64,000 nt of DNA from Piromyces finnis finn (Eukaryota > Fungi > Neocallimastigomycota), in the NCBI GenBank assembly GCA_002104945.1, contig MCFH01000006.1, positions 806,001 through 870,000 of the forward strand, given 5' to 3'. Below the pieces are notes generated by a model. That model had not been told where the DNA came from. It was given only the letters and a program-made list of their open reading frames with translations, and searched no databases. Positions 1 through 64,000 of this stretch are shown piece after piece (position 1 is the first letter of the stretch; every line of letters begins with the position of its first letter). Position numbers and translations under genes: made by a program.

Positions 1-1342
1 ATTATTATGTACTTTTTCTTTACTACAAACCTTTCCAAAGTCTTATTTTTCCATCATCACCACTAGATGATAATATTGTTCCAGTGACATTCCATTCGAC
101 TCTCCAAACCTATAATTGTTTATTTAGCAAATTCAGTAAAAATATTCTTTTACAAAAATATTTTTAATTCATTTATTTAAATATATATATTGAAGTTAAC
201 CTCTGAGCCATGATCTTTAAACTCTTCAATGAGCTCAACTTTAAATTTACTGTCATTTTTTATTACATTTGTATTTATAATATTTTTATTTTTAACAGAT
301 TCATTTGAGAGTTTAAAAATTCTAACTCTTCCATCTTTACATGCGGTAGCGATCAATTGATAACTTCTACCAACATTTGGTGCCCATGCAACGTCATGTA
401 CTATATCTTGATGTCCATTTAATACTTCGCATATTTGCCATTTATTATGTTGATCTAATTTATAAATCTATACATTTTTTATGTTAAGATTAATTTTTAA
501 AATAAAGTTATTAATGTTCTTAAGATCATAATAGAAGTAACATCTTTTTATATTATTTTTTGAAACTCATACTCTTGCTGTGTTTTCTCTACCACAACCG
601 ACGACTATCATTGGTTGATTAAAACGTGAAGTACTCCATGATAAACAGTAATGTCCATCAGATTCCTTTCCTGCAGATGTAACTTCAATCTCTTCCTGTT
701 ATTATCATTTTTGTTTTTACAGTTTAATTTTTATATATATATATTATCAAATTGATAGAAATTTAAGTAACTATTTCATTTTATTTTAAATAAAAATAAA
801 ATTTTGGAATAATAATTACAAGTAAAGTCCAATGTAATAAATTCATAATATCCATTGCTTCATATATTCTTAATTTTCCATCTGCTGATATTGTTGCCTT
901 TAGATTAATAAAAATTATTCAATTAATTTATAATTTTTATAATTTATTAAAATGGATTTATTAATAAAGATGTGAAAGGAAACACGTTATTACAAGTTTA
1001 AGTCCTAAATAATTTGGTGCAAATTCAATATCTTGAACTGAACCTTGGCTTTCAACTAATTTTGCTTTTTCTACCCATCTTTTTCCGCCTTTTAAAGTTA
1101 TAAAAATTTTAATTTTACTTGTCATTTATGCTTTGCGGGTTTAATTATACAAATTATTAATGTTCATATATATACCATATTCTTGTTCTTCCCATATTTT
1201 TACTGTTCTATCAATTGAACAAGATGCAAAAACTTGTCCGAATTCTGGATGAGCCCAGCTAACTTTTAATATTGAACAATCATGGGCCTATATATTTGTA
1301 CATTATTAAATTATCAATATATTAAAAATTAAATATTAGACT

Positions 1343-1376
<34 letters not shown>

Positions 1377-1710
1377 TAGTTCACTGATGAAGAATGAAAA
1401 TTTATCAATTTAGAATAATTTTTTTTATTAAATAACTTTAAAAATAATGAATTGTTAGAGTATTGTATTCACCTTCCATGAATCATTCATTATCCATTGA
1501 CCAGTTTCTTCGTTAAGATCCCATACTTTAATTCTTTGATCTGAAGAACAAGTAACCAACCTATTTATAATAATAATAGTAATTAATAATTTTTCATATA
1601 ATATAATTTTTACACTAATATAAATACCTATTTCCATAATAATTATATGAAAGATCGTGAATTAAATCTTCATGGTAGGTATCTAGTTGTTGAATTTGAT
1701 TTGTTATCAT
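1..1710 (-). CDS. SEH1: Nucleoporin / SEA-GATOR2 subunit Seh1 (WD40), multi-exon; 3' end runs off the left edge
   Basis: Spliced translation gives [28 protein letters not shown]|[14 protein letters not shown]...[36 protein letters not shown]...[33 protein letters not shown]...[26 protein letters not shown], matching known Seh1 motifs. ATG at 1710; GT-AG introns. Confidence 0.93.
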
Positions 1711-2789
1711 ATCTATTTTATTTAATTAAATTTTATTTTATTTATTTATTTTTTATAAATACTTTTCTTTTTATATTGTACTAAATATTAAATATTAACA
1801 CCTAGGTTATATTATATGAAATAAAATTATTAAGCAAAATTTTGTCCTATTATATTTAAATTATGTATTAATAATGATTAATAAAATAATTCAATTTTTA
1901 AAGTGTAATTTAATTTTAAAATTTTTACTAATAGGTAAAATTAAAAGAAAAATATTAAAATATAAAAATTAAAAAAATGCTATGAATAAATAAACTAAAA
2001 TCATTTATATGTTTAAATATATATTATAATAGCAATAATAGCTTTAATTTTATTAAATATAAATTTATATCTAATTTAACACAAACTAATATGAACAACT
2101 TTCATATTTATACAGTTAAATATTAATATACATATTCTTTTATAAACAAGATAATAAATGATTACTATAATAATATATGATTTTATCTTAGTTTTAATAA
2201 TTGTGCTATATGAAATTCAATTATATTCTTAGATGTTTTTTCTGGTTTATAGTTATCAGATTATTTCATTATTATATTATAGATTAATGTTGTTTTTGTA
2301 TTAATAGAAAGGAATAACTGATTTCTTACTATACTTATTTTTTGTTAAAAAATATGTTTTAAATATGTGCAATTTTTATTTTATAATGTTATTTATACGT
2401 CTTAATTGTTAGAAAATATAATATAGTTACTTCATTAAGTTATTATTAGTCTTGGTCTATGATTAAAAGGTAAAAATAAGAGACGAAATTTAGGTAATTA
2501 ATAATTTCTGTAAACTTAAATTATTATAAAATTAATATACGTGTAACATAAATCTTTTTAGGTTTAAATACATCCACCACTATATTCTTTTAATGATAAA
2601 TTCTATAAACAAGTTATTCTTTTATTATTATATTTTATATTATTTTATATATGATGATATTCCATTAACTTTTTCCCATTGTAAATAATTAGTAGTTTTT
2701 ACTATTTTGTGGAAGTATATTATTAATGTATTTTAATAAGTAAATTATTATTAATGAAATATTTCATTTATGAATGTTTAAAAATGCAT

Positions 2790-2870
2790 AAATAAATAAA
2801 ATAAATAAATAAATAAATAAATAAAATAAATAAATAAAATAAATAAATAAATAAATAAATAAATAAAAAA
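2790..2870. repeat. (TAAA)n / (TAAAA)n low-complexity tract
   Basis: Directly visible tandem aaat/aaaat units. Confidence 0.8.
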
Positions 2871-4005
2871 GATTTATTAAATTATTATAAATATCAACTA
2901 AGTTTGTTTATATATTTTTAACAACAAAAATATTATTAATTTATTAAACAATTAAAATATGAAATGATTGGTCAAAATAAGATAAAATATGTAACATTTT
3001 GAACTGTAAATTATAATGTATATTGTAAATTTTATTTATTTTACTATTATTGTGCATAGTTATGGTATTATAATACTAAAACTTGATTTTATAATTTTAT
3101 TATTACCAATTAAAATAACTTGAACTAAGCATATATTATTTTTATGAAGAACAAGTTAAACAGGTACACTTTTAACAAATTAAACTTAATGTATAAATTC
3201 AGCATTGAATTATAAAAAAAAAAGAAGATATTTCTCTATATTTAATATATTTATATAGTCATTTTTATTTATCATTTTGTATCAATTATTTATTTTATGT
3301 AAATTCGATTTTACTCTTGTTTAATATTTCTATTTCTTCTAAATTATTAATTAATAGAATTTAGAATTTGTCTTTTTTTTAATTAATACAATATATATAT
3401 CATAAACTTTATATAATCAAAAATACTAATTAACTTTAATTTAATATAATATTTTAACGTAGTACAAAATAGACTTTATTATAATATATTTTTAATATAT
3501 AATCAAAATAAAAAGAAATACCTAAAAGTGGTACAAAATGTTAAAGTTACAATTCTATTTATTAATATTTTACTAACTTTTCTAATATATATAATATATA
3601 ACAATTAAAGTTTAATATAAATGCTTCATATTGTGATTTCAAATATTATATTGTGACTTTAATTTATGTACAAAATATATTTAAATCTGAACAGTCTAAT
3701 ATATTACAATATATTATGAATTAAAAAGGGTTTTATGTTATTTATTTTTTTAATTTAATAAATGTTCAAATACATATATAAAATTTAAGGATAATAAATA
3801 GAATGAAACACAAAAATGTACCTAATTCACAAATAATAGAATAAGTAATATTATTTTATATAATTTTTTTTTCTTTTTTTTCTTTTATTTTTAAAAAATT
3901 AAAAATTAAAAATAATATTTTCAAAAAATTTTTTGAATTAAAATCAGAAAGATAAATAAACATAAATAATATTATTTATTAATAATTTTATTTTGGATTA
4001 TTTAT

Positions 4006-4038
<33 letters not shown>

Positions 4039-4148
4039 GAAAAATAATATAATAAGAATAAAAAATAAATAATAAATAATAGACAAAATCTAATAATAAA
4101 TAAAACAACTTTTTAATCTAATATAATACTAATATAATATAATACAAA

Positions 4149-6259
4149 ATGACTAGCTGCTTCCCATTCTTTAGTTCAAAGAAATCCAAGAAGGAAAAGA
4201 AGGCTCAACAAAGCCAAGAAATTGATGATATTCAAACTGATGTTCCACCAACTGGAACTCCAGTTGTTGATTTAAAATCTGAAAAACTTCAAGACCAAAA
4301 GAATCAACAAGAAATTGTTGAAGAAGCTAAACAACAAAGTGATCTTCCTTCTGTTGATACTAATAATCTTCCAGCTACTTCAAACCAATCTGCTATTCCA
4401 GAAGAACCAGAAGTTACTACTCATGTTCACACTCATGAAGTTGTTACCATTAAGGAATTTATTCCACAAAGCAATGGTTCATCCGAGAAGGAATTAAATG
4501 CTGAACTTAAGGCTGCATTAGCTGAATTAAAATGTGCTCAATTAAAGTTACAAGTTGTACAAGATGAAAATGTTGAATTATTAGAAAAGAACTTAGATCT
4601 TAATGATTTAAAGAAGAAGGATATTGAAAGAGAAAATGAATTAAAGAAGTTAAAAGAAGAAAACAAGAAGTTAACTGAAGAAATTGGCAAGTCAAAGGAA
4701 GAAGTCAAAAAGTACCAAAATCATATTAATACTGCTGGTAAGTGTAAAACAAAGATATGAATTATTTATTTAAAGGTGTTTAAAATACTAATAAACTTAA
4801 CAATATTTTACATAGGTCAAGAAATTGAAAGTTTGAGAAGAAAGATTATTCAAAAGCAAGTCGCTGATCCAAAGAATGCAAGTGAAATTAATAACACTGT
4901 AGAATTATTACTTAATGGATTAAAGGAGGCCTATGATGAAATAAATCGTCTTGATGAGAAAGAAAGAGATTATCTTGTTATGGCTAATGAAGCTGGTGAA
5001 GAAATCTTTGAACTTAAGAAGAAGTTAAGAGACACTACTATTTTAATTAACGAATGTGGTCAAGAACTTGTTGATCTTAAGAATGAAAATGAAGATTTAA
5101 AGAAAGAAAATGATATTTTCGGACAAATTATTACTTGTTTATCAAGCGAACTTAAATGTGCTAATAAGAAGATTGAAAAGTACCAAGATAATACTAATGA
5201 ATTAATTTTAATTGCCAATGAAACTGTATGTATATTTAAATCTTAACATTTAAATATAAAATTAATAAAGTATTAACTTAATATTATTATTTAGGGTGAA
5301 GAAATTATTAAGTTACAACAAACTGGAAGAGACAAGTCTGTAACTATCAATGAAACTGGTCAAGAAATTTGCCAATTGAAGAATGATATCGAACAACTTA
5401 GAGGAGAAAATAATATCTTAAAGGAAGTTTTTAAGACTCTCTTAGAAGAATACAAGATTGTTAAGAAGGAAAATGAAAGTTTAGTTGAAAAGGAAAACGA
5501 TCTTTATATTCTTGCTAATGAAGCTGGTGAAGAAATTACTAATTTAATTAGAAAGGAAAGAGAAGCTAACATTACTATCACTGAAGCTGGTACCGAACTT
5601 CTTCAAATAAAGGCTGAAAATGAACTTTTAAAGAAGAATGAAGAAAAATGTTTAGCTATTATTGAAGCTGTTAGCAACAATTTATTAGAAGCTAATAAAA
5701 CTATTGAAAAGTTAAATAATGAAAACCAAGATCTTTTAAATGTAGCTAATGAAACTGGTGAAGAAATTATAAATTTAAAGAGAGTTCAAAAAGATCAAGC
5801 TAGACATGTTACTGAATCATGTCAAGAATTAATTGAATCTAAGGTTGCATTGAGTGAAATTACAAATCAAAACAATAATTATGAACAAATAATTTCTGGA
5901 TTAGTTGAAATGTTAAATCTTTCAAAAAAAGAAATTGAAGATATGAAGAATCGTGAAAATGATTTATTAGCTTTAGCTAATGAAACTGTAAGTATTTTTT
6001 TATTAATATATATAATATGTTAAGAAATTATTTTAGATATTCATTATAATATTTAATGAAATAGGGTGAAGAAATTAGATCATTAAGAATGAAGCAAAAT
6101 GATGCTAGATTAATTGCTAATGAAACTGGTTCTGAATTAGTAGATTTGAAGGATGAATTAAGCAGAGTTAAAGCTGAATTAAGTTTATATAAGCAACAAG
6201 CTTTAACAGGAAAGCAAAATCAAACTGTTAATGATTCATACAAACAAGTCCAAGTTTAA
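4149..6259 (+). CDS. Uncharacterised coiled-coil protein with four 77-aa repeats; exons 4149-4737, 4816-5225, 5295-5987, 6065-6259
   Basis: Three ORF-track segments join in frame through GT-AG introns; stop TAA at 6257-6259. The ANE(A/T)GEEI motif recurs every 77 residues. N-terminus MTSCFPFFSSKKSKKEKK. Confidence 0.88.
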
Positions 6260-7709
6260 TATAAAGGATAATTTCAATCAATGTCTACATAATGATTATA
6301 AAAAATAAAATTTAAATATTATTTAGGTAAAGATTAAAAAGAAAAATAAAAAATAATCAAGAACAAAAATCAAATATTAAAAAAAAAAAATAAGATATAA
6401 ATAATATCAAATAAGAGTTTCAAAGAAATTATTTATCAAAATAGTTTAAAATGAACTCAATAATATATGCAAAGCAAATATATATTTAAAATATAAATAT
6501 AAATATAAATACAAATATAAATATAATTTAAAGTATCAAAAAATATGATACAATAATAATTAATATAAAAATCAAAATTTAAAAATATAAAGTAATACTT
6601 AATTATAATCCAATTATAGAGTATTATATTTTTAATTATAAGAAATTAGAAATAAAATATTTTATATGATTAATATTTATATAATAATAAAAACATTAAT
6701 ATATAAATATATAATAGAAAATATATTATCAACAATATATAATTCTTCAAAATATATACTGTTTATACAAAAATAAATAATTATTTAAAAAAGAAATATT
6801 AATAAAATAACAAATATTATTCATTAAATTCAAATAAACATTTCAATATTATATTTCAAATGGAAAGATAAGAAATGGAAGAACAAGAAAATGTAAAAGA
6901 AAGAATTTATAATAATATTATTTAAATTATTAATAGTTTTTATTTTATTTTTTTTTTTTTTAAAAAAAAATAGCATTAGATATAAATCTAAATAATTAAT
7001 TGTATTCTTATGAGGAATGACAATTAATTATAGCTATTTATTTTTAAAAGCTTAATAACTTTATATAATAATATTAGATTTTGAATAATACTAATATTAT
7101 TATGTATTGATTATTAATTGAAAATTATTTATTTATCGTTTTAAAAATATAATCGTAGATATTAGAAAACGTTTTTTTTTTATAGAATTTTATATTTTAA
7201 TATTTTTTTTAATGTGATATAATTAAAAAACAACAATAATACTATAATAAAAAAAAATTAATAAAAATATAAAAGAAAAAATGTTTAGGTATTTTGAGAA
7301 TTCATTATTTAATTCTTTCTTTCAGTCAGTTTTCTTTCTTTAGTATTAATCTTTCCATAAATTTTTTTTAATATTTGATTTTGTGTAATCTAAAATGGAA
7401 GAATAATTTATTCAAAAAATATATCATTTTCTGTTTAATAATTATGTTTTATTTTGTAAAAATGAGTTATTATAAGTTAATATCAGATATACATTAGCTC
7501 TCAATCATTGAATATAATATCGGTGCTTATTAATATGTTTGGTGCCTATGGTAGGTATTTTAATAGGAGTAAGACACTTTATATGTGTAACATGAGAATA
7601 AACAATCATTCATTCAGATATTTTTGTATTGTCTTATCGATTTATAGAACTTTAGTTCATCATTAGCTAAAGTTTCACCAAGAAGGAACATAAAAATATA
7701 GTTATAAAT

Positions 7710-7710
<1 letters not shown>

Positions 7711-7748
<38 letters not shown>

Positions 7749-7859
7749 CTATTTCGGGGAGTAGATAGGTGATGAATTTATCCTATAAAAAAAGGGTAAA
7801 AAGAGCATCAAGAAAGATAAGGGAAAAAGTTCTGAATTCAAAGAATGAAGAACATTCTA
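7711..7859 (-). mobile_element. Short poly(A)-tailed retroposed fragment (3' end of an unidentified LINE/SINE or retrocopied RNA)
   Basis: About 115 bp, more GC-rich than its surroundings (7745-7859), ending in a 34-nt poly(A) on the minus strand (T run 7711-7744) and abutting the tail of the next element. Confidence 0.45.
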
Positions 7860-8566
7860 TTTTTTTTTTCATCAAATATTTTTAAACTTTCTTATTAATT
7901 TAATTGAAATAATAATAAAAACAAAATTAAAAATAAAAAATAAAAAAATAGGTTTAAATAAAAACAAATGAATAAAAATTGGGTATAATGTATTCTAGTA
8001 ATTTTAATTAAAACAAGAAAACCACTATTATACTAAAGTATAATAATTGTATTTGACTTCCAATGAGACACCGAGCCAAAGATCAAAAATTTAGGGACAA
8101 AATTATGATTTTCATTGATTGCGCTGGCCCTCCTGGCTTGTCTTACTGTTTCATCAGCATTGACGCTCTTGACTGTTGCTTCAAACCTTTTGAACATTGA
8201 CCATTGCTGGCCAATAGTAAAAGGTATGATTTTGGTTAGAGGTTCCGCTGTTACTGTCAAGAATGGTGTCCCTTCATAAGTGCCCGATCGAATCTGACAC
8301 TTGCAAAATTCTTTTCATTCCCTTGAATTAGAATTTATATTATTAAAACTTCTTCCCCCAAGAAGGAATTTAAATATTTTATTACATACTCTAAAATAAT
8401 CATACACATTAGAACTAATACTATTAACTAAGTGACTATCTAAATTAGAATTATTATCTTCATTATTGCTATTACTAGCAATTCTGGTAGTGTTTTCATA
8501 ACCGCATCGAATAAAAATAATCCAAGTAATTCCTAAATTTAATTGAGGTATGTTGAGACCGATATG

Positions 8567-8568
<2 letters not shown>
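7860..8568 (-). mobile_element. Heavily 5'-truncated, degenerate non-LTR (LINE) retrotransposon copy: 3' end of the ORF plus 3' UTR
   Basis: Aligns by eye with 8610-~9270 (shared KIFKFLLGGRSFNNIN...QQWSMFKRFEAT..VNA.ETVRQARRASA and the 3' UTR). It has a TGG>TGA nonsense change at NSRE*K and a T10 tail at 7860-7869. Confidence 0.88.
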
Positions 8569-8612
<44 letters not shown>

Positions 8613-10920
8613 GGCATCAAATATTATAAACTTTATTATTAATTTAATTAAAATTATAATACATGTAATAAAAAATTAAAAAATAAAAATAAAAATAAAA
8701 AAAAATATGTTTAAATAAACACAAATGAATAAAAATTGGGTATAATGTATTCTAGTAATTTTAATTAAAGTAAGAAAGCCACTATCATACTAAAGTATAA
8801 TAATTGTATTTGACTTCCAATGGGACACCGAGCCAAAGACCAAAATTTTATCATGGGACAAAATTATGATCTCCATTGGTTGCGCTGGCCCTCCTGGCCT
8901 GTCTTACTGTTTCTTCAGCATTGACGCTCTTGGATGTTGCTTCAAACCTTTTGAACATTGACCATTGCTGGCCAATAGCAAAAGGCATGATTTTGGTTAG
9001 AAGTTCCGCGGTTACCGTCAAGAATGGTGTTCCTTCGTTAGTACCAGATTGAATCTGACGCTTACAAAGTTCTTTCCATTCCCTTGAATTGTAATTAATA
9101 TTGTTAAAACTTCTTCCCCCAAGAAGGAATTTAAATATTTTACTGCACACACTAGAATAATCATACACTTTAATATTCACCGGATTATTAGAACTATTAC
9201 TATCATTAACTAAATTACTATCTAAATTAGAATTATTATCTTCACTATTGCTATCATTACTAATATTATTATTTCTATTACTACTATTGTTATTACTACT
9301 ATTGTTACTATTACTATTACTGTTATTGCTATCTCTACTGATATTAACATTTTCGTTATTATTGATAGGACTATTGGAATTACGTTGACTGAAAAAATTT
9401 AGTAGCTGGACTATGGAATCATAATGTTTAATACGGATATCTCTAAATGTTGGACAATCTAATAACCAATGTTTAATACTTTGAACACCACACTTGCAAC
9501 ATGGACAGTAGTTAGGACAAACTGGATCAACAAATTTGGCAGCTTTGGCAACTCTAGCATCCAACTTGTATCCGCTTCTTGCTTTCAATAGCCAGTAGAA
9601 GCCATAGGCAAACTCTGGGTACTCATAACATAATTTAATAAAATCTTTAGTTTCAATAAATTTATTATCATCATAATATTGCGCTTTGATTGAATTCCCT
9701 TTGAGATCTTTCCAATAAAAGTTTTTAATTGCTTTAATATCTCCATGCTTCTTTAGTTTTTTATCAAGTGTCCTACTTGATTTGCACCACGTGTATTTTC
9801 TAAATTTAGGAATGTAATTGACAAGGTGTGAGATAATACAATTTGAGTTTTTCCATTTGTTAAAACATCTAACCTGAGCTAACGCACATTTGGCTGACAA
9901 TGGAGGAATATTCAAATCTTTTGAAATAGAGTATAAAGATATAAACGATACAGCTTTATGAACTCCGGCAACCCATCGTATTCCTTTGTTAACATGCTTC
10001 TGAGCAATCCTAGACCTAGCTTTGTTGGATCCAAGTAATGGTGCAAAGTATGAAACTCTGCTAATCACTTGTGAGTTAAGTACTAGCTTTTTGAAGGGAA
10101 TAGGAATATTAGGATTTCTTAAGAATTTACTGACTGAGAAAAGTCCTTTCAAAACCTTGTTATTAAGAGCTTTAATTACTGGTTTAAGGGACAAATTCTT
10201 ATCAAATGGAACACCAAGATAAGTATAACAATCAGTAGTTGGAATGGGTTGTCCTGCTAAGTAAAATGTTGGATCTCTCTTGTTCTGATTTTCTATTGAT
10301 TCAGGACGAATCACCATCGTTGAACACTTCTGGATACCAAATTCCATTTCATTATACAATGCCCATTCATTAACTCTTCTAAGCATCTTTTTTAAGCATC
10401 CTCTTGTTGGAGCACAAATAACTATATCATCTGCAAAAAGTCCACCACAGCATCGAGTGTCACCTAAACTGACTCCAAGATCTTCGCACTCTTTAAATAT
10501 ATCATTAATAAAGAGATTAAAGAGAATAGGAGAAAGAGGGCATCCTTGACGGACTCCTTTCTTCACATCAAAAGATTTCGAGAATTGTCCATCTAATTTG
10601 ACATTAGCCTTAGATGTTAAATATAAATTTTTGATAAATTGTAAACTCTTACCTCGGATTCCTAAACAATCTAATTTATGGAGAATATTACCGATTGGGA
10701 CTGAATCGTATGCTTTCTTGAGATCTAAAAAGGCCAAATATGTCTCTTTATTATCTAATTGACGTCTACGGCATATTTCTTGGATTGAAATGAAAAGACT
10801 GATACTTTCTTCCTTTTTTCGAAAACCAAATTGTTCAGGTCTAATGAAATTATCCTTTAGACCATATTCTGAGATTCTAGTGGTGACAATTTTGGAAATC
10901 AACTTAATGCCATTATTCGT
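8569..10920 (-). mobile_element. 5'-truncated non-LTR (LINE) retrotransposon with RT ORF, CCHC knuckle, 3' UTR and poly(A) tail
   Basis: T41 tail at 8569-8609. The open frame begins inside the RT (..NNGIKLISKIVT) near 10920. No endonuclease domain or ORF1 is present. Confidence 0.93.
8851..10902 (-). CDS. Non-LTR reverse transcriptase, N-terminally truncated, with a C-terminal zinc knuckle
   Basis: RT motifs EQFGFR, FLDLKKAYDSV, GVRQGCPLSPILFNLFIND, LFADD and YLGV; C-terminal CPCCKCGVQSIKHWLLDC (CCHC) followed by an Asn/Ser-rich linker. Confidence 0.93.
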   Translation of the reverse strand: MISKIVTTRISEYGLKDNFIRPEQFGFRKKEESISLFISIQEICRRRQLDNKETYLAFLDLKKAYDSVPIGNILHKLDCLGIRGKSLQFIKNLYLTSKANVKLDGQFSKSFDVKKGVRQGCPLSPILFNLFINDIFKECEDLGVSLGDTRCCGGLFADDIVICAPTRGCLKKMLRRVNEWALYNEMEFGIQKCSTMVIRPESIENQNKRDPTFYLAGQPIPTTDCYTYLGVPFDKNLSLKPVIKALNNKVLKGLFSVSKFLRNPNIPIPFKKLVLNSQVISRVSYFAPLLGSNKARSRIAQKHVNKGIRWVAGVHKAVSFISLYSISKDLNIPPLSAKCALAQVRCFNKWKNSNCIISHLVNYIPKFRKYTWCKSSRTLDKKLKKHGDIKAIKNFYWKDLKGNSIKAQYYDDNKFIETKDFIKLCYEYPEFAYGFYWLLKARSGYKLDARVAKAAKFVDPVCPNYCPCCKCGVQSIKHWLLDCPTFRDIRIKHYDSIVQLLNFFSQRNSNSPINNNENVNISRDSNNSNSNSNNSSNNNSSNRNNNISNDSNSEDNNSNLDSNLVNDSNSSNNPVNIKVYDYSSVCSKIFKFLLGGRSFNNINYNSREWKELCKRQIQSGTNEGTPFLTVTAELLTKIMPFAIGQQWSMFKRFEATSKSVNAEETVRQARRASATNGDHNFVP

Positions 10921-11442
10921 CTAGATGTGATAGAGTAAGATCTTTATCAAAGGGTATTCCAGAACAAGAATATAACGAAACTTTTAGAATTAACAATAAA
11001 TTATAATTTTTTTCTGACTGTTGTATCATTAAAGTTATATAATTGTGACGCATTTTTTTTGCTTGAGCTATTAAATAATGTTAAAATAGATTTATAAGAA
11101 ACAACTTTATATAAAAGATGGAAAACTTTTATAAGTATTTTAAATATTTTATTTATTGAATTAATATTTAATTTAAATAAAATAAAATTTCTATAATAAA
11201 TTTATGGTGTTTTTAATCTAATTTAACTAAATAATTAAATATATTTATTTATTGGTACTAAAAATATATAACTAAAAAGAAAAATTATATTTTTTTCCTT
11301 TTTCTTCTTTTTTCTATAATAATATTAATTAATAAAATTACATATTAATTTTACAATAATTCATTTAATTTCTTCTATTTAGTAATATTTTCCTTTTTTT
11401 TTTTTTTTTTTTAGTTATATTAAAAAATCAGCATAATTAATT

Positions 11443-13899
<2,457 letters not shown>

Positions 13900-15552
13900 T
13901 TATAATTATTTAATAGAAATAAAAAACAAAAAGAAAAAAGAAATAAAAGAGATGAAATTTAAGACTATTTTTATAATATATTATATATTATAAAAAAAGA
14001 ATAAGTTAATATAAATAATAATTAATATTTAATATTGAAAAGAAAGTTGATTAAGAAATTTATAAAAATTTCCTATTGAATTCAATTTTTATATATATTT
14101 TTAATTTATGTTGAAAAATAAAATTTATTTCTCAAAAAACTACAATTGATTGATAAATTATATGTATAAATATTTTATTTTTTTTTCTCGAAAAATTTAT
14201 TATGTTGTAAATATCTTATTATATATTTCAAAATTTTAATTTTTTTATAAATTATATTATTTCGCATATTTACTTTATATAATGTTTTCTTATTTTTTTT
14301 CTTTAAATATTTTTAAGATGATATTAAAAGAAAAAAGAATAAAAATAAAAAAAAGAATATATATTTTATAAAATATATATTTTGAGATAATTATATTTTC
14401 TTTTTAATTTTTAAATATATAAAATTATTTTTAGATAATTTGAGAATAAGGCATTATTATTTTTATATATTTATATAAAAATATCAATCTATCTATATAT
14501 AAATCATAATGTTTAAGGTTATAATTTAAAAATAGGTTTATTTTTATTTATTTTATTTCTTTTTTTTTTTATATATTTTATTATTTTATTTTTATTTTTC
14601 ATTTTAATGTAATTTTATTTTATAAACTATTTTACTTATTTAGAGAAAAATGAAATGAATATTTGTGTTTAAAAAAAAAAATAAAGTAATATTAAAAATT
14701 TTAAATGTCATAAGATAAAAGTAATTATATTTTAAAATTTAAGGCTATTTTAAAAATAAAAAATATAAATTATAAATAATAATGTATATTTTAAAAATCT
14801 TATTAAAATATATTATTTAATTATAGAAAAAAAAAAAATGGAAAATTATAATACCGAAGGTTTAATGGATATATTCATATAAATTTAGTTATATAATTTA
14901 TAATGGAGATAAATTATATAACTTTCTATCATTTTATAATTATATTTTAAGAGAATTAAATGTAATAAGAAAATATATATTTATATAACCTTTATTAAAA
15001 TAGTGTTTTTTTTTTTTTTTTAAAAAAATATTTTTAATTAAAAATTCTTTTTCCTTTTTATAATATTATTAAGTAATTATGAATAAGATTTTACTTTTAT
15101 TTTCTTATTCTTCTTGAATAAAACAATCAAAATTAATATGCTTTAAATATATTCAATAATAAAAATAAAATTTAAAATTAATTATTTATATTGGAAAGGA
15201 ATTTTTCACTAAAATTCTAATAATTATATGAGAAAATATAAAATAAAAATAATATATTTCTTTAAAAAAGTTAAAAGTTTTATCAATTTGTCAACACCAT
15301 AGTTTATTTATTATATTTATTTAATTATATAATAAAATGAAATTTACTTGAAAATATTTATAAGAAAATTTTATCATATTTTAATTTTAATAGATCAATA
15401 TTGTTTGAATTGTCTTATTAATATTATAATTATGAAAATGTGTGTGTGTATGTGTTTTAATATTTTTAATGTTATGCTATATAAAATGATGTTTATATTT
15501 ATTATTTTTCTATAATAATTATAGGTGAAATTATATTGAATATATAAAAAAG

Positions 15553-15594
<42 letters not shown>

Positions 15595-15595
<1 letters not shown>

Positions 15596-16972
15596 TACTG
15601 TGATTTTGGTAAGAATCGTTCATAAAATTGTTTTGCTTTTTGCTCAAATATAATTTGCGAACTTTCTGGTAATTCAGATATAAATCTCCCTTAAATGTTT
15701 ATAAATCAAAAAGGATAAAAAATATTAAATTAATTAAAATATATATTAATATTTAAGAAGATTTATTATTGTTAAAGTTGAAATACATGTTAACTTTAAT
15801 CTATTTCTTATTGAATTTTAATAAGGTATGGAAAGTTTTTAATTACCTGGATTACCACCAAATACTGAAAACGATGGGATTACAGTATTTGGTGGAATGA
15901 CAGTGTTATCAAGAATTCTACAATATTCTTTTATTACTGAAAATCTTCCCTATAATACATTGATTTTATATTAAATAAATGCAGTATTAATCAAATGAAT
16001 TATTTTTATGTTATCAAATCTTTTTCTTTTATTATAGTATCATTTACTTACAACAACACAGTCATCTCCTATTATTACATATTGTCCAATTCTTGCTGCT
16101 TCTACAATACTTCTTTTTCCAATATGGACATAATCGCTTATTTTCATTGGATAATAACTAAATACTCTATTTGTTTATATTAATAATATCAATTCATTTT
16201 TTCATAAAAAGTAAATTATAATGTTAAATCATAATGTTAATTTTCAATTATAATTTATTAAAAAACATAGTTTATATAATATTTAAATTGTTTTTTTATA
16301 ATTTAACAATTAATAATGAAAATTTGTATTTCAAAATTTCGATATATATATACATGATGAATCATAAAAGTATAAAAACATAAAAACATATTAATAAATT
16401 AATACATATCATTTATTTAAATGATTTTTTTTAGATATTAAAAAATAAGCTATTTAAATTACCCTTTATATATTTTATATGGTGGTCTTATTATTGAATT
16501 TTCTCCTAAGAGACAATATTTTCCTATACCAATGACAACTGCATATCCACTTCCTTTTCTTCTTAAATCACCTCTTATTATACAATTTTGTTGAATAATT
16601 GTCTAATGATATCAATACATTAAATTAAATTAAATAAATAAATATAAATAAAATATTATTGAATTAATTGAATTGTTTATATATAATAATAATTAACGTC
16701 TTTTTTTTCATATAGCGGATTAAACAAAATCTATTATTTACTTTTCCTCCCAAAACAATATTTTGAGGAACACTAATTACTGATTTTCTACTGATTTTAT
16801 TACCACTTTCCTAAGGTCAATATTATTTAAGGTTTATAATTATATAAAACATATTTAGCTTTCGAAAATAATTGCATTTCTTTCAATTTTATAAAATAAT
16901 TAAAAAAAACTGATGCTTAGATACAGTTTCAATATACTCCGATTTATCATAATAAATAATATCTTCATCCAT
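15595..16972 (-). CDS. DCTN5: Dynactin subunit 5 (p25), left-handed beta-helix; multi-exon
   Basis: [16 protein letters not shown]|..[19 protein letters not shown]|[41 protein letters not shown]|..[30 protein letters not shown]|[35 protein letters not shown]|RFISELPES. Confidence 0.93.
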
Positions 16973-17885
16973 TGTATATAGTATATTTTATTAATATTTT
17001 AGATTAAATTGTTATAATTAAATAAAAAATTGATAATTAAATATTTATATAATATATATTTTGTATATATATTGTCCACAATCCTAATGATATATATATA
17101 TATGAAAAAATAACAAAATATATATTAATTATATTAATTAACAAGAATAACAAATAAGTTTATAAATATAAATTATACTTGTTTACTTTAAAATTATTTT
17201 GATTTAATTCTATTTTTTAAAATTATGTTTAAGTATATTGAAACTTCATAATTATTTTTATTTAATTAATAGTGAAAATAATTTTTTTACATAAAGAAAA
17301 AAAAATTTTAATTATTTTAAAAAATATTAAAAAAAAAATATAATTCAATTGTTCATATAAAAAATTATACCTCTTTTAAGATAAAAAAGATACATTACTA
17401 AATAATTAATCTATAATAGAAACTAATAAAATAATTATATTATTTATCATTTTAAAATTTATATTAGTTTTAATGGTTTAATGTTATTAATGTTATATAA
17501 ACACTCTCATTACACAACTTCATAATGTACTTTTAAACTTTTTTGATAGATACTTGTGTAACATAATTTTTTATTTTATTCTTTATTCTTTTTTTTTTTT
17601 TTTTTTTTTGACAGTAGGCTTAAACTTTAGAACATATTTGTATTAAATAATTACTTTCCATATTATAGTAGAAAAACGAGAGTATGGACTAATTTTTTCT
17701 TGTTTTTCTTGCTATGATTAGTAAATATTAAAATTATTTATAGATTTACACACTTTTAAAGCTACTTTGTTAAATAAATATTTATATAGGATAATTTTTA
17801 AACTTTTTAATATAAAGTTGATATTTTATTTATATTTAAAATTTTTCTTTTTATTTTTAAAAAATATAATAATTGTTAAGTAAAT

Positions 17886-18312
17886 ATGAAAATTAAATTG
17901 AATAGTAATATTATTCTTTTATTTTATAATTACAAATAAAATAAGCATTTATAAAAATAAAATATTAAATATATTTATATTAATATATATTTTGAAAATT
18001 AATTTTTATATTACTTGGAAAAAAAAGAGTAAATTTTTATTTTGAATTAATATAATTTTAAATCTTTTTTTTTATAAAAAGTCTCTCAAATTAATTGCAT
18101 ATTTTAATAAATATCAATGTTTTTTAAAATAGTTGGTCGAGTGTAGCTTTATGGAAATGGGTTGTTACTGATGAAGAAGATGTTTGTGGTATTTGTAGAA
18201 ATCAATTTGATAGATGTTGCCCTTCTTGTAAAATTCCAGGAGATGATTGTCCATTAGGTAAAATAATATAGTTTTTTTTAAACTAAAATATAAAGTATAA
18301 TTTATTATCACC

Positions 18313-18362
<50 letters not shown>

Positions 18363-18641
18363 AATAATAATAATCAAATAAAATAAAAGAAAAAAACATT
18401 ATTTTAACGATTTATTAAAATTTTATATAAAATTCGATAAAATATTTCAAATATATAAAAAGTGTGGGGTCAATGTACACATTGCTTTCATTTACATTGT
18501 ATGATTAAATGGCTCCAAACCGAATCAAGTAATCAAGCTTGTCCAATGGATAGAAGACCATGGGTTTATTTAACGGGTGATCCAACAACGCAAGATTCTC
18601 AACAACAACAACAAGAACAACAACAAGAACAACAATTATAA
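17886..18641 (+). CDS. APC11: Anaphase-promoting complex subunit 11 (RING-H2); probable exons 17886-17904, 18133-18257, 18463-18641
   Basis: [41 protein letters not shown]|[34 protein letters not shown] matches Apc11. The first exon (MKIKLN) is plausible, but its junction is 1 nt out of frame. Confidence 0.92.
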
Positions 18642-19273
18642 TAATAATATAATATCAATTCTATGCTAAAATAATATCTTAGTAACTTTTTTTTTGTAAA
18701 TATTCATATATTTATCTATTACCTTTAAATTAAATAATTATGAATGAAATTAATAAATATAAAAATATTCATTATTAATCATTCTTAAATAAAATATATA
18801 GTAAAAAAAAATACATTTATTTGAAATAAGTTTTTTTTTTTTTTATTTATTTTATTTAATGTTGTTTTAATTTTAATGATGATATATAATTAAATTATTT
18901 TTTAGTTTAAATTTATTAATTTATTAGAATTAAGATTGATATTAATTGTTAAATTTTTTCTCTATTATTATATATATATATATTTTTATTTAACAATTTA
19001 TAATAATATTGTTATATTTGAATTATTATTATTAATTATTATTATTATTATTATTTAAACTATTAAGATTTCATTTGTTATTTCTTTTATATTAATAGTT
19101 TGTTTTATATTATTATTATTATTTTTTTTTTTTAATATTAATTATTTTTGCTATATATTTTTTATTTTTTGTTACTTTTTATTTTTTATTTCTTATTTTT
19201 TGAAATAAAAAGTATTGTGGTATGATTATTAAAAATTAATAGTTTTATATTTATGTATTTATATTATAAAATT

Positions 19274-22200
19274 TTATATATTTTTTTGGTCATTAAAATT
19301 ATTGAGGTTTTTTAATTGCCCTTCTAATTCATTTTTCTTTTGATTTAAAAGTTCATTTTCTTTTTCAACCTCAATAATTTGTTCATTCAGAACGGCTAAT
19401 GAATTAGAATATAGAGAGCCTTTATCACCTAAAACAATTTTTAATTGTTCAGCCATTTTCAACCTATTCTTTTCTGATTGATTTACTTGTTCTATTAATG
19501 AATTAATTTGGTTCTGTAATGTGATTCTCGATTGATCCATTGATTTCTTTAATTCCTCTTCTTCTTCACTCATCTTTTTAATACGTTGACGAAGAAATTC
19601 GTTTTCTTTTTTGCAATTACCTAATTTCTTTTGTGATGCATCTAATTGATTTCTAATATCAACAATAATCATTTTTCTTGTTAATGACATGACATTTTCT
19701 TCTTCTAATTTTGCAATTTTATTATCTTTTTCAACAATTATTTGTTTTAATTTTATTTGACTTTCTTCAATCTTCTTATCAAACTTTTCTTCAAATTCTT
19801 TTATTTGATATATTTTTTCATTATATTCAACCTGAATATTGTCAAGTTTTGCTTGATATTCTTGAACTAAGTCTTCAAGATAATTATTTCTATCTAAAAG
19901 TTGTTGATTTTGAATTGGTGGAATTGGTTGTGTTGGTGGAGGAGCATTATTTGGTGGAATATTTGCTATAGCAGTATATTGAAGTGGTGGGGTGTTATTA
20001 GCCTTAATAGAAGGTGAATTTACTGACATTATTGGTGAACCAAATGGTATAACTGGTGAACTGTATGGACTTCCAAAAGAATGGTGATTCATTTTTATTT
20101 GATCAACACCACTAGTGTAACTTTTAATGCTTCCAGTATTACTTAGATTTCTAGGACGGCTATGTTCTCTAGGGCCATTATTTCTAATTTCAAAACTCAT
20201 TCTATCAAGAGTTTCTTTTAACTTTTCTAATTCTAATTTATTATTTTCATTCTTAATTTTTTCATTATTAAGTTCCTTTTCATATTGAATTTTCTCTTCC
20301 TCAGCTTGAACAATTCTCATTTGATAACTATCAACCTTTGCTTGACTTTTGGTTTTCAAAATTGAATATTCATTTTGAAGTTGAGAAAATTTGAATTGAT
20401 ATTCTTCTAATTTTGCTTGAATCTTATTGATTTCATTTTCTTTTAATTGTAATCTACTTTCTAATTCTGATACAGTTTGTAATGTAGATGTTAATTCACT
20501 GTTCTTATTCAATAGATTATCGTTAAGAACTTGAACTTCACTTTCCATATTATTCATTTCTTTAGCTAATTTATCTTTTTCTACCTTTATTTGTGTTACA
20601 GCTTCCTTAATAGAATCACCCTTTTCATTGATTCGTTCACTCTTTTCATTTAATTCATCTTTAACAAATCTTAATTTATTTTCATTTTCCATATATGAAA
20701 TCTTTACTTCTTCTAAATTATCTTGAAGTTGTTTTGTATTGTTTTCATATACCATTATTCTATTTTCTAGGATATTACATTTTTCTTCTAATGAAGTAGT
20801 ATGTTCTTTTTCAGATAATATTAATTTATTCATTTTTTCAAATTGCTGTATTATAATAGATAATTTCTCTACAGTCTTTTGATCATTATTAGTATTTTGA
20901 TTTATAGTTTGCTTTAAGTTACATGCCCATTGAACAGCATCATTATTTTCAGTATTATCAATAATTTCATTTAAGTTATCAATTAAATCTTGAAGTGAAG
21001 TATATTCATCTTTAACTTCATTTAATTCATTGATTTGTTGTTCATATGCAGTACTTTGTTCATTCATTTTAGTCATTAATGATTCATAGGCTTCGGATTT
21101 TTCTTTATCAAGTTCTTCTTTAGCTTGAGTGATATTATAAATACTACCCTCAAGTTTCTTAATTTCTTCATCCCTACATTGTAAAATGGTATTCAATTCA
21201 TCAATTGTAGTTTTGGCTGTTGAAATTTCCTTGGAATGAATATCTATCATTTCTTGAATTTTATTGGTTTGCTCATTATTTTTCGATGTGTTTTGACTTA
21301 ATAATTCGTTCAAATCATTGATCTTTGAATTTAATTCAATACATTCAGTTGCTTTTTGAGAAAGCTCTAAATCCTTTTGCTCATAATCTTGCTTCCTTTT
21401 TTCTAATTCCTTATTTAAGCTATTTATTAATTCACTTTGATGAATGCTTTGATCCTTTAATAAATCATTATCTTCATTCAAATCTTCATTCATTAATTTT
21501 TGTTGCTCATATAAATTGGTTTGTTCCGTCACTGATTGATTTAATTTTTTATTTTCTTCTTCTAATTTTTGGATTTTTGTAGCCAACTCCTCTTTAATGA
21601 CCTTTAACTCATTAATAGAATCTTCATTTCCCTTAATTTTATCCTCGTTGGATTGATTTATATCAGATAATTGTTTATTATCATTTGTTAATAAATTAAT
21701 TGAAGAAACCAAGTTTTCATTCTTTTTGGTCATTTCATCAATGATTTCATAAAGTTTCCTATTTTCTATATTTAAGTTTTTGATATCTTCACTAAGATTG
21801 GTAATACTCTCCTTTTGCTTATTAATTTCAACATCCTTATCTCCTAATACATTACATAAATTACTCTTTTCACTACTTAATTCCTTTGATAAGTTGGCTA
21901 TTTTCGATTCATATAATTTACAAGTAGCATCTTGTTTTGATTCCAACTCAAGAATTTGTTCTTCATAATGTTTGCAAGCTTCTTTTAATTTAAATTCATA
22001 ACCAGCAATCTTGATTTCATAATTATCACATATTTCTTTGCATTGCCCTTCCAGAGAAGCAATCTTTTCATCAAATTGTTTGCAAATTTCATGATGTTCT
22101 TCTTGAATTGCAGATATTTGGCGATCATAGTTTTCACAGGTTTTTGTATAATTTTCACTCATATTAATCATTGTAGAGTTATATTCATTACGTGAACTTT

Positions 22201-25200
22201 CATACTTTCCTTCTAATTCTGAAATAGTTTTTTCCATTTCACTTATCTTTTCATCGTATTCATTACATGTGTCATTATGTTCTTTATTCAAAGATTCTAT
22301 TCTATCTTCATATTCATCGCATGTTTCTATATGTTGTTTTTCTAATTCTTCAATTCTCTGATCATATTCTTTACAAGTATGACTTAAGCTTTTGTTCAAA
22401 TTAGCAACCTTATTATTATATTCTTCACGCATATCATTATAGCGTTTCTCTAGATTAGTTATCTTATCATTATAACCTCTACAAATAGAAGCATTAGCTT
22501 CTGACATGCCAGAAATTTGAGTATCATATCTTTCACAAGTCTCATCATATTTTATATTTAATTCCTTAATTTTTGTTAGGTATTCTTCGCATGTATCATT
22601 GTACTTCTTTTCCATTTCTAATATTTTATTATCATAATTTTGAACTGTTTCAGAATGATCTTTTTCCATATCATTTTGAATTTGCTCCAAACTAGAAATT
22701 TTTTTATCATATTCAAGGCAATCCTTTGAATTCTGTTTTTGAAGATCTGAAATCATCTTTTCATATTTTTCACGTGCTTCAGTATAATTATCATCTAATC
22801 CGGCTACCTTATCTTCATAATCTTTACAAGTATCATTATATTTTTTCTCTAACATAATTATCTTATCATCATATTTATGACAAGTTTCATTATGCTCTTT
22901 TTCCATAGCCAAAATTTGATTATCATAATTTTCGCATGTTTCAGAAAAGCGATCACCTATATTTTTAATTTTTTCTTCATATGCATCACATGAATCATTA
23001 TGTTGTTTTTCTAATGAAGATATTTTTTTATCATATTCAATACAAATATCAGAATATTGTCTTTCCATATCTAATATTTTGCTATCATATTTTTCACATG
23101 TATTCTCAAACTTCTTTTGCATATCTAAAATTTTATTATCATAACTTTCACAAGTATCACTATATTTATTTTCTAAATCTGAGATTTTATTATTATAATC
23201 ATCGCATATATTTTGATGTTCCTTTTTCATTACTGATATTTGATTATCATAATTTTCACATGTATCAGAGTATTGTGCACCCATTTCTACAATTCTTTTA
23301 TTATAATCTTCACATGTTTCATTATATTTATTTTCCAAATCTGAAATTTTATTATCATAACTAAGACACTCATTAGAATGTTGTCTTTTCATTTCTGATA
23401 TTTCATTATCATAGTTAAGACATGCATCTGAGTATTGTTTTTCCATTTCAGAAATTTTATTATTATAACTTTCACAAGTATCACTATATTTATTTTCTAA
23501 ATCTGAGATTTTATTATTATAATCATCACATATATTTTGATGTTCCTTTTTCATTACTGATATTTGATTATCATAATTTTCACATGTATCAGAGTATTGT
23601 GCACCCATTTCTACAATTCTTTTATTATAATCTTCACATGTTTCATTATATTTATTTTCCAAATCTGAAATTTTATTATCATAACTAAGACACTCATTAG
23701 AATGTTGTCTTTTCATTTCTGATATTTCATTATCATAGTTAAGACATGCATCTGAATATTGCTTCTCCATTTCTAATATTTTATTATCATAGTTGTGATT
23801 TGTAATAGAACGTTCTTTTTCTATTCCATATATTTTATTATCATAATCAAGACATCTTTCTGAATACTCTTTTTCTAAACCTGATATCTTATTATCGTAA
23901 TTAAGACATGCATCTGAATATTGTTTTTCTAAACTAGAGATTTTATTATCATAATCCAAGCATTTTTCAGAATAATCTTTTTCCATACCTGAAATTTTAT
24001 TATCATAATTAAGACATGCATCTGAATATTGTTTTTCTAAATTAGAGATTTTATTATCATAATCCAAGCATTTTTCAGAATAATCTTTTTCCATACCTGA
24101 AATTTTATTATCATAATTAAGACATGTATCTGAATATTGTTTTTCTAAACTAGTGATTTTATTATCATAATCCAAGCATTTTTCAGAATAATCTTTTTCC
24201 ATACCTGAAATTTTATTATCATAATTAAGACATGCATCTGAATATTGTTTTTCTAAACTAGAGATTTTATTATCATAATTAAGACAAATTGTAGATTGCT
24301 CCTTTTCCATTTCAGATATTTTTTGATTATAATTTGTAACTGTCTCTGAAAATAATTTATCCTTTTCATTAATAATATTTGACATTTCATTCTTTAAATC
24401 TTCCTGTTCTTTAGAATAAATTTCATTATTTTCTCTAATTTGATTTTCATATTCATCTTTTTGTTTAACCAAAGATTCTTGAGTGTTTTTTAAATCATCA
24501 GTAACATCATTCAGTTTTTTTTCTAACTGAATACGATTTTGATTTGCATTTTCAATTGTGATTTTTAACTCTTCAATAGTACCATTTAGTTCATTAATAA
24601 CATTTTCTAATTCGGATTGTCTGGTTATTAATTGATCAATATCACTTTCAAACTGTTCTGTAGATCTTTTATAACTGTCTACAGATGCCGTTAATTCGCT
24701 AATTCTTTTTATATTATATTCACGCTCTTCATCTAATGTATTTTGCAGTTTTTCTTTTTGATTTTCAGTATTTTCTAAATTAAACTTTATTTCATTCAGA
24801 GAAATAATTAATTCATTATTAACATGGGTTAAGCTTTCATATTGATTTTCAAGATTTAATTTTTCATTTGTTAATGCTTGATGTTTTAAATTAATGACAT
24901 TTAAAGATTCCATTTTTTCTGATAAATCTGACAAAAGTTGGGTTTTTTCATTATTAAATATTTCTCTTTGTTGATTAATTTCATTTAGATGATTTTCATT
25001 AAGCGTTTCAATATTTGCCTCGCTTGTTTTGATATAGGTTTGATATTCTAAAGACATACTATTAATATCTTCCTTAATTTGATCAAATTTTATTAATAAT
25101 TCATCATTTTCTTTGTTTGATAATTGTAATTTTCTATTACTCTCCTTTAACCTTTCTTGTGTGGTAATATAACTAACTTTTATACTACGAATAATATCAA

Positions 25201-27447
25201 AAAGTTGCTTAAGATCAGTAATAGTATTATTTCCAATCTCAGATGAATCGTCTTTCTTTTTTTGTTTTTTTATTACAGAAGTTTTTTTATTATCACCAAT
25301 AGTTGACTTTTTAAAACCACTTGTCGGTAATCTAGATTTTGTTCCTAAAGGTGATGGTAATGGGGATGGTATACGTGAAATATTTAAACTTCTTTCTGAA
25401 GTATTTATACTTAATTCAGAAGGTGGTGATGATTGTGAAGAATTAGAAGCTGGTGTTGATCTACCGTCATCTATTTCAACAGATTTTAAATAATTTAACA
25501 TATCCGTTACATTATTTGAAATTTGACTTATTAATGTTGCTTTTTCTTTAAGGGTTTTTTCAAAAACTTTATTCATATTTTGAACATTATCATAATATTC
25601 TGTTTTAGATATACTCTCTTTAATTTTTAGTTTATTAAAATTTATATAATTATTTAATAATTAATAAAAAAAATGTATACATAAATATAATTTTAAATAT
25701 TATTTTATATATGATAAATAATTTATAATTACTTATCTAATATTACTATATATTAATAAAAAAATTTACCGTTTTTAGCTATGTGTAATTCTTCACTTAA
25801 TTTAGCCATTTGAGTTCTTACACCTTCTTGAGCAGAAATAATAGAAGTATCATTAATATTTTTAAATGTTCTTGCAATAAATCTAATAGTATTTCTTGTT
25901 TCTAAATAATCATTTAAATCTGATGAAATATGAGATATAAGAGAATAACTACCAGTTTGTTGAATACAATCTTGCATCATCTATTCAATATTTAAATTTG
26001 AATTTAATAATTAAAATCTACATAATATATTTTATAATATATTTATTAAATAATTACATGAGTTAACTTTGATTCACGATAGGGTATAAATCCTCTGAAT
26101 TGTTTATCATTAACGTTTTCTAAAACTTTTGATAATGTTAATAAACCAATTGATTGGCCTAATTCTTTATTTCTATCAACACTTCTTTTTGGCTATTTAT
26201 TATAATATTTTAATATTATATTAATTAGAAAAAATTTTTTTTAAAATTAATTTAAAATTCATTCTATTCACTTTTTCTGAACCAGCTAAATGTGCAAAGT
26301 GTATTTTCGATGATACTGAATTTCCTTTGCCATCTTCTTGAACTAAATAAAATGATAGTATAGTATGTGTTCTTGTTGAATTTTCTTCATCAATTATTGA
26401 GTTTCTTGTATCCCAACCATGTATAATACGACTATTAATATATCAGTTTAAATATATGAAAATATAAATAACATACTTATTAATTTACATATTTTAGATC
26501 TAAAATATATTATATTTAATAAAAACTATTATACGTTTTAGATCTTACTCTAATATCATATCTACAGAAATGATTTTCTCTTCTTTTACACCTGTAATAA
26601 CAATTCCTCGCTTTCCTAAATCTCGTACTACTATATTTGAACTCATTTGAGGAGTTCTTAAAGTGTTTGAATTAGGTGAACGAGAACGTAATGATGATTT
26701 TGGTCGATTTTCTGCTAATAAATCTATAAATTCTTCTTGGAATATACATAAAAAAGTCATCTTTAATGAAAATATAGCATTTGGATTCTCTTCTTGTGCA
26801 TCTTTTATGTAATTAAATATATCTGTAATACTTCTCGGTATAATACCTTTTTTTAATAAAATAGAAAAATAATTGTGGTAATATATTAGAATCCCATATA
26901 ATTAAATATTAGAATTGTTTAATCTTATAATTATAATACCAGTATTTTCATTAAAGCCTTTTTCTAATTCTTCTTTGAAGTCTATGCCAATAGAATATTT
27001 CTTACCAGAACCACTCTGTTTATTGTATTTTTATTAAAAACATATTATAAATATTAAAAATTATTTTTTGATTATTAAAGTTTAAATTGCCATTATTGTC
27101 TATCATTAATATATATTTTCTTTCTTTTTTAATTTAAATCTAATTTTATTTTATTTTTAATTTGAATTTGGTATTTTTTTTATCTTTACCTGACCATAGG
27201 TCAAGATAGCTGTATTCATTCCAGATAAAAATCTTTCAATCATTGGTCTGGCACTTTTTGTATATACATCTTCTTGAGTATCATCTTTTGAAAATATATA
27301 ATGATACCCTGAAAGCTTTGAATAATGACCACCGACACCTTTTTCGTCTTTTATCCATAAAAGTCCTTGAGAAGGTAATATCTCAACACATTCTTGTTCA
27401 GTTCTTGATGGTCGTATTCTAACAGTATTTAGTATTAAATTTTTCAT
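19274..27447 (-). CDS. Giant (~2,500 aa) kinesin-like protein: divergent N-terminal motor domain plus a very long coiled-coil tail with an 18-aa Cys-periodic repeat
   Basis: Motor exons 27447-27190, 27015-26940, ~26840-26550, ~26432-26272, ~26182-26058 and 25980-~25770 give VRIRP, YGQ|SGSGKKY, GIIPRSITDIF, NSTRTH, HLAGSE and PYRESKLTH. They splice in frame (G|AG, ESISKTEYY...) into the 6.3-kb exon that contains ORF 19274-25576. Confidence 0.88.
21900..24300 (-). repeat. Coding tandem repeat with a 54-bp/18-aa unit (~44 units) and 108-bp and 324-bp higher-order duplications
   Basis: Unit CLNYDNKISxLEKQYSDA. The word aatccaag recurs at 23953, 24061 and 24169 (108-bp period). The block tttcattatcatagttaagacatgcatctg occurs at 23401 and 23725 (324 bp apart). 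Confidence 0.92.
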
Positions 27448-29082
27448 TTTATTGTATTTCTTGTAATTAAAATTATTTATTTAATTTAAAAAAAAAAAAC
27501 TATAAATTTGCTCTATTTTTAGAAAATGATAAAATCATATCTATATATAATTATTTTTATAGTTTTATTGTTCTTCTATATTGTTGTTAAAATTAATGTT
27601 TCAGATATTAAATATATTATTTACAACAGACTAATTTCCATTGATTTTTCTTTTTCTATTAAAAAGTAATCTATATGTAATTATCTATTATTGAATTATA
27701 TTATTATTATTATTATTATAATTGTAATATATTATTTGATTAATGATTATAAATTGATTAATTTTGTTGTTTACAATTTCCAATTGTAATTAATTAATAA
27801 AATATTTTATAACCTTTATATTTTTCTCTAAAAAATAATAAAATAAAAAAATAAATTAGTTTAGAAACAAACTTCTAGTTTACAAAATTAAAACATTTAT
27901 ATATATAAAATTAATATATATAAAAATAATCAAATTAATTATAATAATAAAAAAATAATATTAAAATAAAAAGAAATAAAGGTTAACAAACGACTAAAAC
28001 TTTTATAAAATTTTAAAAGAAAATCGAAATAGCAAATAAAAATGAATGAATAAAAAAAATTATGAAAAAAAGTTTATTATTAAAATTTTATATATTTAAT
28101 TTATAAAATAATAATTATTTTAATTAAAAAGATAGTAAAAAAAAAAACCTAAATTATAATAATTTTTGTTATAAATATTTTCAATAATTTTTTATTCCAT
28201 CTTTTATTATCAATATTATTTCTATTATTTATAATAAATATATATAAATGTGGAATTATATCATATATTCTTCCTATTCCTAATATATATTTAATTAAAG
28301 TTAAAATTCTAGGTCTTACAATCTCTTAAAAAAAAAAACAATATTTTAATATATAAAATAAATCAATTGAAAAATATATACATATATAATATATTGTTAA
28401 TATAATTATTAAATTAATTATCCATATATAATTAAATATATTTGTATTATTTGTATTATACAATAAATATAATGAATATTGCATTAAATAAATAATATAC
28501 AATCATAATTCTTAAAAATTACAATTATTTATTTAATTTTTATATATTTATTATATCATAAATATTATATTATTTAAATTTTCTTAATATTTAAAATTAA
28601 AAAATTAAATATGTTTAATATAAAATTAATATGCTTTTTAATTATTGGCTATATATAGAATTTATTTAAACAATGTATTATCAATATAAAATACCATATA
28701 TTAATTTAATCTTTGATTAACTAGATTCTTTGTGTAATCAAAAATCATCCTTTTTATTTATTATTTTTATCCAAAATTATTATAGTATGTGTAACCTTCA
28801 AAAAAAAATAATCCTATTTAATTTAGCATAGAATTAAAAAAGAATAAGAGTCATTTTCTTTTAAAATATTGATTATTTCCAAAAAAAGTAAATTATTAAT
28901 TAAATTAAAAGAAAAATTTTATTCCTTAATATTATTATAATATTTACTTTTCTCTCCTTTTATTCCTTTTATTGACAGCTCATTGAGATTTATTAAAGTA
29001 TGATAATTAGATATTAAATAAAATAAAAAAAAAAGGCTTTGATGTGAATTTTTCTCATATAATTTATTATAGAAACATCATA

Positions 29083-29290
29083 ATTGATTTATGAAAATTT
29101 ATATAAGTATAGAGCCATTAATAGTAATACTGCTGGTAGAAAAAATCTACTTGCAAATCTCAAAATTGAAAAATCTAAATAAGATTTAACTATACAAAAT
29201 TTAGAAAATACCCTACCTTAGAGGGCCGAAACCGACCCCTCCAAAAAGTGGAGTATCTTTTCTAAATCATCATTGATTTATGAAAATTTA
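29083..29290. repeat. 19-bp direct repeat (attgatttatgaaaattta) flanking a 170-bp segment with a GC-rich hairpin; possible small insertion element
   Basis: Exact copies at 29083-29101 and 29272-29290. Core gagggccgaaaccgacccctc at 29221-29241. Confidence 0.5.
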
Positions 29291-29958
29291 AAAATAATGG
29301 CACCTTAACAATTAAATAATTTATTCTAATAAAGATTTTTCTTTTTTTTGTTATTATAATTATTATTAAAGCGATAAACATTTTATCCATTTATATTCTC
29401 TTATTTATTATATAAAGGTATTTTATTATTTGATATTAATTCATCTACTTTATGATTTCACATAAATCAACAATTTAATTAATTGTTTACATAATGGATT
29501 AATTATAATCTTCAAAATTTATATTAATATATTATGGTTTGATAATTAAAAATGATATTAGTTTTTAATTCAATATAAAAAGATATTTTTATATAATATT
29601 TTATTTAAATCATATAAATATGCTACATATGGTATATAATTATAAAACTTTTTATTTTTTATCATAAAAATGTTCGATTAAACTTTTAATATATTATAAT
29701 ATCACATCCTATTTAAAAATGCAATCTATACTTTCCTTTTTATATACAAATAAAAAATCAACATTTGCTTAATTAATATATAATTTTATTTAACAGTAAA
29801 AGTATCAATACTTCTTATATAAATCAACCACTTAATACGTAAAATGTATACATAAAATTTTATAATTATTATGTAATGTAGAGAATTTTTTTATGAAAAC
29901 TTCATTTTAAAAAATATATTGACAAAAATATTTGACGTTTTATTCTATCAAAATTAAA

Positions 29959-30998
29959 ATGTCTTCTCAACATTTCATACCTCCTTTGGTAAAATATATT
30001 AATAATTATTCTACTAAAAATAACAAATGGCAATGTTTAAATAATAAATTATGATTTATAATGTTAATTAATATTATTTATTATTTTATATATATTCAAA
30101 TCTTTTCAATCTTTCAATGAATTATACATGTGCATGCAACTCATCTTTATAAAAAAAATGACATACTATAAAAATGGTGTTCAAAATAAAATTTTATTTT
30201 AGAATTTTGGGTTAGTCGAGGAAGATTTATATCGTTCAGGTCAACCAAATGAACTAAATTTTCCATATCTAGAAAGATTAGGATTAAAAACTGTTGTTTT
30301 CTTAGCCCCTGAAGAACCAAATCAAAAATTGTTAGCATTTTTATATATAATTAAAAATAATAATGTTATTTGAATAAATAAATTCAATACTATTTATAAA
30401 ATAAATTATTAAATGCAATATTCAATTTAACAAAAATAAAAGAAATTAATAAATTTCAATTACTTTCAAAATAATTTTTTTAAAATATATATACAGTTTA
30501 AATTTTATTGATGACCAAGAAATTCAACTTTATCATTTAGGAAGTACTTCAACTTCAGCATGGGATAACATTTCAGAAGAAATTGTACTAGAAGCCCTGG
30601 ATTTAATATTAAATCCTGAAAATTATCCATTAATAGTAATGTGCAATTTAGGAAGACATAGAACAGGTAAATAATAAATTGCTAATATGAAATGGAAAAG
30701 TGATAAATTTTATTTGTCACTCTTATAACATAAAACTCGAATATATTAACTAGAACTAAATTAATTTTTTTTCTTTTTTTTTTTTTTTTTTTTTTTTTGC
30801 GTATGTATATAATATATATTGTGTAAAGGTACGGTTATTGGTTGTTTAAGAAAACTTCAACGTTGGAATTTAACCTCAATTTTTGAAGAATATAGAAGAT
30901 ATGCTGGACCAAAAGTTAGACTTTTAAATGAACAGTTTATAGAACTTTTTGATACAGATTTGGTTAGGATCCCTCCACAATATGTGAAATGGCTATAG
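29959..30998 (+). CDS. OCA1: OCA1/SIW14-family (PFA-DSP) phosphatase; 4 exons
   Basis: [10 protein letters not shown]|[39 protein letters not shown]..|..[10 protein letters not shown]|[27 protein letters not shown]. The CX5R motif CNLGRHR is intact and resembles OCA1. Confidence 0.9.
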
Positions 30999-31107
30999 AA
31001 TTTCCTTTTAAGTATTTTTGATGTATTAAATAAAGTCTTTGAAATCATAAAGTAGGAAAAGTGATAAAACAACATATACCATCCATCAAATAATGAAAGA
31101 AAAAGAA

Positions 31108-31148
<41 letters not shown>

Positions 31149-31784
31149 ATTTATACAAGTATCTTCATAAAATATATTAAATATTATTTCTAAAGTATAC
31201 ATTTCACCATTTCTATAGTTGGTATTTTTTATTATTTATTAAAGAAACATTTTAAATAATCAATTATGAATATTTTTGTAAATAAATAAGTATATATACA
31301 AAAAAAAAAAAAAGTATTTAAATTTTTTCAATTATATTATTTAATATATAAATGGTTATTTTATGTTATTTAAATGTTAAGGATAAATACAAATAAAAAT
31401 TATAAGAATATTTTATATACTTTCTAAAAATACTAATGATATGAAAATAATAACTAAATAATAAGTACTAGAAAAAAAAGCTATTATTATTATTTTTTAT
31501 TATTTATATTGTATCTATGTAATATATAAATATAAATAAATTTGGTATAATTGTTCAGTAAATGTTAAATACTTTTTAAAAAATGAAAACAAAAAAATTA
31601 AAAAAGGAAATGAAAAAAAAAAAAAGACAATTTTTGTTGCTTCCTTTTTTTTCATTCCTTTTTTTTCATATCTTGGAAATATTGAAATTATTTATTAAAT
31701 AAAAAAAAGAAAAAAGAAAAAAGAAAATCAAACTTCAAAATAAATATTTATTTAAAATTATTACTTATATATAAATAAAAGATA

Positions 31785-31789
<5 letters not shown>

Positions 31790-31857
<68 letters not shown>
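31790..31857. repeat. (ATT)n microsatellite
   Basis: About 22 perfect ATT units. Confidence 0.95.
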
Positions 31858-31861
<4 letters not shown>

Positions 31862-32423
31862 TTTTTTTTTTTTTTTCTTGTCGTATGCATTTATTCTTTT
31901 ATTTGTTGATTTAACTTGGTTTATTTTTTAATTAAAAGAAAACTAGCCTTTTTATTTTAGCCCATATTTATATTTAATATTATTAAGCAAGATAAACTAT
32001 TGGTTTACTATTGATACTAATGTTTTGACTTTAAAAAACGAATTGATTTTCATTATCATTTCTCTTTTTTAAGTAAAATATAATCAGAACATACTTGAGA
32101 TAAACTTCAATTTTTATGTTTCATTATTTTTCTAATATAGAATTTTTTCAGTTTTATTGAAATGGTCAATAGTGGTATAATGATCATTTATATAATAGTC
32201 ATTGGTATACAAAGTTTCATGAGTATTCACTTTATTTGGATAAACATATCACCACTTAGATAGTATTTCTTAAGTAAAATACTTTTTTTTTGTGGATAAA
32301 AGTTATCAGTTCTCTTCATCTCATTGACATTAGAACTCTTTTTTTTTTTTTTTTTTTTTTTGATAGATTACCATGATATATTCCTTTTGTGTTGACCATA
32401 TCATCAGCATAATATTCAGTATT

Positions 32424-35400
32424 TTATAATAATTTATTAAGATAAATATTTTCAGTTTTTACTACATCATTTGAATAATTATTATTGGAATGATCACTTT
32501 GAGAGAAATTATATTCTGTTTTTACATGAGATTCTTCTGCACTATCATATTCTTGTTTTATTTTAGTAATATCATCTTTATCATCATCATATTCTTGCTT
32601 AATATTTTCCTCATCATTGTCTTGTTCCTGCTTAATTTTAGTAGCATCATCATCATATTCATCATCATCATCATCATCATATTCTTGTTTAATATAATCT
32701 AATGCTGATGTACAGTCTTCATAAGGTTCATGAGAACCATAAGCTTGATTCTTTTTTATTGAAATATTTATTAAAGAATTTTGGAAATCATCTTTATTAT
32801 TTAAAGTTTTTTCTTCTTCTTCTTCTTTTTCAGTTTTAATAGTCTTCTTTTTATTATAGTTGGGTTCCTTCTTTACCTTAGATAAAATGGATTTATCACT
32901 ACTTTTAAACGATTCTTTTTCACTATTCTCATTCTCTTCAATATCCTTTTCATTCTCGATTTCTGGATATATAACATCCTTCATATTATTCGCTATTATG
33001 TTTTCATAATTAAATAAATGTTTATCTTTATTTATTTCTTCTCTTTCTGTATTTTCACCTTTGTTTTTTATATTTTCTTCAACTTCTATTTCCATATTAT
33101 TATTATGATCAATAACTTTACCATTAATTTCATTTCCAATAATATTTTCATTAATAATGAATTCTTCATTTGATTCAATGATACTTTTACTTTCTTCCAA
33201 TGTGCTATTTTCAGCGGATTCAAATATGCTTTCATCTTCTTCTAAAATGCTATCTTCATTAAAGTCAACTTGTTTTTGTAAATATTCCGGCTCAGGTGAT
33301 GCTCTTAAAGTAGTAGGTGATCCTACACTAAATTCAGATTTAGCTTGAATCGACTGTGACTGAATAGTAGATAAATTATTTGTTTTACTTAATTTCGTAG
33401 ATGATGAAGGACTTAAAGAAAGTCTTGTAGTAACCATTTCAGAATCATCTGCATTATTGGTCTTATTCTTGATTTTTGGATGATGTAATAAATTAGAATG
33501 TTTAATATGATAAGATAACTTTGGTAATTTCTTAAGATCAAAACTATCTGAATATCTACGATAAGGTTGCTTCTTAATATAATTATAGTTATATCCATTA
33601 TAAAGATTAAAAGACAATTTCCTAGGAGAAGACAGTCTTCGTCTATTGTGAATAGCTTGTTTTTTCTCTTTGATAAAGGTTAATGAATCTTTACGTTTAA
33701 AGTTATTATTTAAAATACGACTTAATGAATTTTGTTCAAAGGATTGTTTAATTCTACAAACTCTTGAATGAGTTGAATTTGAAAAAAGGCTTGTAGTATC
33801 AATTTCAATATTTGATTTTGAATCGAAATTGATACTATCGATATCTAATAATGTTTTTTTATTAAGAGCTTTTTTATCTGTCTTATTTAAATTATTTAGT
33901 TTTTGATTTATCATATCTGAACTAATTTTTGGTCTGTCCTTAATAGATTCTAATATCTGCTTGGAAGAAGATGTAATTGTATATTTCTCTTCATTTTGAA
34001 TATTATCTTTCTCTTCCTCATCTTCACTATATTTCTCAATATTTGGCATTTCTTCATCATTATCACCATTTTCATTGATTTCATCAAGAGACATTTCTTC
34101 TTCCACATTATCTCCATTATCTTTATATGTAGTTTTCTGATTTTCTATACCATCTATTTCAATATTCTTTGTTTGATGGATTTGTTCCTTATTATTTAGA
34201 GATTGATGCTTAATTTTCTCTATACTATCACTAATAAAACTTTTTCTTCTGGTATATACTGGTATCTTAGATTTACTCATATCATGATGTGATTTAGTTG
34301 CTGTTGAAACTGGTATCGTGGATGTCTTATATGATGGTATATAAGACATTGTATATCTTCTATTACTAGAATCAATTGATGATTTGCGCTTTATTGACGA
34401 TTCTAATTCATTTATTAAATTTCTCTGGAACTCTGGGTCTCTCGATGCCGTTTTCAAATTTTTCCTAAAATCGATCTTTGATGATTTATACTTTTTAATT
34501 GAATTATCACTATTTTGTCTTCTCACATGTCTCAAGAATGGTTTGAAAACAGGCGATTCATTATTAGGATATTGAAAAACACCAGAACCATTTCTTTTGA
34601 CATTTGTACTATATTGTATAAATTATCATTATTGTTATTATTACAATATTATCAAAAAAATTTTAATAGTATTTAATAAATTTTATTTCATTATAAAAAT
34701 ATATAATTTAATAACTTATACATATTATAATTTAATAACTTACTTTATTCTCACACTATTTTTTTTGTTGGTTTTTGATTTAAATTCTTCAATTAATTGA
34801 TCCATAAAATTGGAATTCGGAACCAAATCCTTATTAACAATTTTCTTTTTTTTCATTTTTAAAGTATTTTTATTATATGCTAAAACATCTTGTAAACCAG
34901 AAGCTTTAATTGTTGAAATATTAAACATTGGTGGGGGTGGAGGAGGTGGAGGTGGAGGTGCAACTGGTTTCTGATATACTTTACTCGATCTGCGAATAGG
35001 TTTGTTTAATGTATCATCTTTACTCTTCTTTCTTGAAGGGGAATCCAAAACATTTTCTAATTTGGATAATTCACTATAAAACGCACTAATATCATTTGAA
35101 ATATCTTCTGAATTTTGTAATTTTTGTGTGCAATTCATAAAAATCATTTTTAGTCTTTCAATTTCATTAGAACCAGGGCTACTTTCTAAAATATCTTGAA
35201 GTGTTTGTTTTGATTTTGGAGTAGTTGGTAAATTTGAAGAATTTGGTTCCATTGGAGTTTTAGTCTTATTAGCATTATCCACCAAAATTTTATCATTGCT
35301 ATTAACTTGTTTGGTATCTTCACTACTTAATTTATTAATTCTATCTGAACTATTATTATTTTTTACAGTTTTAGAATTAAAATTTGATTTTCCAAATATA

Positions 35401-36480
35401 GAGGGAGGTTTCAAAAAAGAACTAATATTTGAATTAATATTTTTTTCGGAGACTTCATTTATATTTTCTAAAGATTTTTTATCTAACTTTTTTGATGAAT
35501 CATTTATATCCAAGTTCTCTATGCTTGAAGAAAATCCACTCTGTTTAGAAGAAAGGTTACTTGATCTATTACTATCACCCTTACTATTTTTATTATTATT
35601 TTTGGTATTATTACTTGAAATATCATTACTATTATTAGTAGTAATTGTTGTTGTGGTGGTGGTGGTAATAATACCACTAGTATCATTCGTATCATCATAA
35701 TTATCAGTATTATTATTAATGTCATTACTATTATTATTATTATTATTATCATTATTATTAGTAGTAGTAGTAGTCATTATTATTTGATTATTAGAACTTT
35801 CATTAGATAAACTTTCTTGAAATTCTTTTAATGAAGAAAAATTCTCGAAAAATATTGTTTTCCTTCTATTAATGAAATTATTAAAAGCGTTTTTAATTCC
35901 TGAACCATTTTTTTCTATTTTTTCAATATGACTTCCATAACTACTTTTACATGGTTTGTCTTCTTTTTTAACGAAATTACTTTTTTTTTCAACAATTAAT
36001 TTACGTTTGGTATCTTTTTTTATTAATTTTGAATTATTATTTTTTTTTATTGCATATAATTTACGAGCACCATTATCATTTATTCTGGGCACTGATTTAC
36101 CATCTTCATTTTTTCTTTCCCTATTCAACATTAAATAATCTGAACTTTTTCCCTTTATATTTGGATTGTTAGTTTTCCAATCAAGAGTTTTAATTTTTTC
36201 ATTTTTAATAAAGGATTCTATTTTTGTTTTATCACTCAATATCACATTTGTTGATGTCGAACTTAACTCTTTTTATTCATCAATTTAAATGTTTTAAAAT
36301 AAAATGTATTCATCAATTCCATTAATAATTAATTAAATATTAAATATAAAATATAAAATATTATTATATTATATTATATTATATTATATTATATTATATT
36401 ATATTACCTGCACTATCACTTTTTGAAAAAATATCTTTTCTTTTAGACTCAGAAATGGATTTTCTATCAATACCATTATC
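32424..36480 (-). CDS. Large, mostly disordered protein with a polyproline tract, WH2-like motifs and an acidic KQEYDDD-repeat C-terminus; 5' end uncertain
   Basis: ORFs 34740-36245 and 32424-34535 join through a phase-2 intron (ATAAA|GTAATT...ATATAG|T ACA AAT). An upstream exon at ~36480-36408 (DNGIDRKS...DSAG) also joins in frame. The start exon was not resolved. Confidence 0.72.
36361..36405. repeat. (ATATT)n pentanucleotide repeat inside an intron
   Basis: About 9 tandem units visible. Confidence 0.85.
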
Positions 36481-38212
36481 CTACGTAAATATATTTAATA
36501 AAATATTAATATGTAATAAAATTATAATTTGGTAAGAAGTAATTAAACAATTTTCTTAAAGAAAAAATATAGACAAATATTGATACATACTTTAAATAAA
36601 TTTCTTTAAGTTTTAATTACATAATTGTATTGTATTTATAATAAAAGAAATAAAGTTAGAATTTCGTAAAAATATAAGAATAAAAATAATATATTTATTT
36701 ATTTATTTATTATAATATTTTACTTTGAAAATAAGGATAGACGTCTAAACATAACTATTATTAATTAAAAGAAAAATAAGGGAAAAGATAATTAAATATA
36801 TTTATTAACTTTTAATTGTTAATAAAATAAAGGTTTATTTTAAATTCGAAATTTTAATTAATTTCTCTTTATTTTTCTTTGATAATATAAAAATATAAAA
36901 AATTAAAAATAAGTTTTTCTTTGTAAAATTATCTTTTAACCCTAAATTATTTTTATTTTTCCTTCTTCTATTTGTTATTTCCCATATTAATATATTCTTT
37001 TCTTGATTAAGATGTTAAAATGGATATATCTGTTTAATATACAATACCACAATTACTATTATTATACTATAAATATATATACAATTAAATTTAATAAATA
37101 AAAAAAAAAAAAAGAAAAAAAAAAGTATTCTCTTTCTTTTTTTTTTTTTTTTTTTTAAGTATTTGAATAGAACAAATTAAAAAATATGGATTTTTTAATT
37201 TCAAATATTTAAATAAATGTATAAAATATACTTAAATGTATTGGATATAAATTAATATTATTAAAACACCATAGAAATAAATAAAAAATATATAAGGAAA
37301 ATAATATGAATAGCAAATCTTAATAATAATTAAAAAAAAAAATAATAATAATATTAAATATTAAATAATAAATAAACGATACATAATATATAATTTAATA
37401 TATATATAAGTAATTTTAATTAATAACATTTTATATATTTGTCTTTTTAATGTTTTTTCAGTTACGAACAGTATAACACTTTACATTTTTATATACAAAT
37501 CATTATAATACTTATTTTTTATAATAAATAAAAGTAATAATACAACTGAAAATATTAAAAAGGACAAATAGTGAAAGAAATATGTCATAATTTAAATATA
37601 ATAATAGTTTTTGTATCGCCACATATTTTTAATGGAAATAAAAAAAGCATGCCTAAAAAATACACTAATTTAAGGTGCCATTCCTGTTATAATAATATTA
37701 TTATTAAAGATATCTACATAATATTTGAACTAGTTATAGCTTATATCATTAAAATAACCTATCAAAAATTTTTACAAAATAAATCATTTACTTTTATACT
37801 TTTATACAAGAATATTGATAATAATTTAATATTTTATTAATGCAACTATCTTATATTTTCGGGGAAATTATTACAATTTTACAAAAAGAATTATTTTTTT
37901 AAATATAATATAAAGACTACTTTTTTAAAATAAAATTACTTTTTATTTGTTTATTATTAGTATTCAATGCTTATCATAATTATAAAAAAATTTATTTAAT
38001 ATCTATAATAAAATATAATTATTGATAAAAATAAAAAAAAAAAAGGACATATAAATAATTTTTTAATGATGATTTATATAACTTGAATATTTATGAAAAT
38101 ATTGGAAAATTGTTCCTTTTATTTTGTCTTTAATTTTTTACTTTTTTTTTGGTTATTTTAAATTTAGTTTATTCTTTATGATTAAAGATAATATTTATTT
38201 TTATAATTAAAA

Positions 38213-39373
38213 TTAAACTGTATTAGCGAATTCGGATTCGATACTTGGTTCTAAAAGTGAAGCATGAATTAATATAATTGATGAAGATACACCAACTAAA
38301 AATTAATTAACATAAATAATAAATGTTTAATTAATATATTTATAAAAGTTTTATTTATTATGATTATAAAACAATGTAAAATACTTACCAATCCAGAATA
38401 AAGCACTACCACCACTGCTCATATATAATAATATTATACTTACTATAAAATAATAAATAAACGTATAATAAGATTTAGATTTATATAAGTATGTGTTAAT
38501 ACATAATTTTATTACACTTTTTAGATATATTATATACTTACAAATACCCAAAATGATATATAAAGACTTTTGATCAGCTTTATATCCAAATAAATCTAAT
38601 GGTTGATCAGCAGGGCGTTTGCTTATATAATAAAATCCAGCTCTTATTTATTTATGTAATATAAAAGTATAAAAATATATAATTTATGATTATTATAATG
38701 TTAAACAATGGGTTTTTATTGTTACTTTTATTTTTTAAAAAATCTCATTAACTTACCCAATAAGAATACAAGAAAAGAGTAAGAATAAATTAGTAATCAT
38801 AATGTAAACTAATAAAATAAGAACAATAACCAAATAATTGGCTTGGAAATATACTAAATTATGGCTAATTTTCTTTGTAATATCAGAAATATCTTTTGGC
38901 TTAGATATACGATTCTATTTAAAATATATATATATATATAATTTTTTATTAGTAATTAGTTTTTCTTGCCATTTTATTATTTTTTTTTCATCAAACTGTT
39001 TTTAATTTTTTTTTATTTTTTAAATTTTTTATATTATATTTTTATTCAAAGTATTTAAACATATATATATAAATTTAACGTTTTATGTATTAATTTTACA
39101 ATAGAAATTTTTCATTCCTGAAGATATTTAATACAATTAACAACTTTATTTTGTTTTTAAATCCGGTTATTTATTTATATATACCTTATCAAAGAAATCA
39201 GACCAAGGCTTTAACATTGAAAATCTCTTTTCTTTAATTTGTCTAAATGTTTCATTTGCATTAGAAAGTAATGGAACATTTATACCGATAAAACCAGTGT
39301 TTTCATTTTCATTAAGACTAGATATTGAACTAGCTTGATTCATGTTCATATTTCCACTTAATTCGTTATCCAT
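38213..39373 (-). CDS. YIP3: Prenylated Rab acceptor PRA1/Yip3 family membrane protein; multi-exon
   Basis: KRFSMLKPWSDFFDK|NRISKPKDISDITKKISHNLVYFQANYLVIVLIL...SGGSALFWI|LVGVSSSIILIHASLLEPSIESEFANTV*, containing the PRA1 motifs LxPWxDF, NLxYFxxNY and HASL. Confidence 0.9.
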
Positions 39374-39770
39374 TTTATTTTAGAATAATTGCTTTGTTTT
39401 TACTTTATTTTATTACAGAGTTTGTTTATTTATAAAATTTTAATTTTTAATTTATTTATATTTTAAACAGAATTAAAATCTAGAGTATTTTTTAATCTAT
39501 ACTTGCAGAAAATTTCAAAGTAGGATATAATTATTTAAATAAATAAATAGAATAAGATGTATATATAAAAAATTTTTAATTAATCAGTAATAATGCATAA
39601 ATGAAAATAAATTAAAATATTTTATATAGTTATTAATTTAACATCGATAATAAGCAATGACATTTTATATTGTTAATTTAATATCGAAAATAAAAAAAGA
39701 AAATAATTATGAAATATAAATTAAATCGATTTAAGTATATTTACCGTTTTTAAGATTTTTGTCTTTTTAA

Positions 39771-39805
<35 letters not shown>

Positions 39806-40117
39806 AGAATAACCACGAAAAGTAAAAATAAAAAAATCTTTTTATAGAAATTTTAATCATATTAAATTATAATCTAATATATTATTTCCTATTTAAAATT
39901 ATATTAGAATGATAATGAAATTAAGTTTTATGAATAGATAATATATTAAAAATATAATATATTATTTAAAGTTTTATGATTAATATATCATTATAATATT
40001 CCATCATAAATTGTAATATGTCAGAAAAATCTTTTTTTTAAATATGCTTGAATGAAATTAAAACAAGTGTTACAATATTACAATTTTATTTTTAAATGAT
40101 AATTATACTATTCACTG

Positions 40118-40230
<113 letters not shown>

Positions 40231-40757
40231 TATATAATTATAATTAATAAAATGTTTTCATAAACTTTCAATAATATAATGTTCATACATTTAATACTGT
40301 AATTAGAATACTATTATTAAAAAAGATTATATTTTTAAAAATAAATACATTTATTTGTTTTCTGTATTACAATATAAAAATATATTAAGCTTTATATATT
40401 AACATTGAATATATAAAGACTTTTACTTCATTTCATATTACAAAGCAATAAAATAAATAATAGTAATAAATAATAAATTATAATGGATAATTTTTTTTAC
40501 TCAGTTTATATTTTTATCAAAATAAAATCTTTCGTTTTTTATTTTATTTATTGTTAATTAATAATATATATAATATTACATTTGAATAATTCAACTGTTT
40601 CAATTTCTAATATAATATATAATTCATATAGCCTATTTAGATAATGGGTAGGTGAATAAATTTTATTAATATTCCACAATTAATTTTATTACTTAATCCA
40701 CAAATATTATAATTAGTAATTTATGCAGTAATATTATTATTACTGTTTATAATATAT

Positions 40758-41647
40758 TTAAGAAGGAATGAAAATGTTTTTCGGTATTTTACATCGTTTT
40801 GTCATAAACCTATATGTTTAACCCAAAAAATATATAAAAAATAATGATATTAATATTTTAGGTATTTATTCATCTTTTAGTTTTTAAAAATTATCATAAT
40901 ATAACTAACCATCCATCATGATATGATTTATGTGGAAACTTTGGTGAAAATTCAAAATCAAATTGTTTGTAAAAACTTATTACATCATCTAAACTATATA
41001 ATAAAATATCTTTATCTTTGGCATTAGCAATGCTTGACATACGATTCATTAATAGTTTTCCTATACCTAATCCTTTATATTCTTGTTTAACTGCTATCAC
41101 CTCAAGCCACATATAACGCTTCATAAAAACATATTCCATAACAGCAACAACCTCTACGTTTTTAGGAGAAAAAGAACGATTTTTTTTTGAAGTTAAAGCA
41201 TTAAATTCACCATTTAAATTATCTATAGATTCATTAACTCTCCCTTCATATTTAATATAATTTTTACGATTATATTTTAATTTATGGCAATATACACAAC
41301 GTTCATCTTCTTCACCTTTTTCAAAATTGACATTATCATTATCATTAAACAGAAGAATACGACGATGTGGATGAGGATGCATATATTGACGATTATCACT
41401 ATCAGTACTGTCTATTAATGTAGTGGAAGAGTCTAAAGAATCAAAATCATTGTTGTTTTTTGAATTACTTATATGAAGCCATGAATTGTTTTCTGAACAA
41501 TATTTTAAATCAACTTCTGTCATGTCTTGAGAATCATCATCTATAAGTATACTTGATGAAGATTGGTCTTGATAGGACATAAATGAAGCATCCTTATTTA
41601 ATGATAAATTCATAATATTGTTATATTTGGAATTGGTAATATTATTG

Positions 41648-41712
<65 letters not shown>

Positions 41713-42209
41713 TACATTATTGGATTGATATTCATTATAATTATTTTTATTATAATCATAATTATAATCGCTACTAAACTGAAAAGAATTACTTTTCAAA
41801 AAATTCTTGGCAGATTCACTATCATCATGCTTATGACATTCACAATACAACTTAGAACTTGTTCTTACTTTTTCTTTTACAATTATATCAAGAGTAAGGC
41901 CTTCATCTAAACTTGAATCTAAATGAACACACATATCTTTTGCCGAGAATTCAGTTTTTACCAGCTCATTTGCTTGATTAAACAAGAATAATAAATCAGA
42001 ATTATTTTCTAATTCTATTTCAGATTGGAGAGTCACAATTTGGAATGGATTTTCTATTCTAGGTACTAAAATTGAACTTAACATCGATGTATCTGTAATC
42101 TTTAAACTTTGATCAATATCGAAAGAAAGATCATCATTATAACTTTCAGTAATATTTAATAAGTTGCCAAGATTTTGTCTTTCATTTGATAAACCCATTA
42201 AAAATACTA

Positions 42210-42245
<36 letters not shown>

Positions 42246-42383
42246 AATAAAGGCGAACAATAATACATTGTAGTGATAATACAAGTTGAAAGTATCATTA
42301 TTTAAAATGTTTTAATTGTTTTATTTTATTATATATATAATAATAAATTATTAATAAAAAAAACATTAACTTCAATTATTATG

Positions 42384-42423
<40 letters not shown>

Positions 42424-42446
42424 ATTAAATATTTATATAAAGAATC

Positions 42447-42479
<33 letters not shown>

Positions 42480-44402
42480 ACACTTCCTTCTAGACCATAC
42501 TTGAACTTTTCGCGATATTCTAGTTCTATTTAAATATTGTTGAATTCTTTTTGCTTTTGAAGAAAGAATTGAAGATAAGGTTGGATTATACGCTTTGGAA
42601 GTTATATTATAATTTGAGGTTAAATACAATGAATAACGCTTTTTGGTTCTACGACTAAATATAACTTTTTGTGAAAAATCCGTTGTTAATGATATACTGC
42701 ATAATGCTTTATCTTTAATACAACGACAATATTCGCAAATTAATGGTTTATCTGACATTATACTATTTTCACCTTTAAATATATTTTATTTATTTACCAA
42801 ATGTTAGTATAAATTTATATTATATTATATTTTATTTTTTTTTTTTTTTACTTATATAAATATTATTGCATACCATTAATTTTATTTAATTTTTGTACCC
42901 AATTATCATCCTTTATACCATCTACAGGATTTTTAGAGTTAGAGTAATAAAGTTCATGATGCTTTATTTTTCTACAGCATTCATCACAAATAATATGTGT
43001 TAGATTAGGGTTGTTCATTTGATCATCCTCATTATTATTTCGTTTCTGCAAAGAAAATGATGAACGTGATTTATACTGTTGTCTTCGTTTCATTAACATT
43101 TGCTTTCTGCGTCTATCTTGAGCATTTAATTCTTTGTCAGGTTCAAAAGTATTACTATTACTTCTAAATGAGAAATTTTTTACATTTTGATTATTATTAA
43201 AATTGAAATTAATAATATTATTCTTATTACGAATAGTTTCATTATCATCAATATCTGAATCTAGATCGGCGTCATCATCTGAATCATCATCTTTATATCG
43301 ATTTAAACTATAGATATTTTTAAGCTTATCATATTGATTTTTTCTCCTTCTTCTCCTTCTTCTTTCATAATTAACATCAAAATAATTATATATATACCGT
43401 TTTGATAATCTAGTATTTGAAGTGTTTGCTTGAGTAAAAAGCTGACTTTTATTTGAATTTCCAAATATTGAGTCTATGGTATCTATTGAATTAAAATAAT
43501 TTCTGTTACGAGATTTTTTAATATTTTCATCATTTTCATAATAATATTTTTGTAAACAATCAAATAATGATTCATTATCTCTATGCACTATTTATTATGA
43601 AACAATATATTTTTCATATTTTAGTTATAAATTCTAAACTACATAATGTATATATTATTTATAATTTACTTTGTCGCCTGGAAAAGAAATCTTTTTCTCT
43701 CATATTTTTTGTGCGTTTACGATATATACTTGCACGTTGATCTTTTTTTTCTTTGTCAGTTAAATTACAAAAAGATAATCTAAATCCATTGCTACTTTTA
43801 TATAGCTGGGGACGTCTTTTTCTACTAGGTGATATGATTGTTGTCGTATCATCTAATTCATTTAAATTAAAAAAAAAAAAAAAGAGAAAAGATATAAATA
43901 TTAAAAACTTATAAAGAATATTTCAATTTAGTAATTAATATGTCAAATGCGATAATTAATTACTTGAGGAAGCATCAAATTCAAAGCTTATATTTTCAAA
44001 TGGGAATGAAGAAACATTAAGATTAGGAAAATAACTTGAATTATTCTGCTGAATTGGCCTAAAATTTTGATTTGCATTTACTCTTTTTGATAAATGATAA
44101 TCAGTAATTATATTATTTACAGCAAAATCGAGATTTTTTATTTTTTCTTTTGTTATTTGTTTTTCTAATGTATTCAAAATATATTAACATTTAGCGTTTT
44201 ATTAAAAGCATAAATAAAAAAATGAAATTAATAATTCTTTTTTAAAAAATAATAGAATATATATGTGTACATATATAATATTCAAACATTTACCAATTCT
44301 TGCTTTAAATTTGCTTTTTCTTAACACAACAACTGAAGATTGTTTTGATATAAAGGCAGAAGTACTATTATTTCTTCTTTTATTATCCAATATATTTAAC
44401 AT
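40758..44402 (-). CDS. Multi-exon protein with a long low-complexity N-terminal region, CxxC motifs and a C-terminal GNAT acetyltransferase domain
   Basis: Five ORF-track segments plus two small exons join through GT-AG introns. The C-terminus VAVMEY..WLEVIAVKQEYKGLGIGKLLMNRM...LLYSLDDVISFYKQFDF matches GNAT motifs A and B. The last exon (FMTKRCKIPKNIFIPS*) ends at 40758. Confidence 0.8.
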
Positions 44403-47173
44403 TTTATTTCCAAAAGAATATATTAATTATAATCTATAATTATAAGACAAAAATGATTTATAATAAAATAACTTTTTTTTCTATAAGCTATATAAAAAAT
44501 TGAAACAATTTCATTATTCTTTTTTTAAAAAGAATATAAAATAAAATAAAAAACAATATTAATTATTTGAGTTTATACAGTGAATATGATGTAATTCCAA
44601 AATATATTTTATTATTTTATTATATTATTATAAATATAATTATAATTATTTAATTTAATATTTACTAAAATAATAGATACACGTTTATTAAGAAATAAAT
44701 TTCATTAAAATAAATTTATTTCTTATATTGTTAATAATTTTTAGGTAAATATACTTAATCTGAGATTATCTAAATTTTATATATATGGGGTATATTTTTA
44801 AATTGAATATATATATTTTATTATTCAATTATTTTTAATTTCTAAATTTGAATATTTAAGATATTGTATTTTGTTAATTTCTTCTCTATGTTATTCATAA
44901 AATCAAAAAATATACAATTGATGTACTGTTTTACAAATGAATTAATATATCATATGATAAATAAAGCTATTTTGATATAGTAAATGAATTAATTATTCTG
45001 CTAATATTTACAATGGCTTATAATAAAAAATATTAATACATAAAAAAAAAATATCAAAAAATAAATTGGAAAAAAAAAAAAAGAAAACCGTAAAGAGAAA
45101 ACAGAAGAAAAAAAAAAAAAAAAAAAAAAAGCAAAATTGTATTTATTTTATATACAGTAATATTAATATATATATTATAAATAGATATAAGTATCTATTG
45201 ATGATAATTATTTAATAATAACTATCAATCTTTTAAATTATTAACATAATTAATTAATAATTAAATTTACTTTCGTTTTATTTACTTTCAATTTATATTA
45301 TTATAGAAAATAATTATATAATTGTTATTATACAAATATTATAATACAAATGTTTCTATTACTATGTCTGAATATATATATTAATGTTATATTTTAATAA
45401 TTAATAAATTAATTTTATATTATGAATATCAATTATTATTTTTTATTAAATATTTTTTTCTTAATTAAAGAAAGAAAAAAAATATGTTAAATTATGATAT
45501 AGAATAAAAAAAATGAACTTTTTTAAAGCTTATATAATTATTTTATAAAGATTATTTATTATTAATTTTTCCTTAATAATTATATATTTAATAATTTGTA
45601 ATAATATGTAGCGTAGCATAAATTATAATTATACATTTTATACAATCAAGAAATTATATTTAAACATAATATGTGTACAACATATAACGAATAATTTACA
45701 TACTGTAATATATTGTAGATGTATTATTTTATATATATTATTATCATTGAAATTAATTAAAAATTTAATAATAAATAATGTCAATCTAATATATTTTAAA
45801 AAATATTTTTTATCTATTCCATATTCTTTAATTTTAATTTAAAAAGATAACAATCAATACAATAAATTATTCCACATATTTATATAGGATGGATTTGTTC
45901 AATACTAACATTGATAACTCAACGCGTATAGCTGTAATATTTATTTTATTCCCATAGCAATAATTCATACTTTATTATTATTTAATTAGAATAATAATTA
46001 AATAGTATCTTATTTTCTTATTTTATATCAATATGAAAATAACATTTTGTATTTATAAATGACATATAAATTTATTATAATTTATATTCATAATAATAAA
46101 ATTTCTAAATATAACATTATGGTAAAAAATTATTCCAAAAACCCATAAAAACTCAGATGATAAATTCTATATTATAAAATACATTTAATTATATTTCACT
46201 TTCATAATTACTATAATATTCAATAAAAATACAAAAATAATGTTTTTTGGTTATTGATCATGTATTAAAATGGCCAATCATTTTATGGATACATAGATAT
46301 TCTATTATAGTATAATATATTAATTGTAATTAATGTATAAAGTATTTACTGTACTATATTATTTATATTAATTTCAATATACATTAAATTTTTTTGTAAA
46401 ATATCAAATATTATTATTATTTAATATATATTACTTTATATTTAAATATATTTTTATATTCTATTATATTATATAAATAATTGATTTTATTATTTTTAAT
46501 TTATTTTATATTACTTAATATATTTTATATATTGTATTAATATATATTAATATATTGCCATTATGTAACCGAAATTTTATGAGAAAAAAGGAAGCTATTT
46601 AATAACTTACTCCAATTAAAATATATCAATATATTACAACTTAATTTATTACAGTTTTAAAAAAAACAATTATTACTACGATTTACTAAGAAAAATAAAA
46701 ATTGCTTATTTGCATCGTATAATTAATTATTTTATATAAAAATTATATATATTCATTATTAATAAAAAAAAAAAAAAAACTTATGATAATTAATATATAT
46801 TTTTAACATTTTAGTTGATTTTAAAAATTTACTTTTTTGTCAAAATTTTTTCTTTTAAAACTTTTCTTTTTTGAAATTTAAAATTAAATTTTTATTCAAA
46901 AAAGAGAACAAGAAAAAATATAAAAAATAAAAAATAAAAAAGTTAATAATAATAATAAATAATATTAATAATAAAAAAATAATTTATTATTAACAACAAA
47001 TATATAATTATTGTAATTTTCATATAGTACTTCTTTTATTATTACTATTATTATTATTATTATTATAGTTGTTGTTGAACATAAATATATATAAATTTTT
47101 TTTCATCATTCAATCTAATTAAAAAAAGGAAGGAGAGAAGTTAAAAATATTAGTATTTTAAGAAATATTAAAA

Positions 47174-49719
47174 ATGCAACAACAAATCCAAACTGAAGAT
47201 AATATTTCTTCTTTAAAAGAAAATCTTCAAGAAGTAGAAAAACCAATAGTCAGAATTGACTCAAAATTTGCTTCAGATTCTGTAACTGATTTAATTGCAA
47301 ATGATAAAGGTGATGATAAAAGTATTCAAGATGTTTTTATGGAAAGACGTAATTTATTACTTGGATTAATTAATGGAACAAAAACATTATTAACTAATAT
47401 GAGAGCCAATCGTAACAATTGGCCAGTTCAATATCCTATTAAGAGTAATAATGAAATAAACAAAAAAACAGATGATATTCTTAAAAAAGGTACAGAAGAA
47501 AATATAAATTTCGATGATGATAATCTTGAAGTTCTTCGCTTAAACTTAAAGGTCGAAAATTATACTGATTCTATGGCAACTGCATGGGATAATGCTATTA
47601 TTGCACATTTAGATAGTAAAATATTAGAAAGTACTCGTCATTTAGAAAAATTATATATGAGAATTTCAGATACAAGCTCAAAAGTATTAATTACTGGTGA
47701 CCTTAACGCTGGTAAAAGTACCTTTGTTAATGCTATTTTAAGAAAAACTGTTGTTCCACAAGACCAACAACCATGTACCGCTGGTTTTTGTGAAGTAGTC
47801 GATGCTAAAAATAATGATGGAATTGAAGAAATTCATGCAATTGATGATCCAGAAGCATATAATCGTGAAGACCCATCAACTTTTACTCGTTTCGAACTTG
47901 ATCACTTAAAGCAAGTTGTTACTGAAAATGCTCATCAATTCACATTATTCAAAATCTATTGCCAAGATGATCGTACTGAAGAAGAAAGTTTATTAAATAA
48001 TGGTGTTGTTGATATTAGTTTAATTGATTCACCGGGTCTTAATATAGATTCTCTTAAAACAACAGCTTTATTCGCTCAACAAGAAGAGATTGATGTTATT
48101 GTTTTTATGGTCAATGCAGAAAACCATTTTACTCTTTCAGTAAGTAAAATATTATCAACTATTATTTCAAAAATCTAATTTAAATATTTTAAAATTAAAA
48201 TTATAAAATAATTTTAAATAATAATTTTAAATAATAATTTTAAATAATAACTTCTAGGGTAAGCAATTTTTAACAAATGCTGGAAAAGAAAAGGGCTATA
48301 TATTTATTGTTATTAACCGTTTTGATCAAATTGAAGAACCAGAAAGATGTAAACGTGATATTTTATCACAAATTGAAAAAATATCACCAAAAACTTATGC
48401 AGATGCTGATAATTTAGTTCACTTCGTTAGTGCTAAAAAAACTCTTCAAGAACATAAAAAAGGTAATCACGGTACTAAAGAATTTGATGACCTTGAAAGT
48501 TGTTTAAGAACCTTTGTTTTGGAAAAAAGATGTAAGTCTAAGTTAAATCCAGCAAAGGTATACTTAGAAAATATTTTAAAGGATATTAAAAGTATTTCTG
48601 AATACAATAAGCAATTAGAAATAGAAAAAATTAAAACTATTCAAGAAAAAATTGATGGTGAAATGCCAAATTATTATAACTTAAAGAGTGTAAAGGAAGA
48701 AGTTTCAGATGATATTGATAGAATTATTGATTCTACTAGTAGTAAGGTTCAAGCTTATACAAAAGATTATTTAGGAAGATTTGTAAAAGAATTAGAAAGA
48801 TATTCATTAGAAGTCGAATATAATGGTTTCATATATGCATGGAAATATGCAAATGAACTTAGAAACCACTTATATCAATTAGCTGCTAAAAGAGCTAGAT
48901 ATTGTGCTAAATTTGGTCAAAAATCCGCTGCTGAATGTATTGAACATGTAAAAAACATGATCAAAGATGTTGAAATTGATGAATCAATTACTTCTGTTTT
49001 AGATCCAACTAATGTTGATTCAATAATGGGTGATGAAGAATATTTAGCTCCAAAAATTAATGGAAATACTAAAGATAAAAATATTATAAAGGCTATTAGT
49101 CTTGAATTTTCTGATTTCTTTGATTTAGAAGATCAATTAGAATTAGTTAAAGATTACTTACCAAGTTTCGCTATGCTTGCCTCTGGTATATACGGTTATC
49201 ATAAATTAGCTGGTCAACTTATTAGTGTAGGAAACCGCATTGGTATAGAAAATATTGCAAAGGGTTGTTTTATAGCTTTAGGAATTGCAGGTAAATATTA
49301 AAAAAAATAGTAAATATTATTTGATAACATTATAACTAATTTTTTAATAAATTATAAAAACAAAATGTATAATAGGTTTAGGATCTTTAACCTATGCAAT
49401 TTCAAATATGAAAAGTACCATTGAACATAAAGTTACCCAAAAAGTACGTAATCATTTACGTACTATTGAATATGTAGACAATAATGTTGATCGTATTTCA
49501 AAGAATACCAGAAGGTCATTACGTGTAGTATTATGGGACTTCCACAACCAATTCTCTAAAACTTTCGAGTCAACTATAAAGAAACGTGAAGAATATGAGC
49601 ATGAACAACGTATGGCAGAAGATGCAAAGGAATTCTTTGCTTCTATATCTAGACGTAGTGAAGAGTTAAGAAATGTTGTCAATACAGTTGATCTTGAAAA
49701 TACTACAAAAATTCATTAA
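47174..49719 (+). CDS. FZO1: Mitofusin / Fzo1 dynamin-like GTPase; exons 47174-48139, 48258-~49290, ~49377-49719
   Basis: G1 TGDLNAGKSTFVNA, G2 QPCT, G3 LIDSPGLN, QEEIDVIVFMVNAENHFTLS and G4 NRFD; hydrophobic hairpin near the C-terminus followed by a heptad segment. Confidence 0.92.
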
Positions 49720-50293
49720 ATATCGACTACCAATTGTTTAATTATTTTTAAAAACATCTCTCATAATTTATATATATAATATTTATTTTATTTTAAAAAG
49801 AAAAAAATTAAATTTTCTATTCCTTTTTATTTTTTTCTTTTTTTTTTTTTATTTTTAACCATATATATATAATTTGCTTCTAAGAAAGATTCATTTATCA
49901 AAATAATAATAACAACAATAACAATAAAGATAATAAAGATAATAATTATATATATATGAATAATAATTAGATATATAAAAATAAAATAATAAAAATATAA
50001 AATAAAAATAAAAAAATAAAAAAATAAATAATCAAAAAAATAAATAAATAAAATGTAAAAATAAAAATAAAGAAAAATAAAAATATATAATTAAAAATAA
50101 TAATGGTGAATGGATAATTCAATGTCGGTATTATAGGTTGTTTGCTTATAAATTCTTTTAAAAAAAAATGTAGACGATGTTATAATTAATATTTTAATTA
50201 TATGTTTTAGCTCAAAGATTATTAAAAATTTCTATATATAAACTTATAATATTTATTATTATTATTATTATTATTATATTTGATTTAATATAA

Positions 50294-50332
<39 letters not shown>

Positions 50333-51432
50333 GATTTTCACAATTTGTTGAGTTTCTTTTTTTTTTTTTTCATAATTAATTAATCAATTAAAAAATAATA
50401 ATAAAAATAAATATAGATGCTCAGCGGTTTCAATGTGGAATACATGAATTAATTTACATTAATTTACATTTAAATATTCATATTTATTAAGATTATAATT
50501 AAAAAGTTTAATTTTTATAAAATTTTTCGAAGAAAAAAGTTGATACCTATTAATTTCAAATAATAAACTTTATATAGAAAAAAAATAAATCAAGCAGTAA
50601 TTTATAGTTTATAAAAAAAATAATTAAATCAAGCAGTAATTTATAGTAAAGTAAAAGAAAACAATATTTAACTATTTTAATATATATCTAATACAATAAA
50701 TTCAATTATATAAAGTAATAATAATAAATAGCATGAAATAAAAATAATAATAATAATTTTATTTTATTTTATTTTATTTTATTTTATTTTAAAAGAAATA
50801 TAGAAATTCAATTTATATAAATATACATTAACAATTTATTATTTATTAGAAAGATAAGATAAAAGTCATTAATTTGTATTATTTTTCAACTACACATAAT
50901 TTTAACAATTTCAATAATTCATTATATTCATTCTCACCTCTATCTTATATCTTAGCGATAACTAATAATATGTATTTTAAATAAATTTTACTTTTCTTAT
51001 ATAGAGATACTTTCATTATTAAAAAAATAAAAAAAATAAATTAGAATCTATTCCTCAATTAACTTTTTTTTATTATATGCAAAATTCATAATGCGTAAAT
51101 TAAGTTTTTTTCTATTATTAAAATATTTGAGTAATACTATTAAATTAAATTTATGAAACATAAAAATAAAAATAAAAAAATTATGAATTTAAAATAAATT
51201 ATTTCAAACTGTAAATATTAATAGTTTTTGTAGGCTTGCAATATAAATTGAAACGAAAAATTGAAAAAGAATTCTTACTTTTTCTAACTATCTTTTATTC
51301 ATCAATTATTTTATTTTTACTATTTTAAATTGCTTATAAAATTTATATTTTTATTTCTATAAAAAAATAAAAATTGTATAAAAACTTGAAATTTAATAAT
51401 CAAAATAATTTTGAAATTTAAATTAGATAAAA

Positions 51433-52980
51433 ATGGTTCGTAATATTCAAACATTTGTAATATTAGGTTTAATTGCATCATTAGCCAAAACTTTTCCAGT
51501 CAGTATTGATAATGTGGAAGAAATAAGTGAAACTGAAGGCGTTCAAACAATTTACGACGTCTTCGCAGCACCAACTACTAGCATTGATTCAGTTGAAACA
51601 ACTATTGTTCAACCAATTGAAAATGCTATATATAGTATTGCTGAACCTTTAGAAGAAGTTATTTCTACAACAAAACAATCTACTATAATAAATGAAATCC
51701 CAACAGATTCTGTTAATACACAAATAATTGAGGAAGAAAATACTCAAATAGTTGAAGAAAATACTCAAATAGTTGAAGAAAATGCTACTCAAACTGACGA
51801 AGAATTTACTGTAGCAAGTATTCAAGAAACTATTGAAGAAGATGTTATTGTAGGTGTTCAAGGTATTGATAATGATGATAAGGAAGATATTATTGAAGTT
51901 GCTGAAAATATATCGACATCAGTTTCTGACGATGTAACTGCTCAAACAAATGAGCAAGAAAATAATGATGAAACCGACGAAATTCAATTTGAACTTTTTG
52001 AAGAAAATGAAGATGGTGAAGAAGGAGATGATGAAATAACTGCTGCCGGAGAAATTGATGAAGAATTAAACTCCGTCCAAAATAATAGTAATTCTGCCGA
52101 AGGTGCTACTGCCGAAGCTGCTACTGCTGAAGCTGCTACTGCTGAAGCTGCTACTGCTGAAGCTGCTACTGCTTATCAAAATTTAGCTTTAGAAGCTTTA
52201 AATAGATTAAAAGTTTTCCACATTTTCCGTGATTCCAAGTTAAAAAAAAGAAATTTTATTTTTGACCTTTTTGGAAGTAAAGACAATAAGTCAGATGAAA
52301 ATAAGATTGAATTAATCTTTAATGAAGACGAAGCTGAAATGCAAACTAATATTCCAGTTATCGAAACTCAAATTTCAGAAATTCAAACTGAAGTTCCAGA
52401 AACTGAAGCTATTACTAGTTATATAGAAGAAGTTCAAACTACTGAAATTACTCAATTTGAAGTTCCAACAGAAATCTTTGAAGAAGAAACAGAACAACCA
52501 AAATCTGAAAGATGTATTAATGAAGAATGTGATGAATTTGAAGTAAAAATTGCACTTTTCGATATAGAAAATGAAACTAATAAAATTGAATTTGAAACTG
52601 TTACTGAAATGGTTACTGAAGTTCATGTTGTTTCCGCTATTATTGATGACGAACAACCATCTATTGCTCTTGATATTGAAACTAAGCCAGATTTTGAAGA
52701 TATTTTCAATCCTGAACTTGAAGATGAAATTCCATTAATTGGTGTCATTGAAGAAATTGATGATGAAGTACAAATTGCAAAGAAGGATAATATTTATTTC
52801 GAAGTAAATTTTGAAGTTATTGAAGTTAATGAACAAGCAACCCCAACTGAAGAAACTACAGACTCTCTTGTTATAAGCGGTATTTTAATTAATCTTTCTG
52901 AACAAGATGAAACTACTGAAACTATTATTGCTGAAACAGCTACTGATGTTATTGAAGAAGAACCATCTATCATTAATTAA
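51433..52980 (+). CDS. Secreted, highly acidic Glu/Thr-rich low-complexity protein; single exon
   Basis: Signal-peptide-like N-terminus MVRNIQTFVILGLIASLAKTFP; EENTQIV x3 and AATAE repeats; internal KKR site; no transmembrane or GPI-like C-terminus. Confidence 0.85.
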   Translation: MVRNIQTFVILGLIASLAKTFPVSIDNVEEISETEGVQTIYDVFAAPTTSIDSVETTIVQPIENAIYSIAEPLEEVISTTKQSTIINEIPTDSVNTQIIEEENTQIVEENTQIVEENATQTDEEFTVASIQETIEEDVIVGVQGIDNDDKEDIIEVAENISTSVSDDVTAQTNEQENNDETDEIQFELFEENEDGEEGDDEITAAGEIDEELNSVQNNSNSAEGATAEAATAEAATAEAATAEAATAYQNLALEALNRLKVFHIFRDSKLKKRNFIFDLFGSKDNKSDENKIELIFNEDEAEMQTNIPVIETQISEIQTEVPETEAITSYIEEVQTTEITQFEVPTEIFEEETEQPKSERCINEECDEFEVKIALFDIENETNKIEFETVTEMVTEVHVVSAIIDDEQPSIALDIETKPDFEDIFNPELEDEIPLIGVIEEIDDEVQIAKKDNIYFEVNFEVIEVNEQATPTEETTDSLVISGILINLSEQDETTETIIAETATDVIEEEPSIIN

Positions 52981-53139
52981 TATTTTATCATATAAAGTTT
53001 TTTTATTCTGTAATATAATAATATAATTATTATAATTAAATATGTATATGTAAAATATTATTAATATTTTAGAGAAAAAATTAGTAAAAGTTTTAAATTA
53101 TTATTTTAGAAAAAAAAAATTTAGTAATAAGTTATATAT

Positions 53140-53175
<36 letters not shown>

Positions 53176-53384
53176 AGTAAAAAAAATGTAAAATCTTATT
53201 TTATAAATAAAAATTATAATAAAATATTCCAATATTAAAAATTAACTTTTTTTTTTGTTCAATTTAATTTAATTTTTTAAAAAAATAATAATAATAATAA
53301 TAATTATTGATAAACTATTACATAAAAATTGAAAATTTATAGAAATTTAATTCACTTAAAAAATAAATGAAATAGTAATATAAG

Positions 53385-54830
53385 ATGATTACTAATGAAA
53401 AAAAACAAAAAAACTTAATATCCACGTTATCCTCTTGGAGAAAATCATTAACTTATTCTAATAAAATGTATTTCAAAATTTTTTTCAAACATTTTATATC
53501 AAACTTTTACTAATTTCATTCAATTTAAATACTATAAACAATAGAAATCCTCAGAATTATGTAGATACCTTTAGAATAGATGTAGAGGATGAAAGTGAAG
53601 AAAAATGGCCAACTTCTATTGCAACCGTATAATCATTTCAATTATGTTTATATATATATAATTTTAACTTTATCAATTTTGTAACACTAAATATTAAAAA
53701 ATATTTAATATTTCAAAATGACTATTTATTTTAGAATGGAGATTATATCGCATACACATCAGCGGTTAAAAAAACAAACTTTGTTATATATAAAGATTTA
53801 GCAGAATCGAAATTTGATATAATTGAAGAAAATAATGAAAATAATAGTGAAAGAGGAAGTAGTGAAGATATGAACAGTAATGAAGAATCTTGGGAATATA
53901 TAAGCAGATACAGTGTACAATATAAAAAAATTTACTATATAATAATTAGAAAATAAAAAATAAAAATTAAAAAAAATAATAATAATAATTTAACAGTAAT
54001 ATATATATATTGTTTTATACTACTTTTTAATTAAATGTTTTTATAACAATTACAGACTGTTCATAAAAATAGTTATAATTATCCACTTTACAATGTTTCA
54101 TGGGAAAAAAATTTTATTGCTCTTGGTTCTGAGAATGGAAGAGTCAATCTATTGAAAATATCAAATGAATCATTAGAGAATAGTGAGGGAACTATTATAC
54201 CAGATGACGAAACAATGTGTGAAATGCAAAGTTTAAATGTACAATCCATTACTTTGAAAATTTTTCATATAAAAGAAATATTTTATAATAATATATTTAT
54301 ATTATAGAATAAGTACATATTAATGAATGATAAATAAATGATAAAAAAAATTAAAATATTTTTTTGTTTTATGAAATATTTTATTATTTAATTAAATAAT
54401 TAGACTAAAGTCATGCCTTCACTTCCAAATCAATTTGTATTTTCTCAAAGAATACATTCAGTAGAATTAAATCCAACCCCAATAAGTAAAAATATTTCAC
54501 CAACTCATTTTATTGCAACAGAAAGAAATTTAATTCATTTATGGAATATTGAAAGACAGTTTTATGTCAATAATGAACAAGTAATACTATCATCTAATTG
54601 ATTATGTTAAATTAATCATATAAATATAATACTTATAATACATATATTAATAATTATATCTTAATGGTATATAAACATAAGACTGAGTTAGATACAATTT
54701 ATAAAGCAAAGTTTTGTCCACATTTATCAAGTAGTCACTTAATAGCAGCAGCTGGTTCAAATGGAAAATTACAAATTTATGATAGCACTAAATTTAATAA
54801 AAATGGGATTGTAAATATTAATATATCAAA

Positions 54831-54871
<41 letters not shown>

Positions 54872-56631
54872 ATTTTGATTTATAATGATTTTAATGGTAT
54901 AATTATTGTTATTATTATTAAATATTGTTTCTAACAAAGGTATGGAAATGTACATCATCTAAAAAAAACATAGAAATAACAGATATAGCATGGAACCCTT
55001 TTGTTCCATATTGGTTAGCAGTATCAAGTATATAAAATATAAATAATTATAATAAATATTATCTTAACATTTATTTAATAATAATAATTAATAACAATTA
55101 ATAAAAATCAATAATAGGATCAGATGCTATAGTTAATATTTGGGATCTGAGATATAACAAAGGACACGTTGGGCAAATTAGTGGTCATTATCATTCAATC
55201 AAATCCGTAAGTAGAATATTGTTAATTTTATATAACTTAGAATATAACATTAAAATACTATTCACATTACATTGAAAATAATATTAATTCATATCATTAA
55301 GATTGCATGGTCAAATACTCATTCAGAAATCTTAGCTACAGGTAGCTTAGATAGAAGCTTCAATACATGGAACTTCAAAAATGGAAGCTACTATACATTA
55401 GAAAATAAGAAAAATAAAAATACTCTTTTTGAAGAATATAATTCCAATATATTAAATAATGAAAATATTTTAAATTTGGAAGATTACGAACAGCAAAAAA
55501 TATTAAATGCTAAATTAGTAACTTCATATAAAGAAGAATATGGAGGGGGAATTATTAATGGTAAATATAAATATCGGAATAAGATTGAAATAAGAAGGAA
55601 TAATACATTAAATATTTTTATTATAAATAAATTCATAATATAATTTAGTAATATCATCAAAGTCAAAACCTGATGTATTTTATGCATTAACAAATAATAA
55701 TGAAATATTCATACATACATTGAAAAATGACTTATATGAAGAAATGATTTCTTACAAGTAAATTAATAAAAATAAATATAATAATCTAAAGGTTTTAATA
55801 CTTATCATTTTTTGACATTATTAGTAACTATATACTATACAAATCAATATATTATATATTATATATAATAAAATAGATATGATAGTTTACAAAGTCTTGA
55901 AAGAAAGGTAGAAGTAAATAATTACGAAAGAAATATTGGAAATGCATATAAAAATATTATATCATTATCTAAACTTCAAAAAGAAGAAAGGTAATAATAT
56001 AAATATATATAAAAAAATCAAATAAATAATAATGATAACTAAGTTATTTAATGTTAATTATTATTTATATTTATAGTGTACTAGCAGATTTAATTGATAT
56101 GTGTACACCATATCCAGAAATTAAATCAGAAACTTGGGAATTCCCATCGTTGAAGAAATCTGAAGAAAATATATCAAATAATTGTGAACAAAAATATATA
56201 AAACAATTTAAGGAAGATTTAGAAAAATATTCATTTAAACTTCCTCCAGGTTATGCTTGCCAAGATGAAAAATGGCTTGGTGGCGTAAGTTATATTATAA
56301 CTATTTTTCTACAATTTTCAATAATATTAATATATTAATAATATTTATAAAAAATAAAAATAAAAGATAAACGAAGAATTAAAAGAAGAAATAAAAATTG
56401 TTCAATTAAGAATTAATACTTTATCAAGTATTAAGTCTAATAAATGGGAATTTATTACAGAAAATAAAGAGTAAGTATTAATTTATAGTTAATAATATAA
56501 TATATTGCATTGTATTATTACAATTTATTTAAAATATTTCTTTTATATTTTCATAATGTCAAAAATTATTTAGAAAATTATTAGAAGTATTAGAAAAAGA
56601 CCAACTATTTATGGAAGCTGATGAAATTAAG

Positions 56632-56662
<31 letters not shown>

Positions 56663-58216
56663 TGTTTTATATTTAGTTGATACAGTATCAATATAAATAC
56701 TAAAAATATAATAATAACTCGTTACGTTATATAATGAAATACTTTCTAAAATTATTGTTATTTTTTTTATATTAAATAGCAAATGATATCATGCTTAATT
56801 TCACATGATCACTTAACATCCCTTAAAATTGGTTTGAAATTAAATAAAATATTTAATGAGCAGGAAGAGCGTGATTATTCAGACTTAACAGAAATTAATC
56901 ATATTTTATTATTCCCAACTGTTTATGATACGGACGATAATATGATTACTTTAATTCCTGAATTAGAATCTACTATGTCAAGAAATTCTGTTGATCCTAC
57001 AGCATTAACTGATCCATCTACACATATATATTCTAAAAATATATTATTAAAAGTATTTATTGATGATGAAGATTCTATCAACAAAATACCAATGCATGCT
57101 TATCATTCATTAACCAACTTACTTCAAGATCCAAATTTAATAATACCATTATTAGAATTAGAAATGTAAATGTTCTATTATTTTCTAAAACTAGAATAAT
57201 TAAAATTGTTTATTTTATTTAATACTTAAATGTTTAATTATTTAACATTTATATAATACAGTAAAATAGATGAAATTGTAAATAACAAAAACTTATTAAA
57301 GGAAGATATTGATACACAGATTATCAATGTTGTCAAAGAAAAATACATCATTGAAGATATTCCACAAAAAGAAAATGATGAAAATGACGAAAGTCTTCTT
57401 AGCAAAGTATTTACTGGCCATCAAAAAAATTCAATATCTGTTACTACTAATCGTTTATACTTGGATGCATTATTAAGAAATTCAATGTTTGAAGAATTTT
57501 TCTACACATCTATGGATTTATTCATGGTAATTATAAATATTTCTTTTAACTAAAAATAAAATAAGTATGAATATAAATATACTGTTTCATTGCATATATT
57601 AATAAAAATTTTTTATCTAATAATTCATAGCAATACTTCCAATTAGATTTTTCAAGAACAATTATATCAACTATTGATCGAATTGCTCTTGCTAAAGTTA
57701 AAGAATATATTGATCAAATTTATCAAAGAATTGCTTCGGATATCACTGATGTTATTAATGATATTCAACAGATTCAAACATTTAATAAGGAATCATTTGA
57801 ACAACTTTTTAAAAAGCTAACTGATAATATTCTTATGGTGGCAGATTTAATTGCATTATTAAATAAGATTGGGGTATTATGTTCTAATGGTATTCAAATT
57901 ATTCCTTTATTAGATGACAAAGGAGGTATTTTCTTTAACTATACACAATCATTTTTAATTGAATTGATAGAGTAAGTATAATAATAATTTAAATAGATAA
58001 ATTAAATATATATATATATATAAACTTCATTATATTATTAATAACCAATGATAATAAATATTATAACAAATATTTAGGCAACTTTCTTCATCATTATACT
58101 CCTTTATTGCTACTGTTAAGATTATTTCAGACAAAACAAATTATGGATTTTCAACAGAGTAATTAATTTGAAATCTATAAATTCTAATATATTATAATTC
58201 ATTTATTAATTTAACA

Positions 58217-58256
<40 letters not shown>

Positions 58257-58465
58257 TTATAATTATTATATGAAGTAATTTAAAAAACCAAGTAATTGAA
58301 AAAATAGTAATAAATGAAGATATTATTAAAAGAAAACCACTTTATGATTACTATAAAATAAAATCATATAATGAAAACTTTGAATTAACCATTAATACGA
58401 TTGATTGTATAATAAATGATTTAAATAACTTTGATAATTTAAATATTGATCTTAATAATCTATAA
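53385..58465 (+). CDS. Large many-exon WD40-repeat protein with a helical C-terminal region; boundaries approximate
   Basis: WD-type exons include LIHLWNIER, IYKAKFCPHLSSSHLIAAAGSNGKLQIYD, ITDIAWNPFVPYWLA, IVNIWDLRYNKGHVGQISGHYHSIKS|IAWSNTHSEILATGSLDRSFNTWNFK. Several downstream coding-like exons lie on the same strand. Confidence 0.7.
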
Positions 58466-58902
58466 ATAGTTGTAATCGTAGCATAGTAGAAATTAACATT
58501 ATAAAATAATTTAATAAAATAAATTATTATAAAAAAAATAAAAATAAAAATAAATATTTAAAAGCAAAAATAAAAATAAAGAAATATGCATTTATATTAT
58601 ATAAATGATATTCTATATTTTAAAATAAATATATTTATATATACACATGAAAAAAAGAAATAACTATGAATATTGATAATAATAATTAAATATATATATT
58701 AAAAATATTATTAAAAATATAATCATACACTATAACCATTATTTTTCTTTCGTTGTAGTTTCAAATAAAAATATATGTTATATAATTAATTATTCTTTTA
58801 TTACTATTATTATTGTTGTTGTTATTGTTATTATTTATTTATTAAATATTTTGAAGTTTTATAAAATCATTAATTATGTTGTTTTCAAAAATTCTAATTA
58901 TT

Positions 58903-59680
58903 TTAATTTTCTAATTTTGCAAGTATCTTTTCATGAATAGCCTTAAATTGTTCTTCAGAAAGTTTCTATTAAAATAAAAAATAATGATATTATTATTAAT
59001 ATTAGTATTCATTTTTATATAAATTCTTTGGTTATATAGTTATATTGGTAATAAGGAATAAAAATATATATATATAGTAATACACAAAGATATCATTCAC
59101 GCTTTCATACCTTAGTTGGCCATTTAATAATAAGACCACCATTTTCATCCTTTGGAATTACATGGAAATGAACATGCATAACTTCTTGATGAGCTAATTT
59201 TCCATTGTTTTGTAATATGTTATAGTCAGTACAACCTACAGCTTTGGCAATCTTTCAAAAAAAAAATAATAATAATAATAATAAGTATATATATGTATGT
59301 ATGTATGTATTTATATATGTATGTGTATTTGAATATATTAAAAAAGTGATAATGATAACAATTAAGTATACAATTCATTTAAACATATTAAAAAAAAATA
59401 CCTTCTTAGCAACTGGTAAAACATCATGAAGATATTCATCTGGAATATCACCAATCTTTTGACCATGGTCTAAATTATTTAATTATAAAATATATGTTAA
59501 TGTTTTAATTCAAAGAATAATAATAAACTGATAATAGACTTCACATTTTGGAATAATTAAAGCATGGCCTTCATTTAATGGTCCGATATCAAGGAAAGAG
59601 TAAACGGTATCAGTTTCAATTAATTTATATGATTTAATTTCTTGACGAATAATTTTACAAAATATGCAATTGGAATCCAT
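58903..59680 (-). CDS. HNT1: Histidine triad nucleotide-binding protein (HINT/Hnt1); 4 exons
   Basis: MDSNCIFCKII...FLDIGPLNEGHALIIPK|..YNILQNNGKLAHQEVMHVHFHVIPK, containing the HxHxH triad. Confidence 0.95.
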
Positions 59681-60319
59681 TATTTACTTTTATAATTTAT
59701 ATAACTATTTAAAAAAAAAAAAAAAAAAAATCAATGAAATAAAAATCGAAAATCAATATAAAAGCTTATTGGCAAATAATAATTTGTCTTTATGTGTTTT
59801 TTACATATATTTATAAAATTATTATTTAAATCTTGTGTAACAAAAAAATAATTTTCTTTATTAAAATTTTATTTAAAATATCTGATACGGGTTAATTTTA
59901 TGTAGAAAGAATTAAACTTTAATTAATATATATTTTATTAATAATTTTATCTATAACGTTCCAATATTTCTATTCTGTCTAAATACTAAAACGTTCTGTC
60001 GTTGTCAAATATTAAAATTCTAACTAAAACAAGAAGCCCTTTTTAATAATATTTATTCTAGTCTATTTATACTAATGAGGCTTACTTAGTAATTAATTGT
60101 CCAATTATAAGGCTGGAACTATATGGATCATTCATTTACAATACTCTTTTACATTACATGATATTACATTTGTCGTACATTTACATTATATTCTTATACA
60201 TTGTAGAAATAATTAATATTATAATAAATCTATATAAATTTAATATTAGGAAAAATTACTAATATAATAATATGTTCAAGTCACATATTATTTTTATATC
60301 ATATCTTTAAAATAAAAAA

Positions 60320-61585
60320 ATGTGGGAAGAATTCATTAAAAAAGATTGTAGAATTATAAGACCATTAGATGGTTATGAATGTTGTTTAACTGGAAGTTAT
60401 ATTAATGTAACAGATATTTTTCCAAGGTTTTCAATAGATGAATTTAAGAAAAATGCACAAGAAAATTTATCAAAAATTGAAATATTCAACTTTGCAATTA
60501 AATTTATGGATGGACATTCTTTCTGGATAAAAAAGCCATTTAAAATTCAAATTGAAGAAGTTGAATGGAGTGAAAATGAAGAGATAGAGAATTTTTTAAA
60601 AAATGAAGATAAAATTACTACACCACATCAAAATGTTCGTTATGAAGATGAAAAAGATGTTATTAATTGTTATTTATTTAAATTATGTCATTTAAAAAAA
60701 AATAAAACAAAATTAACATTTTCAGCTTTACATGCTGTTAGTGATGGAAGAACTATATTTACCATGTATGATATTTTACGAAAAATTATTAATGGTGAAC
60801 AAATAGAAAAAATGAATACCCCTCTTTGTTCATTTAATCAAATGAGTAATTTTCATGATTTAAACCCTTCATTATACAATCAACCACCAAAAACATGGAA
60901 TGATATTATTAATCTTTCAATCTTACCAAAAATTAGTGAACCAATTAAATATGTTACAATTCATAATATATATGATTACCCTCCAATTTCTAAATTTTGT
61001 AAACAAAATAATGTCACAGTCCAAGCCATGTTAATTGCTGTTGCATCCCGTGCTGCAAGAAAATTTAATAATTTACCAAAAGAAACACCAATATGGAATT
61101 ATACGCCATGTGATGCTAGAGTATCACCTTATGCCACAGAAACTTTTAAGAATCAGAAATTTTTCTGTAACGCTGGAGCATTATTCCCATGTGTTATAGG
61201 TCAGAATACTGTATTAGATGATATAAAACACTGCATGAAAAAATTACAAGAAAGTATTCCAAAACTTGATAATATAGCACAAATTCTAAGAAGTGCTTTA
61301 TCAGTAGATCCTATTACACTTAAATTTACACCACCAGAAAAAATGCCTGACTTTCATAAACAAGCAGTGGTTGCTTCTTCAAATATTGGACGTGTTAATG
61401 GAAATAATCCTCTCTTCCATCTTTCAATGGATTGTACAAATGAATTTTATTCATTTGCTACTCATTGTTATCACACCGAAAATAAAATTTATATGGCAAC
61501 AATAATGCCTATTAATTTCAACAAAGAATATATAAGCACATTAAATAAAGAGATGGATCTTATTTTTAATATATTATCTGAATAA
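60320..61585 (+). CDS. Intronless HxxxDG-type acyltransferase (stand-alone condensation-domain / alcohol acetyltransferase / PapA-like fold), 421 aa
   Basis: Single ORF with TFSALHAVSDGRTIF (HxxxDG), a second-lobe pattern CKQNNVTVQAMLIAV, and SSNIG near the C-terminus. Confidence 0.75.
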   Translation: MWEEFIKKDCRIIRPLDGYECCLTGSYINVTDIFPRFSIDEFKKNAQENLSKIEIFNFAIKFMDGHSFWIKKPFKIQIEEVEWSENEEIENFLKNEDKITTPHQNVRYEDEKDVINCYLFKLCHLKKNKTKLTFSALHAVSDGRTIFTMYDILRKIINGEQIEKMNTPLCSFNQMSNFHDLNPSLYNQPPKTWNDIINLSILPKISEPIKYVTIHNIYDYPPISKFCKQNNVTVQAMLIAVASRAARKFNNLPKETPIWNYTPCDARVSPYATETFKNQKFFCNAGALFPCVIGQNTVLDDIKHCMKKLQESIPKLDNIAQILRSALSVDPITLKFTPPEKMPDFHKQAVVASSNIGRVNGNNPLFHLSMDCTNEFYSFATHCYHTENKIYMATIMPINFNKEYISTLNKEMDLIFNILSE

Positions 61586-62334
61586 TTTTCTAAAAATATA
61601 TTATTAAAATATTAAATAAGAAAAAGAAGAAAAAGAAGAATATAAAATACTGTATATTATATATTATTCCTATAAACAAACATATAGAATATGTTTTTAA
61701 CTATATAACTTTGTCTAAAATTTCATGTAAATTTATTATATATGTTCTTGATTTTAATAATAATTTAATACTTTTAAAAAAAAATTATTATTTATTATTT
61801 ATTATTTATAATTTATTATTTATTATTTATTTTTTGTTTTTGTTTTTGCTTTTGTTTTTGTTTTTGTTTTTTAAATGGTATTAAAATAATAGATGTTTTT
61901 TTGTTTGTTTTTTTTTAATGGTGTCTAAATATATATATATATTGTTTATTTAATTTTAAATATATATATTATTATTTATTATTAGTAGAATTAAAATATT
62001 AATAATCTAATATCTATATCATTTTTATTTTTAAATTAAAATTATATTTATTATTATTACAAAAATTCATATAAATTTATATTATATTAAATAACATATA
62101 ATATCACATATCTATATTATATTTTTTATTTTTTATTTTTTTTTTTTTCATTTGCTTTATTTTCATAAAAGTAAAATAAATAATCTATATATTATATTGA
62201 TATTTTATATTTTTTTAAAAAATATAATAATCTAAATCTAAAACTATTTATTTAAAATATGATGATATTTTTTATTGTTTTTTGTTTGTTTTGATTCATT
62301 TTGAATTCTCTTATTATTTAACTAGTTCGTATTT

Positions 62335-63750
<1,416 letters not shown>

Positions 63751-64000
63751 AAAAAAAAAAAATATTGTACCGAAAATGAAAACACATATTAATACAAATA
63801 TAAATTATATATTAAATATTTTCTTTTAATCTGTTCAATATTTCTTATTTTATAATTCCTGTGTATTAAAACTAATCTATTTATATAAAAAAAAAAGAAA
63901 AGAAAAGAAAGAAAGAAAGAAATAAAGAAAAAGAAAAGATAATAAAGAAATAAATAAAGTTCTTTATATCTTAAAACTATTTTATGTATAGAAAGTAATT

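Follow-up and report, generated by a model that had tools for sequence, protein, structure and literature searches.

Kinesins that bind microtubules without stepping along them are few, and come mostly from animals and yeast (KIF7/Costal2, Vik1). KIF7 and Costal2 are immotile kinesin-4 proteins that act as Hedgehog scaffolds, and KIF7 keeps the canonical P-loop and switch motifs, being immotile through altered chemomechanical coupling. Vik1 and Cik1, the partners of kinesin-14, and Smy1 of budding yeast are kinesin-fold proteins that lack motor catalysis and serve as microtubule-binding or scaffolding partners. In the ATP state of a working kinesin, the second Ser of switch I is the other protein ligand of Mg2+, besides the Thr of the P-loop. 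The microtubule systems of the zoospores and rhizoids of Neocallimastigomycota are poorly characterised.

Binding of microtubules without movement has been described for the kinesin-4 KIF7 (PMC5881503). T92 of kinesin-1 is the sole residue that contacts Mg2+ directly and it forms a hydrogen bond with D231; replacement by Val disables Mg2+ binding, with loss of ADP and a nucleotide-free head, and the T92I and T92N mutants bind microtubules without dissociating, even in excess ATP (PMC5307337). An orphan fungal 'pseudoKinesin-21' has been mentioned without named members (PMC5076506), and searches of the literature on pseudo, dead or degenerate kinesins and on the kinesins of Neocallimastigomycota returned no description of the lineage reported below.

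Gene structure and transcripts

The gene lies within a 64,000 nt stretch of the genome of the anaerobic gut fungus Piromyces finnis (the window), with a local G+C content of 20.5%. It is encoded on the minus strand by seven exons, from the ATG at 27447 to position 19274, where the stop codon ends, and the six introns are all of the GT..AG type. The spliced frame of 7,482 nt specifies 2,493 residues, with its sole stop at the end, and the protein is laid out as an N-terminal kinesin motor, a neck, and then a tail of about 2,100 residues that resembles coiled coil. The features are as follows, with the supporting evidence in parentheses:

27190..27447, minus strand: exon 1, with the start codon and VRIRP (RxRP adenine-binding motif), to TAILTYGQ, the first half of the P-loop (ORF and translation; Pfam Kinesin 41-83)
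27016..27189, minus strand: intron 1, GT..AG, cutting the P-loop between Q86 and S87 (transcript joint 27015/27190, three runs)
26940..27015, minus strand: exon 2, SGSGKKYSIG, with the Lys92 codon AAA (27000-26998) at the Walker A Thr/Ser position (translation, transcripts, orthologues)
26549..26846, minus strand: exon 3, encoding GIIPR, CIFQE (the EIYNE strand in degenerate form) and about 20 inserted residues rich in Ser, Arg and Pro (Pfam Kinesin 102-177, alignment)
26272..26431, minus strand: exon 4, which carries both switches, EENSTRTH (I) and HLAGSE (II), His258 being encoded by the CAT at 26292-26290 (translation, HMMER, transcripts)
26058..26192, minus strand: exon 5, the shortened loop 11, helix 4 (LGQSIGLLTLSKVLENV) and loop 12/helix 5 (FIPYRESKLTH) (translation, HMMER)
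25770..25980, minus strand: exon 6, the end of the motor (beta8, helix 6), the neck-linker region and the start of the neck helix (translation; AlphaFold2 model of the orthologue P0030)
19274..25617, minus strand: exon 7, the coiled-coil-like tail of about 2,100 residues, stop codon included (ORF; acceptor from transcripts)

All six introns were reproduced by spliced transcript contigs from three public runs belonging to two studies, with joints at 27015/27190, 26838/26932, 26431/26549, 26192/26272, 25980/26058 and 25617/25770; the second of these fits equally well 8 nt along, at 26846/26940, and the last fixes the acceptor of exon 7 at 25617. The contigs extend to 27520, giving a 5' UTR, and show zero base differences, insertions or deletions relative to the genome, so that the junctions as well as the AAA (Lys92) and CAT (His258) codons are confirmed in spliced transcripts. 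The runs are labelled 'RNA?', and the intron-less form was taken as the mark of mRNA or cDNA; as the contigs possibly come from the assembled strain, they confirm the splicing and the letters and are not independent evidence for the species.

Motor motifs and orthologues

The original prediction was of a pseudo-kinesin in which both Mg2+-coordinating residues had been replaced, and every motif that it quoted was found in the spliced minus-strand product. VRIRP occupies residues 9-13 (27423-27409), the P-loop reads TYGQ/SGSGKKYSIG (the stroke marks intron 1), GIIPR straddles intron 2, and CIFQE stands at the EIYNE position. Switch I, EENSTRTH, covers residues 226-233 (26388-26365), and it is followed by the switch II stretch KIHFAHLAGSEK (KIHFAHLAGSE), by helix 4, in which LGQSIGLL lies at 26162-26139, and by FIPYRESKLTH (loop 12) at 26090-26058. 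When aligned by HMMER with KIF4 and kinesin-1 chains, EENSTRTH falls on N..SSRSH and HLAGSE on DLAGSE, while in helix 4 it is QSIGLL that pairs with INRGLL of KIF4. The divergence of helix 4 had been noted in a register two residues off (LGQSIG); the conserved Asn (N255 of kinesin-1) is lost in either register, being Ser here, and the next Ser is Gly, as in kinesin-4.

Four further orthologues were found, in Pecoramyces ruminantium and in three metagenome or transcriptome taxa, giving five taxa with the window:

L001 species: metagenome contig L001, with P0031, an independent Logan-derived protein of 1,511 aa (full length); motor 73% identical to that of the window
Pecoramyces ruminantium: EukProt models P0002 (264 aa) and P0030 (379 aa); P0030 motor 86% identical to that of the window
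L008 taxon: Logan transcript product P0050 (388 aa), 75% identical to P0030
L009/L010 taxon: JGI contigs of 7,855 and 7,926 nt, motor intron-less; motor 85% identical to that of the window

Where computed, pairwise identities between the five motors span 68-93%, the product of L009/L010, with an ORF that reaches the end of the fetched 4.3-4.4 kb locus, being 93% identical to P0030. In L001 the position of intron 1 is identical, exon 1 shares 80% identity with that of the window and the tail 59%, and the translation of the spliced model equals P0031 exactly. An exhaustive search with exon 1 gave only 3 matches below 1e-10, indicating that this exon is very divergent, and returned no annotated full-length protein from the window's own genome. 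A metagenome scan with exon 1 as query gave no match, a scan with a three-species alignment gave two metatranscript loci, and a word search with the tail (about 2,100 residues) yielded one metagenomic relative, the other candidates being coiled-coil noise.

The Walker A consensus GxxxxGK[ST] is broken by GQSGSGKK in the window, at a column that is Thr in 23 of 26 canonical kinesins, and the switch II consensus DxxGxE by HLAGSE, at a column that is Asp in all 26. Both GKK and HLAGSE occur in all five taxa; GKT and DLAGSE occur in none. In the three taxa for which DNA was available, Lys is encoded by AAA, AAG and AAA and His by CAT, CAC and CAT, so the two residues have been kept while their codons changed. 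Between the window and L001, dN/dS (Nei-Gojobori) is 0.20 for the motor (dS of about 0.8) and 0.27 for the tail, and the motor is under purifying selection. Switch I, near-invariant in working kinesins, departs from NxxSSRSH in another manner: EENSTRTH in the window is matched by SIRSH, SKKAH and RTRAH in orthologues, with the Asn changed to Glu or Lys, and this variation indicates that the motif is no longer constrained.

The two substitutions had been presented as independent changes; both are real, but the damage is wider, as switch I, the EIYNE strand and a GG motif are also altered. To gauge its extent, the clade was read at each of the 52 columns whose conservation across 26 canonical kinesins reaches 88% or more. 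Half of these (26/52) are unchanged, among them RxRP, G..N...YG, G.GK, the Gly of GIIPR, DLL, the switch I His, LAGSE, two Leu of helix 4 and SKLT, and at the other 26 one or more clade members differ. The latter include the P-loop columns T87 (Ser in four of five taxa) and T92 (Lys in five of five), EIY, the five other switch I positions (N/S/S/R/S), D231 (His) and the GG after helix 5. At the junction of loop 11 and helix 4, the conserved Glu is missing and I-N-x-S is changed, with loss of the E-G-x-x-I-N element; loop 11 itself is 4-8 residues shorter, and in the window it is rich in Lys and Arg. The longest stretch of the motor to be conserved across the orthologues is the one that covers helix 4, loop 12 and helix 5 (GLLTLSKVLENVN.KQFKGYIPY.ESKLTHM). 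The microtubule-binding loop, first described as intact, is indeed kept in four taxa as far as loop 12 is concerned, but L001 has YIPYCESKLTH, with Cys at a key Arg that we take to be the equivalent of R278 in kinesin-1, and every taxon has a shortened, degenerate loop 11 and helix 4 start.

Fold, family placement and tail

Pfam Kinesin (PF00225) matches are colinear over exons 1, 3, 4 and 5, at positions 41-83, 102-177, 196-237 and 258-286. The orthologue P0030 (86% identical to the window motor) served as query for the fold and PDB rankings, and scores 182 bits against PF00225 (cut-off 29.3), where a canonical kinesin-4 scores 309. Its AlphaFold2 model, from a 30-row alignment, has a pLDDT of 83 and a pTM of 0.84, with low confidence only at the insertion (161-179), loop 11 (267-277) and a neck-linker-like segment (353-360), after which there is a helix at 359-378. 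Foldseek matched the model at probability 1.0 to KIF4, KIF7 and kinesin-1 (TM 0.7-0.88, 25-29% identity), the top solved matches being KIF4 (3zfd) and KIF7. As modelled, the kinesin head is complete and joined to a neck of the N type.

In a phmmer comparison of P0030 with the PDB, KIF4 ranked first (122.7 bits), by a small margin over KIF7 (about 112), kinesin-5 (109) and KIF22 (96), and the GLL signature of kinesin-4 helix 4 is present (SIGLLTL on INRGLLCL). Other searches were less specific: a word search with residues 1-360 of P0031 returned kinesins of many families at 24-31% identity, with no family singled out, and a feature search of the ESM Atlas returned 'kinesin' and nothing finer. 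A maximum likelihood tree of 37 motors (LG+C20+F+G4) places the clade on a stem of 1.4 changes per site, as sister to P0029 (support 99/95), and the split of the clade, P0029, P0022 and P0036 from the 30 others has a support of 98/98, with two kinesin-4 references only. P0022 and P0036 were assigned to kinesin-4 by their PDB rankings, with a lead of about 45 bits for KIF4, KIF7 and chain 7x4n in the case of P0022, but a margin of only 5-24 bits for KIF7 over kinesin-5 in that of P0036. The tree thus groups the motor with kinesin-4, but on few references, with kinesin-2, -3, -5, -10, -12 and -13 outside the sample, and across a long stem; with these reservations, the motor appears to be a kinesin-4-derived lineage in the neighbourhood of KIF4 and KIF7. 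An affinity with CENP-E/kinesin-7, for which a giant stalk and a GFI.YR-like loop 12 were considered, was not supported by the PDB ranking, the tree or an AU test, forcing of the clade with the kinesin-7-like group being 9.8 log-likelihood units worse (AU p = 0.031).

A Pfam scan of the tail (about 2,100 residues) aligned no domain, and none of the family-typical kinesin-4 tail modules (KIF21-type domains, WD40, the KIF4 Cys-rich region) was found in it. EspC exceeded its cut-off as a summed score only, with no matched stretch, and KIF21A_4th reached 18.6 bits, below the cut-off of 33.1. Around 23018-24286 the tail carries tandem repeats of 18 residues (54 nt).

Reading of the motor domain and comparison with known systems

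The protein is probably a kinesin-4-derived pseudo-motor that is unable to hold Mg-nucleotide and serves as a static microtubule tether. The proposed mechanism would begin with the change of the Mg2+-binding Walker A Thr to Lys and of the switch II Asp, which would otherwise hydrogen-bond to that Thr and hold an Mg2+ water, to His. Switch I, its second Ser also changed, would have been freed from constraint, and the shortened loop-11/helix-4 element is the part that would couple microtubule binding to catalysis. Such a domain would neither hold Mg-nucleotide nor hydrolyse ATP at a useful rate, which would leave the head locked in an apo-like, strong-binding state, as in the engineered kinesin-1 T92 'rigor' mutants. 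The protein, presumably dimerised via its stalk, would then be a static tether or scaffold rather than a stepping motor. Impaired catalysis can be soundly inferred from the standing of T92 as the sole direct Mg2+ ligand, its hydrogen bond with D231 and the loss of function in its mutants, and a loss of catalysis is in this sense well supported for the motif set seen here. Binding of the head to microtubules is predicted from the motor sequence, and dimerisation and the tether role are suggested by architecture only. The invariance of GQ[ST]GSGKK, RxRP and LAGSE represents more constraint than would be predicted if nucleotide binding were irrelevant, and sits awkwardly with a tether, as do the alterations of the microtubule interface (loop 11, E-G-x-x-I-N, and the loop 12 Cys of L001).

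These same invariant motifs, with the gamma-phosphate-sensing Gly and Glu of LAGSE and a switch I His that is likewise invariant in all orthologues, could belong to a nucleotide-binding, non-hydrolysing switch, in which ATP or ADP is bound without Mg2+, the Lys92 amine takes the place of the metal, and occupancy regulates microtubule affinity or partner binding while the head does not step. Both replacements are basic, metal-compatible side chains rather than random ones and were fixed with synonymous codon change; nevertheless, we consider the switch unlikely, as T92V alone abolishes ADP binding in kinesin-1 (PMC5307337) and the drift of the switch I Ser/Ser/Arg among orthologues is hard to square with a working nucleotide sensor. 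A similarly tentative proposal is that of a natural Mg2+-independent nucleotide-binding kinesin, with the Lys92 amine standing for the metal and His258 for the water-holding Asp, that, mounted on a giant stalk, would clamp microtubules under nucleotide control while hydrolysing slowly or not at all; were it true, it would, together with the sister P0029, hint that anaerobic gut fungi have an enlarged repertoire of pseudo-kinesins. It is improbable that microtubule binding has been lost as well, leaving a structural coiled-coil protein whose folded head serves only for protein interaction or heterodimerisation. The shortened loop 11, the degenerate start of helix 4 in all taxa, the loop 12 Arg to Cys change in L001 and the very long stem branch would suit such a head, but the longest conserved block of the motor is precisely helix 4/loop 12/helix 5, loop 11 of the window is Lys/Arg-rich, and dN/dS is lower in the motor (0.20) than in the tail.

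That the motor is still active through an unconventional metal coordination, for example with His258 binding a transition metal, appears highly improbable. The fold, the P-loop backbone, LAGSE and a neck-linker-like segment with its helix are all retained, but all three Mg2+-holding positions of kinesins are changed or unconstrained (T92K, D231H, and a second switch I Ser that reads T/I/K/T), N255 has become Ser, one taxon has Lys for the switch I Arg, and loop 11 is cut short. Almost no weight is given to the idea that the gene is a pseudogene, misassembled or wrongly spliced in the model, for which the unusual residues were the sole starting ground. It is ruled out by identical spliced transcripts in three runs, the intact 7,482 nt frame, the same residues in five taxa, a dN/dS of 0.2 and the exact agreement of the translated L001 model with a protein derived independently from transcripts. 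Sequencing noise had been discounted from the start, and is excluded by transcripts, five-taxon conservation, synonymous codon variation and a motor dN/dS of about 0.2. Since both key codons lie inside exons, alternative splicing cannot restore the canonical residues or motifs.

For the pseudo-motor tether, KIF7 is by analogy the closest functional precedent. It is one of the nearest neighbours in sequence and in fold, ranking closely after KIF4, and both it and the window protein have an N-terminal motor and a long coiled-coil stalk. They differ in that the Mg2+ ligands themselves are replaced here, identity is only about 28-29%, and the fungal lineage has no Hedgehog pathway; orthology is not implied. 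Kar3Vik1 also appears in the Foldseek list, but Vik1 lacks a nucleotide pocket and P-loop and has a C-terminal head, whereas the window protein keeps the P-loop backbone and carries its head at the N-terminus, and no sequence relationship with Vik1, Cik1 or Smy1 was seen beyond that of the superfamily.

The nearest non-orthologous relative found, P0029 (960 aa, from JGI metatranscriptome contigs L006/L007), is also degenerate. It resembles the clade in having the insertion site before beta5, ILSF.L.Q and KGYIPYR, but its damage is complementary, GKT and the switch II Asp being kept while switch I reads ENLSH and switch II DLSCTE, and it is extended by 100 residues at the N-terminus, with a tail of low complexity in place of the giant coiled coil. 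The clade may overlap with the 'pseudoKinesin-21' of fungi. A plain annotation as 'kinesin motor' would mislead in this case, and the gene flags a large cytoskeletal protein that is specific to Neocallimastigomycota.

The T92V, T92I and T92N mutants of kinesin-1 alter the same residue, and the partner of T92, D231, is the second residue changed here. Those mutants are single laboratory changes in a canonical motor, whereas the Lys and His found here are a natural, fixed pair, accompanied by degeneration of switch I and loop 11. The clade is a natural counterpart of the T92 'rigor' mutations, with both Mg2+-holding partners replaced and kept so through the divergence of at least five gut-fungal taxa, and offers a ready test of a kinesin head in which the P-loop is kept and Mg-nucleotide binding would be removed. 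Degenerate kinesins are already known, and the clade is a well-supported addition to them, with an unusual fixed pair of substitutions.

Tail length and the repeat array

The orthologue encoded on metagenome contig L001 has a tail approximately 950 residues shorter than that of the window protein, the full proteins being 1,511 and 2,493 aa, respectively. The window tail carries a tandem array:

Minus strand, 23018-24286, within a wider array of about 21900-24300: tandem repeats with a unit of 54 nt, equal to 18 residues

Higher-order periods of 108, 162 and 324 nt are superimposed on the 54-nt unit, and the 18-residue repeats take the form ...YDNKIS.LEKQYSD.CLN.... This array is the obvious candidate for the segment that lacks a counterpart in the shorter L001 tail.

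Intron 6 and the neck junction

Intron 6 (window 25618-25769) has no counterpart in the L001 species (L001:5594 onward), where exon 6 is joined directly to the tail exon, and about 20 window residues (EGVRTQMAKLSEELHIAKNE) are also absent from the L001 product at this site. The junction looks like an intron loss accompanied by a deletion, or else a different neck. In L008 (1100-1250), the transcript contig of another orthologous taxon, ...HIVKN continues into GTAAAA..., which is a retained intron 6, and this retention accounts for the odd C-terminus (GKNIKKKKF) of its product, P0050.

The exon 3 insertion and the sister protein

Two features are compared here:

Window 26640-26700, minus strand: Ser/Arg/Pro-rich insertion (RPKSSLRSRSPNSNTLRTPQ) in exon 3, residues about 161-180, upstream of beta5
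L006:90-2972 and L007:90-2972: CDS of P0029, a 960-aa kinesin-like protein, 34% G+C

The insertion is found in four taxa but is missing from the L001 species. Disorder is predicted for this segment, which may act as a phosphoregulatory loop. P0029, the sister of the clade, has a similar insertion at the identical site. Its motor damage is complementary to that of the clade: the P-loop GKT and switch-II Asp are retained, but the motifs are ENLSH at switch I and DLSCTE at switch II.
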